Shown here piece by piece: positions 1-64,000 of a DNA stretch of 64,000 nt; the stretch's first letter is position 1, and every line of letters begins with the position of its first letter. This stretch comes from an uncultured Planctomycetaceae bacterium. GTDB taxonomy: Bacteria > Planctomycetota > Planctomycetia > Isosphaerales > Isosphaeraceae. Under the pieces are notes generated by a model. It was not told where the DNA came from. It ran no database searches and worked only from the letters and a program-made list of their open reading frames with translations. The stretch is from NCBI GenBank assembly GCA_963833985.1, contig CAWIAD010000001.1, positions 1,472,001 through 1,536,000 on the forward strand. Reading direction: 5' to 3'. The translations under genes and the position numbers were made by a program.

Positions 1-1
1 C

Positions 2-24
2 AAGCCCTGGCGTGGGCTTTTTTC
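2..24 (+). terminator. Rho-independent terminator-like hairpin for a gene upstream of the window
   Basis: AAGCCC-tggcgt-GGGCTT followed by a T run; lies downstream of the converging MBL gene. Confidence 0.55.
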
Positions 25-88
25 TGCTAGGCCTGGGACGGGAACGGGTGGCGGCTTCCGCTTGATCCCCAGCCTTGCAGCGATGCCA

Positions 89-757
89 CTATGTCGCCCC
101 GGTATCCACCCGTTTCAGGAAACGGTCGAACTTGTTCATGTCGTTCAGCGGCGGTCCGTGCCCGAAGCAGAGAAGGCTCGGTCGCAGCTCCGCCAACCTG
201 CGGATCGAGCGGCGGTTTTCCTTCACGTCGGTACAGAAGAAGGCAGGCGGCTCGTGTAACCCCGGCCAGGCGGTCACCAGGTTCATGCCGTTCAGTACGT
301 CACCGATGACGGCGACCCGATCGGACTCCCGGAACAGGATGACGTGTCCAGGCGTATGCCCCGGTGCGTGAACCACACGGAAACCAGCCACCTCTTCACC
401 CTCCTGCAAAACATGGGCGACGGGGTGCGCCGGACCGGCCATGAGGCGTGAGGTGGTCCGCATGAAGGGGTTATCCGGCTGCATCGGTTGCTCTCCCTGC
501 ATCGTGGGCACATCGGCCGCATGGCACGCCAGGGGGATGGAATACCGCTCGCAGACCACGCGGGCACAGCCCTGGTGGTCGGGATGAACGTGGGTGAGGG
601 CAAGCATTGACAGCTTGCGGCCACCGAGTTGATGAAGAATCCGGCTGCTGGACCAGCGCGTCGCCGCGTCGATGAGGACGTCACCGATGAGGTAAACGTT
701 GATCGCATGGGGAGGAAAGCCGTCCAGTTGCCAGAGGTTCGGTGCCAGTTCACGCAT
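89..757 (-). CDS. MBL-fold metallo-hydrolase
   Basis: THVHPDHQG (HxHxDH), APGHTPGH, GD and GHG motifs; ATG at 757 preceded by GGAGGA. Confidence 0.9.
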   Translation of the reverse strand: MRELAPNLWQLDGFPPHAINVYLIGDVLIDAATRWSSSRILHQLGGRKLSMLALTHVHPDHQGCARVVCERYSIPLACHAADVPTMQGEQPMQPDNPFMRTTSRLMAGPAHPVAHVLQEGEEVAGFRVVHAPGHTPGHVILFRESDRVAVIGDVLNGMNLVTAWPGLHEPPAFFCTDVKENRRSIRRLAELRPSLLCFGHGPPLNDMNKFDRFLKRVDTGAT

Positions 758-1451
758 CAATGATCCTCCGGCCAGCCCGAGGCCGGTGACAGGACGTGCC
801 GCCTGCGACACGGTGCGAAGATAGGGAACCGGATCAGCACCGGCGCCGGACGTTCGTCCAGCCGGTCTCCACAGGCAGTCGAAGGGCAGAGTCGTTGCAC
901 GGCGGTCTCATTATCCCCGATCGAGTAACAGGGTGCGACCGCAACCACGACCGGTACGACCCGACGGACGACGTGCCGCTCATGGGCAGACGGGGCTCCG
1001 GTCAAAGATGAGGTCGGAACCAGGACAGTGCAGAGTCAGGAAAGGAGGGCCTGCGCCCGTGAAGCCCAGGCGCTCCAGCCAGTCGGCTGGCTGCACGCGT
1101 GGCCAACCGCCCTGTGCCGATGGGAGAACCTCAATCGCCGGCGTGGTCGCGATATCGCCGGCATTTCCGCCGTAAACTCAATATGACGGCAGAGCATGAG
1201 ATCGCATGACGTGCACGCTTCGGCCCGCGAGCCGATCGTGCCCGACGACTCTTTGACAATTCGGTGGATGGATGGACCAGCGTGCCGGCCCGGCGGCGCG
1301 CTGGTTCCGCTCTCTTGCCGGCCGGCAGAGGCGGTGCGTGGGACGGACAGAGCGCAAAACTCACGCAACGAAGCCATTGAAAAAACGGAAAAACGGCATG
1401 TAAGTGATAACCAGGAAAGGAGTAGCGTCCGATGGCTTCGATGCGCGAGGC

Positions 1452-1705
1452 CCGAGAACGAACCCAAACGTTCCCCGCCGTGAGGCCGACAAGCGACGGG
1501 AGAAAGAGCGCCGGTGCGACGGCACGAGCGCAGGGCCCGGCCACCCTGGCCGCCCGGGGGAATGCTGGAACGATAGTGTGGATCAGGCCGGGTTGTCACG
1601 CGCAAAACCGACAACGAACCCAATCAGGATTCCCAATCCAAACCATTGGCAATAAAGGACTAAGGTTCATCGAGCGGGGTGCGATCGGGCCGAGAACGAA
1701 CCCAA
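1452..1705 (+). repeat. Three dispersed copies of a 16-bp motif CCGA(G/C)AACGAACCCAA upstream of parA
   Basis: Copies at 1452-1467, 1608-1623 and 1690-1705; degenerate CAACGAAGCCA near 1366. Confidence 0.75.
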
Positions 1706-1907
1706 TTTGCCACTGTTCCGGTGGGGCCAAGGGTTCCGGCACTCCGGAGGATTCGCGGCGTCCGGGTGCGCTGGGGGGAGCTTTTCGGCCGTGGCCTGGG
1801 CGCATGCAACTTGTTCTTTACACTCTCTGGTCGAGTGCCTACCATCCGCGAAGTTCCGCGGCGAACAGGCCAGCGGTACGGAGGGTGCGCCATGGAGGGT
1901 GAAGACG

Positions 1908-2654
1908 ATGGCCAGGATCATCAGCGTGGCCAACCAAAAAGGGGGCGTGGGCAAGACCACGTCGGCCATCAACATCGCTGCCGGACTGGCGAAGTCCGGT
2001 CGCAGGGCGCTTGTGGTCGACGTCGACCCGCAATGCAACGCCACCAGCGGACTGGGTGTTGAGCCGGCCCAGCGTCATCCCTTGCTGGCGGGCAAGGCGC
2101 TGGCCGAGAGCGTGGTCGAGACGTCGCAACCGCGGCTTTTCGTTCTGCCCGGATCTCAGAGTCTCGCCGACGCCGACGCACTCTCGGCATCGAACCGGCA
2201 GCGCGCGTCGACGCTGCGGCAACAGCTCGCCGGTGAGCTCGGCCAGTTCGACTACGTGTTCATCGACTGTCCCCCCTCGACGGGTCAGCTCACACGCGCC
2301 GCTTTAGGATCATCTCACCAGATTTATATCCCGATCCAGTGCGAGTACTTCGCCATGGAAGGGCTTTCCCAGATCATCGAGCTTGCCAGGCAGACGAAGT
2401 CAAAAGATAACCATCGTTTGGAGATTGGGGGCATTGTCCTGACGATGTACGATCCCAGCCTGGAGTTGGCTAACGAGGTGGCCGGCGAGGTCCGACAGTA
2501 TTTCGATGAAACGGTCTTCGAAACACTGATCCCGCGCGACGTGAGCATCAGCGAGGCCCCCAGCCACGGGCTGAGCGTGCTTGAGTACGCGCCCCGGGCC
2601 CGTGGTGCGCGGGCGTACACGGAACTCGTCATGGAGGTCATCGACCGTGAATAA
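1908..2654 (+). CDS. parA: ParA/Soj family chromosome-partitioning ATPase
   Basis: ANQKGGVGKTT deviant Walker A, DVDPQCNAT, IDCPPS, PIQCEYFAMEG. Confidence 0.95.
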   Translation: MARIISVANQKGGVGKTTSAINIAAGLAKSGRRALVVDVDPQCNATSGLGVEPAQRHPLLAGKALAESVVETSQPRLFVLPGSQSLADADALSASNRQRASTLRQQLAGELGQFDYVFIDCPPSTGQLTRAALGSSHQIYIPIQCEYFAMEGLSQIIELARQTKSKDNHRLEIGGIVLTMYDPSLELANEVAGEVRQYFDETVFETLIPRDVSISEAPSHGLSVLEYAPRARGARAYTELVMEVIDRE

Positions 2655-3525
2655 GCGACGTTTGGGACGTGGACTGGAAGCCCTGCTAGGACGTGAGGAG
2701 GGTGGCTTCGAGCCGGGCTCGTTCGAGGGCTCCGAGCTGATGCACGTCGCGGTCGACCAGATTGACCCCAACCCTTACCAGCCGCGCCGGCATTTCCCCG
2801 CGGCGGAGATTGCCAGCCTGGCCGACTCGCTGCGGCAGCACGGCATGCTACAGCCCATCCTGGTGCGCTCGGTCGGCGAGCGCTTCCAGCTCATCGCCGG
2901 CGAGCGCAGGCTGCGGGCCAGCATTGAAGCCCAGCTCCACGAGATTCCCGCGCGGGTGATGGACCTGGACGACCAGCGCGTTTTCGAGCTGGCCATGGTG
3001 GAGAACCTTCAGCGCGAGGACCTGAACGCCGTCGACAAGGCCACGGCCTTTCGCGACTACCTGGGCCGCTATGGCGGTACGCAAGAAGAGCTGGCGGGGC
3101 GGCTGGGCCTGGATCGGTCGACCCTGTCGAACTTGATCCGCCTGCTCGAGTTGCCCGACGAGGTGCTGGCTGCCGTGCGTGACAGCGAGGTCACCCCGGG
3201 CCACGCCCGCGCGCTGCTGGGCCTGCCCGACGCCGACACCCAGCGCGCCGCCTGCCGGCGGATCATCGCCGAGAGCCTGTCGGTGCGCCAGACCGAGGCC
3301 CTTGTCGCCACCGGCATCCCCACTCCAGCCCGGCCGCGCATCCGCCGTGATCCGGCCCACCAGACCGATGCCAGGCCGCCCCACGTGCTGGAGCTGGAAC
3401 AGCACCTGCACCAGCGGTTCGGCACCACGGTGCTGATCCGGGCGCGAACGCAGGGGCGCGGGCAAATCATCATCGATTACAACTCGCAGGAAGAGTTTGA
3501 TCGCGTCACGGCCATGATCCGCTGA
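2647..3525 (+). CDS. parB: ParB/Spo0J partition protein
   Basis: LGRGLEALL, NPYQPR, AGERRLRA, ENLQREDL, HTH; GTG start overlaps the parA stop. Confidence 0.95.
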   Translation: MNKRRLGRGLEALLGREEGGFEPGSFEGSELMHVAVDQIDPNPYQPRRHFPAAEIASLADSLRQHGMLQPILVRSVGERFQLIAGERRLRASIEAQLHEIPARVMDLDDQRVFELAMVENLQREDLNAVDKATAFRDYLGRYGGTQEELAGRLGLDRSTLSNLIRLLELPDEVLAAVRDSEVTPGHARALLGLPDADTQRAACRRIIAESLSVRQTEALVATGIPTPARPRIRRDPAHQTDARPPHVLELEQHLHQRFGTTVLIRARTQGRGQIIIDYNSQEEFDRVTAMIR

Positions 3526-3879
3526 ACGGCGAGCGCGGGCGGAAGACCACCCGGGTAGCCTTCGTCGAGCTTCTCCGCTCCCCCGATCGCGCGCCGGATC
3601 GGTCCGGGCGACGTGCACGAAGGCGAAAGGTGTCGAGGTGGGTCTGGCATCCTTGCTCGACCCACCCGACGATTCTCCACGAGGGATCAAGTTTTTCTCA
3701 CCGCGGGCTCATGAACATGCACTTCCAGCGGATCACCGTCGGTGACTCATGTGCGGGATTGTCATCCCGTCAACTCGTGACTGGAGTGATGCGAGCGTTC
3801 GTCCGGTGGCAGGAGCATGGAGCTTCCACGGGCAACGCTCGTGCCGGCCGGTCGCACTGATTGGGACGGTCAGCCAGGA

Positions 3880-4356
3880 TCAACAGCGTCGTGGCCGGCT
3901 GACCAGGATTCGAGCCAGAGGGGCAATACGCGGACTGGAAGCGGCGTTCAGGTGGTCGAGCAGGTCAAGTCCCGCGTTGCCGATCCTGGGAGGAAACGCA
4001 CAAGGGTTTTCCTCGAGATTCTCGCATCCTTCCGCCGGTGACGCGTTCTCCCAAAAGCCATTGATCGGCAGGCTCTCGAACTGAGAAGCCGCGGCAGCCG
4101 ATTCCAGGGCCAGGTCCGCGGCAGCCTGCGCGGCCAGGCCAGCCGAACGATGATCGTGCACGACCACGGACCCCAGCACCAGCGCGAGCAGGAGCGCACA
4201 CGTCCCGAGCGCGGTGATGAGTTCGTCATGCGATGGCTTGTGGTGGCGTTGACTCAATGGAACGTCTACCCTGGTGTTTGCCGGCCCATTCCGTGAGTTT
4301 GCAACAGGGGCATGCTTCAGGCGGGAGCGCGACGGTCGATCCGGAACGTGCGACAC
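3880..4356 (-). CDS. Hypothetical protein with one hydrophobic segment (start uncertain)
   Basis: ELITALGTCALLLALVLGSVVV TM-like stretch; no family motif recognised. Confidence 0.3.
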   Translation of the reverse strand: MSHVPDRPSRSRLKHAPVANSRNGPANTRVDVPLSQRHHKPSHDELITALGTCALLLALVLGSVVVHDHRSAGLAAQAAADLALESAAAASQFESLPINGFWENASPAEGCENLEENPCAFPPRIGNAGLDLLDHLNAASSPRIAPLARILVSRPRRC

Positions 4357-4500
4357 GGCTTTCGTGAATCTTTCTACCTTGAGAACAGGCGAGCGTCAAG
4401 AAATCATTGTAAGGAATCGAGCAAGGCGAGCGCGGGATGCCGTCCGGAAGCCAGTACCATGAGCTCCGGCCGCTGGGACAGGTTTCACCGGTTCCGGCCG

Positions 4501-4583
4501 CGTGGGACAAGATGCCCATCCTGTCGCTTAAATAGAAAAATGAAAGGATCATTGAAGAGACAAGAACGGAATCTTGTCCCACG
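4501..4583. repeat. REP-like inverted doublet
   Basis: CGTGGGACAAGAT (4501-4513) and its exact reverse complement (4571-4583), each with an internal GACAAG..C(C/T)TGTC hairpin, flanking an AT-rich spacer. Confidence 0.7.
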
Positions 4584-4856
4584 GGCGAGGCTTGACGTCA
4601 GCGGGTGAGGCTCCTCGGCGGTACGTCCGTTCCAGCGGTCTGATCCCTGTGATTCCGCTTTCTGTGGTCACATGGGAAACGGGCGTGCCTGGCGAGCCGC
4701 GATGCGAGGCTGGCTTGACAATCGGCCGTACCGAGCAGAAGTATGGCCATGACGAGGGGGACCAGAGATCTCTCCGGCCGGGCCGCCGCCAGCGGTCGGT
4801 GGCGGAGCCCGGTGCGCAATCCCGCGGGAAGCTTCACGGCCTTCAGAAAGCGAGCC

Positions 4857-7410
4857 ATGGTGAACGAGGGTGCCCTGGAGCAAGAAGTGCGGAGCGAGGT
4901 GGACGACAGCCTGGCGGAGCGAAGACTTTCGTCGTCTCAGAAGCCGGAGTTGCTCTCGCCGGCGGGCGACCGGACGTGCCTGCTCGCGGCCGTGGAGAAC
5001 GGTGCCGATGCGGTTTACTTCGGGCTGCGGCGTCACAATGCGCGGATCCGGGCGGCGAACTTCGACGGGGCCGAGCTTGACGAGGTGATGGCCTTGCTCC
5101 ATCGCCGAGGGGTCCGCGGGTATGTCACTCTCAACACGCTGGTCTTTCCCGGCGAGCTCGAGCAGGTGGAGCAGACCGTACGAGAGCTGGCCGAGGCCGG
5201 CGTCGACGCCGTGATCATCCAGGACCTGGGGCTCGCCAGGCTGATCCGTGCGGTCACGCCCCACCTGGAGATGCACGCCTCGACCCAGATGTCGATCACC
5301 AGCGGTGAAGGGATCCGCCTTGCCGCCGAGCTGGGCTGCGCGGGTGATCCTGGCACGCGAGCTGTCCCTCGAAGAGGTTCACAAGATTCGCAGCCAGGCG
5401 TGCTTACCTGTCGAGGTCTTTGTCCATGGGGCTCTCTGCGTGGCGTATTCCGGCCAGTGCCTGACCAGCGAGGCGCTGGGCGGCCGGTCGGCCAACCGCG
5501 GCGAGTGCGCCCAGGCCTGCCGCATGCCCTACGAGATCGTTTGCGATGGCCAGCGCGTTGACCTGGGCAAGACGCAGTATCTGCTGAGCCCGCAGGACCT
5601 GGCAGCCTACGACCTGGTTCCCCGGCTGATCGAGCTGGGCGTGCACAGTTTGAAGATCGAGGGCCGTCTCAAGTCCGCCGAGTACGTCGCCAATATCACG
5701 CGGCACTACCGCCAGGCCATTGACGCGGCATGGGCCGGGCAGCCTGTCGCGTTCACCCCGCGCGATGTCGAGGAGATGCAGCTTTCGTTCTCGCGCGGGT
5801 TCAGCCACGGCTTCCTTGACGGCAACAACCACAAGGTGCTGGTCCGCGGCGATTACGCCAAGAAGCGCGGGGTCTTCGTCGGCCGGGTGGAATCAATCAC
5901 GCGGTCGGGCGTGCGGCTCGTTTGCGAGACCACGATCAAGCCAGGCGACGGGGTCGTGTTCGACGGTGACGAGACCGGCGCGGGGCTCGAGCAGGGCGGG
6001 CGCGTTTACGAGGTCTTCGAGCAATCCCGGGGCCGCGTCGAGCTGCGCTTCGGCCGCGACGCCATCGACCTCAGCCAGGTCATTGCCGGCCAGGGCGTCT
6101 GGAAGACCGACGACCCGGCGCTCTCGGCCCGGCTACGGCGCTCGTTCGAGGGACCGCCGACCCGCCTGGTCGACGTGGACATGGCCGTTCACGCCGAGAC
6201 GGGGGAAGCCCTGGAAATCGTGGCGACCACGGACCTGGGGCATCGGGCCGAAACGCGCTGCGGCGAACGGCTGGCCGTGGCACGGTCACAGCCCGCCGAT
6301 GTCTCGCTCCTGCGCGACCAGCTTGGCCGGCTGGGCGGCACGATCTACCGGCTACGCCGGCTGGATGCGACCATCACCGGTCAGCCCATGATACCCAGGA
6401 GCCTGCTCAACCAGGTGCGCCGGGACCTCGTGAGCCGGCTCGAACGTGCGGCCGCGATGGCTCCCGGCCGGACCCTGGCCGTGGAGCCCGTTCTTCCCGT
6501 GCTGCTGGCACCCCTCCTCCAGGAGCGGCAGAGGCAGCGCCACGAGGCGGCGCAATCGTCGGCCGCCGGTGCCCCGGAGCTCACGGTACTGTGTCGCCGG
6601 ATCGACCAGATGGAAGCGGCGATTGGCCAGGGCATTGGCAGCATCTATGCCGATTTCCAGGATATCAAAAAGTATGCCCAGGCCGTCTCCGTGGCCCGTC
6701 GCGGCGGCGCGGCAGTCTTTCTGGCGACGCCGCGGATCGAGAAACCGTTCGAGGCCAACCTGTTTGGATACCTGGCGAAGCAGGGGTCCGACGGCCTGCT
6801 GGTGCGCAACGCCGGCGGGCTCGACCATTGCGCCAGGCGGTCGATCCCGATGGTGGCCGATTTCTCGCTCAACGCCGCCAACCCGCTGTCCGTCCAGCTT
6901 CTGAAGGAGCGAGGAGCGCTGCGCGTGACGGCCTCGTACGACCTCAATGCCGCCCAGCTTTTCGACCTGATCGACGCCGTCCCGCCAGACTGGATCGAGC
7001 TGGTGATCCATCAGCATATCCCCATGTTCCACATGGAGCATTGCGTCTTCTGCGCGTTCCTGTCTGCCGGCACCGATCACACGAACTGCGGCCGGCCCTG
7101 CGACGTCCACGACGTGAAGCTGCGCGACCGCGTGGGAGTGGAGCATCCGCTCAAGGCCGATGTCGGCTGCCGCAATACCCTGTTCAACGCCGTTCCCCAG
7201 ACCGCGGCCGAGTTCCTGCCACGGCTCATCGCCCACGGTGCACGACACCTGCGGATCGAGTTTCTCGATGATCCGGCCGAACAGGTGGAGCGGACCATCG
7301 GACTGTACCGCGCTGCGCTCCTGGGCCAGGGGGACCCGCGCACGCTCTGGCGCGAGTTGAAGGCCAGCAACCAGTACGGCGTCACCCGCGGGCCGCTGAG
7401 CGTGCTCTGA
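4857..7410 (+). CDS. U32-family peptidase-like protein (RlhA-type RNA hydroxylation family, DUF3656), frameshift at ~5340
   Basis: KPELLSPAG, ADAVYFG and HASTQMS in one frame, then RVILAREL, CVAYSGQC, NRGECAQACR, LKIEGR and FSRGF in the next; restoring CG in GGCTGCGC[GC]GGGTG joins them. Confidence 0.88.
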
Positions 7411-7494
7411 GAAGGGCGGCAGGCCAGGTGCCGCGAGGCAACACCGGGTGGTCAGCGCACCCAGGATGCGAAGGTCACGCAAACGGGGTTCCGG

Positions 7495-8766
7495 TCAGTC
7501 CCGGTAGGGATGCCGCAGCTCGAACATGGCCTGGCGGACTCGATAGGTTCGTGCGGACTTGTCGGTGCGCGGGGTGAGCTGGACGGCACGCGTTTCCCAC
7601 TTCGCGGCGGAGGCGTAATCGCCGGCCTCGGCACAGGCGGCGGCCAGGGCGTCCAGGCAATCGGGGCTGTTCCAGTGGGTCAGCTCGCAGGCCATCGTGC
7701 CTTCCCGCACGCCCCTGGGACCGTCGCGGAAGGCCGGGTTGCGGCAGGTGGCCAGCAGCCACGCGAGCTCTCTCCGCGGGGTGGGGTCATCCGCTTCCAC
7801 GCGGATTGCCTCGGCGTCGTCATCGATGGCGCGAGCGTACTCGGCCCGCTTCTTCCAGGCCCTGGCGCGGAGCACCAGCGGCATGGCGTCGTTCGGGTCC
7901 AGCTCATGGGCCCTGGTGAACTCGGCGATGGCCGCACCCGACTGGAGGTCGAGCAGGAACGCCTCGCCACGCGCCATGTAAACGGCCGGGTCGTTGGGAC
8001 GCTGCTGCAAGACCAACGCGTAGTCGGCCATGGCCTGGTTGTGCCGGCCGTGGATCGAGCAGACCTTCGCCCGCGTCATCACCAGCGACATGTTCTCAGG
8101 ATCTCGGCGGATGGCTTCCGTCAGGTCGTCGAAGGCATTCTCGAAGAACCTGCGCGCGTCCCAGGCCAGCCCGCGGTCGCGATAGGCCACGGCCATATTC
8201 GGATCAAGCCGGATCGATTCCGAGAATGCGGCAATGGCCGGCTGGTGCTGCTGCTTGCCGGCCAGTGCGACGCCGCGCAGGTGATGGTTCCTGGCTTCCC
8301 TGGGTGCCAGCCTGATCGCCGCGTCGATGTCGGCCAGGGCGCGGTCCCACTGGTGCTGTTCCAGCCAGACACACGCTCGCGCCTGGTAAGCCTGGGCATC
8401 CTTCGGGTTCGCATTGATCTTGCCGCTGAAATAGTCGGCGGCTTGCTCCAGCGGCAAGACCCGGTCGCGCTCCACCCAGCCGCGAATCATTCCGTCCTCG
8501 GCCGAGACGTCGACGTAGCCATTGCCCAGCCGCTCGACCCTGAAGACGCGCCTGCCCCGGCTGGAGATCTTCCGGTCGCCGTCGAGCAGCAGCGCACCGG
8601 GCTCGGCGAGCACGACGTCGACCCCGACCTCGAGCCCCCCTCGGGCCGACAGGTTGGAAGGCTCGTCGCCCGCCCGAAGTGTCGCCGTCAGAAGGACTCC
8701 GGCCGCGACAACAAGTGCTGATGCCGCGCTTCTCAGGAGTATCTTGCCCAAATCTCCTTCCCTCAT
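7495..8766 (-). CDS. Secreted TPR-repeat protein with an N-terminal SH3-like segment
   Basis: Signal-peptide-like N-terminus; tandem TPRs (AIRLAP, SIRLDP, AHELDP); C-terminal LAWLLATC..RDG..LDALAAACAEAG motif. Confidence 0.85.
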   Translation of the reverse strand: MREGDLGKILLRSAASALVVAAGVLLTATLRAGDEPSNLSARGGLEVGVDVVLAEPGALLLDGDRKISSRGRRVFRVERLGNGYVDVSAEDGMIRGWVERDRVLPLEQAADYFSGKINANPKDAQAYQARACVWLEQHQWDRALADIDAAIRLAPREARNHHLRGVALAGKQQHQPAIAAFSESIRLDPNMAVAYRDRGLAWDARRFFENAFDDLTEAIRRDPENMSLVMTRAKVCSIHGRHNQAMADYALVLQQRPNDPAVYMARGEAFLLDLQSGAAIAEFTRAHELDPNDAMPLVLRARAWKKRAEYARAIDDDAEAIRVEADDPTPRRELAWLLATCRNPAFRDGPRGVREGTMACELTHWNSPDCLDALAAACAEAGDYASAAKWETRAVQLTPRTDKSARTYRVRQAMFELRHPYRD

Positions 8767-8866
8767 GGATCCACCTTGCGGCCATGGGTCGTGCCATCAG
8801 ATCGTATACTGAATAAAAGCGGCAATCGGCCAGTGATCGCGCCCGGAAAGAACAGTGGTCCCGTGG

Positions 8867-10294
8867 TCACGGAGTCGAGTCATCTCGCTGGGCTTCCTGC
8901 CAGATCGGTCCGTACACGTCCTTATCGAAGGGAGGGCAGCCAGTGGGGAACTGGCCCAGCTCATTATGCTTGGAGCGCATGAGCGCCGTGCAATAGCTGA
9001 AGGTGCGGCAGAGGCGTCTGGAGTCGAGACTTTTCCCGGTCATGATCGAGCGAGCCATATCGGGTTGCGAGAGAGCGCCCCGTCCAATGCCCACCAGAGT
9101 GGCGCGTCCCGTCCGCAGGTTCGCGGCGCCGGCCTGGGGAGCGAATGCTTGCAGCCAGCTATAGCCGGAACCGACCACGGCCAGGTCCGGGTAGGCCATC
9201 TGGACTTCCGCCGTCAGCCGGAAATGCCGGTCCACGCCGATGAGGGGATGCTCGGGGGTCTCGTAGCCGTCTGGCGGAGGGTACTCGAACGGTCTCAGAA
9301 GGTGCGGGCTGGCATAGGGGTTGCCCAGTGTCACGTTCAGAAGCGAGAGCCCGAGAGCGCGGAGCTTGCCGACCAGGGCGACTGGCTCGGCCAGGTCGGG
9401 CTCGGATGGATGATCGTCGCGCCCGCCCCAGCAGGACAGAACCGGCCCGGCCGCAGGCGCGGGCACGCCCACGCCGCTTGGCCCCTTCGTGTACGGCAAA
9501 CCGTCATGGACGTTGAGCCGGGTGGCGATGATCCGGCCGGGGTTCTCGTCGCGCAGTCGTGCCACGAGCGTACAGATCCACCGCGTGCGGTTTTCGAGGG
9601 AGCCGCCGTACTTGCCGGGCCTCGTCCGCGCGGCCAGCAGCTCGTTGAGCAGGTACCGGTGGCATTGCTTCAGGTCGACGAAGTCGAAGCCGATACGGTA
9701 GGCCAGGCGAGCGGCTTCCGCGTAGTGGTCGAGCAGCCGGTCCAGGGCGCCATCGTCGAGCAGGGGTGTGTCCGCGGACGCCGTGGCGCCTGTGGTGCGA
9801 TCGAGGACCGTCCGCGCATCCAGCAAGGGATCGTGCTGGGCGAGGATGGGCCGGGGGTAGGAATAGCGGCCAGAATGGGTCAGTTGCAGGCCGATCAGCA
9901 GGTCGTCGTCCGATCCGCAGGCTGCGAGGTGGGCCTGGCGGCATGCCGTGACGATTCCGGCCAGCGCGGGGGCCGTTCCCTCGTTGATCACGAGCTGTCG
10001 CGGATTGGCCCTGGCCTCCGGGACCACGGCGCAGGCCTCGCCCCAGATCAGCTTGGCGCCCCCCGCTCCGAACCGCTGGTAGCGCCTCAGGGTGAGCTCG
10101 CCGGGGGTGCCGTCGGGGTTGGCGTCGCACCCTTCCATCGGCTGGATCGCCAATCGATTGCCGATCTTCCGTCCGCCCACGATGAGCGGCCGGCGCAGCG
10201 GCGCCAGGTCGTCATCCAGCTCGATCGTCAGGCCAAGCCGGTGTGCGTCATCCCGCAGGGGCTGGCTGGACTTGTACTTGAAGTAGCGCGACAC
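8867..10294 (-). CDS. NADH:flavin oxidoreductase / Old Yellow Enzyme family
   Basis: NRLAIQPMEG, QLTHSGR, DLKQCHRYLLNELL, YGGSLENRTR; C-terminal CRTFSYC. Confidence 0.88.
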   Translation of the reverse strand: MSRYFKYKSSQPLRDDAHRLGLTIELDDDLAPLRRPLIVGGRKIGNRLAIQPMEGCDANPDGTPGELTLRRYQRFGAGGAKLIWGEACAVVPEARANPRQLVINEGTAPALAGIVTACRQAHLAACGSDDDLLIGLQLTHSGRYSYPRPILAQHDPLLDARTVLDRTTGATASADTPLLDDGALDRLLDHYAEAARLAYRIGFDFVDLKQCHRYLLNELLAARTRPGKYGGSLENRTRWICTLVARLRDENPGRIIATRLNVHDGLPYTKGPSGVGVPAPAAGPVLSCWGGRDDHPSEPDLAEPVALVGKLRALGLSLLNVTLGNPYASPHLLRPFEYPPPDGYETPEHPLIGVDRHFRLTAEVQMAYPDLAVVGSGYSWLQAFAPQAGAANLRTGRATLVGIGRGALSQPDMARSIMTGKSLDSRRLCRTFSYCTALMRSKHNELGQFPTGCPPFDKDVYGPIWQEAQRDDSTP

Positions 10295-10521
10295 CGTCGT
10301 TTCACCTCGGTTCCCGGCATTCTCAGCGCAGCCGTCGGGGCGAAGTCGCGGCCCCGAGCTTCTGCCATGGTGGCGTGCGGGCCGAGCGTCCGCAAGCCCG
10401 TCCCGAGGGCACGGCTCTCAGGCCGGGTGCCGCGATTCGCCGGCTTGACGAGCCCAATCCGCTCGCCCTAGAGTGAGATGAGGCCGATGATCACGAACCC
10501 GTGAAGTCCGCGGAGACTGAC

Positions 10522-13290
10522 ATGTTGCGCCGTCTGATCGTGCCGCTTGCATTGGTCCTGGCTGGTCTCTGCGGTCCTGGCGGTCCATGGAGCGTGGCGC
10601 GGGCCGGGGAGGATCCCCGCACCGCACTCAGGTTCGTCCGGGAGCTCCGCGACCACGGGCTGCACGAGCTGGCCCTCCAGTACATTGAAGCGTTGCGGCA
10701 CGAGTCAGGCTTGCCCGCGGAGGTCACTGCCGTCCTTGATTACGAGGAAGGGCGCACCGAGATCGACGAGGCCGCCAAGACGGGCGATCTGATGCATGGC
10801 CGCGAGCTGCTGGAACAGGCGCGATTGAAGCTCGAGAGCTTCATCAAGGCGAATCCGAACCACTCGCTGGCGCGTGAGGCGATGGTGCAGGAGGCACGGA
10901 TGCTCGTGCAGCGTGGCCATCTGGCGCTGCTGCTGGCCGACGACGCGCAGGATCCGGCCCAGAAATCGGCCCGGCGGGGCGAGGCACGCGCCGCGTTCTC
11001 GCAGGCCCGCGAGGCCTTCGCCCGGGCGGTCGCGCAACTGGACACGTCGTACAAGAGCTTTTCCGGTTTCATTCCCAAGGGCGATCCGCGGCTCGAGGAG
11101 CGTACGAAAATCTATTCCGCACTGCTGGATGCCAAACTTCAGCAAGCCGTGAGCATCTATGAGCTGGCCCAGACGCTTCCCGCCGGCTCCGGCGAGCGGA
11201 AAGCCCAGCTGGAGACGGCGGAGAAGCAGTTCGACGGTCTTTACAAGGACTACCGGACGCAGATGGCCGGCCTCACCGCGCAGATGTGGCAGGCCAAGTG
11301 CTACGAGGAAGAGGGCAAGATTGGCGAGGCCATCGGCATCTACAAGTCCCTGCTCGAGCAGCCCGACCCGGTGCTGCGGCCGCTCCAGCGGTTCGTGGGG
11401 TACTTTCACATCGTCGCCCTGGCGAAGCGCAAGGATCATGCGCTGGCGGCGGATGAGGCGGTTCGCTGGCTCGAGAAGTATTCCCGCCGCGAGGAGCGGC
11501 GATCCCAGGAGGGGCTGGGCGTGCTGCTGGAGCTGGCCAAGAATATTGATGCCCAGCTGACTCCCGCCACCGAGAAGGCCGAGCGCCAGCAGGCCGGCAA
11601 GCGAATCGTGGACGCGGTCTCGCAGGTCGTCCGCTACACCTCGCCGTACAAGAACGAGGCACTCGCCCTGCTGAAGAAGTACAAGCCGACGGCGGCTGCC
11701 CGCACCGAGGAACTGGCCCGGATGTCCTACGACGACGCCGTGAACCAGGCCGACGAATCCATTGCCTCTCGTGAGTGGGAGCGAGCCATCACGCTGCTCA
11801 AGGCCGCCGGTACCAAGGCGGAATCCGGCCGCGACGTCGACAAGCTGAACCGCTCGCGCTACAACCTCTCGTTCTGCTACTACATGAACAAGCAGTTCTA
11901 CGAATCCGACGTCCTGGCCGAGCACCTCGCCCGGCGCTATCCTCAGGGCGGTCTCTCGACCAAGGCGGCGGAGATCGGCATGCAGGCCCTGGCCGATGCC
12001 TACAATACCTATACTGAGATCGACCGCGGCAGCGATCTGGAGCGGCTCATTGACCTGGCCAGGTACACCGCGGAGACCTGGCCCGACCGCGAGCAGGCGG
12101 ACGACGCGCACATCAACCTGGGGATGATTCACCAGGGCCGTGGCCAGTACGATGAGGCCATCGCGCAGTTCACGGCGGTGCGTGACCGATCTCCCAAGAA
12201 GATCGAGGCTCAGACGCGCCTGGGGGCCGCTCATTGGGGCAAGAGCCGGCTGCTCGACCGCCGTGGCGACAAGGACAAGGCGGCCGCCGAGGCAGCCATT
12301 GCCATCGACATCCTGGAGAAGAGCCTCAAGGCCCGTGAGACCGCCGGCGCAGGGCGTAACGATGCCGGCCTGGTGGGTAACGCCGCGGACCTTGCCGTGG
12401 CCCTCACCGAGACCGGCAAGCCGGCTGACGCCCTCAAGCTGCTTGACCCGATCAATCGTGCGCAGACCTCGAAAACGGGCGCGGCCTACTCCCACCTGCT
12501 GGAAGCCACCTTGCTGGCCCAGGTCAACACGGGGCAGGTGGAGCCGGCCATCAGCACCATGAAAGCGCTCGAGCAGACCGGTGCTTCAGCCACCCGTGGC
12601 TCGCTCTACTCGAAGCTGGGCAAGCTGCTGGAGCGCGAGGTGGAACGGCTCCGCGCCTCGAAGAACAGCACGGCGCTGAACCGCGTCCAGACGACGTACA
12701 AGCAGTTCCTCATCGCGCTCAGCGAGAGCAAGGCGGCGCAGACGTTCGAGCTGCTACAGTGGGCCGCGGAGTCGCTGCTGACTCTGGATGCGGCTGCCGA
12801 GGCCGAGAAGGTGCTGCGCACGGTGATCGCCGACGCTGCCGACCCCGCCTTTCTGGGCAGCGGGGGAAAGGACCGCCTGATGCGCACCAAGCTGAAGCTG
12901 GCCGACGCGCTGCGGCTTCAGGGGCTCAAGGATCGGAAGAAGCTGGATGAGGCGGCCTCGCTGGTGGATGAATTGCTCTCCCAGTATCCGCGATACCTGG
13001 ACCCGCTGGTCGCCCGGGGGATGCTGCTGGAATCCCAGGCGAAGGCCGGCCAGGGTGAATGGTCCGCGGCGCTGGCGCACTGGCAAGACCTGGCGCAGAA
13101 GCTCTCCCGGACACGGCCGCGGCCCGTATCGTACTTCGACGCCTGGTATCACGCGGCCTACTGCATGCACCAGCAAAAGGCCGACGTCAAGGCGCGCCAG
13201 ATCCTCAACGGCATCATGCGGCTCAACCCCGGCGTTGGCAGTCCGGAGATGCTCGCACGATATCAAAAGTTGCTCAGCAGTATGAAATAG
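10522..13290 (+). CDS. Large secreted alpha-helical/TPR protein
   Basis: ~920-aa ORF with strong GC3 bias, signal peptide MLRRLIVPLALVLAGL, TPR-like helices. Confidence 0.85.
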   Translation: MLRRLIVPLALVLAGLCGPGGPWSVARAGEDPRTALRFVRELRDHGLHELALQYIEALRHESGLPAEVTAVLDYEEGRTEIDEAAKTGDLMHGRELLEQARLKLESFIKANPNHSLAREAMVQEARMLVQRGHLALLLADDAQDPAQKSARRGEARAAFSQAREAFARAVAQLDTSYKSFSGFIPKGDPRLEERTKIYSALLDAKLQQAVSIYELAQTLPAGSGERKAQLETAEKQFDGLYKDYRTQMAGLTAQMWQAKCYEEEGKIGEAIGIYKSLLEQPDPVLRPLQRFVGYFHIVALAKRKDHALAADEAVRWLEKYSRREERRSQEGLGVLLELAKNIDAQLTPATEKAERQQAGKRIVDAVSQVVRYTSPYKNEALALLKKYKPTAAARTEELARMSYDDAVNQADESIASREWERAITLLKAAGTKAESGRDVDKLNRSRYNLSFCYYMNKQFYESDVLAEHLARRYPQGGLSTKAAEIGMQALADAYNTYTEIDRGSDLERLIDLARYTAETWPDREQADDAHINLGMIHQGRGQYDEAIAQFTAVRDRSPKKIEAQTRLGAAHWGKSRLLDRRGDKDKAAAEAAIAIDILEKSLKARETAGAGRNDAGLVGNAADLAVALTETGKPADALKLLDPINRAQTSKTGAAYSHLLEATLLAQVNTGQVEPAISTMKALEQTGASATRGSLYSKLGKLLEREVERLRASKNSTALNRVQTTYKQFLIALSESKAAQTFELLQWAAESLLTLDAAAEAEKVLRTVIADAADPAFLGSGGKDRLMRTKLKLADALRLQGLKDRKKLDEAASLVDELLSQYPRYLDPLVARGMLLESQAKAGQGEWSAALAHWQDLAQKLSRTRPRPVSYFDAWYHAAYCMHQQKADVKARQILNGIMRLNPGVGSPEMLARYQKLLSSMK

Positions 13291-13379
13291 CGGGTTGTGG
13301 GCAATGGGCGGAGGGACGTGTGGGGAGACGCTTCGGAATCGGTCGTTGCGACCGGATGGCCGGGATGGAAGTCAGAAAC

Positions 13380-14447
13380 ATGACATCACACTTCAGAGTT
13401 ATTCTTTGCGTGCAAACACGGATGCCGGGCTTCGCCCTCGTGGCTGCGCTCCTGCTGGCGGGTGCGGCACGAGCCGACGAGGTGATGCTGGTGCCGGGAT
13501 CCACGGTCAAACAGGCCATCGGCGGCAGGGTGCGCGGGCAGGTGCAGTCGGAATCGCCGAGCGAGGTGGTGGTCAAGCTGGGATCGAGTACGACGACGGT
13601 TCCGACCGATCAGATCGTCTCCATCCGCTATGACGGCCAGCCGGCGACCTTGCAGCTCGCCGAGACGCGCGAGGCCGCAGGACAGCTCGCCGAGGCGGCA
13701 GCGCTCTTCAAGAAAGCCGCGGGCGAGGCCGGCGATAAACCGTATGTCACACAAACGGCCCAGTACCGCGAGGCCGCGGCGCTCGCCGACCTGGCACTCG
13801 TCGAGCCCGAACGCGCACGGGACGCCAGGGACCACCTGGCCCGGTTCGTGCGGGATCATCCGACCAGCCGGCACATCATTCCCGCACGCGAGGACCTGGC
13901 CCGGCTCCAGTTGAACATGGGCGATTACACGGGCGCGGAAGCCACCATCGCCGCCCTGGCCAGGTTGCCAAGGGCCGCCGAACGGGCGGGCGTTCTGCGG
14001 GCCAAGGTGCTTGCCAAGCAGGGAAAGCATGACGAGGCCGTCGCCGAGCTGGACCGGTTGATCGCAACGTTCCCCGATCGCTCGGCCGGCCAGCGCGAGG
14101 CGCGGTTGGCGAAGGCCGAGAGCCTGGCCGGCCTGAAGAAATACAAGGAGGCCGAGAGCCTTGTGCGTCAGGTCATCGCGGCCGCTCCCGCCGAGGACAT
14201 CGCGGCCGAGTCCGCCGCGTACAACACCCTGGGTGATTGCCTGCGGGCGGACAATCGCCCCAAGGATGCCCTGCTCGCCTACCTGCACACCGACCTGCTG
14301 TATGGCAAGGACAAGCTGGAGCATCCCCGGGCGCTCTTCCAGATCGAGAAGTTGTTCCGCCAGCTCAAGCAAGACGGCCGTGCTGATGAGTACGCCCAGC
14401 GCCTGCGGCAGGAATATCCCCGCAGCCCCTGGCTCACTGCCAAATAG
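13380..14447 (+). CDS. Secreted TPR-repeat protein
   Basis: Signal ...ALLLAGAARA-DEV, TPR motifs, C-terminal EYPRSPW (BamD/YbgF-like ending). Confidence 0.85.
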   Translation: MTSHFRVILCVQTRMPGFALVAALLLAGAARADEVMLVPGSTVKQAIGGRVRGQVQSESPSEVVVKLGSSTTTVPTDQIVSIRYDGQPATLQLAETREAAGQLAEAAALFKKAAGEAGDKPYVTQTAQYREAAALADLALVEPERARDARDHLARFVRDHPTSRHIIPAREDLARLQLNMGDYTGAEATIAALARLPRAAERAGVLRAKVLAKQGKHDEAVAELDRLIATFPDRSAGQREARLAKAESLAGLKKYKEAESLVRQVIAAAPAEDIAAESAAYNTLGDCLRADNRPKDALLAYLHTDLLYGKDKLEHPRALFQIEKLFRQLKQDGRADEYAQRLRQEYPRSPWLTAK

Positions 14448-14461
14448 CCTGATGGAACAGG

Positions 14462-15616
14462 CTACAGCGCCGGTTCCCCGGTCACGGCAAAGGGAAGCAC
14501 GGCCTGGCTGACCGGGCCGGGCGCAACCACCGCCTGCCGGCTGCCGCCCGGGCTCGCTGCGGCCCGTCCTGAACGGCCGTGGATCGGCTGCCGGTGACCT
14601 TTTGGAGGAACCACGAGCCGCAGTACCACGCCGACGGCCGAGCAGAAGCGCTGGAGCCGGCGGGCAGGCAGGGTTGAGCTTGACCTGAGATGACGGAGCA
14701 AGTAGCTGGCCTTCCCGGTGGCGAGAATCAGGCGGCTGTGCTGATGGGGCAGAGGACTGTCCGCGGCCGTGCCGCTAGGCGTGTGCCGCTGGCATCCTGA
14801 CGCGCTATAGCCGTTGGCGCGAAGCCACTTTCCGCAAAGACCTTCCAGCAGGGCCAGATCTCCCGGCGCGAAATCGGTCCGCCAGCAGACGCTGCCGCCG
14901 GGACGCAGGTGGTTCCAGTGCAGGAGAGTGACCGGATCGCAGATCTGGTGGTTCGAGGGCGCGTTCAGGTCGATTCCAGCGGTGACCAGGCGACGCCGCA
15001 GCGTCTCGATCCGCGCCCGGTTCGAGTCCCAGGAGTACTCCTCGGCGATCTGGGCAGCCTGTCGGCGCGTGACGCCAAGACCCAGATGGCGCGCGAGCTG
15101 AACCACGGCCGTGACCGGATCGAGGATGAGTTCCTCGTAGCGCTGGATGAGCACCCGGGGCTGGGCTCGCCAGAAGCGGTCATTGGCCAGGATCTGGTGG
15201 ATCATGCCCCGGCGGATCAGCTCAGAAGACGTCAGGCTTTGCTTGTGGCCGAGCGAGCAGACGACATCGCGAATGTCGCGATACGCGTAGACGGCCAGTG
15301 CTTCTCCGGAGGCGAGCATGCGGGTGAAGTGCCGGTCGCCCTCGTGTGACTTGAGCACGGCCCACCGGGGCCGGTGGTCGGCCTGGCCGTCTGGTCCGGA
15401 GCACCGGGCCGCCTGCGCCGTGTAAGCGGCTCCGGTGAGATAGCCAAGCCGTCGGCCGCCGAGATGGTGCTCGAGGAGATGAGCGACGACGGCATACTGC
15501 CAGGTCGAGCACGCCCGGTACATTCCTCCGCAGATCACAAGCTGCGTCAACGGCCGGTGGCTGGCTCCGTACCGCAGGCCGCGATGCCACGAGCGATGCG
15601 CACAGTGGTCACGCAT
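14462..15616 (-). CDS. Sulfotransferase-domain protein (start uncertain)
   Basis: ICGGMYRACSTW (5'PSB-like), LKSH, YRDIRDVVCS (3'PB-like), RYEEL. Confidence 0.75.
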   Translation of the reverse strand: MRDHCAHRSWHRGLRYGASHRPLTQLVICGGMYRACSTWQYAVVAHLLEHHLGGRRLGYLTGAAYTAQAARCSGPDGQADHRPRWAVLKSHEGDRHFTRMLASGEALAVYAYRDIRDVVCSLGHKQSLTSSELIRRGMIHQILANDRFWRAQPRVLIQRYEELILDPVTAVVQLARHLGLGVTRRQAAQIAEEYSWDSNRARIETLRRRLVTAGIDLNAPSNHQICDPVTLLHWNHLRPGGSVCWRTDFAPGDLALLEGLCGKWLRANGYSASGCQRHTPSGTAADSPLPHQHSRLILATGKASYLLRHLRSSSTLPARRLQRFCSAVGVVLRLVVPPKGHRQPIHGRSGRAAASPGGSRQAVVAPGPVSQAVLPFAVTGEPAL

Positions 15617-15911
15617 GGTATGAGCATGGGAGGGCCGCAAGTGCGGACCTGGAACACGTGAGCCCGTATCCGAGAACGGCCCGGGACCGAAATCCGCCCG
15701 GCCATGGTTCGCCGTCAACCTGCGCCTCCCATTCCACGGCTGGAGCCGACAGGGCCCCGCGCGCGGGCGAAATGAAGCTTGAAGGGAAGCGATTTCTACC
15801 CGAAACCCCCGGTTCCGGCCATCTGAGTTTCAAGGAAAAACGGGAGCCGAGACACGGGAGCCGGGACGATTTGAGGAGGCCGACTCGTGGTCAGGCTCGG
15901 TCCAGGCTGGC

Positions 15912-16154
15912 TTATCTGTTCCCGCGCGGGCGGGGCTTGGCGGGCAATGTTGGCCAGTAGATGAGGATGGTGCCCACCAGCCACATCACGAAGCCAGCCC
16001 CCACGCCCGTCCAGATCTGTCTGGAGGAAAAGTGGCCGGGAAGCGGTGCCCCGTGGGAATCGGTACCGGATCGCAGGGCCTGCGCCAGGATACCGAGGAC
16101 CTCGACGGCAAGGCCGATCAGACGCACGATTTGACCAGCAAAGCGTTTCGTCAT
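15912..16154 (-). CDS. Small two-TM hypothetical protein
   Basis: 80 aa with two hydrophobic segments; directly downstream of and co-oriented with the oxidoreductase. Confidence 0.65.
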   Translation of the reverse strand: MTKRFAGQIVRLIGLAVEVLGILAQALRSGTDSHGAPLPGHFSSRQIWTGVGAGFVMWLVGTILIYWPTLPAKPRPRGNR

Positions 16155-16200
16155 GCTTCTGACCGGCCTTTCCGGAGGAGCCTGGTATCTATCAAAGATT

Positions 16201-17556
16201 CTAGATCTTCGGCAGTTCGAATCCCTGACGAGCTTCCCGAGCCAGCAGATTGTTGGCTTCGAGATCGTGCTTGAACGTCTCGGTTTCGACGTCCCAGGCG
16301 AGCTTGCGTCCAACCTTGAGGGCAATGTTGCCCAGATGGCACGTGTTGGTGGAACGATGGGCGATCTCGATGTCGCTCGTGGGCCGGGCGCGACTCCTGA
16401 GACAGTCCAGGAAATTGCGGACATGGGCATTCTGCCCGTCAACTCCACCGGCCTTTTCGGGCTTGAGATCGATCTTGCGCACCGGGCGGTCGCCGTGCAC
16501 GAGCTTGATGCCGTAGGGCAGGACGGTGTGGTCGGGAATGACCTCGAATCCGCTGCGGTCCAGCATCAGGCTGCCGTCGGTGCCGCAGAAGAGGATGCCG
16601 TAATCATGGCCGTTGAAGCGCAGGCCGTTGCCCTTGCGCATCGAGTAGGTCAGCGTGGTGCCGGGGAACTCATAAATGACCTGGAGTGTGTCGGGCGTGT
16701 CCCGGTCATCGTCGGTGGTGAAGATGCCGCCGGTGGACGAGACCGTCTGAGGCCCTTTGGCATCGAGCGCCCAGAGGACGATGTCGTTGAGATGCACGCC
16801 CCAGTCGCTCATCATGCCGCCGGCGTAGTCGAAGAACCAGCGGAAGAGCAGGTGGAACCGGTTCGGATTGAAGGCCCGCTTGGGCGCGGGACCCAGCCAG
16901 CGATCGTAATCGACGTACGAGGGCGCCTCACTGTCCGGATACCGGCCCATTCCTGTCGGGCTGATGTTCTCGTAATTCCAGGTCTGCACCCAGAAAACCT
17001 TGCCAAGCTTCCCCGAGCGCACGATCTCGACGGCTCTCTGGAAGTGAGTGGACGATCGCTGCTGCGTACCCACAGCCATGATCTTGTTGTATTTCCGCGC
17101 CGCGGCAAGCATGGCCTTGCCCTCGGCGACGTTGTGGCCGACCGGCTTTTCCACGTAGACATCCTTGCCTGCCATCACCGCCTGGATCGCCGGCAGGGCG
17201 TGCCAGTGATCCGGAGTGGCAATGATCACCGCGTCAATATCCTTGCGATCGAGCATGCCACGATAATCGCGTGCGGTCTCGGGGGTATTCCCCTTCTCTT
17301 TCTTCACGCGTTCCGCGGTCTCGCCGGCGTGCCGGTCGTCCACGTCGGCAATTGCGACCAGCTCCACGTCGGCCTGGGGCAGGAATGAGTCGAGCAACTG
17401 GCCTCCGCGGCTGCCCGAGCCAATGATACCCAGCCGGACCTTGTCGGCAGCCCAGGCCCCGGCGCGAACCGCCGGCGCCCCCAGGGCCGAAACGGCGCCC
17501 GCGGACACTCCCACTGCTTCCACGAACCCGCGCCTCGTCAAACCTTCGCTCGCCAT
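16201..17556 (-). CDS. Gfo/Idh/MocA family oxidoreductase, Tat-exported
   Basis: TRRGF Tat motif, GIIGSGSRG, ATPDHWH, YVEKP, DWGVHL. Confidence 0.93.
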   Translation of the reverse strand: MASEGLTRRGFVEAVGVSAGAVSALGAPAVRAGAWAADKVRLGIIGSGSRGGQLLDSFLPQADVELVAIADVDDRHAGETAERVKKEKGNTPETARDYRGMLDRKDIDAVIIATPDHWHALPAIQAVMAGKDVYVEKPVGHNVAEGKAMLAAARKYNKIMAVGTQQRSSTHFQRAVEIVRSGKLGKVFWVQTWNYENISPTGMGRYPDSEAPSYVDYDRWLGPAPKRAFNPNRFHLLFRWFFDYAGGMMSDWGVHLNDIVLWALDAKGPQTVSSTGGIFTTDDDRDTPDTLQVIYEFPGTTLTYSMRKGNGLRFNGHDYGILFCGTDGSLMLDRSGFEVIPDHTVLPYGIKLVHGDRPVRKIDLKPEKAGGVDGQNAHVRNFLDCLRSRARPTSDIEIAHRSTNTCHLGNIALKVGRKLAWDVETETFKHDLEANNLLAREARQGFELPKI

Positions 17557-17834
17557 GTTCACCACCTTTTCCGGAATGGCCCGCCTCCCGTCCGGCGCAT
17601 CGCACGTCAGCGACCGGTTTCCATTGCCGATCGTACCGGTAGGCGAACGCGAATGCCAGTAAGCGTCGACGTACGTTCTGGATGAACCGATGGGCAGGAA
17701 CCATACCCTGCAAGGGAAGCCGCATTCTCACTTTACTTGCGCGTATGCCAAGGGAATCGGACCCATGGCGCAGGGCAGCCTCTCCGGATGCCTCGCATGT
17801 TATTGGCTTCAAATCTTGAGAAGTGGTATGCCAG

Positions 17835-17850
17835 CGGCACGCGGCGTGCG
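17835..17850 (+). promoter_or_regulatory. Putative sigma54 (-24/-12) promoter of the 19265 gene, now separated from it by ISAs1
   Basis: CGGCACGCGGCGTGCG fits GG-N10-GC; ~118 nt from the ATG once the IS and one TSD are removed. Confidence 0.5.
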
Positions 17851-17921
17851 TTCGAGGGATGGCCACGGCCGCTGTGGCCGGCTGCCAGTGATCCTGACCA
17901 TCACGCGGGCTCCCCTTTCAG

Positions 17922-19207
17922 CAGGGCCAGCGCGGCACTTTAGGCAGGCTTGGTAGGATGTAGGGGTTGCGCTTTGTGCCGTTTATTTGTATACCTCTCC
18001 GTGTGTGACATCGCTCCCGGCACACGGAGAATCCGCCATGGCAGATCATCGACGTGTCTCTTTGGATGAGGTTGTGGCCCACTTTCAGCAATTGGAGGAT
18101 CCACGCTCGACCATCAATCAGCGACATCCCCTGGTCAGTGTACTGGTTATCGCCTTGCTGGCGGTGCTCGCCGGTGCCGCCGGGCCAACCGCGATCGCGC
18201 GCTGGGCATCCCTGAAGCAGGAGCTTCTCCTTCAGGTGCTCGAGTTGCCCAACGGCGTGCCGCGCAAGGATGTCTTCCGCCGCGTCCTCATGATGCTGAA
18301 GCCGGCCGCCTTCCAGGCCTGCTTTGCCAGTTGGTTGCAGTCGTTGCGTACGGCGGCGATCGCGGCGACCGGCGTGGAGCAACCCATCCTGGCTGTGGAC
18401 GGCAAGACGGTGCGACGCAGCCACGACCACAAGAACGGTCTGGGTGCCCTGCATTCGGTCACCGTCTGGGCCAGCGAGTTCGGCCTCTCGCTGGGTCAGG
18501 TGGCCTGCGACGAAAAATCGAACGAAATCACGGCCATTCCCGAGCTTTTGAGGCTGGTGGACATCAAAGGGGCGATCATCACCATCGACGCGATGGGCAC
18601 TCAGAAGGCAATCGCAGCGGAGATCATCAAGGGCAAGGCCGACTTTGTGCTGGCGCTGAAGGGGAACCAAGAGACGCTGCATCAGGCGGTCATCGATTAC
18701 ATCGACAAGCAACTCGATGGAGACATCTCCGATGCGCAAGAACATGTAACGAATGAGCGTGGACATGGGCGTGAGGAGATGCGAACCTATCTCCAGCTCC
18801 CGGCCCCCAAGGAGCTGCCCGGCTTCGATCTGTGGGCGGGACTGAAGTCGATCGGGGTGGTGACGTCGCGCTGCCTTCGGGACGGGAAGGAATCTGTCGA
18901 AGTCCGCTACTACATCAGCAGTCTGGCCCTGGATGTGAAAACCTTCGCCCGAGCCGTTCGTGGGCACTGGGGTATCGAGAACAGCTGTCACTGGACGCTG
19001 GACATGAGCTTTCGCGAGGACGAATCGCGGCTCCGCGAGCGGCGGTTGAGAGAGAATTTCGCGTGGCTGAACCGCTTCGCGTTGTCGCTCTGCAAACAGC
19101 ATCCTGGACGCCAAAGCGTCGTGATGAAGCGCCGGAGTTGCGGTTGGAGCGATACCTTCTTGATGGAAGTCGTTACTGGATCTACATGTTAGTGTGCGCT
19201 GGCCCTG
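17922..19207 (+). mobile_element. Complete ISAs1-family insertion sequence (1286 bp)
   Basis: TIR CAGGGCCAGCGC at 17922 and its complement ending at 19207; 10-bp TSD CCCCTTTCAG at 17912-17921 and 19208-19217. Confidence 0.95.
18038..19192 (+). CDS. ISAs1-family transposase
   Basis: LEDPR, AVDGKTVR, KSNEITAIP, TIDAMGTQ, ALKGNQ, GHGREE, RGHWGIEN..HWTLD..FRED. Confidence 0.96.
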   Translation: MADHRRVSLDEVVAHFQQLEDPRSTINQRHPLVSVLVIALLAVLAGAAGPTAIARWASLKQELLLQVLELPNGVPRKDVFRRVLMMLKPAAFQACFASWLQSLRTAAIAATGVEQPILAVDGKTVRRSHDHKNGLGALHSVTVWASEFGLSLGQVACDEKSNEITAIPELLRLVDIKGAIITIDAMGTQKAIAAEIIKGKADFVLALKGNQETLHQAVIDYIDKQLDGDISDAQEHVTNERGHGREEMRTYLQLPAPKELPGFDLWAGLKSIGVVTSRCLRDGKESVEVRYYISSLALDVKTFARAVRGHWGIENSCHWTLDMSFREDESRLRERRLRENFAWLNRFALSLCKQHPGRQSVVMKRRSCGWSDTFLMEVVTGSTC

Positions 19208-19264
19208 CCCCTTTCAGATCACGCTGCAAGACCCCGCGACTCTCCAGAGCTTCAAGAGGAAGAC

Positions 19265-21307
19265 ATGCAACAAAGAAAGCGCAATCGCATGGCCTTTCGC
19301 CCATGCGCTGATCCCTTTAATTTGGAGGATCGGACGGTTCTCAGCGCGGCCGGCGGTGGCGTGCCGGCGGCAATCGCCGAGATCGCCGCGCGGGCTGCGG
19401 CGCTGAGGTCGCACGCGCAGGTGGGCGGCATGATCAGCCCGTACGCCGCTTCATCGCAGGTCTCATCGCCGACTTCATCAACTCAACAATCCACGGTGTC
19501 CTCCGTGACGTCTCGTTACAGCCTTTTCCAGAGCTACAGCAGCCGGTTTCAGGCCGCGGCGAACGACCTCAAGAGCTACCTGGGCAGCCAGATCACCCAG
19601 CTCTACGCCAGCGGCCAGCCATCGTCGGCCCAGCTCAATAACCTTCAGCTCCAGGTCATCGGCGCGATGGATGCCACGACGCTGCGGGTATCCAGCCAGA
19701 TCGGACTTCTGCCGGGTTCCAGCTCGCTGGTCTCCGGCGTGCAGGACGCTTTCCTGGCCAACAACGGCGTCAGCCTGGTCGATCGTTTGAACGGCATCGT
19801 TGGCTACGGCGCGTTCAACGCCTCGGCCTCCCGGTTGACCTCGGTCCTGAACTCGGTGATCAACCGCGAAGTGAGTGGGTTGACCTCCTCGTTCGAGAGC
19901 TTTCTCAGGAATGCGCCCGTCTACCGGATGGCGACCGACCAGACCGGACAGATCGTGCCCATCCAGCAGTACATGGCGCAGCAGGCGGTGAGTCACTTCA
20001 CCAATGCCTTCGGCGCCCTGGCGCAGGGCTACCCCACGGTGGCCAGCGCCCTGCTTTTCCCTGGTGGCGCGACCTCGGCGACGCCACAGCTTGAGCAGTC
20101 GCTTCAGACCCAGACCCTGAACGCGCTGAGCGCTGTGAACTATCAACTGGCAGGCGATCTCTCGGTCCTCTCGAACGTCCAGCCGGGCCTGGCGCAGCAG
20201 CTTCAGCAGGCGTTTTACGGCGCGTCGGGGGATCCCAGCCTCTATTCGGTCCTCTCTGCCCTGCCGGCCACGAGTACGGGATTCACGCAAGCAGCCACGA
20301 GCGCGTTCAGTACGTCATTTCAGAATATTGCCGGCATGCTCAATACCTCACTCGGCCTCACTCCGAGCAGTAGTCCCACGCTGCCCACCGGGCAGACTCA
20401 GGGGATCTTCGGCAACTCCTACAGTAATTACGGTGCCGGATTCAACAATGGATTCGGCAACGGATTCTACGGCTTCGGCACCGCGCCAGCGGCCAACTCA
20501 GCGTACTTCACTGGCTTCAACTCCGGGTTCTATGGCCTGAACAACAGCCTGAACACGAGCTTCGGCTTCACCTTACCGACCTTAACGGGCAGCGGCACCG
20601 GCACCACCGGGACTGGGACCACGGGTACTGGGACGACGGGCATCGGGACCACCGGCACGGGCACGACGGGCACCGGGACCACGGGCATCGGGACCACCGG
20701 CACGGGCACCACGGGCACAGGGACCACGGGCACGGGCACCACGGGCACAGGGACCACGGGCACAGGCACGACGGGCATCGGGACCACGGGCATCGGGACC
20801 ACGGGGGCGGGAACGACGGGTCTCGGCAATGGGACCAGCGGGACGGCCACGGTAACGGGCACCGGTCTGGGAGCCGTCGGGACGGGTACCGGCGTTGGCG
20901 GAACGGGACTCACGGGTACTGGCGCCGCGGGGACCGGCACGGGCACGGGCCTCGGTGGCCTGGGCACCGGAACCGGTCAGGGCGGCCTCGGTACCACGGG
21001 CACCGGCGCGGTGGGTACAGGCACTGGAACCGGGCTGGGAGGCATCGGTACGGGCACAGGTCTCGGCGGACTGGGAACGGGCCTGGGGACCTCAGGAGCA
21101 GGAGCAGGCACCGGAACGGGAACCATCGGCGCTGGGACCACGGGCACCGGCACGTCCACGACCGGTACCACAACGGGGACAACCGGCATCGGTTCAGTTG
21201 GCGCGGGTTCTGGTACGTCGGGGCCCGGAACCGCGGGGACAGGCCTTGGGACCGGGCTCTCGGGCACGGGTCTCGGCACGGGAGGCATCGGCAGCGGCGG
21301 GCTCTGA
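19265..21307 (+). CDS. Secreted Ser/Gly/Thr-rich protein with planctomycete LEDR export motif and GT repeat tail (paralogue 1)
   Basis: [22 protein letters not shown]-terminus, helical middle, aromatic GF-N-GFY block, ~240-aa Gly/Thr tail. Confidence 0.85.
20603..20827 (+). repeat. 15 tandem 15-bp units encoding TTG(T/I/A/L)G
   Basis: AC[CG]AC[CG]GGN-NNN-GGN units counted directly; synonymous variation between units. Confidence 0.95.
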
Positions 21308-21700
21308 ACCGCCGGTTTGCACCGGAGCGTGATCTGTTGAGAGACTCCCGGCCTGGGCTCATCGGGCTGGGAGTCTTCCCATGCGCGGAACTCGAACGCC
21401 GCTGTGCATCGGAACTCTCACTTCAAAACACCCGTGGTTGGTGCGAGGGTTACGCCGAGCCGCGTGACATGCGATCCGGCACGAGCCTCGCGCTCCCGGA
21501 AATCCTCTCGGCCTGCCCGTCCACGAGCGGCAGGCTGCGGTCAGCAGGAACCAAGGCCTGTGCCTGAAGCAGGGTGTACATGGAGCGGGATGTCCTGTGA
21601 GGAGCATACGCAGACGCCCGGTCCGCCACCGTCTCGCACCCTGACATGCTCGTCTCTATTTGCGTGCATCTTCGGTTCTGACCGACGCGAGAACGGCTTT

Positions 21701-21716
21701 TGGCACGGCGAATGCT
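21701..21716 (+). promoter_or_regulatory. Sigma54 (-24/-12) promoter
   Basis: TGGCACGGCGAATGCT closely matches TGGCACG-N4-TTGCW, ~110 nt upstream of ATG 21827. Confidence 0.7.
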
Positions 21717-21826
21717 TATTAAGTTACATAGAACCGGAGCAGGTTCCTCAATTCACAGCACCCGCGGGTTCGAGTTCGAGACCTTCTTCGAGCTGCCCGC
21801 CGTCCTGGTTGTTACACGAGGGACGT

Positions 21827-23214
21827 ATGAAGGAGAGAAAACGAGTACGTATGGCGTTTCGGCCATGCGTCCGCCAGGCGTTTCTGGAAGACCGGCTCGT
21901 TCTCAACGGTGGCGGAGCCGGTGTGCCGGGGGCGGTGCAGGCGGCCGCGGCCCATGTGGCCGTGCTTCAAGCGCCCGCGAGCCCCTTCGTGACGGGCTAT
22001 GCTCCGGCTGCGCAGGTGGCAAGTGCGGCAACGGCCGCAGCCGCCGCACCTTCGGGCTCGCTTCTGCAAGGAAACGTCGGCGGGCTGACCAGCAATTCCG
22101 TCACGGGTTCAGGCGGCGGCGGATCGAACCAGATCGTGCTCACGGGACCGGGCAGCCAGGCAGGTGTGGGGTCCTCCGGCGGGAGCACCCAGGCAAGCAC
22201 CACGACACCCGGCCTGGAAGGCAGCGGATCTTCTGTGACCGGTCTATCCGGCTTCAACAGCACGACGTCCATCCCGCTTGGCATCACGCTGAATTACTCG
22301 CTCTACTCCCCGGGGACCGCCTTGCCGGCGATTCCCACCGGGCCGCTTCCCGGTGTACTCGGTACGCCCCACAGCGCCATTGGCTACTGGGGTTTTACAA
22401 GTGGATTTGCCAATGGGTTCTACTCGTTCCGATCCTCGACCATGAGGTCGACAGCCTTTTTCAACAGTGCGAATCGGGGCTATTTCCGGCTGAGCGAGAC
22501 CTTCCAGGGCGGCTATGGCTTCACCCCGCCCACCCTGGCAGGCAACGGCAACGGCATGGGAACAGCCGGCATCGGCTCCAGCCCGGGGGGCGCGGGCGGC
22601 ATCGGCACCGAACCGGGCGGCATTGGCACCGGTGGGCTCGGCGGACTGCGTGCCGTCGGCACGCGCAACAGCGTGGGCGGCCTCGGCAGTGGCGGCCTGG
22701 GCGGGGGCGGTACGTCGGTCGGCCATTATGGCAAGGGACGCAATCTCAACGAGCCGCCCGCGACGCCAGGCGCCGAGCCGCAGGCGCGCCGGTCTCCCCG
22801 GCGACGAACGGTACCAGCGCGGCTCCCGGCACTCCCGGCACGCAGAACGGAGCGCAGGGAACGCCCGAAGGCGCGCAGGGAACGGCGGTAGGTAACGGCA
22901 ACGGCACACCTGGAAGCGGTGCCGTCAGTGGTGCCGGCGCCGCGGGAACGCCTGCCTCGGGCACGGGCGCGCCCACCGCGCCGGCACCGACGACCGGTGT
23001 CCCCGGCGGAGGAACCGGAACAGGACCAGGGGCGACCGCCGCGCCCGCGGGGGGCAACAGTGGTGCGGCTGCCGGCCCGGGCACGGCAGGATCCTCCGGC
23101 GGCGGCGGTGCGGGCGGTGCCGGCAGCGGCGCAGGCGGACGCGGAAACTCCGCCGGAACGGACGCCGGAACAGGGGGGAGGGACGTTCCCGGCCCCGGTC
23201 CCGGCGGCCCCTGA
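21827..23214 (+). CDS. Secreted Gly/Ala/Thr/Pro-rich protein with LEDR motif (paralogue 2), frameshift at ~22777
   Basis: MKERKRVRMAFRP..LEDRLVLN; shares the PTG..GF..GF.NGFY.F..GFT.PTL.G block with paralogue 1; the G/A/T/P tail continues in another frame to TGA 23214. Confidence 0.78.
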
Positions 23215-23471
23215 TCGGATCGCCACGCCCAGAACTCCTCGCGAGCAACGATCCCCGGCCCGTCGCCGAACGGCTGGGGATCGTTGCTTTTGAGCACGCC
23301 GATGCTGAAATCCGACCTGGCAACTCTGTGCGTCGAGTTTGCCTGGATCTCGGCTGCGGACGCATCGTCGCGGGTGAGCCGCTCGTTGACGGCCCCCGGC
23401 GGGGCATTTAGGGTAAAGGATGTGTGGTGGGCCATGACCTGAGGATGCTCCTGCCCCGGATGAGGTGGTTC

Positions 23472-24684
23472 ATGATGAAGCGCGAGCTTTCGCGTGCGAT
23501 CGGGTTGCTGCTGGTGGCTGCGTGCACGGCCAGGCCGCAGGCGTTGCCCACATCGGCGACCATCGAGAGTATCCCCATCCAGCTCACGATGCCGGAGCGC
23601 TACCAGGTGGTCGCCGTGCTGGACCCGGTGCGGAAGGTCGTTCTGATTGCACCCGCCGACGGCACCATCCGTGCGATCAGCGCACCCCTGGGAAACGTCT
23701 TGCGTGGTGGCGCCGAGGTCGCCCAGCTCGACCGCACCGAAGCGCTCGCCCGGCTCAAGCTGGCGCAGGCTGAGGCCAAGGAAAAGCAGATCCTCGGCCG
23801 TTCGAACCAGAACTACAAGGAGGTCTACGCCGCCCAGCTCGAGGCCGCCCAGGCAAAAGTGGAGCTGGCCCAGCTGGACCTGGACCGCCTGACCTTGAGA
23901 GCACCATTCGCTGGCCGGATCACCGCGCTGCCGGTCAGCTCCGGCCAGTACGTGCTCAAGGGAACGGTCATCGCGGAGCTCTCGGACATCACCAGCCTGC
24001 GCGCTGGTGCCGGTCGATCGCCGTTCGGCCACGGATCGGGCCGACCTGAAGGTCTTCGTCGAGGAACAGGAGCAGGCCGCGAAGGTCCAGTCAATCCTTC
24101 CCCTGCCCGAGAGCTACGCCCCTCTCCGCCAGCTCGCCGCCCCTTATGCCGCGGCCTGGGTCATCGTCCCGAATGATAAAGGTACGCTGGCGGCCGGCAT
24201 GCGAGTACGCAGCGCCAACTTGCCGGTCACGCCCATCGCCACGGTGCCCCGGGAGGCATTGAAGAGCACGGAGGGGCGTGGCGGATCGGCGGCCTCGATG
24301 GTCCAGGTGCTCCGCAACGAGTACGTGACGAACGTGATGGTGGATGTGCTCGGCAAGATCGGCTCGGAGCGTCTCCAGGTGACCGGCGCACTGCGGGCGA
24401 CCGATTCCCTCATCGTCTCCTCGTCCACAGCGCTTTTGCCCGGGACACTCGTGCGGTTCACGCAGGGCCCCACGCAGACCGTGGAAGGAACCACTCCCGA
24501 CCCCGCGCAGCAGGGCAGCGATGCCGGAATTGCCCCTCCCTCACGCGGACAGTCCGCCGTCTCCTCCCCGGCCTCCGGACGATCCCCGGCTGGTTTGCCG
24601 CCCGCGGGTCAACCAGTTCGACCGCCGGTTGCAACCCCCCCTTCACAGGCTGGCGGGCAGGGGCAGGGCTCGCCACCCTTTTGA
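23472..24684 (+). CDS. Efflux RND/HlyD-type periplasmic adaptor (membrane-fusion protein), frameshift at ~24003
   Basis: IAPADGTI, coiled coil, [14 protein letters not shown] lipoyl half-motifs, GMRV; frames join as [11 protein letters not shown] if CG is restored. Confidence 0.85.
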
Positions 24685-24710
24685 ATGAACTTCTCGGAGC
24701 CAAAGCGCCC

Positions 24711-25814
24711 ATGAAGATCCGTCGCATCACGGCGTACCGGGTTGAGCTGCCTCTGGTGGAGGGCTCCTACCGCTGGTCCGGCGGCAAGTCTGTCACCGTC
24801 TTCGACAGCACGATCGTGCGGGTCGAGACGGATGCGGGAATCGTTGGCCATGGCGAGGTCTGCCCGCTGGGGCCGTCTTACCTGCCGGCCTACCCGTCGG
24901 GCGTCCGCGCGGGCCTTGCCGAGCTTGGTCCGCACCTGATCGGCGAGGACCCCAGGGCACTGGAGCGGCTGAACCGGCTCATGGACGCGGCGCTGAAGGG
25001 CCATCCCTACGTCAAGTCGGGCATTGACATGGCCTGCTGGGACATTCTGGGCCAGGCCGCCGGCCTGCCGGTGTGCACGCTCCTGGGGGGCCGCCACGGG
25101 GACGACTTCGTCCTCTACCGGGCCATCTCGCAAGAGTCGCCCGAGGAAATGGCCAGCAAGGTGGCCGGCTATCGTGACCAGGGCTACCGGCGGTTCCAGC
25201 TCAAGGTGGGCGGAGATCCTGCCGCCGACATTGCCCGCATCCGGTCCGTCGCCAGCGTGCTGAAGCCCGGCGACCGGCTCGTCGCCGATGCCAACACCGG
25301 CTGGCTGATGCACGACGCGGCGCGTGTCGTGCGTGCGGTCCGAGATATCGACGTCTATATCGAGCAGCCCTGCGCGAGCTACGAAGAATGCCTGTCAATT
25401 CGCCGCCGGACCGACCATCCGCTGGTGCTCGACGAGTCGATCGACAGCCTGAATGCCCTGCTGCGCGGCCATGCGGACCGGGCCATGGATGTGGTGAACC
25501 TGAAGATCAGCAAGCTGGGCGGCATGACCAGGCTCCGCCAGGCGCGCGACCTGTGTGTCTCACTGGGGATCGCCATGACCATCGAGGATAGCTGGGGCGG
25601 CGACATCGTCACCGCGGCGATCTCCCATCTGGCCCACAGCACGCCGCCCGAGTTGCTGTTCACCGCGACGGATTTCAACAGCTATGTGACGGTGAGCACC
25701 GCCGAGGGCGCCCCGCGTAGGCACAACGGCCGCATGGCGGCAGCAACGGCCCCGGGTCTGGGTGTTGCTCCGAAAGCAGAGGTCCTGGGAGCACCGGTGC
25801 TGGAGATCGCCTGA
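24711..25814 (+). CDS. Mandelate racemase/muconate lactonizing enzyme family (resembles cis-3-hydroxy-L-proline dehydratase / Hyp-betaine epimerase group)
   Basis: [51 protein letters not shown]. Confidence 0.88.
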
Positions 25815-25946
25815 GGCCGGAATCCGCATCCGGCGCTGAAATAAGTCGCCGCGCTCCGCGAATGTTCCAGCAAGACAACGCAGGCATCTCCGGACGCATC
25901 GTCGCGGCCGGTCTCGCGGCCTGGTCAAACATCTCGAGCATGGGTC

Positions 25947-26831
25947 ATGATCAACTACATCTCCGGTCTCGTCTTCGTGGTGCTGCTGCTGCTGGGAGGC
26001 GTGGCCACGATTGTCGTGGGCCAGCAGAATGCGGCCATGGCTTTCCTCTTCGCGCTTGGCTGGCTGTTCCTCGACGTGGTCGTCTCGTCGTCGATCCGGC
26101 TGGCCGCGCAGTGGGAGAAGGCCGTCGTCTTCCGCCTGGGCAAGTTCCACACCATTAAGGGCCCGGGCCTGTTCATGATCATTCCGCTCATCGACCAGAT
26201 CCGCATGGTTGATACGCGCGTGCTGGCGGTGAGCATCCCCAAGCAGCAGGTCATCACGCGAGATAATGTTCCCGTGACGATCGACGGCGTGCTCTTCTTC
26301 CGGGTGGGAAACGCGGCCGAGGCAATCATCATGGTGCAGGATTACCGCTACGTGATCTCGCAGTACGCCCAGACCTCGCTGCGCGACGTGATCGGCCAGA
26401 TGACGCTCGACCAGCTGCTCACAGAGCGCGAGGAAATCGCCAAGGCGATCGAGCACCACGTCGAGAACGACACCAAAGGCTGGGGCCTGGAAGTCACCGG
26501 CCTGCGGATCCAGGACGTGGACATGCCCGAGGAGCTGAAGAAGATGATGTCGCGGCAGGCCTCCGCCGAGCGCGAGAAGCGGGCCACCATCACCAAGGCC
26601 GAGGGCGACAAGGAGGCCGCCGTGAACCTGGCCCTGGCCGCGCGGACCATGGCCGAAAGCCCCGGCGCCATGCAGTTGCGCACGCTCCAGACGATCGACG
26701 GCCTGGGCCCAACGGCCTCGAACACGGTGGTCCTGGCGGTGCCCATCGACGTGCTCGAAAGTCTTGGTTCGCTCAAGGACGCGTTCCGCAGCAGGGGCCA
26801 TGAGACAGGCTCGATCGCTCCGCCGGCGTGA
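25947..26831 (+). CDS. SPFH/band-7 (slipin/stomatin-like) membrane protein
   Basis: Two N-terminal TMs, VVFRLGK, GPGL, ITRDNV, QTSLRDVIG, RQASAERE, AMQLRTLQT. Confidence 0.93.
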   Translation: MINYISGLVFVVLLLLGGVATIVVGQQNAAMAFLFALGWLFLDVVVSSSIRLAAQWEKAVVFRLGKFHTIKGPGLFMIIPLIDQIRMVDTRVLAVSIPKQQVITRDNVPVTIDGVLFFRVGNAAEAIIMVQDYRYVISQYAQTSLRDVIGQMTLDQLLTEREEIAKAIEHHVENDTKGWGLEVTGLRIQDVDMPEELKKMMSRQASAEREKRATITKAEGDKEAAVNLALAARTMAESPGAMQLRTLQTIDGLGPTASNTVVLAVPIDVLESLGSLKDAFRSRGHETGSIAPPA

Positions 26832-26946
26832 TGTCCGGCGGGGTTTATCGCAGCTAGAGCCGCGCTGCCATGACGGCACGGATCGCTCGGTCGAGCCCCG
26901 GCTCCGATTCATCTCGAAGCTAAATAGCTCCCCGTAAGAGGGAAAG

Positions 26947-27000
26947 TGTGGAACGGCCGCCCTCGGCCGTCCTGAGCCAGCCGAGGGCGGCTGGCCCACA
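26947..27000. repeat. REP-like inverted doublet / strong hairpin
   Basis: TGTGG-AACGGCCGCCCTCGGCCGT ... CCAGCCGAGGGCGGCTGG-CCCACA; GCCGCCCTCGGC pairs with GCCGAGGGCGGC. Confidence 0.65.
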
Positions 27001-27017
27001 TTCCAAGAGGCGAGGAT

Positions 27018-27275
27018 CTATTTAGTCATCCTTGATGGCCATGACCTCGGGCCCCTCGCGGCGTTCGCTGGCAAACCGAGAAGCTCCTTCAGCCTCGCTC
27101 TTGCCTTGCACAAGGCCACCCTCACGGCATCCGTACTGATACACAGAGCCAGGGCGATCTCGCGAATGCCCAGTTCACAGAAGTCGCAGATGGCCCAGCG
27201 CTCGCCCTGCGAGGTCAAACGCCATGGGCGCGCCGGTTCGCACGATGGATTCCCAGTGTCCCCGCCTACCATCAC
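27018..27275 (-). pseudogene. Sigma-70 region-4-like HTH fragment
   Basis: LGIREIALALCISTDAVRVALCKARARLKELL resembles ECF region 4; no region 2 upstream. Confidence 0.5.
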
Positions 27276-27434
27276 GTCATGACCCTACCCTGGCGGACGA
27301 CCGATGGAGAACGTCCAGAAGACTTGTCGTGCCAAGGGCCGGGAGATTACTGTCACAAGAGCCGAATTCAAGGTTCATCGAGAACCCGGGCCTGTTACCA
27401 TCGGCATGGGGAAACGATCAGGGGGGATGGACCA

Positions 27435-28623
27435 GTGCATAGGCATCCGAGTTCCGGCCTCACGCTTCTGGCTTGCATCTTGGTTGGAACGCTCTCCGGC
27501 AGCCACGCTCGGAGCGAAGATGCTGATTCGCTCTCCTGGAGCCCGAAGAAGGCGGCTGCCTACCTGGACGAACGGGCTGAGTGGTGGCTCACGTGGAGCG
27601 GGGCAGCCCGGGGGCAGGCGACAGTGTGCGTCTCCTGCCACTCCGCGCTGCCCATCGCTCTGGCACGTCCGGCTCTGGGCGATGCCCTGGGGGAACAAGC
27701 CGCCGGCGCGATCGAGCAACGACTCATCGACACCATGAAGAAGCGGGTCCAAAACTGGGAGCGGATCGTTTCCGATGAGAGACTCCGGCACGGATCGCTT
27801 GATTCCCTACTACGCGGACAAGGAGGAGGCTTCGATCGGGACCGAGGCTGTCCTGAATGCGCTGATCCTGGTCAATCACGATGCCCGCCGGTCCAAAGGC
27901 GTCCTGAACGCAACCACCAGGAAGGCGCTGAGGCACCTGTGGGAACAGCAGCAGGAGAATGGGGCGTGGCTCTGGCTCGATTTTGGCCTGAACCCGTGGG
28001 AAAAGGACGGGGCCTACTACGGGGCCTGCCTCGCCGCCATCGCGGTCGGGTCGGCCGGTAAGGCTTACGGCAACCAGCCCGAAATCCAGTCGAGGCTCGC
28101 GGCGCTCAAGAAATACCTGAACGCGGACTACATCAAGCAGCCGCTCCACCATCGCGCCATGGGCCTCTGGGCGTCCGCCGTATTGCCGGCGATTCTGACG
28201 GAGACCGACAAGCGGGCGTTGATCGCGGAACTCCTGGACAGCCGCGAGGCCGATGGCGGCTGGAGCCTCGCGAAACTGGGCAAGACGGGTGCGGGAGCCA
28301 GCCCGTGGAAGGCGCAGGGGGTTTACCCTGAAGGGGCCGTCAGCGACGGCTACGCCACCGGGCTGATCGTGCTGGTGCTCCGACGTGCGGGTGTTGCCGC
28401 GGATCACCCCGCGCTCAAGGGAGCCACCGACTGGCTTGTCACCCACCAGCAGGACGGGACCTGGCCGGCCTGCTACCTCAACAAGGCACGAGACCCGGAA
28501 AGCAACACCGGAAAGTTCATGCGCGACGCCGCGACCGCGTTTGCTGCCATGGCCCTCAGCGAGGTCGCCGGATCCGGCCAGGGCGACGCACGGAGCGTCC
28601 GACCTCTCGAACGGCGGCCGTGA
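27435..28623 (+). CDS. Secreted prenyltransferase/squalene-cyclase-repeat (alpha/alpha barrel) protein with CxxCH, frameshift at ~27780
   Basis: AAAYLDERAEWW, CVSCHS, QW-type repeats QQENGAW, READGGW, HQQDGTW, SDGYATGL. Confidence 0.78.
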
Positions 28624-28838
28624 CGGCCGGGCCGATGCCGCCTTACCGTCAGCGGTGCCGCCGGACCTACCGGCCGCATTCCCGGTCAGCATCGAATTCC
28701 CGATACGTCGCCGGTAAGCGACCTCACTTCCCGGCGGTCTGATGCGCCGAACCTGCTTGCCCGGTGCGATCCGCGGATCAGGCGCTCACGGCGCCTTCCA
28801 CGACGCTGGACCGAGAAACTCTTCTTGTTCCTCGGTGC

Positions 28839-28884
28839 TTGACAGTCCACCTCGCACTTTTGTATTGCTGTATTAATACAAAAG
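28839..28884 (+). promoter_or_regulatory. Sigma70 -35 box plus palindromic GntR(YtrA)-type operator
   Basis: TTGACA at 28839-28844; CTTTTGTATT-N8-AATACAAAAG perfect 10-bp inverted repeat at 28857-28884 overlapping the -10 region. Confidence 0.7.
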
Positions 28885-28909
28885 AGTGCCTGTAGGGGAC
28901 GCTCAGGCG

Positions 28910-29314
28910 GTGCAGATTCATATTTCGACCACTGATGGCGTGCCGATCTACCTCCAGATCGTCAACCAGGTGAAGTACCTGGCGGCCGCGGGGCAGCTTG
29001 CGCCTGGGGAGGAGCTGCCGCCCATCCGCGTTCTGGCCGAGCGGCTGGTGGTGAACCCGAACACGGTCGCACGGGCGTATCGCGAGCTCGAACTCGAGGG
29101 CATCGTCGAGAAGCGGCGGACGGCGGGAACATTCGTCTCGGGCAGTGTTCCGCGGCTGAACCGGCGAGAGCGGATCAAGATCCTCAACCAGCGCATCGAC
29201 GCCCTGCTGGCCGAGGCCCGGCAACTGGATATTCCGATTGCGGAGGTCGTCGACCTGATTCGTCGTCGCGAGCAGGCGATGCAAGGTCCCAAAGGAGCGC
29301 AGCAGCATGAGTGA
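28910..29314 (+). CDS. GntR family regulator, YtrA subfamily
   Basis: PIYLQI, LPPIRVLA..L.VNPNTVARAYRELE..G, GTFV; short C-terminus; precedes ABC genes. Confidence 0.93.
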   Translation: MQIHISTTDGVPIYLQIVNQVKYLAAAGQLAPGEELPPIRVLAERLVVNPNTVARAYRELELEGIVEKRRTAGTFVSGSVPRLNRRERIKILNQRIDALLAEARQLDIPIAEVVDLIRRREQAMQGPKGAQQHE

Positions 29315-30224
29315 CGAGCGTCCCGAAAACGTGGTCGAGGTGCGCGGGCTGTCGCGCCGGTTCGGCCGCACGCTGGCTCTGGACCATATCGATCTGGACA
29401 TTCCCCGCGGGGCCGTGTTTGGCCTCGTCGGCGAGAACGGCGCGGGGAAGACCACGCTCATCAAGCACATGCTCGGCCTCCTGAAGGTCCAGTCGGGCAA
29501 GGTGCGCGTCTTCGGCCGCGACCCGGTGCTCGATCCGGTCGGCGTGCTGGCGCGGGTGGGGTATCTGAGCGAGGACCGCGACCTTCCGGAATGGATGTCC
29601 GTTGGCGAGCTGCTACGCTATCTGAAGGCGTTTTATCCCTCCTGGGACGACGCCTTCGCCGAGAGCCTGCGGCAGCGGTTCGAGCTCGGCCCGCCCGCAC
29701 GGATCAAGGGCCTGTCGCAGGGACAGCGGGCGCGTACCTGCCTGCTGGCGGCCATGGCTTACCGCCCTGAGTTGCTCGTACTCGACGAGCCATCGACGGG
29801 CCTTGACCCGATCGTCCGCCGCGAGATTCTTTCGGCCATCATCCGCACCGTCGCCGACGAGGGCCGGACGGTGCTCTTCTCGTCGCACCTGCTCGACGAG
29901 GTGGAACGGATGGCCGACTGGATCGCCATGATCGACCGCGGCAAGATCGTTCTCTGCGGTCCGCTCGACGAGGTCAAAGCGGCGCACCGTCGACTCACCT
30001 TCCGTTTCGAAGAGCCGCGGAGCCAGCCGCCAGAGCTCTCTGGTGCGCTGGCGTTCGAGGGCTTCGGCCGCGACTGGACCACGGTGTGCCGGGCACCATC
30101 GGAGTCTCTTGCGGGCGAGGTTTCCGGGCTCGGCGCCCAGGTGATCGACGAGGAGATCCCCTCGCTCGACGAGATCTTCGTGGCGCGGGTCCGGTCTCGA
30201 CAGCCTGTGACCCAGGAGAACTGA
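29307..30224 (+). CDS. ABC transporter ATP-binding protein (YtrB-like)
   Basis: GENGAGKTT, LSQGQ, LDEPSTGLDP, SSHLL. Confidence 0.94.
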   Translation: MSDERPENVVEVRGLSRRFGRTLALDHIDLDIPRGAVFGLVGENGAGKTTLIKHMLGLLKVQSGKVRVFGRDPVLDPVGVLARVGYLSEDRDLPEWMSVGELLRYLKAFYPSWDDAFAESLRQRFELGPPARIKGLSQGQRARTCLLAAMAYRPELLVLDEPSTGLDPIVRREILSAIIRTVADEGRTVLFSSHLLDEVERMADWIAMIDRGKIVLCGPLDEVKAAHRRLTFRFEEPRSQPPELSGALAFEGFGRDWTTVCRAPSESLAGEVSGLGAQVIDEEIPSLDEIFVARVRSRQPVTQEN

Positions 30225-30227
30225 CCG

Positions 30228-31865
30228 ATGAGCTCACCTCCGTTCGCGATCGTCTGGCAGCTCTGGACGCGGCACCGGGCAGGCCTGGAGATCTCGGCAG
30301 CCATCCTGCTGCTCATGGTGCTGGTTGTCCCACCGGCACTCCATGCCATCGACTCGCCGGCTTTTGTCATGTTCTCGATGATTCCCAGCCTCGTCATCGC
30401 GACGTATGTGGCCAACCTGCTGACTTTCAGCGACGAAGTGGGCAGCTTCACCTCGGGATATCCGCGCAGGATGTTCGTGCTGCCGCTGCCGACGCGCACG
30501 CTCGCGCTCTGGCCCATGCTGGTTTCCATGGCCGTGATCGTCGTGCTCTGGCTGGTGATCTCCGTATTCATCTATCAACGCGGGGGTTATCACCCGCCCG
30601 TTCTGCTGCCTGCCATCGCGCTGGCCGTGACCGTGGCGTGGAACCAGGCCATGTGCTGGATGCCGTTCCGGAGCCAGCTTGTGCAGGTTTACTGCATGCT
30701 CGCTGGCCTTGGGCTGCTGGTCGGTCTGCCGTCCTGGTCGCTCGTCACGAAGACCCTGCCAGTACCCGTGCTGGCGACGATCGGTCTCCTTGAGCTGCCA
30801 ATCATTTACGCCCTGGCGGTCCTGGGTCTCCGGCATGCCCGCCGCGGGGATGACTGGTCGCTCGGCTTGAGTGATATCAGCGACGCCTACTGGTCAATCT
30901 TCGATCGGCTGACTCGGCAGCCGCCAAGCTTTCGCTCGGCTTCACGGGCGCAGCTCTGGTTCGAAGCGCGCTGCCACGCGTGGACCATCAAGGGCATGGC
31001 GCTCTTCGCACTCCTGATGACCTTCTCCCTCGCCATCTGGTCGCCTGCCCGCGCGGGCAACAAGGTGACCTTTGGAATCACGCTCGCCTGTCTCGCCGGG
31101 GCGCCGCTGTTCATGGTCGGCTCGATGGGAGTCGAACTGGGACGCATGCATCCGATCCGGGTCAAGAGGCAGGCTTCCTTGACCTTCCTGGCCGTCCGGC
31201 CCATACGCACCGGCGCGATGATTACCTCGAAGTATCGCGTGGCGGCCCACTGCGTGTTACAGGTGTGGCTGCTGTCCCTTGTGCTCACGGGTTGCTGGGT
31301 CGTGCTCAAGGGATACACCGCCGACATGGCCGAGCTGTTCGAGACGTTCTTCCGTTATTACCCGGGAGTCAAGGGCTGGGCGATTCTCGGGCTGGCCAGC
31401 GTGCTGGGGCCGGTCCTGTCCTGGAAGCTGCTCACCGACAGCCTCGTTCCTGTGCTGACGGGCCGAAAGTGGTTGGCCGACGGTGCCGTGCTGGTGAATC
31501 TCGTGCTGCTTGCCGGCCTGGTCGCCGCGGGTCTCTGGGCCTCGAGCCATCGAGACGTGGTGCAGCGGTTCCTCCCCTGGCTGACCTGGGCGACCGTCTT
31601 ATGGGTGCTCCTGAAGGTGGTTCTGACGGCGGTGATCATTCGACTGGCCCTCCGCCGAAGGATCATCGGCGTCCGCGAGGTCTTCACGCTCGCTGCCGTC
31701 TGGCCCCTGACGGCGATTGCGGTGATGACCTTCGTCCATCTGCTCTTGCCACCGCAGGGACTGCCCGTGCCGAGGGCCGCTGTCCTGCTCTCATCGCTGA
31801 GCGTGCTGCCGCTGGCCCGGTTCGCCCTGGCGCCTGTGGCGCTGGACTGGAACCGGCACTGGTGA
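30228..31865 (+). CDS. Polytopic membrane protein, probable ABC permease
   Basis: ~12 hydrophobic segments, internal two-fold duplication (LPLPTRTL / VRPIRTGAM), operon position. Confidence 0.85.
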   Translation: MSSPPFAIVWQLWTRHRAGLEISAAILLLMVLVVPPALHAIDSPAFVMFSMIPSLVIATYVANLLTFSDEVGSFTSGYPRRMFVLPLPTRTLALWPMLVSMAVIVVLWLVISVFIYQRGGYHPPVLLPAIALAVTVAWNQAMCWMPFRSQLVQVYCMLAGLGLLVGLPSWSLVTKTLPVPVLATIGLLELPIIYALAVLGLRHARRGDDWSLGLSDISDAYWSIFDRLTRQPPSFRSASRAQLWFEARCHAWTIKGMALFALLMTFSLAIWSPARAGNKVTFGITLACLAGAPLFMVGSMGVELGRMHPIRVKRQASLTFLAVRPIRTGAMITSKYRVAAHCVLQVWLLSLVLTGCWVVLKGYTADMAELFETFFRYYPGVKGWAILGLASVLGPVLSWKLLTDSLVPVLTGRKWLADGAVLVNLVLLAGLVAAGLWASSHRDVVQRFLPWLTWATVLWVLLKVVLTAVIIRLALRRRIIGVREVFTLAAVWPLTAIAVMTFVHLLLPPQGLPVPRAAVLLSSLSVLPLARFALAPVALDWNRHW

Positions 31866-31881
31866 CCACCCCGGGCTCGAG

Positions 31882-32652
31882 TCAACCTGCCATGGGGGCA
31901 TGCGTCGCGCCCAGGTAGGCCTCGATCACCTGCTCGATCGGCCCGTCGGCGACAAGCCGGCCATGGTGCAGCCAGAGCCCTCGGGTACACACCTGGCGCA
32001 GCGTGCTCATGTCGTGAGAGACCAGGATCACGGCGTGCGAGCGGTCGAGGAGACGGAGGATTCGCTGCTTGGCCCTGTCCTGGAAGGCGGCGTCGCCCAC
32101 GCCGAGCGCCTCGTCGATGATGAGAATCTCCGGATCGATCTCGGTGGCGACGGCAAACGCCAGCCGCATGTACATGCCGCTGGAATAGTACTTCAGCGGC
32201 AGGTCGGCGAACTCGCGCAGGCCCGTGAACTCGTGAATGCCTTCCACCTTGGAAAGCATCTGTTTACGTGAAAAACCCAGCATGGCTCCGTTGTAGAGGA
32301 TGTTGTCGAAGCCGGAGAGCTCGATGTTGAAGCCCGCGCCCATCTCGATGAGCGGTGCCACGTTGCCGCGGACCTCGACGCTTCCAGTGGTCGGCGGATA
32401 GATTCCCGCCAGCACCCGCAAGAGGGTGCTCTTGCCCGCGCCGTTGCCCCCCACGATGCCCACGCGCTCGCCGTGATGGATCCGCAAGCCGATCTCCTTG
32501 AGCGCCCAGAATTCGGACACGGGCGCCGGCGACTCGCGCCTCAGCACCAGGTCGAGCACCGCGCGCTTGAAGGAGTACTGCTTGTCCGAATAGCTCACGA
32601 ACCGGAGCGACACGCCGCGCAGCTCGACGAGCGGCTGCGACTTCGCTTGCAA
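31882..32652 (-). CDS. Polysaccharide-export ABC ATPase (Wzt/TagH-like); start uncertain
   Basis: FWALKEI, GGNGAGKSTLL, YSSGMYMRLAF, IDEALGVGD; no C-terminal carbohydrate-binding domain. Confidence 0.9.
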   Translation of the reverse strand: MQAKSQPLVELRGVSLRFVSYSDKQYSFKRAVLDLVLRRESPAPVSEFWALKEIGLRIHHGERVGIVGGNGAGKSTLLRVLAGIYPPTTGSVEVRGNVAPLIEMGAGFNIELSGFDNILYNGAMLGFSRKQMLSKVEGIHEFTGLREFADLPLKYYSSGMYMRLAFAVATEIDPEILIIDEALGVGDAAFQDRAKQRILRLLDRSHAVILVSHDMSTLRQVCTRGLWLHHGRLVADGPIEQVIEAYLGATHAPMAG

Positions 32653-32677
32653 TGCCGGCGCGGCTGGAGCCAGCGGC

Positions 32678-33547
32678 TCAGAGTCGGAATACCATCTTGT
32701 CTTCTTGCGACTTGAATGCGGCATAGCCGATTCCCAGGCTCGCCAGCGCGATCACGGCGGCAAGCAGCCACGAGCCAGGCTGCGGCCACGTCCCGTAATA
32801 GATGATGTCGTGGAAGAGCTCGATGAAGTAATAGGCCGGGTTGAGCCGGAACCGCCACTGCGACGTGGCCGCAAAGTCCTCGGCGCGGTAGAGGATGGGC
32901 GTGGCGAAGTACCAGGCCTGGAAGAACACGCTGACCAGGTGCCCGCAATCGCGGTAAAACGTATTCGCCGTGGCGATCAACAGGCTTAACCCGAGCGTGA
33001 ATGCGGTGAAGAGAAAAATGGCGGCGGGCAGCAGCAGCATCGGCCACGAGATGCGTGCCCCAAGCGGCCAGAGCAAGAGGAAGAGCGAGGCCATCGACAG
33101 CAGCAGTGTCACCAGGTTGATGAGCACGCGCGCCAGCGGAAAGACGAGCTTGGGAATGAAGATTTTGCGGATCAACCCCTCGTTGGCGATGATGCACATG
33201 GCCGATTCATTGACGCTGCCGCTCAGCAGCCCCCACGGCACCAGCCCCGCGAACAGGTACACCGGGTAGTTCGCGATGCCCTTGAACAGGACGGAGAACA
33301 CCCAGGAAAGAATGGCCATCATCAAGAGCGGGTTCAGCAGGGTCCAGAAAAAACCGAGTACCGACCGCTGGTAGCGCACTCGCAGTTCCTGCATCACCAT
33401 GTTCTGGATCACTGGCCAGAACCTGGGCAACTGCTGGCGATCGTCTTGCAACCGCTTCCGCCACACGCCGGGCCGCCTTGGCCCCTGCACGGGCGCAGCC
33501 GGAAACCTGCCGTCGGGCGGCGTTGACGAATTCGTGCAAACATCCAT
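32678..33547 (-). CDS. Polysaccharide-export ABC permease (Wzm/TagG-like)
   Basis: RYQRSVLGFFWTLLNPLL, FYRD, FATPILY, LNP. Confidence 0.92.
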   Translation of the reverse strand: MDVCTNSSTPPDGRFPAAPVQGPRRPGVWRKRLQDDRQQLPRFWPVIQNMVMQELRVRYQRSVLGFFWTLLNPLLMMAILSWVFSVLFKGIANYPVYLFAGLVPWGLLSGSVNESAMCIIANEGLIRKIFIPKLVFPLARVLINLVTLLLSMASLFLLLWPLGARISWPMLLLPAAIFLFTAFTLGLSLLIATANTFYRDCGHLVSVFFQAWYFATPILYRAEDFAATSQWRFRLNPAYYFIELFHDIIYYGTWPQPGSWLLAAVIALASLGIGYAAFKSQEDKMVFRL

Positions 33548-33904
33548 GTTCCGCGTGTTTCCACCCACTTCGCCGGATCGCCTCCTGCTTCCCTGCGTTT
33601 CGCGCGGCATCTTACGCGCATCGGCGGGATGGAGGAAGATCAACCGGAGGGCGGAGCCCGCCGGACCACGCGCGTTGGAACGATGGTTTCCACGCGCTCC
33701 CGAAAAGTGTACACGGGGTCATCCTTGCGACCACGTGGGACCGCGCCGTCTCTTACTCGGCCCGGGCGCCGTCACGACCTGGGTGCGAGACGTGTATCTG
33801 TTCCGGTGCGCCTGATCCGGGTGACAGATGCATCATGCCTGGCTAGAATGAAGACTTCAAACCTGAGCACATTCCCGCCCTCACTCAAGACGGAAAGCAA
33901 CGCC

Positions 33905-34516
33905 ATGCCTGATGACGCGTCAGTCTCCGGATGGCTCGAAGGGCTCAAGGCTGGCGATGAGGCCGATATCCAGCGGCTCTGGGATCGCTACTTCGAGCAA
34001 CTCGTGCGGCTGGCGGGGAAGAAGCTTCCGGGGCACGCGCGCAGAGAATTCGACGAGGAAGACGTGGCCCTGAGCGCGTTCCACAGCTTTTGCGACCGCG
34101 TCGGCCGCGGGCAGTTCCCGCAGCTTGCCGACCGCGACGACCTCTGGCGGCTGCTTGTGACAATCACCGCTCGCAAGGCTGTCAGCCTGGTGCGTTATCA
34201 GAATCGCAAGAAGCGCGGGGGTGGGAAGGTACAGGGAGAGTCGGCGTTCCTGGATGCCGGCGGCGACGGGCCAGCAGGTGATGGGCTGGCGGGGTTCTTG
34301 AGCCGCGAACCGACACCCGAGATCGCGGCCCAGTTCGCCGAGGAGTACGACCGGCTGCTCGCGAAGCTCCACAATCCATCGCTCCGCACGATCGCCTTGC
34401 GCACGCTTGAAGGCCATGGCGCGGAGGAGATTGCCAGGGAGCTCGGCACGTCGTCCCGGACCGTTCACCGCAAGCTCGAGCTGATCCGGGCCCTCTGGGC
34501 GGAGGAGATGGCATGA
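33905..34516 (+). CDS. ECF-type sigma factor (planctomycete kinase-associated type)
   Basis: LWDRYFEQLVRLA, DEEDVALSAFHSF, LWRLLVTITARK, RKKRGGG, EIARELGTSSRTVHRKL; ATGA overlap with the kinase. Confidence 0.9.
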   Translation: MPDDASVSGWLEGLKAGDEADIQRLWDRYFEQLVRLAGKKLPGHARREFDEEDVALSAFHSFCDRVGRGQFPQLADRDDLWRLLVTITARKAVSLVRYQNRKKRGGGKVQGESAFLDAGGDGPAGDGLAGFLSREPTPEIAAQFAEEYDRLLAKLHNPSLRTIALRTLEGHGAEEIARELGTSSRTVHRKLELIRALWAEEMA

Positions 34517-37448
34517 TGACCTCGCGGGCGTCGGTCGTCGGGGACGAACTGCCTGTCGCCGAGTTGGTGCGGATTGACGAGGCGTGCGATCAGTTCGAAG
34601 CGGCCTGGCGCAGCGGTGAGGAGCCGGACCTGACGTCATCTCTGGAGACAGTTCCGGATCGGGCTCGAGGACGGCTCCTGCGCGAATTGCTGGCGATTGA
34701 CCTGGAGTTTCGCCGGCGCCGGGGAGAGCTGTGCCGGCCTGAAGAGTACCATGCCAGCCTTCCCGAGTACGGGGATGCCATCGAGCAGACGTTCGCGGCG
34801 ATGGAACAGGGGCGTGCGACGCTCGCTTCCCCAGGCCGCGCGTGGCGGTCAGGTTCCACAGCCGGCAAGACAGACGGCTCCGGAGCACCGCCGGATGCCA
34901 GGCTCCAGCGCGCGATTCTCAGCCCTGCCGTCAGCGCGGCAATGCGGTCGGCCGGGTACGAGGTGCTTGGCGAGCTGGGCCGGGGTGGCATGGGAGTGGT
35001 TTACCTGGCCCGCAAGCTGGCGCTCAACAGGCTCTGCGCCTGAAGATGATCCTGGCCGGCGCACACGCCGGTACGGCCACCGCGGCACGGTTCCGGGCCG
35101 AGGCCGAGATGATCGCCAGGCTACAGCACCCTGACGTCGTGCAGATCTATCACGTGGGCGAGGTGGAGGGGTTGCCGTTCCTGGAACTGGAGTATCTCGC
35201 CGGCGGAGGGCTCGACGAGCGTCTTGGCGGCAGACCGATGACCCCACGGGACGCCGCCCGCCTGGTGCAGACGGTTGCCCTTGCGATCGCTCGGGCGCAC
35301 CGTGAGGGCATCATCCACCGCGATCTCAAACCCGCGAACATCCTGCTGGACGCGGCCGGCAATCCCAAGGTGGCGGACTTCGGGCTGGCCAAGATCCTGG
35401 ACTCGGACCAGGGCCTGACGAAGTCACGTGCCGTGGTTGGCTCGCCCAGCTACATGGCACCCGAGCAGGCCGAGGGGAGCCTGTCCGAGGTGGGGGTGGG
35501 CACCGATGTCTATGCTCTGGGCGCAGTGCTCTACGAGCTCTTGACCGGGCGGCCGCCCTTCCACGCACCGACGGCCATCGAGACGCTCGCCCAGGTGAAA
35601 GCGAATGACCCGGTACCTCCCACTCAGGTCCAGCCTGGCTTGCCGCGCGACCTGGAGACCATCTGCCTGCACTGCCTGGAAAAGTTGCCGGCACGGCGGT
35701 ACGCGTCGGCCGATGAGCTGGCCGAGGATATCCGCCGCTACCTTGCCGGCGAGACCATCCACGCCCGATCGGCTTCCGTCCGGGAGCGGGTGCTCAAGTG
35801 GTCGCGGCGCCGCCCGGCGTTGGCGACGGCCGCCGGCGTGGGCGTCGCCGCGCTGGCCGTGCTGCTGGCTGGCGGCTTCTATTACAACGCCCGGCTCCAG
35901 GCCGCGCTCCGCGAGGCCGTGCGCGAACGGAACATCACCCAGCGCAGCCTGGAGGAACTCGTCTTCGGCATGCAGGAAGCGCTCGGCGAATCCTCGGCGA
36001 CCCGTGCCCTGCGGCAGAACTTGCTGCTCACGGCCATCTCGGGACTGGAGGACGTCGCCCGGCGGACCGCCGCGGCCAAGCCCGACCTCAGCCGCGCGGT
36101 CGCTCACCGCAAGCTGGGCGACATCTTCCGCCAGATTGGCAGGACCAACGCCGCACGCGACCAGTACGAACGCTCTCGCGGCCTCGCCGAGAACCTCCTG
36201 GGGAACCCGCCTGATCCGGTCGTGGCGGAATCCCTGGCCAGGGCCTATCTCGGCCTCGGGCAGTTGAGCATGATGCGCCGGCCCACTGAGGCCAAGGCGT
36301 ACCTCCAGCGCGCCGTGGAGCTCTCCATGCTGGTGGAAGCGGCGGTTCCGGCTCACGGCAAGGCGCGCCGCGGGCTGATCGAGGCCAGCTTCCAGCTTGG
36401 CCGGGCGCACGGCTTCGCTGGTGATTACCCGGAAGCCGAATCCTGGTTTCGCAAGTCCAGCGACCTGACCCGGAACTGGCTCGCCGAGGAAAAGAATAAT
36501 ACGCTAGCCAGCGACATGCTCGCATCCTGCTACCGCAAACTTGCCGATATGCGAAAGTTTGCGAAAGATTTCGAGGCCGCCCGCAATCTTTACCTTGAGG
36601 CGATCGCGATCGGCGAGGGGATCACCGCCGGCACATCCGGCAACACCGAGGCCCACGAGCACCTCGCCACCGCCCTGCACGACCTGGCCGGAGTCCTCTA
36701 TACCATGCGGCTCCCCGCCGAGGCACGCGGGTATCTCAGGCGGGCCGAGACGCTGTGCAACCAGCTCATTGCCGGTGACCCGGAATCGGTGGAAAGCCAG
36801 GTCCGGCTGGTCCTGGTCCTGGCCGACCTGGCTCGCATTGCCAGGGACGAAGGAGACTACGTCGCCGCCCTCGAAAGCTACGAGAAAGCACGTGACCGCC
36901 TCGTACAGCTCAAGAGCCGCCACCTGGTTGAGGATTATGGCCCGCTGGAAGGCCATTACCTGGAGGGCTTGCAGGAAGCCTGCGACGAGTGCCGCAGCGC
37001 TCCGCTGGCGCTCGGTGAGTTGAGCGCGATCCGGACTCTTCCGGGCGCCGAGGCGATCACGTTGCTGAAGACACGTGCCCGGCTGCTCTGGGCCGCCGGT
37101 CGCGTGCCGGAGTTTGTCGAGACAGCCCGCGTGCTGCTGAAACAAAAACCCGGCCGGCCGCAAGAACTCTATGCGCAGGCTCGTGCCCTTGCGCTCTGCG
37201 TTGCCTGTCTCGACTCACGGTCTGAACCGGTTCCACAGATCGACAATCGGTTGCAGCTGCGCCAGAATTGCGTGGTGCAGTCGCTGGCGGCGCTCGATGA
37301 GGCCACTCGGCAGGGCCTTGACGACGTTCAGCGCATCGAGACGGACGAAGCCCTGGCACCGGTGCGGAAGGAGCCGGGCTTCGAATCGATGATCGCCCGG
37401 CTCCGCAATGGAGCCGAAGCCGTTGCCAGGGTGAAGCCCAGCAACTGA
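34513..37448 (+). CDS. Membrane-anchored Ser/Thr protein kinase with TPR-like C-terminus, frameshift at ~35039
   Basis: LGRGGMGVVY / ALKMI, HRDLKPANILL, DFGLAK, GSPSYMAPEQ, DVYALG; TM then TPR-like helices. Confidence 0.92.
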
Positions 37449-38128
37449 CCGCTCCCCTCTCATGCCGTGTTGCTTGAGAAGTGCGCCGGCCGTGCTTGAA
37501 TGGTTTCGGGATGCTGCGAACGCATTCAGGGCCTGCGTGACGGCGAGTTCGACCGAGCAGTCTGTACGGCCGTTTCGAGTCGTTCTTTGGGCTCCTGATT
37601 CGAGCTGATCTTACCAGCGGCGATCTTCACGGCAGAGTCGCTCTCAAGATACGCCCGGTCGAGCCGATCGATCCTCTCGGGCACGCCGGCTTGCGCGGCC
37701 TGCGCCGCCTCCAAACCTTCAGCTTACCGTCCTTGGGCCGCAAGCCGTGCGATCCATCCGGTCAAGCTGGGCCAGTGCCTCATGACAGTCCCGTCCGCGT
37801 GCATGAAGTCAGCCGGCTGATCGCGGTTGAGTTCCCGGTCGCCCATGCCGTTGCCCCCCGCGGGACGCGGACGGTTTCGGGTGTTTTTTTCCATGAAAGC
37901 CTTGCATTGCCGCAGTATGATACCGAACTGCCCCCCTCTTGCCTTTCAAAAAAAATGGTTTTCTTCCGTCGGTCGGATTGGCATCGTCCCGGCTCTGCCG
38001 CGGCAACCGGGATCCGAAGAATTCGCGAACGGGGAGAAAGGAAGGCGCAGGGACGTGCGTACTGTGTTCTTGACAAGCTGTCCCATCAACGCTGACCAGA
38101 CTTGCCCGTCAATCCCGGAGATGATTTC

Positions 38129-41059
38129 ATGGCCCAGGCAGACCCATCCACCAGATTCCCGGAGCTCCGGCCGCTCCGTTCGGATCCGACGCTTCATCAC
38201 TTCCTTGGTTTTGGACTTTATCTCGTTGGTGACCGGGACTTTGACGTGGAGACGCAGAGTTTCGTCCGGACGCTTTGCCTGTGCGTCTTCTACATTCCCG
38301 TACTGGCCCTGCGCTCGTACCGCGTGGCTCCCAGAGACGACGGCTGGCAGTACCTGGGAAGCGTTCCGGTCTCCACACCGGCGCGTCTGCTGAGCCTGGC
38401 GGCGGCCGCGACGCTGTTCGGCGGGGGTGGCTTCCTCACCTGGAACGTCGTTTCCAACTTGCCCGACCGCGTGGCCCTGCGCAAGCTGGGCGAGGCCGGA
38501 CAGCTCGTGGCGGAGGGGAACGCCGCCAGCGCGGCGATGCTCTACGCCGAGGTGGCTTCGGGACCGACCGGGCATGCCGGCCCGGCCGCCCGGCAACTGG
38601 CGGGATTGCTCAAAAAGGCACGCTTTCAGCATGAGTGGAAGGGCCGCGAGGAGATCGTTCGCGCGGCCCTCAAAACCCAGAGGGCAGGACGCTGGCCCGC
38701 TTCCGTCGCGTCGCTCGCCAAGGACGGACTTGATGTGGCTCGAAACATGGCCAGCAGCGACCCGAAGGGCGCATGGCTTGTCCTCGACGCCATCGCGCCG
38801 CTGGCCTCGCAGGACGCTTCGCTTGCGGATCTCCGTCTGCAACTGCTGGAACAGAGCGTCGCCGCCGACCCCGCCAGCCCCGAGTGGTCCTCGCGCCTGG
38901 CGCTCGAGTACGAGTCGAGGGACCAGTTTGACCGTTGCGAGAGACTCCTCGTACCACTGCGCGCGCAACTCGGGGACCTTGAGGGTGCACGGATCCTGGC
39001 CTCCATCGACGTCCGGGCCAACCGCATCGAGCAGGCCTTGCCGCTGCTTCGCACCTACACCCGCGAGCGACTCGTGCGGTTTCAAGCGGCCGAGCGCAAG
39101 CTCCAGGCCGCCGTTCGATCCTGTCAGGAGAAGAGCATCAAGCATCTGGAGATCGACCATCCCGGCGACTTCTCGTGGGACACCTATCAATCTGCCAATG
39201 AAGAGGTTCGCGAGAAACTTGTGACAGAATATGTGATGCGCAATCTCAAGAATGATCCGGACATCCTGCGCACCCAGCGGGCAATGATCTCCGAGTCCGG
39301 CGTGGCAGCCACGGCCTTGCAACTGGGCCTGCTGCTGCTCCAGCGGGCGCAGGCTCAACCGGATAGCCGCAAGGCGCTGCTTGATGAGGCGGAGAAGACG
39401 TTTCTGGCCGTCAGCCGTGTGGCGGGTGACCGCGAGGAATATCAGCTCAGCCTGGCTCAGGTCTACTACTGGCAAGGCAAGCATGCCGATGGTCAACTGC
39501 TGCTGGACAACTTGCTCAAGGCCCATAACCGCGATCCGGAACTGCTGCTGCACGCAGCGAACATGCTGCGCAAAGTGGGCAGCGTCTCGCAGGCGCGCGA
39601 GCTCGCCGAGGAAGGTTACAACAAGGCGCCCCAGGGCCACGTCAAGGACGGGCTCGCGCTGCTGTTGGCACTGATGTGCGAAGACGAGGATTGCCGCAAG
39701 ACCTGGTACCCTCGCGCCAACAGCAAGGACCCTCAGGTGAAGGCAATGGTGCTGGAGGAAAAGGCCAGCCACGCATTCCTTGATGGAAACATGGCGCTGG
39801 CGGTCAGCAGCCTGAGATCGGCCGTTTCGGTCTATGAGTTCATGCCGGAGACCGCAAGCGTCCTGAACAACACCTGGGTTGTACTCAGCCGCCTGGCCGT
39901 GCTCACCGGCGATGCCAGAGAGCGCCAGCGCGCCGCGGCCAAGATCGCCCGCGCGACCGAGCTGGATCCGAGCAACAGCCTCACGCTCAAGAATGCAGCA
40001 AGCTCGTTGATCGACGGCGGTCTGCGTGAGCTGATCGGGCCGGCCGTCGATTTTGACCTGCTCAAGGAGGCGCCGGGTCAGGAGATGATCCACTTGCTTG
40101 CCAGGGACGAGCAGGTGTGCGCGGCGCTCGTCCGGCGGCACGGTGAACAAAAACAGTTAAACCGCGCGCTGGCACTCCTGAACAACGTGATCGTGCTGTC
40201 GCCGCGAGATCCCGACAATTACGAGCAAGCGGCCCGCATGCTGGTGTATCGAAGGGACACCGAGGGACTCCGAAAGCTGCTCGCCTCGCTGCTGCGCGTT
40301 GAGCTGGATCTGGGCGACGCCGCTCGAGAGTTCAGGGACCGTGAGTCCGGGAAAAATGATGAATTGTGGAAGCGAACTACGGAGGCTGCTCTCAAGTACA
40401 TGGAGCCGAACGTGCAGGCGGCCCGTTCCAGGGGAGGCGCCACATTTGCCCTTGCCGTCTCGCAAGTCGTCTCTCGTCGCATCGCGGCCGATTCTTACGG
40501 TATCAAGGCCGACCCGAACGCCCTGGTCGCCCTGGCCGAGGAAGCGTACGCGGCGTCTCCCTCGCTGTACACGCGCTGGATAATTGCCAACGCATTGCTC
40601 TTTCGCGCCGGCGACCGACTGGCCAGGGCTGACCAGAAGTTCGCCGAAGTCCGTGATCGCTCGCGCAGGTCGCTGTCGTCGCTGGAGCTATTCTGCTGCG
40701 TCCTTTCGAGCGATGGCCCGATCAAGGACCTGGTGCTCAAGGACCCCGACGTCATGCACGCCATCGACCTGATGCGGGAGACGTACGCCGCCTCTCCTAC
40801 GTACGCAGCCGGAGTTCAGCTCTGGCTCATGCTCCGCAGCCGCTATCCGGAAGTCGCCAGGTCCGTTGCGAAAACATACCTCGAGAGTGAGCCGGACAGG
40901 CTGGGAGACGAAATCCTGGCACGGATCAAGCCGTACGACGAGACCCAGGTTTTGAAGGCATACGGCAAGGCCCTCATGCAAGGCCAGGAAAGTGCTGCAC
41001 GGAAAACCCTTCAGGACGCCACCGGCCGGGGCATTTCTCTCCCCATCGAGACAAGGTAG
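38129..41059 (+). CDS. Large membrane-anchored TPR-like hypothetical protein
   Basis: ~976-aa ORF; N-terminal GFGL..G.RD.D...FYIPV.AL..YRV domain, TM, then alpha-helical repeats. Confidence 0.82.
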   Translation: MAQADPSTRFPELRPLRSDPTLHHFLGFGLYLVGDRDFDVETQSFVRTLCLCVFYIPVLALRSYRVAPRDDGWQYLGSVPVSTPARLLSLAAAATLFGGGGFLTWNVVSNLPDRVALRKLGEAGQLVAEGNAASAAMLYAEVASGPTGHAGPAARQLAGLLKKARFQHEWKGREEIVRAALKTQRAGRWPASVASLAKDGLDVARNMASSDPKGAWLVLDAIAPLASQDASLADLRLQLLEQSVAADPASPEWSSRLALEYESRDQFDRCERLLVPLRAQLGDLEGARILASIDVRANRIEQALPLLRTYTRERLVRFQAAERKLQAAVRSCQEKSIKHLEIDHPGDFSWDTYQSANEEVREKLVTEYVMRNLKNDPDILRTQRAMISESGVAATALQLGLLLLQRAQAQPDSRKALLDEAEKTFLAVSRVAGDREEYQLSLAQVYYWQGKHADGQLLLDNLLKAHNRDPELLLHAANMLRKVGSVSQARELAEEGYNKAPQGHVKDGLALLLALMCEDEDCRKTWYPRANSKDPQVKAMVLEEKASHAFLDGNMALAVSSLRSAVSVYEFMPETASVLNNTWVVLSRLAVLTGDARERQRAAAKIARATELDPSNSLTLKNAASSLIDGGLRELIGPAVDFDLLKEAPGQEMIHLLARDEQVCAALVRRHGEQKQLNRALALLNNVIVLSPRDPDNYEQAARMLVYRRDTEGLRKLLASLLRVELDLGDAAREFRDRESGKNDELWKRTTEAALKYMEPNVQAARSRGGATFALAVSQVVSRRIAADSYGIKADPNALVALAEEAYAASPSLYTRWIIANALLFRAGDRLARADQKFAEVRDRSRRSLSSLELFCCVLSSDGPIKDLVLKDPDVMHAIDLMRETYAASPTYAAGVQLWLMLRSRYPEVARSVAKTYLESEPDRLGDEILARIKPYDETQVLKAYGKALMQGQESAARKTLQDATGRGISLPIETR

Positions 41060-41163
41060 ATCCCTCGCGACAGGGCTTTCCGCCTTGTGACCGTTGCCGT
41101 GATCCATGAGGCGTTGGGCGGATCACCCAGCACAGTTCAACATGCGTAATCGTGCGTGCTGGA

Positions 41164-42774
41164 TTAGCCGTGGGCGCGCATGATCGCGGAAGTGCTCAGT
41201 ACCCCGCCGTTGGCGTCAAGGGCCTGAACCTCGTAAAAGGGACCCGCGGCCGTGGTTGTGATCGCCGTCTCGAAGCCCGTGCGCGCTGCGGTCGCAACCG
41301 GCGAGAGCGACGCGCGCAATGCGCCGGCGAGCAATTCCCACGCGGTCGTCTCGGTCGAGCCATTCCATGTGGCGTACGCGGTGGCTTGCCCGTTCATGGA
41401 TGTGACCCACGCCGTCGGTCTCGTGAGCGGCAGGCCCACCCACGGCAGGCTCAAGGCGCGATAAGAAATGTCCTGGCCGGCCAGCACGTAATCGGCCAGG
41501 ACCGTCCCAGTGCTGGAATACTCGGTGTAATAGGAGCTCAACTGTCCGCCGGGTTGAGTGTCCGATCCCCAGCCGATGAACACGTTGCCGTTTGGAAGTA
41601 TCTCGAGGTTGCCCTGGCTGTTCGAATACAGCGCCGGGTCGTGGTAGAAAGGCGGAGTTGCAGGACTTGCCGTGTGGTTCTGGACGTTGAGGTTCAAGAT
41701 CAGGCCGCGCGCGGGGCCGTATGGCCCGGCGTAAGGCGGCGCGCCCAGGCCGCCGTTGTCGAACAGGCTGATCCCTCCAGCCGTGAAGCGCGCATCGTGC
41801 TGATACTGGAAGGCCGAGTTGTATGGGCCAGTGATCAGGTTGGACGGCAGGCTGAACTGGTTCTCCTTGCCGCCGATCTGCCAGAGAAGCTGCCCTGTCG
41901 TGGCACCGACGTCATAGATTCCCCAGGTGTTGCGCGGAAACCAGGACTTGCGAGCCGTCGGGACTCACATCAATCGAATTGGCATGGTACGCGTCCCAGG
42001 GCTGTCCCGGAGTCGTGGGAACAGGGACCATCGAATCGCTCAATGGGACATGCGCGGCCATGTCCCAGGAGAAAACCGGCTTCCCTGTTCGCAGGTTGAT
42101 TCCCTGGATGACCGGGTCTTCAATCGCCCCGTTTTTCGGACCGCCGTAGGGCGTCAGGTCCGCCTTCACGGGTCTCGTCGTGATGAAGAACGCGTCACCT
42201 TGTGGCGTGATCGTGAGCTCGTGCAAGTCCAGCCCGACGCCGTTCGGCGCTTTCACCGACATGATCTTCCGGTAGTTCTGGTTGTAGATGACGAAGTTGC
42301 CCCCCAGCGACGTGCCCGCGGGCATTTTGCTCGATGTGATCCCCGCGATCCTTCCCTGCCACCATATCAACACCGGTTTGCCGAACAGAGTCTGGGCCTG
42401 GAAGTCGATCACCTGCACCCTGTTGTTGCTGGAAAAAGGCTGAAACCAGATCGGATTCCCGGCGCTATCCATGATGAGCGGACCGGTCTGGCCAACCAAT
42501 CGAGTTGGGTCGGTGGATTGGTCGTACGGCGCGACGAAGATCGGGTTGTGGGAGGCACCGGCACGGAGTGCCAGCACGTTCACCTTCATCGGTCGAAGCT
42601 GCGGCGTGCTCACGAAGCTCCAGACGCCGCTTGCGTTGCTGAGCAAGTTGCGGCTCTCGAGCCCCTCCAGCGCGGCGCCGCGCAACGCAGACCGCGAGCG
42701 CGTGAACCGCGATGCGAATTATCACCCAGGAACTGGAACGTCCGAGTCAACCAGCGGGCAGCGCACGATGTCAT
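41164..42774 (-). CDS. Arylsulfotransferase (ASST)-family protein with LESR export motif; frameshifts at ~42675 and ~41933
   Basis: LEGLESRNLLS, GPLIMD..G..IW, DLHE, DAYHANSID, S(A)RNT, QHDARF, LFDNG, SQGN..LPNGNVFIGWG, SYRA. Confidence 0.85.
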
Positions 42775-43006
42775 GAACGAACCCTCTCATCGCGAACACG
42801 GCGAATTCGACCGGGCGCTCCTTCACGTCATTCTCCTTCAACGCCTCGTTCCAGGCGTTGTCTGGCACCTCCAGAAGCACATCGATGAGCTCATCACCGA
42901 GTGAACCGCCTCCGCTTACTTTCAGTGCGGCCTCATCGATCGACTCCGCGAGAACCAGCGATATCCCCATGGATCGAACAGAATGACGATCGATCTTGAG
43001 TGGAAA

Positions 43007-45250
43007 CCTACTTTCCGCACATCTCGCCTTGACTATCTCGTAATTTCCGTGTGCCCTCTTTCGGCCAGTCAGGCTCAAATCTCGTAGGCTTTGGGTATCC
43101 CCAGCAGGCGCAGGATTCTCTTCTGGAGCCGAGTTAACTCTGTGCTGAACACCTCAAGAGGGCGTTTCCCAGCCTTCAGGGAATGCTCTTGAACGTCCTC
43201 GTACAGGTCGATCACTTTTCGAGCCGTCGGGCGTCGGCAGGCCCGACCTTCGGAATACAGTGGCAGGCTCTCGATTCCCGCTCGTTCCATCGCGCGGCGG
43301 AGTTCTCGCTCCAACAGCGCCTCGACCAGCAACACGAAGAAGTACACGCAGAGCAAGGCCTGAATCCGACTCACCTCCTTCAGGTACATAGGCGCTACCA
43401 CGAAGTCAGTCTTCAGGTGCTCGAACCGTCGTTCGATGGCCGGTTGCTGTTTGTAGGCCAAGAGCAGATCCTGCTCCGTCATCTTCGATTCGTTGCTCAC
43501 CAGCGGGAAAATGCCATCACAGCGGGCCTCCTCATCCAGTCGCTCCAACTCAATCCGATGCTTCAACGAGTAACGGAGCTTCTCCTCTCGGACGTACCGC
43601 GTGTCCTGTCCAGGCCGGCCGCGTCGCTCCTGGCGGAACTTTTCGGTGACCTGCTCCTCGATCTCGACCGAGATCCACTCGGTGACCTCACAGTCTCGGA
43701 GCAGCTCCTCGACCGCCTCGGCGACCTTGGCTCGACTGCGGTACCGGGTTCGGGACGAGGCGAGCTTGGCACGCAGTTCGTCCAGTCGTTTCAACGCCTT
43801 CTCCAGCCGGGTCAGCCGTACCTCCGCATCCAACTCGGCCTTGCGTGTGCTGTGATACCAGATCAGCCGGTAACCCTCGGTGGTCTGGCTCGCAGGTTTG
43901 CAGATCGAGAAGCGGTCGGTCAACTGTCCCTTGTCGTCGTACTTGTCGTGGGTCCATCGCCACTGGATCTCTCCCCGGAGTACGGCGCCGCGGAAGGCAC
44001 CGTCCTCACTGCGAGTTCGCGGCAGCACGCTGAGGAACCGACCGCCGCGCTGATGCAGATAGGCCATGTTCTCGGTGGTGGCCAGCTTGCAGTCGGCGAT
44101 GTAGAGAAAGTCTCGGCGTCCGGTCAGTTGACAGAGCAACTCCCAGGTCTCCTGGTGAGAGCGGTCGTCGGTGGCGTTGCCGCTCTCGACGCGAAAGTGC
44201 ACCGGGACGGCACCGTCGCCGGTCACGGTGAGGATGTAGAGTAGCTGCTTGAGGTCGGGGCGGTGGTCTTTGTTATGACCCCAGGTCACCGCCAACCGCA
44301 ATTGTCCCCGCAGGGTTCGCTCCGCCTCCGCCGACTCGTAGTCACCGTGGAAAGTGATGGTGGTCGAGTCGTTGTGTAACTGGTCGAGGCTGACGTCGAA
44401 TTCGCGTACGGCATGGGCCGCGACCTTCAGGGCCAACCCCGAGAGATTGGCGTCGAAGAGACGGTCGAGGGCCCGGCCAACTCGATCGTCGTTCATTGCG
44501 GCGACTTGGACATCGGACAACCCGAACAGTTTCGGCTCATGGCGGGCCACCCACTCACCGACACCATAGAGTGGCTCACGCGAGATCAGCAGGTTGCGCA
44601 GCAGGACGAGCAAGGCCGTGGCCGTGGGGACCCGAGTGCGGCCGTCCTCATGGGGCAGGTGGTCGCAGAGAAACTCGCGAAGGCGGAGCCGACTCAGGAA
44701 GTGTTCCAGGATGGGCACGGCGGCAATCCGCCGCGTGTTGAGCGTGCGCGTGCGTCCCTTCGAGCGGGCCGTCTCGCCGGGTTGGCGCGGTCGTTGAGGT
44801 TCGTTCATGCGGATCATCTCCGGAGGGTTTGCAGCGAGTTGGCCGGTGTCCGCCGCCGGGCCTTCCAGGGCCGTGAGGGGAGCAGGCCGACCGCCGCAGG
44901 GCTTGCCGCAATGATGGCGGAGGAGATCGGGACGTCAAGGACAAAAAATCTTGTGATTCACTTATGACAATTTGCCTTGACGTAAGTTGTGAGCCGCTCA
45001 ACTTACGCTCATAGCCCGTGTCACAAGTCGTCGCGGCGAGAATCGCGGCGCGCGGCTGGACATTGCCAAGTCATAAGACAAGGCGAAGAATGGCTCGAGT
45101 TCAGGAACGGTCCGGTTGGCGAACCATCTGAACCGAACAAGGTCCCCGTGCCGATCGACTTGTAGATGTTTACCGACCCTGGGGCCGCGTCTGAGAAGAT
45201 GGCCTCAGGTCGAATTCGGGGAAATCAAAGGGAGATGTGCGGAAAGTAGG
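43007..45250 (-). mobile_element. Complete IS1634-family insertion sequence (2244 bp)
   Basis: Perfect 19-bp TIR CCTACTTTCCGCACATCTC (43007-43025; complement 45232-45250); 6-bp TSD TGGAAA at 43001-43006 and 45251-45256. Confidence 0.93.
43075..44817 (-). CDS. IS1634-family DDE transposase
   Basis: NDDRVGRALD, HNDSTTITFHG, GHNKDHRPDLKQ, GNATD, IADCKL, YKQQPAIERRFEHLK. Confidence 0.92.
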   Translation of the reverse strand: MIRMNEPQRPRQPGETARSKGRTRTLNTRRIAAVPILEHFLSRLRLREFLCDHLPHEDGRTRVPTATALLVLLRNLLISREPLYGVGEWVARHEPKLFGLSDVQVAAMNDDRVGRALDRLFDANLSGLALKVAAHAVREFDVSLDQLHNDSTTITFHGDYESAEAERTLRGQLRLAVTWGHNKDHRPDLKQLLYILTVTGDGAVPVHFRVESGNATDDRSHQETWELLCQLTGRRDFLYIADCKLATTENMAYLHQRGGRFLSVLPRTRSEDGAFRGAVLRGEIQWRWTHDKYDDKGQLTDRFSICKPASQTTEGYRLIWYHSTRKAELDAEVRLTRLEKALKRLDELRAKLASSRTRYRSRAKVAEAVEELLRDCEVTEWISVEIEEQVTEKFRQERRGRPGQDTRYVREEKLRYSLKHRIELERLDEEARCDGIFPLVSNESKMTEQDLLLAYKQQPAIERRFEHLKTDFVVAPMYLKEVSRIQALLCVYFFVLLVEALLERELRRAMERAGIESLPLYSEGRACRRPTARKVIDLYEDVQEHSLKAGKRPLEVFSTELTRLQKRILRLLGIPKAYEI

Positions 45251-45329
45251 TGGAAAGTCTACGGGATTTGGATAATCTACGCGGAATGAACCTGGAAAGG
45301 AATCCGATTCCCGAGCCTGAGCGTTGTTT

Positions 45330-45650
45330 AGTTGGGGAGATGTCAGCGCGGGGGTCTGTATATTTTCACCGCTGCGTCTCCTGATTCAGGAACCACGCGG
45401 CAAGCATGGCCAGTGTTTGATGATGATGCCAGGCTGTCCAGTTCCTCACCTGGCAGTCCGCCAAGCCCGCTTCGCCCTTGGCACGCTGGAGACGCTCCTC
45501 GATCCGATGCTCGGCCTTGGCCACGCGGGCATACTCCTCCAGAGGCACATCTGAATCAACACTTGAAAGATAGTAGTTAGGTTTGAACTTTCTGTCCACC
45601 TGACGCTCAGGCGTGATGAACAGAACTTGCTCCACTCCCGCCGAGGTTGC
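45330..45650 (-). pseudogene. IS701-family transposase C-terminal remnant
   Basis: YYLSS...EHRIEERLQRAKGEAGLADCQVRNWTAWHHHQTLAMLAAWFL; 5' part absent. Confidence 0.8.
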
Positions 45651-45747
45651 TGATGGTCTCGCCCCCCCTTTCCGGTCCCAGCTCAGTATGAGACAATAGC
45701 TCACTTGGCAGTGTTGAAAGAGATCGGTCGATGTCTTGGACCGGGCA

Positions 45748-48700
45748 ATGGATGAGACGAAGAGCCTGTCTGAAGCTCAAGGCTCGCAACCGCTCGGTGA
45801 AGGTTTGACTGGCTCCTCGGATGAGACGAAGAGCCTGTCTGACACGAACGGCTTGCAACCGCCCGTCGTGGGTTCGGGTGCGTTGGCGTCAGGCGACCCC
45901 ACGAGGATCGGGCGCTACCGGATCATCCGCCGTCTCGGTCAGGGCGGGTTCGGGCGAGTCTACCTGGCGCACGATGATGACCTCGACCGACCGGTCGCCA
46001 TCAAGGTGCCGAACCCCGAGCGGATCAGTCAGCCCGAGGATGTGGAAGCCTACCTGAACGAAGCCCGCATCCTCGCCCGGCTGGACCACCCGAACATCGT
46101 TCCGGTCTTCGACGTCGGTCGCACGGAGGTTGGTCTCTGCTTCGTGGTCTCCAAGCTGGTGGAGGGCAGCGACCTGGCGGTCAGGATCGGTCAAGGTCGT
46201 ACGTCCTTCTGGGATGCGGCGGAACTGGTCGCCACGATCGCCGACGCATTGCATTATGCCCATACCCGAGGGCTAGTGCATCGGGACATCAAGCCCGCCA
46301 ACATCCTCATCGATGCCTCGGGTAAACCGTGTCTCGCCGATTTCGGGTTGGCTCTCCAGGACGAGGATTTCGGCAAGGGCGGGGGACTGGCTGGAACTCC
46401 GTCTTACATGAGCCCGGAACAAGCCAGGGGCGAAGGGCATCGGGTTGATGGTCGCTCGGACATCTTCAGCCTGGGCGTGGTCTTCTACGAGTTACTGACC
46501 GGTCGCAGGCCGTTCCGGGGGAACTCGCTCCAAGAGCTCATCGAGCAAGTGAGCGACGCTGAGGCTCGCCCACCCCGGCGAATCGACGACACGATCCCCA
46601 AGGAGCAGGAGCCGCATTTGCCTCAAAGCGATGTCGAAGCGGGCGTCGGGAAGGTACGCCACGGCACGGGACATGGCGGAAGATCTGCGTTTCTTCATCC
46701 AGGCCGCCCGCGGCACTGGCTCAACTCCTCTCAGAAGAGTCCCAGGGAGTCCGCCCGAATCGACTCTGGAAGCGGCCCCACCTCCGTCCAGTTCCCAGCG
46801 ATCGGAGTCCGATCAACGACCGATCAAGATTGTGCCCAGGGGATTGCGGTCATTCGACGAGCACGACGTCGACTTCTTTCTGGAACTGCTCCCCGGGCCC
46901 CGCGACCGCGACGGATTGCCCGAGAGCATTCAGTTCTGGAAGCGCAGGATTGAGCAACGCGATCCCGAAATGACGTTCAGGGTCGGGTTGATTTACGGGC
47001 CGTCAGGCTGCGGCAAGTCGTCGATGGTCAAGGCCGGACTCTTGCCCCGGCTGGCCAAGCACGTCCTGCCCGTTTACAGCGAAGCAACCTCGGACCAAAC
47101 CGAGAGCAGAGTCCTGAACGGGCTACGCAAGCTCTGCCCCGGCCTGCCGCCCGAAGCGGGTCTGGTTGATTCGCTGGCAGCCATTCGTCACGGCCGGGTG
47201 CTGCTTCCTGCGCAAAAAGTCCTCCTGGTGCTGGATCAGTTCGAGCAATGGCTTCACGTGCAGCGCGGTCGGGCGAACACCGAACTCGTCGCCGCGCTAC
47301 GGCAATGCGACGGCGAGCGCCTCCAGGCGATCGTGCTCGTGCGAGACGATTTCTGGATGGCGGCAACGTCGTTCTTCGACGACCTGGAGGCCGAGTTGAT
47401 CCTCCGCCAGAATGCCGTTGCCGTCGACCTCTTTGATCCGCGTCATGCCCGCAAGGTCTTGAGGGCGCTCGGGACCGCGTACGGAATCTTGCCAGTGCGG
47501 CCGGCCGACTTTTCAAGAGAGCAGCATAGCTTTCTGGATGAAGCCATCGCTGATCTTGCCCAGGACGGCAAGATCATCTCCGTACGGTTGACCCTCTTCG
47601 CGGAAATGATGAAAGGGAAGCCGTGGACTCCAGCCACACTGCGCGAGGTCGGCGGCACTCAGGGAATCGGTCTGACGTTCCTCGAAGATACCTTCGGCGC
47701 GTCCACAGGCGCTCCCAGGCATCGCCTTCACCAGAAGGCTGCCCGGGCCACGCTCAAAGCTCTCCTGCCCGAAAACGGCACCGACATCAAGGGACAGATG
47801 AGATCGCGCCAGGAGTTGCTCGAAGCCTCGCGTTATGTCAAACGACCCAGAGACTTCGACGACCTGGTCCGGATCCTCGACGGCGAGCTTCGCCTGATCA
47901 CGCCCACTGACCCGGTGGGTTCCTCGAGTGAAGGTCAGCAGGCCACACCAGGGGAACAGTATTACCAACTCTCGCATGATTATGTGGTGCCCTCATTGCG
48001 TGACTGGCTCACCCGCAAGCAGCGAGAGACGCGGCGAGGACGAGCGGAATTGCGGCTGGCAGAACGGTTGGCGTCATGGAATGCCAAGCCCGAGAATCGC
48101 CTCCTGCCGATCACCGTGGAATGGGCGAACATCCGGCTGCTCACGCGGAAGAAGGATTGGACCGAACCAGAGCGCCGCATGATGAAGTGCGCGGGGCGGG
48201 TTCACGGACTGAGGGCGCTCGGAACACTGGTCTTGATTTCACTGATCTCATGGGCAGGGTGGGAGGGCTATGGCAGGCTACGGGCGTCGGCTCTCGTGGA
48301 GTCGCTTCAGAGGGTGGGTACACCCGATGTGCCCGCCATCGTCGAACAACTCCCGCGCTATCGCCGCTGGGCTGATCCTCAGTTGGTGCGTGTGGTGCGG
48401 AGTACCGATGATCAAAGTCGGGAGCATCTCCATGCCAGCCTGGCCCTGCTCCCCGTCGATGCCACACAGGTTGGCTACCTCTTCGACCGCCTCTCCAAAG
48501 CCACTCCCACCGAACTCCCTGTGCTGCGTAATGCCCTGGAAACCCACCGTTCCACCCTGACTCCGAAGCTCTGGACTGTGCTGGAGTCAGCGAAGACGGG
48601 CGATCCCAGTCTGCTTCCAGCCGCCAGTGCTCTGGCAAGTTACGACCCAGAGAACACAAAGTGGGAAGCCGTAGGCGGCAAGGTGGCTCAGGCGCTCGTG

Positions 48701-51700
48701 ACAATCAATTCCATCTATCTGGGTCCGTGGCTTGAAGCCTTGCGGCCAATGCGTGGCAGGCTGACAGCCCCGATGGTCTCGATCTTCCGGGACAAACGTC
48801 CCGAGAGCGAACACACCCAGGCGACCAACATCCTGACCGATTACGCCAGCGGCGATCCCGACCGCCTTGCCGAACTGCTCATGGTGTCCGACTCGAAGGC
48901 ATATCTGAGCCTGTTCCCGGTCGCCGAGAAGAAGGCAGAACAGGTCTTGCCCATGTTCCAGGCTGAGCTTGCCAGGAGAGCAACCTACTCCTGGAACGAT
49001 CCACCGCTCAATCCATCCTGGACAAAACCCGACGCGGCGCTGGTCAGCCGGATCGAGTCGTCACAGGGCATACTCTCCGAGCGGTTCGCCTTCTGCCAGA
49101 CGATCCCAATGGACGAGTTCCTCACGACCGCAGAGACACTCCGCATGTCAGGCTATCGTCCCATCCGGTTCCGTCCTTACTCCAAGGAGAAGACGGTCAG
49201 GGTAGCGGGGATCTGGACCCGAGATGGTCGCCCCTGGCGAATGTCTTCGGGGCTGACTGATGATGAGGTCCGAGAGCACGATGAACGAAACAAGAAAGAC
49301 AATTTCCTTCCTGTCGATGCCGCCGGTTACGAAACAATCGATAAGGCAGGCTTGCCTGCCGATCGCTACGCTGCCCTCTGGGTCGAGAATACTGGCGATG
49401 ACGACGCCCGGTTGTACGTCGGGGTCACGACCGATGACGAGACCGAGGTTCAGGATAAACTGAAGGAGGCGAAGCTGATCCCGCGGACACAGCACGCCGT
49501 GGTTGGGGCGGACGGTCGCACCAGATACTGTGGCGTCTCGGGACGCTTCCCAGCAACCGCCATCACGGGTCAGACTCATCGAGACCAGTTCGAGGGAAAC
49601 TTCGAGCAGAACCAGGCGCACCAGGGCGACCAGTTGCTCATCGACGCGGCGATCAGCGGGGCGAGCAGGGCACAGACGAGCCAGGATCGCGCGTTGGCTG
49701 CCCTTGCGCGTACGGACAGGGAGCTCAAGACCAAGCCCGACGATCTCGATGCCCGGTTGGCTCGCGCCCTCGCGAACCTGAGTCTCGGGGAGAATCAGAA
49801 AGCACTCGATGACCTTCAGTTCGTGATCGGGAAGTACCCGGAGTCCATCCCTGCAAAAAGGTACAAGGTCATCGCCCTCGCTCGACTCGGCAAGAAGCAA
49901 GATGCCCGGTCCGAGCTGGCGAAGTTCCAGAAAGAACAGGCAGCCGAGAGTTCCAAGCTCTACCTTGCCACCGTCTTGGCGGCCGAATTGGGCGAAGGGG
50001 CGGACAAGGCGGCTCGAGACCCTGGATGCCGCGCTCAAGAAACAGCCAAAGGATGCAGATCTGAGCTATGATGCTGCCCGTGCCCTTTCCCTGGCATCGA
50101 AAGCAATCTCTCGAACAGACAAGATCAAGGGTCGTCAACTTGCGGTTCGCTGCCTCCAATTGCTCAAGGAGGCCGTCAAGAACGGGGATGCCGATTTCGG
50201 CAAAATGGATGAGGACCGTGACCTCGATCCAATCCGGGAGGACCCCGCATTTGCCGACATCATGAAGGCAGGTCACCCCGACCGCCGCTACACCGCCGTA
50301 TGGAACAGCGATGCGCGCTTCGAGGCGATTCCGATCTACGGCGTCGATCCCGCTTCCCAGTTGCAGAAGTGCCGGGAGCTAATCGCCCAGGGTTATCGCC
50401 CGGTGTCGCTCACGCTGACTCGCGCCATCTCCGATGGACCGTTGGCGACTGCCTCGGTCTGGCACCGCCCTGCGGTCAGCGAGGAATTGAAGGATCGCCT
50501 TGCGGAGCGTCAGGCAAGGGCAGCGGTCGCCCTGGTCCGAATGGGCAAAGCTGAGGATGTCTGGACTCTGCTTCGGCATAGCGTCGACCCCCGAGTGCGG
50601 AGTTTCATCCTCAACTGGCTGGATCCCCTGGGTGCCGATCCGAAGTTGATCGCCGCCGAATTTGACCGTCTGGATTCTCCCGTAACCCACCACGCGCCAC
50701 CCGCCACCCAGAAGATGGAAGCCGTTTTGTTCCATCCTGAGACCTCAATTCGGCGGGCGTTGATCCAGGCATTGGGATCCTATGGCACGGAGGGGCTGTC
50801 TCCAGGTGAGCGGGAGCCGCTGACCCGTAAGCTACTCGACCTCTACTGCAACGACCCGGACGCAGGCATCCACGGTGCGGCGGAATGGACACTGCGCAAG
50901 TGGGGACAGCAAGGCAAGTTAAAGGAGGCTGATGCCCAGTTGGTGAAAAGAAAAGACTGGGGCCATCGGCGGTGGCTTGTCAATGCTCAAGGGCAGAGCT
51001 TCGCCGTGATCGAAGGACCGGTCGAGTTTCGCATGGGCTCGCCGCCGACGGAGCCGAATCGTCATGCGAACCTGGAAATTCCGCGTCGGCTGGTCATCCC
51101 CCGCCGCTTCGCCATCGCCGCCAAGGAGGTTACCAAGGAGCAGTGGCAGAGGTTTGAGCGGACCCACCCCCAGCACGGATTGCCTCCGAGCTCCGTGAAC
51201 CAGTTCAGTCCCGACCCGGACGGTCCCATGTCCGGTTTCACCTGGTATATTGCCGCGGAATACTGCAACTGGCTGAGCGAGCAGGAGGGATTACCCAAGC
51301 ACCAGTGGTGCTACATCCCTAATGAAGCAGGTGCGTACGCCGACGGGATGTCCATTCCCGCCGACGTGCTCCAGCGCACGGGCTACCGCCTGCCGACCGA
51401 GCCGGAATGGGAATACGCCTGCCGCTCGGGCACGGTGACCAGCTATTACTTCGGACTGTCGACCGAGCTTGTGGACAAGTACGTGTGGTCTCAATCCAAT
51501 AGCAACGATCATGCCCGGTCCTGCGGGAGCTTGTTTCCGAACGATCTGGGGCTCTTCGACATGCTGGGGAACGAATTTGAATGGGTGCAAGATAGCATGG
51601 ATAGACCAATGCCGAAAAGCGGCGGAGCATTCATAGATAGATTGTCCTTAGAATACTTATCTGACAATATCCATCGCGTGCTTCGGGGCGGGGCGTTCAA

Positions 51701-51800
51701 CATCCTACCGACGGGCGACCGCTCGGCGCTCCGTTGGGGGACCGCGCCGTCGTACCGCTACACTGACCTCGGTTTCCGCCCCGCCAGGACCTACCCCTGA
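45748..51800 (+). CDS. ~2000-aa Ser/Thr kinase - STAND (nSTAND1-like) NTPase - helical/tandem repeats - TPR - FGE-sulfatase/C-type-lectin-fold protein; frameshifts at ~46612 and ~50011
   Basis: Kinase LGQGGFGRVY, HRDIKPANIL, DFGLA, GTPSYMSPEQ; P.RGL..F, GPSGCGKSS, LLVLDQFEQW, VRDDF, LSHDY; GYRP..Y..IW repeats; FRMGSP, EVT, YRLPTEPEWEYACR, NDLGLFDMLGN..EW, RGGAF, GFRPART. Confidence 0.88.
45750..45842 (+). repeat. 69-bp-period duplication in the kinase N-terminus
   Basis: GGATGAGACGAAGAGCCTGTCTGA at 45750-45773 and 45819-45842 (DETKSLS x2). Confidence 0.9.
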
Positions 51801-52311
51801 GTTGCTTTACAACCTGAGCACCCTGCACCTTGTGAAAGCACATTTGTATGTAAAGATGAAATTTATATCAAACTGATTCATTGCGTTTGAGGGGAGACGC
51901 CCTCGACACCGATGCCATCCTTCCCGGTCAGCCAGGCGATACCGTCAACATCGCGACGACGAACCTGACGCACCTGAACCGGTTCCCGGGAATCGACGCC
52001 CGGACCTGGAATCAGCTCCGGTAGGCATCCGGCAGGGCAGGGAGGTCGGGCCAGTCCGAGAAGTCACCGTGTCCGGGCCGCCCATCGAAAGTTCGGACCG
52101 GTCGCCAGTCGCTTCTGCAATCGCAGTTGGAGCTGACGCCGTTGTGGCATGGCCAGTTGCAGGTGACCGTCCTGCCGCCCAGCTGGTATTCGAATGCTTG
52201 GGCGACAAGACGGCTACGGAACTTTTTCTGCGCTCACGTGCAAGAATTGACGGTTTCGCGCTTCGAGCGTTGATTGGCGGTCGGCAGTTTCACATGAGAG
52301 ACTCCGTTCGC

Positions 52312-52716
52312 TCATGTCTCCTGTGCGACCGCCGCGCTCCGCTCGGAGACCAGGCGGTTCATCGCTTCATTCGCCGGCCGGATCTCGAATTGCGTTCCCC
52401 ACTTCATCCTCATCGCCGGGTGTTTCGACAGGAGCGCGATGGCGTGGTTCAGGTCGCGGGCTTCCAGCAGCAGAATGCCGCCGAGCGTTTCCCTGGTCTC
52501 CACAAACGGACCATCGGTGACCTGGACCTCGCCATCCTTCATCCGCAGCGTGACTGCGTTACGGGGGGAATCGAGCGCTTCTCCGCCCAGGAAATGCCCG
52601 CCTCGCCGAAGTACATCGTCGTAGGCAAAACACTCCTCCATCATTCTCTGCGCGTCTGCCTGCGGAATCTGAGCAAACGCCGCTTCGTCGTAGAATCCTA
52701 AACAGACGTATTTCAT
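52312..52716 (-). CDS. YciI/DGPF-domain protein
   Basis: [19 protein letters not shown]. Confidence 0.92.
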
Positions 52717-52783
52717 GCGACCCTCCGTTCAAGGACTGCCGTGCTGGATTTGCCCGGTCTTCCCGCTGCCGAACTCTCTTTCA

Positions 52784-53230
52784 TTATTTAAAACGGGCCA
52801 GGCCGTAACCGTCACGATCCTCCGAGCGGGCTTCCAGTTCTTTCACTTCCTCCAGCCGCTCGGGGGTGACCACCCCGGCAAAGTCCTCCGGTTCCATGAG
52901 CGGACGAATTTCGACGTCGGAGTCTTCGGCCGTCAAGGTCGGAAATCTCTTCACCCAGTCAATCGCTTCTTGGAGTGAAGAGACCTTCCAGATCATGAAC
53001 CCGGCGATGAGTTCCGTCGTCTCGGCGAATGGCCCGTTGGTGACGTTGCGATTTGAGCCGGAGAACCGAACACGGGCGCCGCGAGAACTCGGCGTCAGTC
53101 CCGTACCGTCGAGCATGATTCCCGCATTGATCAATTCTTCGTTGAACTTGTCCATGGCCGCGAACGCTTCGGGGTCCATCTCGCCGGCTTCCGACGCCGC
53201 TGTCGCTCTGGCAATCACCATGACTTTCAT
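52784..53230 (-). CDS. YciI/DGPF-domain protein
   Basis: GLTPSSRGARV, VTNGPFAETTELIAGF, EAIDWVKR, EIRP. Confidence 0.92.
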   Translation of the reverse strand: MKVMVIARATAASEAGEMDPEAFAAMDKFNEELINAGIMLDGTGLTPSSRGARVRFSGSNRNVTNGPFAETTELIAGFMIWKVSSLQEAIDWVKRFPTLTAEDSDVEIRPLMEPEDFAGVVTPERLEEVKELEARSEDRDGYGLARFK

Positions 53231-53289
53231 GACGGAACTCCTGAACTTGGTGGTTGGGAATGCGATGGAAGTCGGTCATTTTCCGACTG

Positions 53290-53325
53290 TCACCAGTAGT
53301 CAAACGAGAAACTCGCCGATCGACA
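53290..53325 (-). promoter_or_regulatory. ECF42-type promoter upstream of the YciI pair
   Basis: Minus strand TGTCGA-N17-TGAC-TACTGGTGA; a similar TGTCGA-N16-GGTC lies just upstream of the ECF42 gene (TCGACA at 55953-55958). Confidence 0.55.
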
Positions 53326-53562
53326 ACAATCTCCGAATACTGCCAGGTAACCGTTCACAGCCGTGGTAGGGCAAGGCATGGCCCTGACGGTCCACGCCAA
53401 CTCTGGGCCAGCAAAGGGGCTCCCCACCATCCTAATCCCGCCCGGCTCGCATAGCCGCGTTCGACCGACCCGGATAGGATTGCCGCGCCAGGGAAGGCCG
53501 TGAAGCCAGGGATGGCCTGGAGTGCTTTCAAAGCCTGCACTCTTGCTCGGAGGCAAGTAGAC

Positions 53563-54543
53563 ATGCGTAAGGTCGGACGAGCCATTCTCCTGTTGTGTGC
53601 TCTCTCGGGAAGCGTCCGGAGTCTTGCCGGCGGCGACCGAGGCGGCGACAAGGAAGCTTTCCAAGCTGCGCGCGGACACTCCTCTCCTCAAGAGGCATTC
53701 CAGGCGAGACGGGCCGCGATCGCCAGGAGGGACTGGCGTACGGCCTTCGCCTCGATGACGCCGGAGACTCAGGACCACGCGGTCGTGGAGATGGCCTGGG
53801 CCTGGCTCTGGCTCGGATCGGGCGCCACGGGCCATGAGAGGCCGTGGGGCAGGTCCTATCCGCCGCGCTGGCCCGGAGACAGATTTTACGTGCTCGGAGT
53901 CGACGAGACGCCGTGGGACGGCCTCGGAAAAACCGCGCGCGACGCAGCCATCGCCAGGGTCCGCGAGATCACGAAGACGCATGGATTGGAACTCCAGAAG
54001 TTCCAGGCCGAGTACGAGAAGAGAGGCAAGGCGGGCGAGGACGAGATCGTCGCGGAGCGCGCGAAGCGCGAAATCGATCATCTCAAGGCGTACTTGAAGG
54101 AACATCCCGAGGAGCGTGAGGAGGGCGAGAAGTTCCTCAGGGAGCATCCCGAGGCCTTCGGCACCGGGATCACGGAGGTCCGCCCTTGCGAGAGGCTCCG
54201 GCCCGATTTGCTCGAACCCGATATCGAACTGGAAGCCCGGGTCATCCTCTCCCAGATCATCGACAAGGCGGGGTTCTACGAGGAATCGACGGATCTGGTC
54301 AAACCCCGGGTCGTGATCCCGGGACAAGAAGATTACGCCTTCGGCGACCTGCAAGGCGTGACGATAGCTGGGGACACGGCCAAGGGCTGGGTCGTCTGTC
54401 ACACCGACATTCATGTCAGTGGCTTGAAGGACGCGATCAAGCCCGGACGCGTTCTCTGCCGCTTCCGTAGGCTGAATGGCCGGTGGTACAATGACAACCG
54501 GGAGGGGGATCTGGCCCGATACGACGAACCCCGGGAGCGTTGA
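53563..54543 (+). CDS. Secreted hypothetical protein
   Basis: Signal peptide MRKVGRAILLLCALSG after GGAGG; C-terminal GDTAKG..FRRLNGRW resembles NTF2-like endings. Confidence 0.75.
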   Translation: MRKVGRAILLLCALSGSVRSLAGGDRGGDKEAFQAARGHSSPQEAFQARRAAIARRDWRTAFASMTPETQDHAVVEMAWAWLWLGSGATGHERPWGRSYPPRWPGDRFYVLGVDETPWDGLGKTARDAAIARVREITKTHGLELQKFQAEYEKRGKAGEDEIVAERAKREIDHLKAYLKEHPEEREEGEKFLREHPEAFGTGITEVRPCERLRPDLLEPDIELEARVILSQIIDKAGFYEESTDLVKPRVVIPGQEDYAFGDLQGVTIAGDTAKGWVVCHTDIHVSGLKDAIKPGRVLCRFRRLNGRWYNDNREGDLARYDEPRER

Positions 54544-54662
54544 TTCACGTCCAGGGCCCGGCGATCGTATCTCTCGACCGGCACTGTCCCGAGCAGGGCG
54601 GCGGATCGGGAAGGCTTTGGACTTGGCCCTGGACCGACGGACGGGCGTCTAACGCGACGAAG

Positions 54663-55910
54663 TTAGATTTCAGACAATCGCCGAGTCAAAAATCGCCGCT
54701 CGGGTTCCTGCCGGGCCAACAATAATGCCCGCTCATACGAGTGCTTCGCGTCGGACATTTTTCCGGAGCGCCGGCACAGCTCCGCCCGGGCCGCATGGGC
54801 ACGGTGATAATCCACCAGGTCTCCGCGATTGAGAATCGCATCGATCAGGACCAGCCCCGCTTCCGGTCCGTCCCGCATCGCGACCGCGACGGCTCGATTG
54901 AGCTCGACGACCGGCGATGAATGGATTCGCTGAAGTGCGGAGTAAAGCACGACAATCTGATTCCAGTCTGTCTCGGCGGCAGTGCCTGCCTGGGCATGAA
55001 TTGCCGCAATGGCAGCCTGGAGCGTGTACGCACCAAACTGTCGCGACCGAAGGGCTTGCTCGACCAGTGCCGTGCCCTCGGAAATCAGTTGATGGTCCCA
55101 AAGTGAGCGGTCCTGCTCTTCAAGCAGAATAATCTCACCGTCCTGGGAAACGCGTGCTTGCCTGCGCGATTCGTTGAGCAGCATCAAGGCCAGCAGCCCC
55201 TTGGCCTCCGGATCGGGAAGCAACTCGAGAAGTAACCGGCCCAGTCGAATCGCCTCGGCTGTGAGATCAACCCGTAAGAGCGAACCGCCCTGCGAGGCCG
55301 CATATCCTTCGCTGAACACCAGATAGATGGCGGAAAGTACCGCGTCCAGCCGTTCGGGCAGGTCCCCCAGAGACGGAACGACATAGGGAATCTGTTCGTC
55401 ACGAATCTTCGCCTTGCCGCGGACGATGCGCTGGGCCATCGTTGATTTGGAGGTCAAGAACGCGTGGGCGATCTCCTCGGTCGTCAGTCCGCAGACCTCG
55501 CGGAGCGTGAGCGGCACTTGCAGCTTTGGGTCGATGGCGGGATGACAGCACGTGAAGATCAGACGCAATCGATCGTCTTCGATCTCCGTGGCGGCCCGAG
55601 CCGCATTTTCATCGGCGACTTTGTCGACTCGCGAAGCGATTTCGGGGTGAAGTTCCTTCAGGCGGCCTTGCCGGCGAAGGGCATTGATCGCCTTGAATCT
55701 TCCCGTGGAGATCAACCAGGCTCGCGGATTTGCCGGCACCCCATCTCGTTGCCAGGTCTCCACGGCGGCTGCAAACGCCTCGTGCATGGCATCGTCCGCC
55801 AGATCAAAATCGTTCAGCAAGCGGACGAGCGAAGCGAACACGCGACGTGAGTCGGAGCGGTAGAGATCATCGATCCGGTCGCGGATTGTCACGGAGGCAT
55901 CGAGTTTCAT
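54663..55910 (-). CDS. ECF42-type sigma factor with C-terminal TPR (DUF6596) extension
   Basis: W..DGVPANPRAWL, DDRLRLIFTCCHPA, LTLREVCGLTTEEIA, QRIVRGK, YLVFSEGY, QDRSLWD, LNRAVA. Confidence 0.93.
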   Translation of the reverse strand: MKLDASVTIRDRIDDLYRSDSRRVFASLVRLLNDFDLADDAMHEAFAAAVETWQRDGVPANPRAWLISTGRFKAINALRRQGRLKELHPEIASRVDKVADENAARAATEIEDDRLRLIFTCCHPAIDPKLQVPLTLREVCGLTTEEIAHAFLTSKSTMAQRIVRGKAKIRDEQIPYVVPSLGDLPERLDAVLSAIYLVFSEGYAASQGGSLLRVDLTAEAIRLGRLLLELLPDPEAKGLLALMLLNESRRQARVSQDGEIILLEEQDRSLWDHQLISEGTALVEQALRSRQFGAYTLQAAIAAIHAQAGTAAETDWNQIVVLYSALQRIHSSPVVELNRAVAVAMRDGPEAGLVLIDAILNRGDLVDYHRAHAARAELCRRSGKMSDAKHSYERALLLARQEPERRFLTRRLSEI

Positions 55911-56095
55911 GTCGATCGTTTCACGCCAGCTTGACCGGGTCCGCGGTCCGTATCGACATTGGTCCAGACGGCCAGATTTTACCTGATTCTTTTCAGAATT
56001 TGAAATCCGCCGTGACAACAACCACTCCCAACAAAAGTTCAAATCCCGTCCTTGGTTGCGAATGCGACAGGCGACGGGATTTGTTGTTTCACGGA

Positions 56096-56117
56096 GTCGG
56101 GACGACTGGATTTGAAC
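56096..56117 (-). other. tRNA 3'-end fragment (Pro-like), att-type scar
   Basis: Minus strand GTTCAAATCCAGTCGTCCCGAC = T-loop plus acceptor 3' strand ending CCGA; followed by an 11-bp hairpin (56040-56050/56073-56083). Confidence 0.55.
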
Positions 56118-56306
56118 TCCGCGTGGCCGCCTACCTGAAGCCCTGTCCTGCTTCGGTCGGATCGACCGATGGCCGTTGTCAGAGGATGATCTTGATCGTA
56201 CGTTGTGGCCAGCTCGGCGTTGCTGACCCTGCAACCCAAGGGGCGAATTCTTGGTTCTGTCGTGGAAGTGACTGTGCAACCGGTAGTTTTGCTAGAGGTC
56301 AAGAAC

Positions 56307-56347
56307 GGAGACGACCGGGATCGAACCGGCAACCTCCTGGTTGCAAA
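56307..56347 (-). repeat. att-like 41-bp direct repeat of the tRNA-Ala 3' half
   Basis: Identical to 57555-57595; identity ends exactly at the 7-nt anticodon loop. Confidence 0.93.
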
Positions 56348-56425
56348 TACGGCGGTCGCAACAGTTGGAAGTTGTGCAGCAGAGCCTTGCCGGCAAGGCT
56401 CCACTCCATGACGCGAACTGAAAAC

Positions 56426-56788
56426 TCATCGCCACTGGTTCAGCACGTGAATCCGGTCGCGAATCCCAACCCCAGAAACTTCCAGCTTGGTGATCGCGGT
56501 TCCAATCCCGCGATCCGTCAGGTTGTGACGCGGGTCGTTGTCAAACCGGACGATCAGAATACCGGCATGGTGGCCCGCGGCAGCGATGACCAGGTCATGC
56601 AGGTCTTCGAAGTCTTCCGAATCCTGTGTGAGAACCGGGAGGCCCTGGGCAATCGCGAAGATGAGCACCCTCGCATCCGTAAAGGACCGTAGACTGACAT
56701 CCCCAGCGAGAACCGGATCGTGTCCCTGAGCCTGCAGCCTTGCAGCGAGTACGGGGCTGCTCATGTTCTCGTCGATCAGGAACCTCAT
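56426..56788 (-). CDS. DUF5615 PIN-like (VapC45/Mut7-C type) toxin
   Basis: MRFLIDENMS, LQAQGHD, D..VL..A, VLTQDSEDF, HAGIL. Confidence 0.88.
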   Translation of the reverse strand: MRFLIDENMSSPVLAARLQAQGHDPVLAGDVSLRSFTDARVLIFAIAQGLPVLTQDSEDFEDLHDLVIAAAGHHAGILIVRFDNDPRHNLTDRGIGTAITKLEVSGVGIRDRIHVLNQWR

Positions 56789-57078
56789 TCCGGGGTACGC
56801 CCGAGGAGGCCTCGCGCACGCAGTCTGGCCGCCTCGTGGTCACGCTCTTGCTCAATGAGCGGGCGATTTGCGGCGACATAATCGAGGGCCTCGAGGACCG
56901 CCTCCAGCGGAACCTGGTACTCCCGGGCATATTCTTCCGCACTCCGCGGTTCGGGCCCGTTGATGACCCCGTCGACCACCGCGGCCCGAATTCGCCGACC
57001 CTTCAAGAACAATGTCCGGTAATTCGAGCCGGGACGCGGCTCCAGGTGTTGATATTGTTTTTCGGTCTTGGTCGTCAT
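56785..57078 (-). CDS. DUF433-like antitoxin
   Basis: GRRIRA.VV..SAEEYAREYQVPLEAVLEALDY; ATGA overlap with the toxin. Confidence 0.8.
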   Translation of the reverse strand: MTTKTEKQYQHLEPRPGSNYRTLFLKGRRIRAAVVDGVINGPEPRSAEEYAREYQVPLEAVLEALDYVAANRPLIEQERDHEAARLRARGLLGRTPE

Positions 57079-57553
57079 GGTGCCTCCTTCGGTCGTGGCG
57101 TCCATCATACTTCCATCGGGGACCAGGGCGAAGCTTCGTCGAATTCTAGGCGACGCCAAACCGGCGGCAAAGCTGGGTCTCAGATTATCGCGAACGACAG
57201 TCAGGGTCTCATCGTTACGCTCGCCCCTGATCGAATGCCACACGCGGCGCCGCGGTGCATCAAGGCGCTCCTGTCGTGGCGCGCACCGGAGCGTGAACCG
57301 GTGGATTTGGCCGTGCCCGGCCGATAGCCCGTTTGAACCTACCCCGCCCTGGCTAAGAACTTACCGGGTTCAATCTCTACCATCTGGCGACCTGGAGATA
57401 GGAGAGCGCCTGGTAAACAACCAGGCTCTCTCCCGAACGAAAGAGCCCCAGAATTCAAGAGAAACTCCAAGAATCTGCGATCTTGCTGGTCAAATCTGAC
57501 AAGACATTCGCGGAGGCGACGTGATGTAACCAGAGAGATTATCTAGAGTTAAA

Positions 57554-57626
57554 TGGAGACGACCGGGATCGAACCGGCAACCTCCTGGTTGCAAACCAGG
57601 CGCTCTCCCAATTGAGCTACGTCCCC
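57554..57626 (-). tRNA. tRNA-Ala (TGC), CCA not encoded
   Basis: GGGGACGTAGCTCAATTGGGAGAGCGCCTGGTTTGCAACCAGGAGGTTGCCGGTTCGATCCCGGTCGTCTCCA folds as a cloverleaf; G3:U70 pair; A73. Confidence 0.97.
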
Positions 57627-57727
57627 GAGGTTTGTGGCAGTGGACCTGGCGGCCGGGGCGGCTTGCAGGTCCTTGATTGATGATAGCGGCACTCAGAGGC
57701 ATTGGCTAGGGCGAGTCCGCGTCGAGA

Positions 57728-59266
57728 TCAGCGAACTTTCATCCATTGTTCGACGGTCAGAATCGCCTGGGCGCGGGTGGAGCAGGGGAGCGCCTGCCAG
57801 TCGGGAACGGCACCCAGGGGGTTGCTGATTTCCTGGACCCATTGCTGGATCATCTGCGGCGACTGGCTCACCATCGCCGCCCGCTTCACCAGCCCGGTGG
57901 GCAGGGACTGCTGGTAGGTCGCGGCGTAATAGGGCATCGGATCGTAATTCTTCTGCTTCGCCAGCTTCTTGAGATAGCCTTCGATCGTGCGGTCAATCTT
58001 CACCAGGTCGTCGCCGAACGCCCGGCGGAACTCGGCCAGGTGCTCGTCGGGCGACCGCGGTTCCAGCGGAGGAAGCTGGCTCATCGTCCGCAGGTAGTTC
58101 ACGAAGTCATCCTGCCGCTTGAAGGCGAGGTAATGCGTCATCGCCCACGCGAGCGCATATTCGGTGGGAGTGAGATGCGTCCTGCGCACCAGCACCTCCA
58201 CCAGCGGCTTGCCCGGTTCGCGCACCGGAGCGCGGGACTGGGCGTCGTTGCCGCGGATCGCCAGTGAGAGTGGGTCCTCGAGCTCGCGAATCGTCGCCAT
58301 GTGCAGGCCGTTGATCATGCCGACCCCGTCCCAGGTCGGCCGGCCCCCCCTGCGCGAACTGCACGGGGTGGAACAGTACTCGGCCAGTCCCTCGATGAGC
58401 CAGATCGGCCAGGCGCTCAGGCGGGGATGCACACCGATGTTCTGAAGCACCTGGTGCGTTCCCTCGTGCACCACCGTCTGGGGCTTTCGCAGCGCGGAGA
58501 GCTCTGGTGCTTTCTCATCCCGCTCCGATTCCTCGAAGAAGTGAATGCGGTTGGTGTAGATCTCGTAGACCGCCTGAACCTCGGCATCAACCTGAATACT
58601 GGCCCGGAAGTCTCGCTCGCTGCGATAAATGACGGCGACCAGTGGGAACTCGGCCTCGTGCACGGGCACCTTGTGCTTGTGGAATGCGTCGAGCAGCCGC
58701 TTGTACAGGTCCTCCAGCCAGCGGCCGCTGGCCTGGGCGAACCCTTTGCTGGACTGGTAGAAGATCAGGTAGTGCCGGGTCTGGTAGACCTGGTAGCTGC
58801 CAAGCGGCCCTTTTTGCAGCCGCTCCAGCAATTCCTCGGCGGAGAACGGCTGGAATGGCTCGGCGGTGGGAACCAGCATGTTGGGGATGCCGATCTGACC
58901 GTCCGGCAGCATGAGCGCTGTGGTGCCGTCGTACTGGCCGTGTAACCGGGCCACGACCGGCTGTCCCAGGTTGTCACGGACCTTGTACCGCGGTGGTTCG
59001 ATTGTGTCCTGAGCGAGCGCGGCCGCCGGGGTCAGGCCCTGAACGGTGAGAACTGCCGACACGATGATGAGAGGCAAAAGCACGGCCCGCGTGGCGATTC
59101 CGCATCGCGCCCGCACTGGCCTCGCGTTACCCGCCGCGCGTACCCGTGGCGCAGCGACCGCCGCAACATGTCCGGCAGCTTCCGGAGCAGCGCAGCGAAT
59201 CGACCGGGGACGGCGACCCTTCGGGGATTCGCCCCTTCCGCCGCTCGTCATGACGACGGGTTGCAT
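57728..59266 (-). CDS. DUF1570-like zincin-motif protein (start uncertain)
   Basis: VVHEGTHQ..WPIWLIEGLAEY, YALAWAMTHYL; hydrophobic signal-like segment before AQD. Confidence 0.82.
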   Translation of the reverse strand: MQPVVMTSGGRGESPKGRRPRSIRCAAPEAAGHVAAVAAPRVRAAGNARPVRARCGIATRAVLLPLIIVSAVLTVQGLTPAAALAQDTIEPPRYKVRDNLGQPVVARLHGQYDGTTALMLPDGQIGIPNMLVPTAEPFQPFSAEELLERLQKGPLGSYQVYQTRHYLIFYQSSKGFAQASGRWLEDLYKRLLDAFHKHKVPVHEAEFPLVAVIYRSERDFRASIQVDAEVQAVYEIYTNRIHFFEESERDEKAPELSALRKPQTVVHEGTHQVLQNIGVHPRLSAWPIWLIEGLAEYCSTPCSSRRGGRPTWDGVGMINGLHMATIRELEDPLSLAIRGNDAQSRAPVREPGKPLVEVLVRRTHLTPTEYALAWAMTHYLAFKRQDDFVNYLRTMSQLPPLEPRSPDEHLAEFRRAFGDDLVKIDRTIEGYLKKLAKQKNYDPMPYYAATYQQSLPTGLVKRAAMVSQSPQMIQQWVQEISNPLGAVPDWQALPCSTRAQAILTVEQWMKVR

Positions 59267-59482
59267 GGCCAGCCTGGTCTCACGGATTCGTCTGAAAGAA
59301 TTCGTCGAGGGGAACGCGTTCAGTTTAGCAACGCGAGTCACCGCTGCAAAGCCTCTCGCCGAGAGCAACCCGCGTCCTGAACCCACGCGTGACGCCGGAG
59401 CATCCAGCGCAGTCCGCCGGAGTCCTCCTTCAGGCGCTACGCGGATCAGGCACCAAAGGTTCGGCAAGGCACGGGTCCCGGA

Positions 59483-61015
59483 TCAGGCGGCCACGGACTG
59501 AGACGACATGATGCGCACCTTGAAGCCGAGCGACCGGGCCAGGGCAAGCATCTCGCCGAAGATATCTCCATAGGCCACGGCGATGTGGTTACTCATGTAA
59601 TGCGCCATGATGGTGTCCATCGAGCAGCCCAGGTCGGCGGCCATGAACGGCCACTGCCGGGTGGTGCCGCGCCACCACGTCTCGCGCACGTCCTCGGGCA
59701 AGCTGACCGATTCGCCGCGCCCGACTCCATGACGGGCGCGCCGGTGTGATCCAGCCACGCCCTTGCCCAGGTGATCGAGCCGGCAAGGCTGAAGCCGGTG
59801 AATGTGCCGCCGGGCACGGGGAAATAGCCGGCGGGCTGGCGGTAGCTGTGCACGCCCTGGAGGCTCTTGACGTCGTGGTTGAACGCATAGGCGCCGCAGC
59901 TTCCGGAATTGAGCAGCACCCAGAGAAAGCGGCCGTCGTGGCGGGCGCCCCAGCGGACGTCGTGGAACATCACCGCGCCGGGGAGTCCCTTGGCCTCCAG
60001 CAGGCGCTTCATCGAGCTCCATGGGGATGAGGTTGCCCTGGTCGGCCTCGGTGCTGGTCATGACCGCGTGCCCGTTGCCCTCGGGGCGTGCGTGGGAGTT
60101 CAGCAGGCCCTCGGCGAAGTCGCTCGGGGGCAGCAACTTCAGCAGTCCGAGCTGGTACTGCCAGCCCAGGCAATCCGCCTTGAATTCGTCGAGCAGGTCG
60201 AGCACGGCCAGGTAGCACCGCAGTTGCTCCCGTGTGGACTGGACGGTGAAGTCGCTGGCGTCAGCCTCGTTCCAGTGAAACACCACGCCCTTCTCCTGCA
60301 CGAACCGCAGCGCCTGGTCCACCCGCGCGTCGTTGACGGTCTTGACCCGGTCGATGAGCCAGGCCTGGTCCACCTTGTGCTCGGAGAACCCCAGCTTGTA
60401 GAGCACTCTCGGGCCGAAGTAGCCATTGATCATGCCCATCGAGGTGTCGCCGAGCATGAGGGCGAGGATCCGCTTCTGGCGGATCGACGCCAGCACCCTG
60501 GCAGCCGTCGCCGCGGCGTCCGGGGAAACGGCTCCGAACTCATGCAGCTCGCTGGTGGAGTAGCGGATCTGGCCCGTGGAGCACCACTCATCGAGACGCT
60601 CCATGAAGTTTGTATCGGCCGTCCAGTCGGGGGCGTCGGTCCAGACGCGCGAGGCCTGGCGGCCGACGCTCTCCAGCGATGCGCCGGTGTTCAGCAATGC
60701 CACCAGCCCCGGCCAGGTGCCCGAGAAGTTCGACGCCAGCAGCAGCGGATTGTCCTTGCCGACGACTCCATCCACGGTGTGCGGGGCGTAGGTCCAGTGC
60801 ACGAAGACGCCCACCATCGGGTCGTCAATGGGGCCAAGGCGGGCAATGGCCTGGTCGGGACGTGTCAGGTAGTCGTCGATCAGATACGGCGTCCGGCCCA
60901 GCTTCTTGAGCGCGGCGGTGAGCTGGCCGGTCGTCTCGCGTGACTGCGCCAGCGCCCACTCGTTGGGCTTGGAACGGTAATCCCCGGGCCAGAAGATCGC
61001 GACTTTCTTGGACAT
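59483..61015 (-). CDS. L-fucose/L-arabinose isomerase-family protein; two compensating frameshifts (~60015 and ~59725)
   Basis: NFSGTWPGLV, SMGMING, GWQYQLGL, EADQG, NHIAVAYGD; the plausible middle segment (FHDVRWG..NSG..RQP..YFP.PGGT..TWAR) is in the 59593-60012 frame. Confidence 0.78.
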   Translation of the reverse strand: MSKKVAIFWPGDYRSKPNEWALAQSRETTGQLTAALKKLGRTPYLIDDYLTRPDQAIARLGPIDDPMVGVFVHWTYAPHTVDGVVGKDNPLLLASNFSGTWPGLVALLNTGASLESVGRQASRVWTDAPDWTADTNFMERLDEWCSTGQIRYSTSELHEFGAVSPDAAATAARVLASIRQKRILALMLGDTSMGMINGYFGPRVLYKLGFSEHKVDQAWLIDRVKTVNDARVDQALRFVQEKGVVFHWNEADASDFTVQSTREQLRCYLAVLDLLDEFKADCLGWQYQLGLLKLLPPSDFAEGLLNSHARPEGNGHAVMTSTEADQGNLIPMELDEAPAGGQGTPRRGDVPRRPLGRPPRRPLSLGAAQFRKLRRLCVQPRRQEPPGRAQLPPARRLFPRARRHIHRLQPCRLDHLGKGVAGSHRRARHGVGRGESVSLPEDVRETWWRGTTRQWPFMAADLGCSMDTIMAHYMSNHIAVAYGDIFGEMLALARSLGFKVRIMSSQSVAA

Positions 61016-61177
61016 GGCGCACCCAGATCAGGAGGAGAGTCACCTGTGGTCAGCGTTCAACCCAGAGTGTATATTGCCCGATCATTGCTTGCTATGCCCT
61101 GGCGATGCGGATATGCCAGTCGAGCAACTGCGTTCCGGCAAGCCAACCCGTTGGACACCGAGATCGAGACTGCGGCC

Positions 61178-62713
61178 ATGTATGACCTTGTGGTGATTGG
61201 CGGAGGCTCCGGGGGTTTGCACCTGGCCCTGATGACCGTGCGCGTCGGCGCCCGGGTCGCCCTGATTGACAAACGCCAGCCGGGAGCAAGCTGGATGGCG
61301 GCCTGCATCCCCAGCAAGGGGCTGGTTCAGGTGGCCCGGCTGCTCCGCCAGGTGCGCGGGGCCGGATCGTTTGGAGTCCATGTCGAGGCTCCCCGCGTCG
61401 AGATCTCGCAGGTCCTGAGCCGGCTCCAGACCCTCTCGAAGGAGTCGGCCGCGGAATTCAGCGACGAGAATCTCGTGGCACTGGGCATCGATGTATTCCA
61501 CGGGACCGCCGCATTTGAAGCCTACGACACGGTTGTGCTCGAGGACGGCCGGCGGGTGGAAGGTCAGCGTTTCGTGATCGCCACCGGGTCCCGGCCCGCG
61601 CCGGCGCGGATTCCGGGCTTGAGCGAGGCTGGCTCTCTCGACGAAACCTCGCTCTGGTCGCTGGATCAGGTTCCCGCGCGTCTCACCGTGATCGGCGGAG
61701 GCTCGATCGCCATCGAGTTCGCCCAGGTTTTCGCGCGGCTGGGATCCAGCGTCACCGTGCTCACGCCGGAGGAGCGGATACTCCCCCGCGAGGCCCCTGA
61801 GATTTCCGGCCATGTCGCCTGCATGCTCACCGGTGAAGGGATCACCATCCGGCGCAAGGCCGCCATCGAGAAGGTGGAGCAGCGCGGGAATGAGAAGATC
61901 TGCATCTTCCATGACGGCGACTCCGGGGGCAGCTCCGAGATCGCCGCGTCGCACATCCTGTGTGCGGGGCCGCGGCTGGCCAATATCGAGCACCTGAAGC
62001 TGGACGTCGTCGGGATCCACGCGGACCCGGAGCACGGCATCGAGGTCAACGATCTACTCCAGACGCATGCAGTACGGGTGTATGCCATCGGCGACGTGCT
62101 GCTGCGGAACCAGTACACGAACGCCGCGGAGGCCGAGGCCGAAGTGGCCTTCCAGAACGCCGTCCTGCACCGGCGCCGGAAGATGGACTACGCGAACCTT
62201 CCGTGGGCAACATTCCTCGATCCCGAGGTTGCTTCCGTCGGCCTGTCGGAAGCCCAGGCGGCCGCCGAGGAGATCGAGCACCAGGTCTTCCGCGTCAACT
62301 ACGCTGGGATCGACCGAGCACGGATCGACGGTCAGCCTGAGGGATTCGCCAAGGTCGTGGCCACGCCGATGGGCAAGATCCTGGGAGCAAGCATCCTGGG
62401 CGAACAGGCGAGCCTGGTCTTGCAGCAGCTCGTCGTGGCAATGGACGGCGGGCTCAGCCTGGGCGACCTGGCGGCCACGTCACAGGTCTATCCTTCCTAC
62501 GGGCAGGTGGTCCGTGCGCTCGGCGAGCAGTTCCGGGCGACCCGCCTTGAACGCGGGTTTTTCGCCTCGGCACTGCGGTTCTTCTATGGCTTCCAGCCGC
62601 GGGCAGGCCGCGCTGGCGGAGCCGCGCCGGCACTGGAGGGGAACGCACCGAACGGGGCTGGCGGCAACGCCGGTCTCGCGGCCCACGAGGCCATCGCGGC
62701 GCACGGCCACTGA
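61178..62713 (+). CDS. Pyridine nucleotide-disulphide oxidoreductase class I (dihydrolipoamide dehydrogenase/MerA-like)
   Basis: YDLVVIGGGSGG, CIPSK, IATGSRP, IGGGSIAIEFAQ, YAIGD, dimerisation domain. Confidence 0.9.
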   Translation: MYDLVVIGGGSGGLHLALMTVRVGARVALIDKRQPGASWMAACIPSKGLVQVARLLRQVRGAGSFGVHVEAPRVEISQVLSRLQTLSKESAAEFSDENLVALGIDVFHGTAAFEAYDTVVLEDGRRVEGQRFVIATGSRPAPARIPGLSEAGSLDETSLWSLDQVPARLTVIGGGSIAIEFAQVFARLGSSVTVLTPEERILPREAPEISGHVACMLTGEGITIRRKAAIEKVEQRGNEKICIFHDGDSGGSSEIAASHILCAGPRLANIEHLKLDVVGIHADPEHGIEVNDLLQTHAVRVYAIGDVLLRNQYTNAAEAEAEVAFQNAVLHRRRKMDYANLPWATFLDPEVASVGLSEAQAAAEEIEHQVFRVNYAGIDRARIDGQPEGFAKVVATPMGKILGASILGEQASLVLQQLVVAMDGGLSLGDLAATSQVYPSYGQVVRALGEQFRATRLERGFFASALRFFYGFQPRAGRAGGAAPALEGNAPNGAGGNAGLAAHEAIAAHGH

Positions 62714-62740
62714 GCGATCAGTCTGACTGGGTGCAGTGGA

Positions 62741-64000
62741 TCACGCCGTGGCCGCGTCGAGCGGGCTGCGCCACACGGGTTGTAGCGGGAACAAGACACG
62801 GGCGGCGTCAATCGCTGTCGCGGTCGATGCAGCGAACCCGTCCTCACCGGCCAGTGAGTCGACGCTGGCATGGCCCATGAGCAGCCGCACGAGACTTTGC
62901 GGCGCGAGTGTCAGATGTCTCCGGCTCAGCTTGTCTGGCTCGACGCGCGAGCCTTTCAGGTCGACGTGCAGCATCCAGCGCTGATCCTCGGTGGTGATGC
63001 CGAGCTCCAGGGGCAGCGCGCAGCCGGCGGCCGAGGCACGCCGGGTCAGTTCGGGAAGGATGGACTTCAAGAACCTGCCCGGGTCGGCAATGTGGTACAT
63101 GGACACGCTCGGGTCGGCATTTTCCTGGTCGACCAGGCGGCCGGACGCGGCGAGGAACGCCTCGATGGCCGGGTGGTTCGAAGGCGCATGAACGGTGACC
63201 TGAGGATAGGCGCGCTCCAGCGCCTCGGCGCGCACCCGGCCCAGCAGGGACTTGAGCGCTTGCGGATGCGCCGGGTCCGAGGCGATCTCGAGGATCTTGT
63301 GGTCTTTCACGAAGGCGTAGCCGCGCACGGTCTCTCCCTGGCAGGCCACCCAGATCACGTGCGCATACCGGCGGCCGATCAGCCAGCGCCAGCATTCCTC
63401 GGAACGAATCACCGTTCCGGTGACGTCCGCAAACTGTTTCTCGTACAAGGACATCAGGTCGGCAAGCTCGACCTGGCGCCAGGGCGCACATGCCAGAACC
63501 CGGCGCGGCCCTCGATGAGCCCGTCGCTGACCTGGGGCAAGTTGCGGCTGAGCGCCCGCGCGTAGGTCTGCCGCCCGCAAACGCCCCAGCCGAGCGGACG
63601 GTAGAACTGGGGCATTCCCGTGGTCAAGGCCTGTAACGAGTGGTTGGTGGCCCGCGCCCGCTCGTCCGCCAGACGCAACAGGTTCTGTGCGAACCCGAGT
63701 CCGCGAAATTCCGGGAGCGTCCCCACCCACATGACGCCGTTCAGTGGAATCGCGGTGCAGCCGTAACGGATCTCGCGTTCCGTGAGGTGCGCGTGACTCA
63801 CAACCCGACCGTCTACCTTGGCCAGCAAACGCTGCTCGGGCCGGTAAGCCGGGTCACTGAGCGCCCCCAGGAACGATTCGCGATCCGGACCGTGGAAGAC
63901 GTGGAGCAGCGTCTGGTAGACGGCTTCATGGTCGGCCTCGGTGCCAAGACTGTACTCGACGGAGCCGCGGCGAAACGGCAAACGAATCGCCGACGTTGGG
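62741..64000 (-). CDS. Eis-like GNAT acetyltransferase, 5' end outside the window, frameshift at ~63483
   Basis: VGTLPEFRGLGFA, FYRPLGW, second GNAT-like half, SCP2-like tail. Confidence 0.82.

Follow-up and report, generated by a model that had tools for sequence, protein, structure and literature searches.

Conflict systems built on STAND NTPase-FGS proteins and linked to DGRs have been described (Kaur et al., 2021; PMC8195603); in the tables of that study, Pkinase+nSTAND1+TM and nSTAND1+TM+FGS stand as separate entries. STAND-lectin DGR sensors of this general kind have been predicted, and are stated to lack experimental characterisation (Doré et al., 2024; PMC10907252). Most cellular DGR targets have been found to be membrane-anchored (Roux, 2021). 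The N-domain of the polyglycine hydrolase Fvan-cmp (7TPU) forms a barrel of five EHEE repeats, whose function is unknown (Dowling et al., 2023; PMC9912923). The window that we analysed, a stretch of 64,000 nucleotides, holds a receptor-like gene, whose features are as follows, in window coordinates:

45748..51800, plus strand: whole receptor gene, ~2016 aa via two +1 breaks (ORFs, GC3, homologues)
45916..46688, plus strand: Hanks-type Ser/Thr kinase with VAIK/HRDIKPAN/DFG intact and break 1 in its last helices (Pfam, motifs)
46612..46613, plus strand: break 1, a single extra C (GAG C CGC)
46832..48098, plus strand: nSTAND1 NTPase module, including helical and winged-helix-like parts (Pfam, motifs, fold)
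~46997-47020, plus strand: Walker A
~47216-47245, plus strand: Walker B
48212..48262, plus strand: probable single transmembrane helix, with basic residues N-terminal of it (hydropathy only)
48290..48970, plus strand: HEAT/ARM-like helical solenoid, part 1
49073..49660, plus strand: barrel repeats 1-3 and the start of repeat 4, PF17660, strand-helix-strand-strand units
49679..50267, plus strand: TPR block of ~200 aa, placed between strands 2 and 3 of barrel repeat 4 and holding break 2
50011..50012, plus strand: break 2, a single extra G (GCG G CTC)
50283..50465, plus strand: last strand of repeat 4 and repeat 5, where the barrel would close
50481..50945, plus strand: HEAT-like helical solenoid, part 2
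50967..51797, plus strand: C-type-lectin-fold (FGE-type) domain (Pfam, structure; best solved relative TvpA)
51594..51677, plus strand: AT-rich, fast-changing coding stretch, GC 0.43, directly before the variable repeat
51678..51785, plus strand: ~110 nt at the gene end assigned to a DGR variable repeat (template comparison)

Three plus-strand ORFs cover this interval (45736/45748-46953, 46631-50071 and 49902-51800); they overlap, each is shifted by +1 from the previous one, and GC3 changes frame at both junctions. They are one gene broken by two +1 insertions, since homologues carry the complete domain order in a single ORF and the length at both break sites is constant in all 70 aligned intact homologues. 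A query with the insert region returned 520 proteins, and of the 120 listed 73 show the full ordered architecture in one ORF. In 41 genomes we identified four loci with open frames of 2007-2043 aa covering the entire middle ORF (one has two internal stops), three of which are single ORFs that align with the three window pieces in the same order; the identity of such single-ORF homologues (2006-2031 aa) to the pieces is 65-81%. Read with an X at each break, the window gene gives 2016 aa and no stop, and each extra base duplicates its neighbour. The initial annotation, which had joined the ORFs through two single-base insertions into one protein of about 2000 aa and had read its order as kinase, P-loop, helix, HEAT, repeats, TPR and FGE, was right on all these points. 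It is highly improbable that we are dealing with separate genes or a programmed frameshift: although ORF2 and ORF3 do contain an ATG, at 46631 and 49902, break 1 falls inside the kinase and break 2 inside a TPR, both sites are continuous in the intact homologues, which contradict such a reading, and no slippery run is visible at the breaks.

The kinase of the window gene matches Pkinase with an E-value of 7e-47 and has the catalytic K, HRD..N, DFG and activation segment of Hanks-type enzymes. HRD and DFG, as well as Walker A, are present in 69/69 full-length homologues, as is an RDD motif, while the Walker B pattern is found in 66 and QLxHDY in 65 of them. The nSTAND1 profile PF20703 scores 71.1 bits against a cut-off of 27.1, with the strong score confined to the N-terminal half of the module. 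Structure models were built from a homologue (L021) rather than from the window protein. Its NTPase-region model (pLDDT 84) was matched by Foldseek at E 1e-7 to 7e-6 to the archaeal STAND-like 2QEN and 2FNA, CED-4, NRC4, the plant resistosome 6J5T and the maltose-system entry 8BOB; Cdc6/Orc chains score as well as STAND chains, the rmsd of the matches is 9-18 A, and fold alone does not tell the two classes apart. It is the Pfam match added to the model fold, along with the conserved motifs, that supports assignment of the P-loop domain to the STAND class, in agreement with the initial proposal.

The 1146-aa C-terminal model of the same homologue (pLDDT 84, pTM 0.74, with low confidence in the variable region) runs from helices through five strand-helix-strand-strand units, the number of a PF17660 five-repeat barrel, to further helices and the lectin domain. 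The BTRD1/polyglycine-hydrolase repeat profile scores 43.7 bits against a cut-off of 23, and is thus above threshold like Pkinase, nSTAND1 and FGE-sulfatase, whereas the TPR and HEAT matches are below cut-off only. The best structural match of the model is 7TPU (Z 25.1, rmsd 2.9, 247 residues aligned). These 247 residues exceed the ~196 that precede the TPR block, so the barrel must close around the TPR insert, a closure that we infer from the range ends given in the alignment output. In the model the TPR block is thereby nested inside barrel repeat 4, and the barrel itself inside HEAT-like helices. Natural variants lacking the TPRs, the insert or STAND confirm the module boundaries: two homologues (L150, L151) have an uninterrupted barrel and no TPR, short forms of ~1540 aa lack the entire ~490-aa insert, and four others (L142, L143, L148, L149) show a barrel repeat and no STAND match. 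The GYRP repeat previously noticed after the TPR block is real and corresponds to repeat 5 of the barrel, and the accompanying suggestion that TPRs were inserted into the repeat array agrees both with the position of the block, between strands 2 and 3 of repeat 4, and with the two TPR-less barrels.

Foldseek with the whole 1146-aa model returned weak solenoid matches only, and an ESM Atlas search gave no usable matches. Concerning the history of the insert, a quick lectin-core tree, in which 10 of 48 branches are well supported, places L151 among TPR-bearing genes. Among 120 listed of 451 matches, a search for the barrel in shorter proteins yielded only fragments of the same family, judged by Pfam content. 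A phage origin of the barrel/TPR insert was rejected, with zero matches in 50,697 phage records.

The C-terminal domain matches FGE-sulfatase at 113.5 bits (cut-off 23.3). Its best sequence match is TvpA (2Y3C; E 2.6e-18, against 1e-4 for a true FGE), which is also the second-best structural match (Z 16.7). The entry name of 2Y3C is 'variable protein 1', and we take TvpA to be a DGR target. The catalytic active site of FGE is a CxxxxC near the C-terminus; this motif occurs in the last 120 aa of none of 73 homologues. The ends of long-form genes vary instead chiefly at positions 1-2 of NNY codons, and a search with a pattern derived from these codons led to a non-coding, template-like copy and a complete DGR in relatives. 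The relatives' template matches 42/121 family genomes. Avd or template remnants lie directly after the stop at three of nine long-form loci chosen on protein similarity alone, and of 20 regions selected by their likeness to the template, several show the consecutive order target, Avd, RT, template, mostly in decayed form. One cassette (L096) is intact: its frame spans 2047 aa, its Avd scores above the NCBIfam cut-off, its RT has 354 aa, and a template is present.

Nine cis pairs of repeat and template were compared without gaps. In the intact cassette 10/24 A sites differ and 0/84 others; the corresponding values are 12/25 and 0/83 for L084, 14/24 and 1/84 for L088, and 19/25 and 1/83 for L095. 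Two pairs, L087 and L094, are noisier (13/85 non-A mismatches in L094), and three (L083, L085, L086) are shifted by an indel. The history of the window repeat was read against ten foreign templates, its own not having been found: 14-18 of 23-26 A sites differ, as do 10-16 of 82-85 non-A sites. No comparable fit is seen in six short paralogues, which mismatch at 31-42 non-A sites. Two close homologues (L021 and L022) differ at 6/300 core bases (2%) and at 22/108 bases in the repeat (20%), and over the family's repeat columns conservation is 0.52 where the consensus is A, against 0.87-0.88 for C/G. By these comparisons the end of the gene is a DGR variable repeat, and in relatives the differences show clearly that the lectin tip is rewritten specifically at adenines, in line with the lectin-fold sensor tip of the initial annotation. 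Some short forms (L086, L091) also bear a variable repeat, from which we conclude that diversification is independent of the barrel.

The repeat appears to have a distinctive surrounding. In 24 repeat-bearing genes the 84 nt before it have a median GC of 0.42 (GC3 0.36), against 0.65 (0.79) in 26 others, and for the 74 nt that follow the stop the two values are 0.41 and 0.64, while the core differs little; one intermediate locus was excluded from this comparison, and the genes are kin and were partly selected by template likeness, so that any test overstates the contrast. Compared with the core, the pre-repeat stretch evolves 5-7x faster in each of the two closest pairs; a third pair does not show this. 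It does not behave as a second variable repeat: its A columns are as conserved as the others (0.71 vs 0.68-0.73), and no template for it was found in the relatives' loci. A regex search for palindromic in-frame inserts found nothing. In phage BPP-1 the sequence upstream of the repeat is dispensable (PMC3240598), and we did not find in the literature a report of AT-rich DNA flanking a variable repeat. If their role were real, these tracts would be an unreported retrohoming cis-element, for example one easing duplex opening or hairpin extrusion.

We could not find an RT, Avd or template for the 51678-51785 repeat in the source assembly (10.16 Mb, two contigs, 96% complete). The RT_1 matches of this genome were discarded as candidates, those translated being of group II intron type by motif (one NCBIfam-confirmed). 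A GC-rich hairpin follows the stop at 13 of the 24 repeat-bearing loci and at none of the 26 others, and in phage BPP-1 a downstream hairpin is needed for efficient homing (PMC3240598); this family hairpin is absent downstream of the window repeat. At about the same distance downstream there is a weaker hairpin (6-nt loop), unrelated to that of the family. With RT, Avd, template and hairpin all missing from the assembly, the window copy looks orphaned from any DGR and its tip frozen. Its DGR may be located in unbinned sequence.

The family is assigned to Isosphaeraceae on the basis of two listed homologues carrying the NCBI names Isosphaeraceae and Isosphaerales. The insert matches 36/121 family genomes, often several times each; in a phylum-wide sample of 400 genomes it gives weak partial matches only, in 21 of them. 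A close RT (at least 57% identity among the rows listed) is present in about 12 family genomes. In the source genome a single long form is accompanied by four other STAND-FGE-type genes, which lack a variable-repeat signal. PADLOC returned generic kinase matches only, and zero for the STAND-to-TPR piece, and besides Avd/RT no conserved partner gene emerged from 32 loci, the largest cluster consisting of spurious low-complexity ORFs. The neighbourhood of the gene includes:

43007..45250, minus strand: IS1634 element, upstream context, with 21 other copies >99% identical in the genome
~45336-45704: IS701 remnant, after IS1634
57554..57626, minus strand: tRNA-Ala(TGC), 5.7 kb downstream, its 3' part duplicated at 56304-56357

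The location in a mobile zone that had been proposed for the gene is thus only partly upheld: IS1634 upstream and the tRNA-Ala with its duplicated 3' end speak for it, but in a genome of the same genus an intact homologue lies at this very tRNA-Ala locus. A tRNA-targeted mobile cassette was rejected, as a tRNA is present at only 1 of 57 loci.

We consider it likely that the locus is a member of an Isosphaeraceae family of DGR-targeted receptor kinases, membrane-anchored sensors that relay binding at the tip via STAND to the kinase. Kinase and nSTAND1 would lie in the cytoplasm and, via a single helix, the HEAT, barrel, TPR and lectin parts beyond the membrane. What follows beyond this anatomy would be, by analogy with NLR and DGR biology, that a ligand such as a surface molecule of an invader or neighbour binds the variable tip, that the helical arm passes the signal through the membrane helix, that the STAND module exchanges nucleotide and oligomerises, and that the clustered kinases trans-phosphorylate, leading to a defence or cell-fate response. 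Antigen sensing and output by phosphorylation, both proposed in the initial annotation, belong to this putative part of the scheme. Barrel and TPR may be optional spacer or co-binding modules, and the source genome may have lost the retroelement, which would have fixed the tip.

The topology in this scheme depends on the hydrophobic helix, which from hydropathy alone is probably a membrane helix. TPR and HEAT modules are frequent in cytoplasmic sensors, and the protein might be wholly cytoplasmic, with the helix packed internally as in classical NLRs; the marginal Kyte-Doolittle value of the window protein (1.49) and the 20/69 homologues that likewise fall below 1.6 would suit such a protein. 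We nevertheless regard it as unlikely, because 49/69 homologues reach at least 1.6 and hydrophobicity is preserved although the sequence varies freely, because K+R is more frequent on the N-side in 68/70 homologues, a positive-inside bias, and because the stretch is part of one 50-residue helix in the L021 model; moreover, 'nSTAND1+TM' occurs 461 times in the supplement of Kaur et al. (2021; PMC8195603). For a membrane-anchored protein of the same anatomy, a role other than anti-invader defence can be envisaged, as a regulatory sensor in surface, kin or nutrient recognition or in development. Regulatory tuning is what has been proposed for cyanobacterial kinase-CLec targets (PMC7517822), the four further STAND-FGE-type genes without variable-repeat signal would fit an ordinary signalling family, and the 32 loci yielded no defence partner genes. 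Yet a STAND switch joined to a hypermutated tip, together with cassette decay and the presence of multiple copies in one genome, fits arms-race genes, and the combination has been read as counter-invader, itself a predicted role, in PMC8195603 and PMC10907252; we would therefore grant the regulatory role some plausibility while doubting it, and retain the defence-type receptor.

Whichever its function, the window copy is broken in the assembly, and we lean slightly towards the two breaks being assembly indels. A genuine recent pseudogene, in which the DGR core was deleted, an IS inserted upstream, and two real frameshifts followed, comes just short of an even chance. The latter would account for the RT, Avd, template and conserved hairpin all not being found; rpoB and tuf are unbroken in the same assembly; at highly conserved columns the window gene shows 16 changes, where the median is 10.5; and two frame switches in 6 kb are moderately unlikely (P about 0.14) given the conserved-gene background of 12 switches in 113 kb, affecting 11/83 conserved genes, relative to a same-genus genome. 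Against decay stand the absence of in-frame stops, the 15/70 intact homologues with as many conserved-column changes (at least 16), the nature of both breaks as one-base doublings, and the 245 single-base indels found in 568 kb among near-identical repeat copies of the assembly. No public sequencing run contained more than 8% of the words searched for, and none was found that came from the source strain. Contigs of four public runs belong to relatives, mostly <90% alike; two of them are without the base at 46611, which is uninformative for the source strain.

Broken or mis-assembled, and orphaned, the window copy is thus a pointer to the family and not its best specimen. The family itself offers an easily assayed kinase read-out, an intact natural cassette (L096) and deletion variants without TPR, barrel or STAND, assets with which transmembrane STAND signalling and DGR-driven change of specificity could be put to a direct test. 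Also of note are the occurrence of the barrel fold in a receptor arm and the AT-rich flanks as a possible feature of DGR targets. Going further, and only tentatively, one may imagine that soil Isosphaeraceae hold an expanded family of transmembrane NLR-kinases in which a retroelement rewrites a periplasmic lectin tip displayed on a modular arm that arose by nested insertion (TPR in barrel in HEAT), with the AT-rich flanks as cis-element. This would amount to a surface receptor of adaptive style, linked through the membrane to a STAND switch, and to the first signalling context for the polyglycine-hydrolase barrel.

In its general plan the family resembles the systems of Kaur et al. (2021; PMC8195603), which have an N-terminal effector (an S/T/Y kinase is among those listed), nSTAND1 and a C-terminal FGS, an adjoining RT and four-helix accessory gene, and several copies per genome; in contrast to these systems as presented there, HEAT, barrel and TPR modules, about 900 aa in all, here separate the membrane helix from the lectin. 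The term 'BTRD1' is absent from 12 of the 13 supplement files of that study, and 'kinase+nSTAND1+FGS' and 'nSTAND1+HEAT' are absent from file 1. Similarly, the 'antigen sensors' described for DGR clade 5D in multicellular bacteria (Doré et al., 2024; PMC10907252) combine nSTAND1/NACHT with CLec and adenine-specific variation, and include incomplete loci and remote targets; the effectors described there are, however, EAD, TIR or peptidase, and the strings BTRD1, PF17660 and Isosphaer- are absent from nine of its supplement files. The cyanobacterial kinase-CLec DGR proteins (Vallota-Eastman et al., 2020; PMC7517822) share the Ser/Thr kinase and hypervariable CLec, as well as remote targets and nearby transposases, but are mostly predicted to be cytosolic and, in the parts of that study available, are described without STAND or barrel.

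TvpA of Treponema denticola (2Y3C) has the same FGE-type CLec domain, but is small (294 aa) and has no signalling domains. We did not find in the literature a description of the nested HEAT/barrel/TPR receptor architecture or of its spread in one planctomycete family. The statement of the initial annotation that the domain combination may be undescribed can therefore be kept for the middle modules and their nesting, which look new relative to the available parts of these studies, but not for an effector with nSTAND1 and FGS linked to a DGR, already described (PMC8195603; PMC10907252). The barrel differs in its setting from its known relative: in Fvan-cmp (PMC9912923), an enzyme secreted by a fungus, its fusion partner is a beta-lactamase-like protease, whereas here it would form part of a helical receptor arm and is itself interrupted by TPRs.

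The receptor gene begins with a 56-nt direct repeat (window 45750-45874), which doubles the DETKSLS motif in the disordered N-terminus of the receptor. A short-form paralogue in a related genome (L027, G013:C241; 2305 aa) carries about 800 additional residues on the N-terminal side of its kinase. Within the receptor arm, the second repeat of the PF17660 barrel is longer by 50-95 aa, in-frame, in four related loci (L087, L088, L094 and L101), and the additional segments are enriched in GRGSPDP and GSGDPRP motifs. They lie 3' of the repeat 2 helix, where they are tolerated, and are apparently translated palindromic repeats.

The variable repeat of the diversity-generating retroelement (DGR) is embedded in AT-rich DNA on both sides (window 51594-51677 and 51801-51880), as in 24 related loci. 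This AT bias extends to synonymous sites, and paralogues devoid of the variable repeat have no AT-rich flanks.

Further downstream, the 3' part of a tRNA-Ala gene is duplicated over 54 nt, at a distance of 1.25 kb (window 56304-57626). Between the tRNA and its duplicate are two small ORFs which, labelled by eye, resemble a toxin-antitoxin pair; a search of NCBIfam gave no match for either. At the tRNA-Ala locus shared with the window, a related genome has an intact homologue and, 4 kb upstream of it, a broken second gene end bearing a variable repeat, together with a fragment of the DGR component Avd (L024:16771-18176, G010:C9). Elsewhere, a template-like repeat (L052:1400-1580, G020:C30) adjoins neither RT nor Avd; a gene for a Clp-type ATPase flanks it on one side and a small pair resembling a toxin-antitoxin system on the other, both labelled by eye.

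G000, the window's own two-contig assembly, contains about ten group II intron RT copies, each split at one common codon by an insertion of ~2 kb, for example:

G000 C1:774795-777475, interrupted group II intron RT copy

Both contigs start inside such interrupted copies. In the window, an arylsulfotransferase gene (41164-42685) is divided between two frames. A further gene, at 59483-61015, likewise appears to be frameshifted; both observations are consistent with the indel background of the assembly.

Follow-up and report, generated by a model that had tools for sequence, protein, structure and literature searches.

DGR targets in which a STAND NTPase precedes a C-terminal FGE/CLec domain are known from multicellular bacteria, where they fall into clade 5D and include DGR 3 and DGR 6 of Thiohalocapsa PB-PSB1 (PMC10907252). 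Together with degenerate loci, STAND-CLec targets of multicellular bacteria are considered putative antigen sensors (PMC10907252, PMC7159879). The receptor gene considered here shares with the targets described in the first of these reports the nSTAND1 domain and the C-terminal FGE/CLec domain with a variable region (VR) at its 3' end, and degenerate loci without machinery are also described there. It differs from those targets, as far as they are described, in its N-terminal Ser/Thr kinase, its BTRD1 and TPR repeats and its Isosphaeraceae host, and from the loci of the same report in that neither the hairpin nor any part of the machine is left and no other DGR is present in the assembly. Its tentative assignment to clade 5 DGRs (Roux et al.), a group defined by RT phylogeny, is by this resemblance. 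Kinase-CLec remote targets and their paralogues are known in cyanobacteria (PMC7517822), and the proteins described there resemble the present one in the fusion of a kinase to CLec and in dispersed paralogues with graded likeness to the template repeat (TR). However, the genomes of that account hold a DGR and a remote target is defined in it by more than 50% identity, whereas here no DGR was found and the grading is read as decay.

For BPP-1, DGR homing, the IMH and the requirement for a hairpin have been established, with upstream sequence being dispensable (PMC3240598, PMC5758913), while a GC hairpin downstream of the VR is not universal and is given for 34% (PMC5758913). As in BPP-1 (as described in PMC3240598), the VR studied here contains a GC-rich 3' constant stretch, and its relatives carry a GC-rich downstream hairpin. 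Among the papers listed by the literature searches, none dealt with DGRs of Isosphaeraceae or with AT-rich DNA on the 5' side of a VR; the supplements of two surveys (Dataset S3 of PMC10907252 and the data of PMC8144416) may list planctomycete loci. We regard the locus as a probable relic of a known kind of DGR; what is new is the AT-rich flank and the decay series, both of which merit family-wide follow-up.

The receptor gene and its variable region

The window, the whole stretch of 64,000 nucleotides that was analysed (C1:1472001-1536000), belongs to an assembly of 10.16 Mb with 65% GC that consists of two contigs and is 96% complete; both contigs end in intron copies, and plasmids could be absent from it. 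The features of the locus are collected in Table 1.

Table 1. Features of the receptor gene, its variable region and the flanking DNA (window coordinates).
Feature	Position	Strand	Remarks
Receptor gene: Ser/Thr kinase - nSTAND1 - BTRD1 - TPR - FGE/C-lectin	45748..51800	+	~2000 aa in intact homologues
Hanks-type kinase domain	45916..46560	+	PF00069, 1e-46
First frame switch	46598..46611	+	Alignment of intact homologues across switch
nSTAND1 NTPase	46838..48088	+	PF20703, 2e-19
BTRD1 repeat and weak TPR matches	49109..49849	+	PF17660 (BTRD1)
Second frame switch	49992..50011	+	Alignment of intact homologues across switch
FGE-sulfatase-like C-lectin domain	51024..51788	+	PF03781, 2e-32
Coding segment upstream of block, fast-evolving, not AT-rich	51584..51626	+	16% divergence, 8 close pairs of relatives
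AT-rich rare-codon block just 5' of VR	51627..51668	+	Outside TR, common to most family DGR targets
DGR variable region (probably fossil), homologous to family TR	51669..51790	+	Ends in GC-rich constant stretch (IMH-like)
Stop codon and TTTAC-repeat 3' flank	51798..51835	+	First TTTAC (51806-51810) retained, second decayed
AT-rich spacer, leading to GC hairpin in relatives	51836..51889	+	Ends without hairpin here
Junction: relatives' hairpin, avd, RT, TR absent	51890..51895	.	Putative deletion breakpoint
3' fragment of PIN-like gene	51896..52024	+	Residues 108-155 of ~155 aa

The receptor gene is split over three frames in this assembly (45736-46953, 46631-50071 and 49902-51800), and intact homologues of 2007-2098 aa span both frame switches in alignment. 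Since the background of the assembly amounts to 7 frameshifts in 54 orthologues or 0.084 per kb, at which two or more frameshifts in 6 kb have a probability of 0.09, the two switches are unremarkable; they may be assembly errors, and they do not suffice to label the gene a pseudogene. The giant kinase-STAND gene of an earlier note on this DNA thus has to be read in three frames here. The layout is that of effector, STAND and sensor, with a kinase, nSTAND1, repeats and CLec that are continuous in intact homologues, and on the analogy of its domains and of the literature there is about an even chance that the protein acts as an NLR-like sensor, in which ligand binding by the C-lectin would lead to STAND oligomerisation and kinase output. 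The VR lies inside the C-terminal CLec/FGE domain, the top solved-structure match of which is the FGE-type CLec variable domain of the DGR variable protein TvpA from Treponema denticola (2y3c, E 3e-18); the AlphaFold model of the fold is too poor for use (pLDDT 54). The window gene encodes a ~2000-aa multidomain protein that is presumably cytoplasmic, whereas TvpA is a lipoprotein.

A transposase gene (DUF4277, weak DDE_Tnp_1) lies ~0.9 kb upstream of the receptor gene at 43075-44817 (-). The closest DNA matches of the receptor gene come from the family's other genera (74-75%) and not from its own (70-71%), which hints at transfer. Elsewhere in the window, an ECF sigma factor gene is followed by a kinase-TPR gene at 33629-37448 (+), an ordinary pairing in planctomycetes, and a 985-aa open reading frame at 38102-41059 (+) has apparent predicted membrane segments and no Pfam match. 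Downstream, at 52312-56279 (-), lie a pair of YCII genes and a gene for an ECF sigma factor that carries DUF6596; by eye, a similar ECF sigma gene set lies downstream of the TR in one relative (L041).

Of 121 family genomes searched at the DNA level, 49 gave a match, and in several of them another short copy lay 1-2 kb from the first. These second copies are TRs, placed behind avd (PF22296) and RT. Full-length TR/VR pairs of the family measure 120-125 nt, start ~15 nt before CGGGGC and show 10-19 adenine differences, with other differences mostly numbering 1-3 (7 in one pair). The earlier note had described the 3' end of the gene as a DGR variable region with adenine-centred differences, possibly ~200 nt long; matching to the TRs of relatives bears this out except for the length, which is ~122 nt. 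Its fixed and variable codons were recovered at 51684-51790, in frame with the FGE-domain open reading frame that ends with TGA at 51800. Of the variable codons, most of which the earlier note would derive by changes of adenines only, TGG (51735-37) needs a C>G change at 51737 against AAC in the family TR.

With adenine and invariant columns defined from 17 TRs of relatives, 51669-51790 is changed at 15 of 27 adenine columns and at 6 of 72 invariant non-A columns (Fisher 2e-6). Such enrichment alone is weak evidence, since non-target paralogues also vary there (p down to 2e-3; 14-17 of 25 A columns changed). The synonymous third-position test is stronger for VR identity. The window VR retains 22 of 24 invariant third positions, while comparison of the paralogous FGE C-termini, which the earlier note had suggested, gave 10-12 for the four long paralogues in the genome; the 42 weakly TR-like homologues retain at most 17. 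In 57 VR-type sequences, a set gathered in part by scaffold pattern and hence biased in this direction, variation is nearly confined to TR-adenine columns, and fixation reaches 84-100% in most of the remaining columns, including those at synonymous positions (the set comprises the ungapped members of 70 VRs, that is 79 minus decayed TRs, short flanks and duplicates). The adenine columns of AAC, AAT, CAA and AGG codons retain A in 21-61%. The IMH-like end reads AGGAC in the window VR and AGCAC or AGTAC in TRs, and the G at 51788 is shared by 55 of the 57 VRs. The closest of the 17 TRs differs from the window VR at 12 non-A positions, and a metagenome search with the exact scaffold of the window VR returned no cognate TR (a looser scaffold returned 38 loci), which is why off-template changes were counted against family-invariant columns. 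Judged against the TRs of relatives, 51669-51790 can be taken as a true DGR VR.

The missing machinery and the 3' flank

Neither a cognate TR nor a DGR-type RT nor an Avd was found in the genome. No TR was detected by blastn (word 7) or by a pattern search (0 matches), and in a scan of both strands with adenines as wildcards the next-best site had 22 non-A mismatches in 107. Cassettes of relatives used as queries matched only the window VR itself and unrelated genes; the non-coding template copy sought by the earlier note was found, with avd and RT, in relatives and not in the assembly. Query genes for Avd from relatives, which match PF22296, had no counterpart in the assembly, and the family DGR RT found no match at 1e-40. 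The genome has 24 RVT_1 matches; the 13 translated ones represent two group II intron-like RTs (YADD), whole or in pieces, and the others have the same scores and lengths. The group II intron-like element is present in about a dozen copies (for example at C1:774301-778200), most of which carry a ~2-kb insertion at the same site within the RT gene.

In relatives the cassette runs in the order target, TTTAC repeats, AT-rich spacer, GC hairpin, avd, RT and TR. The family hairpin (ACCCGGC-GNA-GCCGGGT) has a 7-bp stem and a 3-nt GNA loop and lies 74-93 nt after the VR, in contrast to the distance of 4-34 bp and the GRNA loop described for BPP-1 (PMC3240598). It is present in 35 of 68 family targets, with an avd start within 400 nt in 23, and since one intact cassette (L047) has a different hairpin, this form is not obligatory. 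No GC hairpin follows the window VR, and within 51800-51960 perfect inverted repeats with stems of at least 6 are lacking. In a comparison of 56 scorable targets out of 70, among which kin are not independent, changes at invariant non-A columns had a median of 1 with the hairpin (n=29) and of 5 without it (n=27; p=7e-5), the window VR having 6.

Beyond the spacer, the window continues in the 3' fragment of a PIN-like gene that is whole in relatives; no 5' part and no other copy of it were found in the assembly, and the fragment has its own 15-nt deletion. The PIN label stems from full-length relatives, which match PF01850 below the cut-off (E 0.002-0.02), the window fragment alone matching nothing. 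No locus has a same-orientation PIN gene after the TR; the PIN genes that adjoin DGR loci in two genomes are on the opposite strand, with 43-45% identity to the PIN-like query. From the sequence, 51890-51896 looks like a deletion junction, and the missing hairpin and the changed VR would be read most simply as a deletion followed by drift.

We therefore consider it probable that 51669-51790 is an abandoned DGR target, whose last variant was frozen after loss of the cassette. The gene would derive from an Isosphaeraceae-type cassette in which the receptor with its 3' VR was followed by TTTAC repeats, AT-rich spacer, hairpin, avd, RT and TR. As long as this cassette was complete, the TR would have been reverse-transcribed with errors, by the mechanism known from BPP-1, and the ~27 adenine positions of the VR, which encode the C-lectin binding surface, would have been rewritten. 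A deletion would then have taken everything from just before the hairpin into the PIN-like gene, and since template and targeting hairpin were both lost with it, the last variant would have been frozen and left to drift by ordinary mutation, with six off-template changes.

Two readings compete with this account of the cassette. The earlier note had taken the gene for a remote target; if this target were still active, its VR would be diversified in trans by a DGR that sits on a plasmid missing from the assembly or is carried by a subpopulation. Remote targets (PMC5758913, PMC7517822) and subpopulations with intact DGRs (PMC10907252) have been described, the assembly is 96% complete and the first TTTAC is retained, but no DGR part occurs in 10.2 Mb, the cis hairpin is missing at the junction with no perfect inverted repeat in its place, and active homing would overwrite the six changes at columns invariant in 17 TRs; activity in trans is thus unlikely. 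Slightly less likely still is an artefact, in which a misjoin at 51890-51896 dropped the hairpin, avd, RT and TR during assembly. Against it, VR and second TTTAC are decayed on the retained side, the PIN-like fragment has its deletion, and the dropped DNA is found nowhere else in the assembly while similar truncations recur in many independent assemblies; in its favour are the indel errors of this assembly (the 7 frameshifts in 54 orthologues) and the abruptness of a junction that removed parts of two unrelated elements.

Several candidate signals near the VR were rejected. For the family hairpin as a REP repeat, the genome gave 29 scattered loose matches and no evident family. No sigma-70 promoter was detected in 51400-52400, and promoter look-alikes of the form TG-n-TAnnnT seen by eye in relatives are a pattern dictated by codons. 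Comparison of the upstream block with the downstream spacer gave 8.26 within loci against 7.68 across loci for an inverted repeat (p 0.03) and 8.20 against 7.73 for a direct repeat (p 0.06), both with n=35 and confounded by kinship.

The AT-rich block upstream of the variable region

The abrupt switch to AT-rich rare codons just upstream of the variable codons, to which the earlier note had drawn attention, is real. The AT content of 51627-51668 is 69%, whereas the corresponding segment of seven FGE paralogues in the genome has 17-40%. From codon 60 on, the AT-richest 14-codon windows of the FGE-frame open reading frame start at 51627-51633 (AT 0.69-0.71, with a mean of 0.39 for the frame), the maximum in the 3.3-kb STAND part being 0.60, and 5 of the 8 ATA, AGA and TTA codons of this frame lie within 51603-51657. 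In 61 in-frame family targets, AT at third positions is 0.79 in the block and 0.25 upstream of it, and ATA accounts for 96 of 154 Ile codons in the block against 5 of 86 upstream. All five full-length family pairs that passed the filter show the rise. As a general rule for DGRs the block was rejected, with a rise of at least 0.15 in only 11 of 40 VRs belonging to other lineages, chiefly Poribacteria along with a few planctomycetes. The block is typical and not obligatory, since L046 lacks it, as does the pair L028/L045 (45-47% AT, 1 difference in 42), which was left out of the pairs below as a ninth and which has the hairpin, the cassette of L045 being intact.

The block also diverges rapidly. 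In 8 close hairpin-bearing pairs it differs at 73 of 319 sites (23%), compared with 29% in the non-coding spacer, 6.5% in further-upstream coding DNA (the stretch by which the pairs were chosen) and 11% beyond, and its amino acids differ at 37% against 7%. This pace, and the observation that the L044/L254 differences inspected by eye all involve A, would fit a second segment of the VR with a different, A-rich template, that is a long VR. Over 24 pairs, however, A-involving differences make up 0.68, close to the ~0.70 expected from base composition, A is conserved to 83-85% in several of the block's columns, homology between TR and VR stops at 120-125 nt, and a search of 8 cassettes for a template of the block turned up none (12-15 non-A mismatches in 45 at best), all of which argues that the block is not TR-derived and makes a second segment highly improbable.

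From its sequence, then, the AT block is to be taken as a cis feature of family targets outside the VR. In this respect the family, with its shared AT-rich block, departs from BPP-1, for which upstream sequence is described as dispensable (PMC3240598). The block might be an easily melted zone or a zone of local mutation beside the integration site, an idea that we put forward with less than even confidence; it would be accounted for by selection for ease of melting as well as by local mutation biased towards AT. Block AT fades with TR likeness (Spearman 0.63; medians 0.71, 0.62 and 0.45 in the high, middle and low classes).

Orphans and decaying cassettes across the family

The VR scaffold is carried by 26 of the 121 family genomes, and for 12 of these (73-99% complete) the searches found neither a TR remnant nor an RT of family type. 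Some of the 12 will be false orphans because of this range of completeness and since the RT search scored at most 15 candidates per genome. Remote targets are described as escaping surveys anchored on the RT (PMC8144416), and orphans of the present kind are likewise overlooked by RT-first surveys. Broken cassettes are common in the family and include lone TRs, truncated RTs and a fusion of VR and spacer. In the latter (L237, G011:C63, near 436391-436461) the VR is joined directly to the 3' spacer of the TR, without hairpin, avd and RT, an arrangement to be expected if VR and TR had recombined. Other internal cassette deletions are seen in L252 and L236.

Identity to the TR at non-A sites falls continuously from 0.95 to 0.49 over 92 homologues, a few low scores being due to indels (92 were scored of 94 loci, comprising 30 returned ones, 60 picked from the best 150 of 246, and 4 from the own genome). 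In a quick tree high and low scorers are intermixed, with 30 label changes against 57.5 after shuffling; the direction of decay is inferred, as the tree is unrooted. From this graded TR likeness, it seems that many receptor paralogues of ordinary appearance are DGR products that have been frozen. The same tree groups the window gene with two VRs from metagenomes, one of which has the hairpin (SH-aLRT 96). That the gene was never a DGR target, being an ordinary FGE-domain paralogue with codons conserved by protein constraint, can practically be dismissed, since the adenine-column enrichment of non-targets, which would allow it, is outweighed by the synonymous positions that match the TR (22/24 against a median of 12), by the non-coding TTTAC flank and spacer common to true targets, and by this grouping with VR-type genes.

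More speculatively, and with doubt prevailing, much of the kinase/STAND-C-lectin family of Isosphaeraceae may be built by a cycle of diversification and freezing, in which a cassette rewrites its target, the machine is deleted, sometimes by recombination of VR and TR as in L237, and the variant is kept as a paralogue. As part of this proposal, the AT-rich, fast-evolving DNA on both sides of the VR, which extends into the coding frame, would be an undescribed cis signature that either helps a 65%-GC target to melt or to extrude the hairpin, or represents a mutational halo of repeated cDNA integration, and that decays after loss of the machine. If so, the AT signature would date the loss.

The family contains a second DGR-like template type (L061, L064, L069, L075, L079, L080 and L087, including a genome of the same genus), the RTs of which are only 39-47% identical to those of the first. 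Two FGE-domain genes in the genome of the window (C1:158922-159671 and C1:1278696-1279442) are 74-76% identical to it at non-A sites and are possibly older orphan targets, a reading weakened by the fact that the window VR itself scores 72% against second-type templates. REP-like palindromes lie within decayed cassettes after the VR in L030 and L249 and upstream of the TR in L056, along with what looks, by its motif, like a fragment of a REP-associated transposase. In targets of other planctomycetes and Poribacteria (L160, L161, L168, L181, L197, L205, L210 and L226), TTTAC-like repeats after the stop codon can be seen by eye, as can a GC hairpin whose short loop is of G-N-A type; the hairpin appears nearer to the VR than in Isosphaeraceae.
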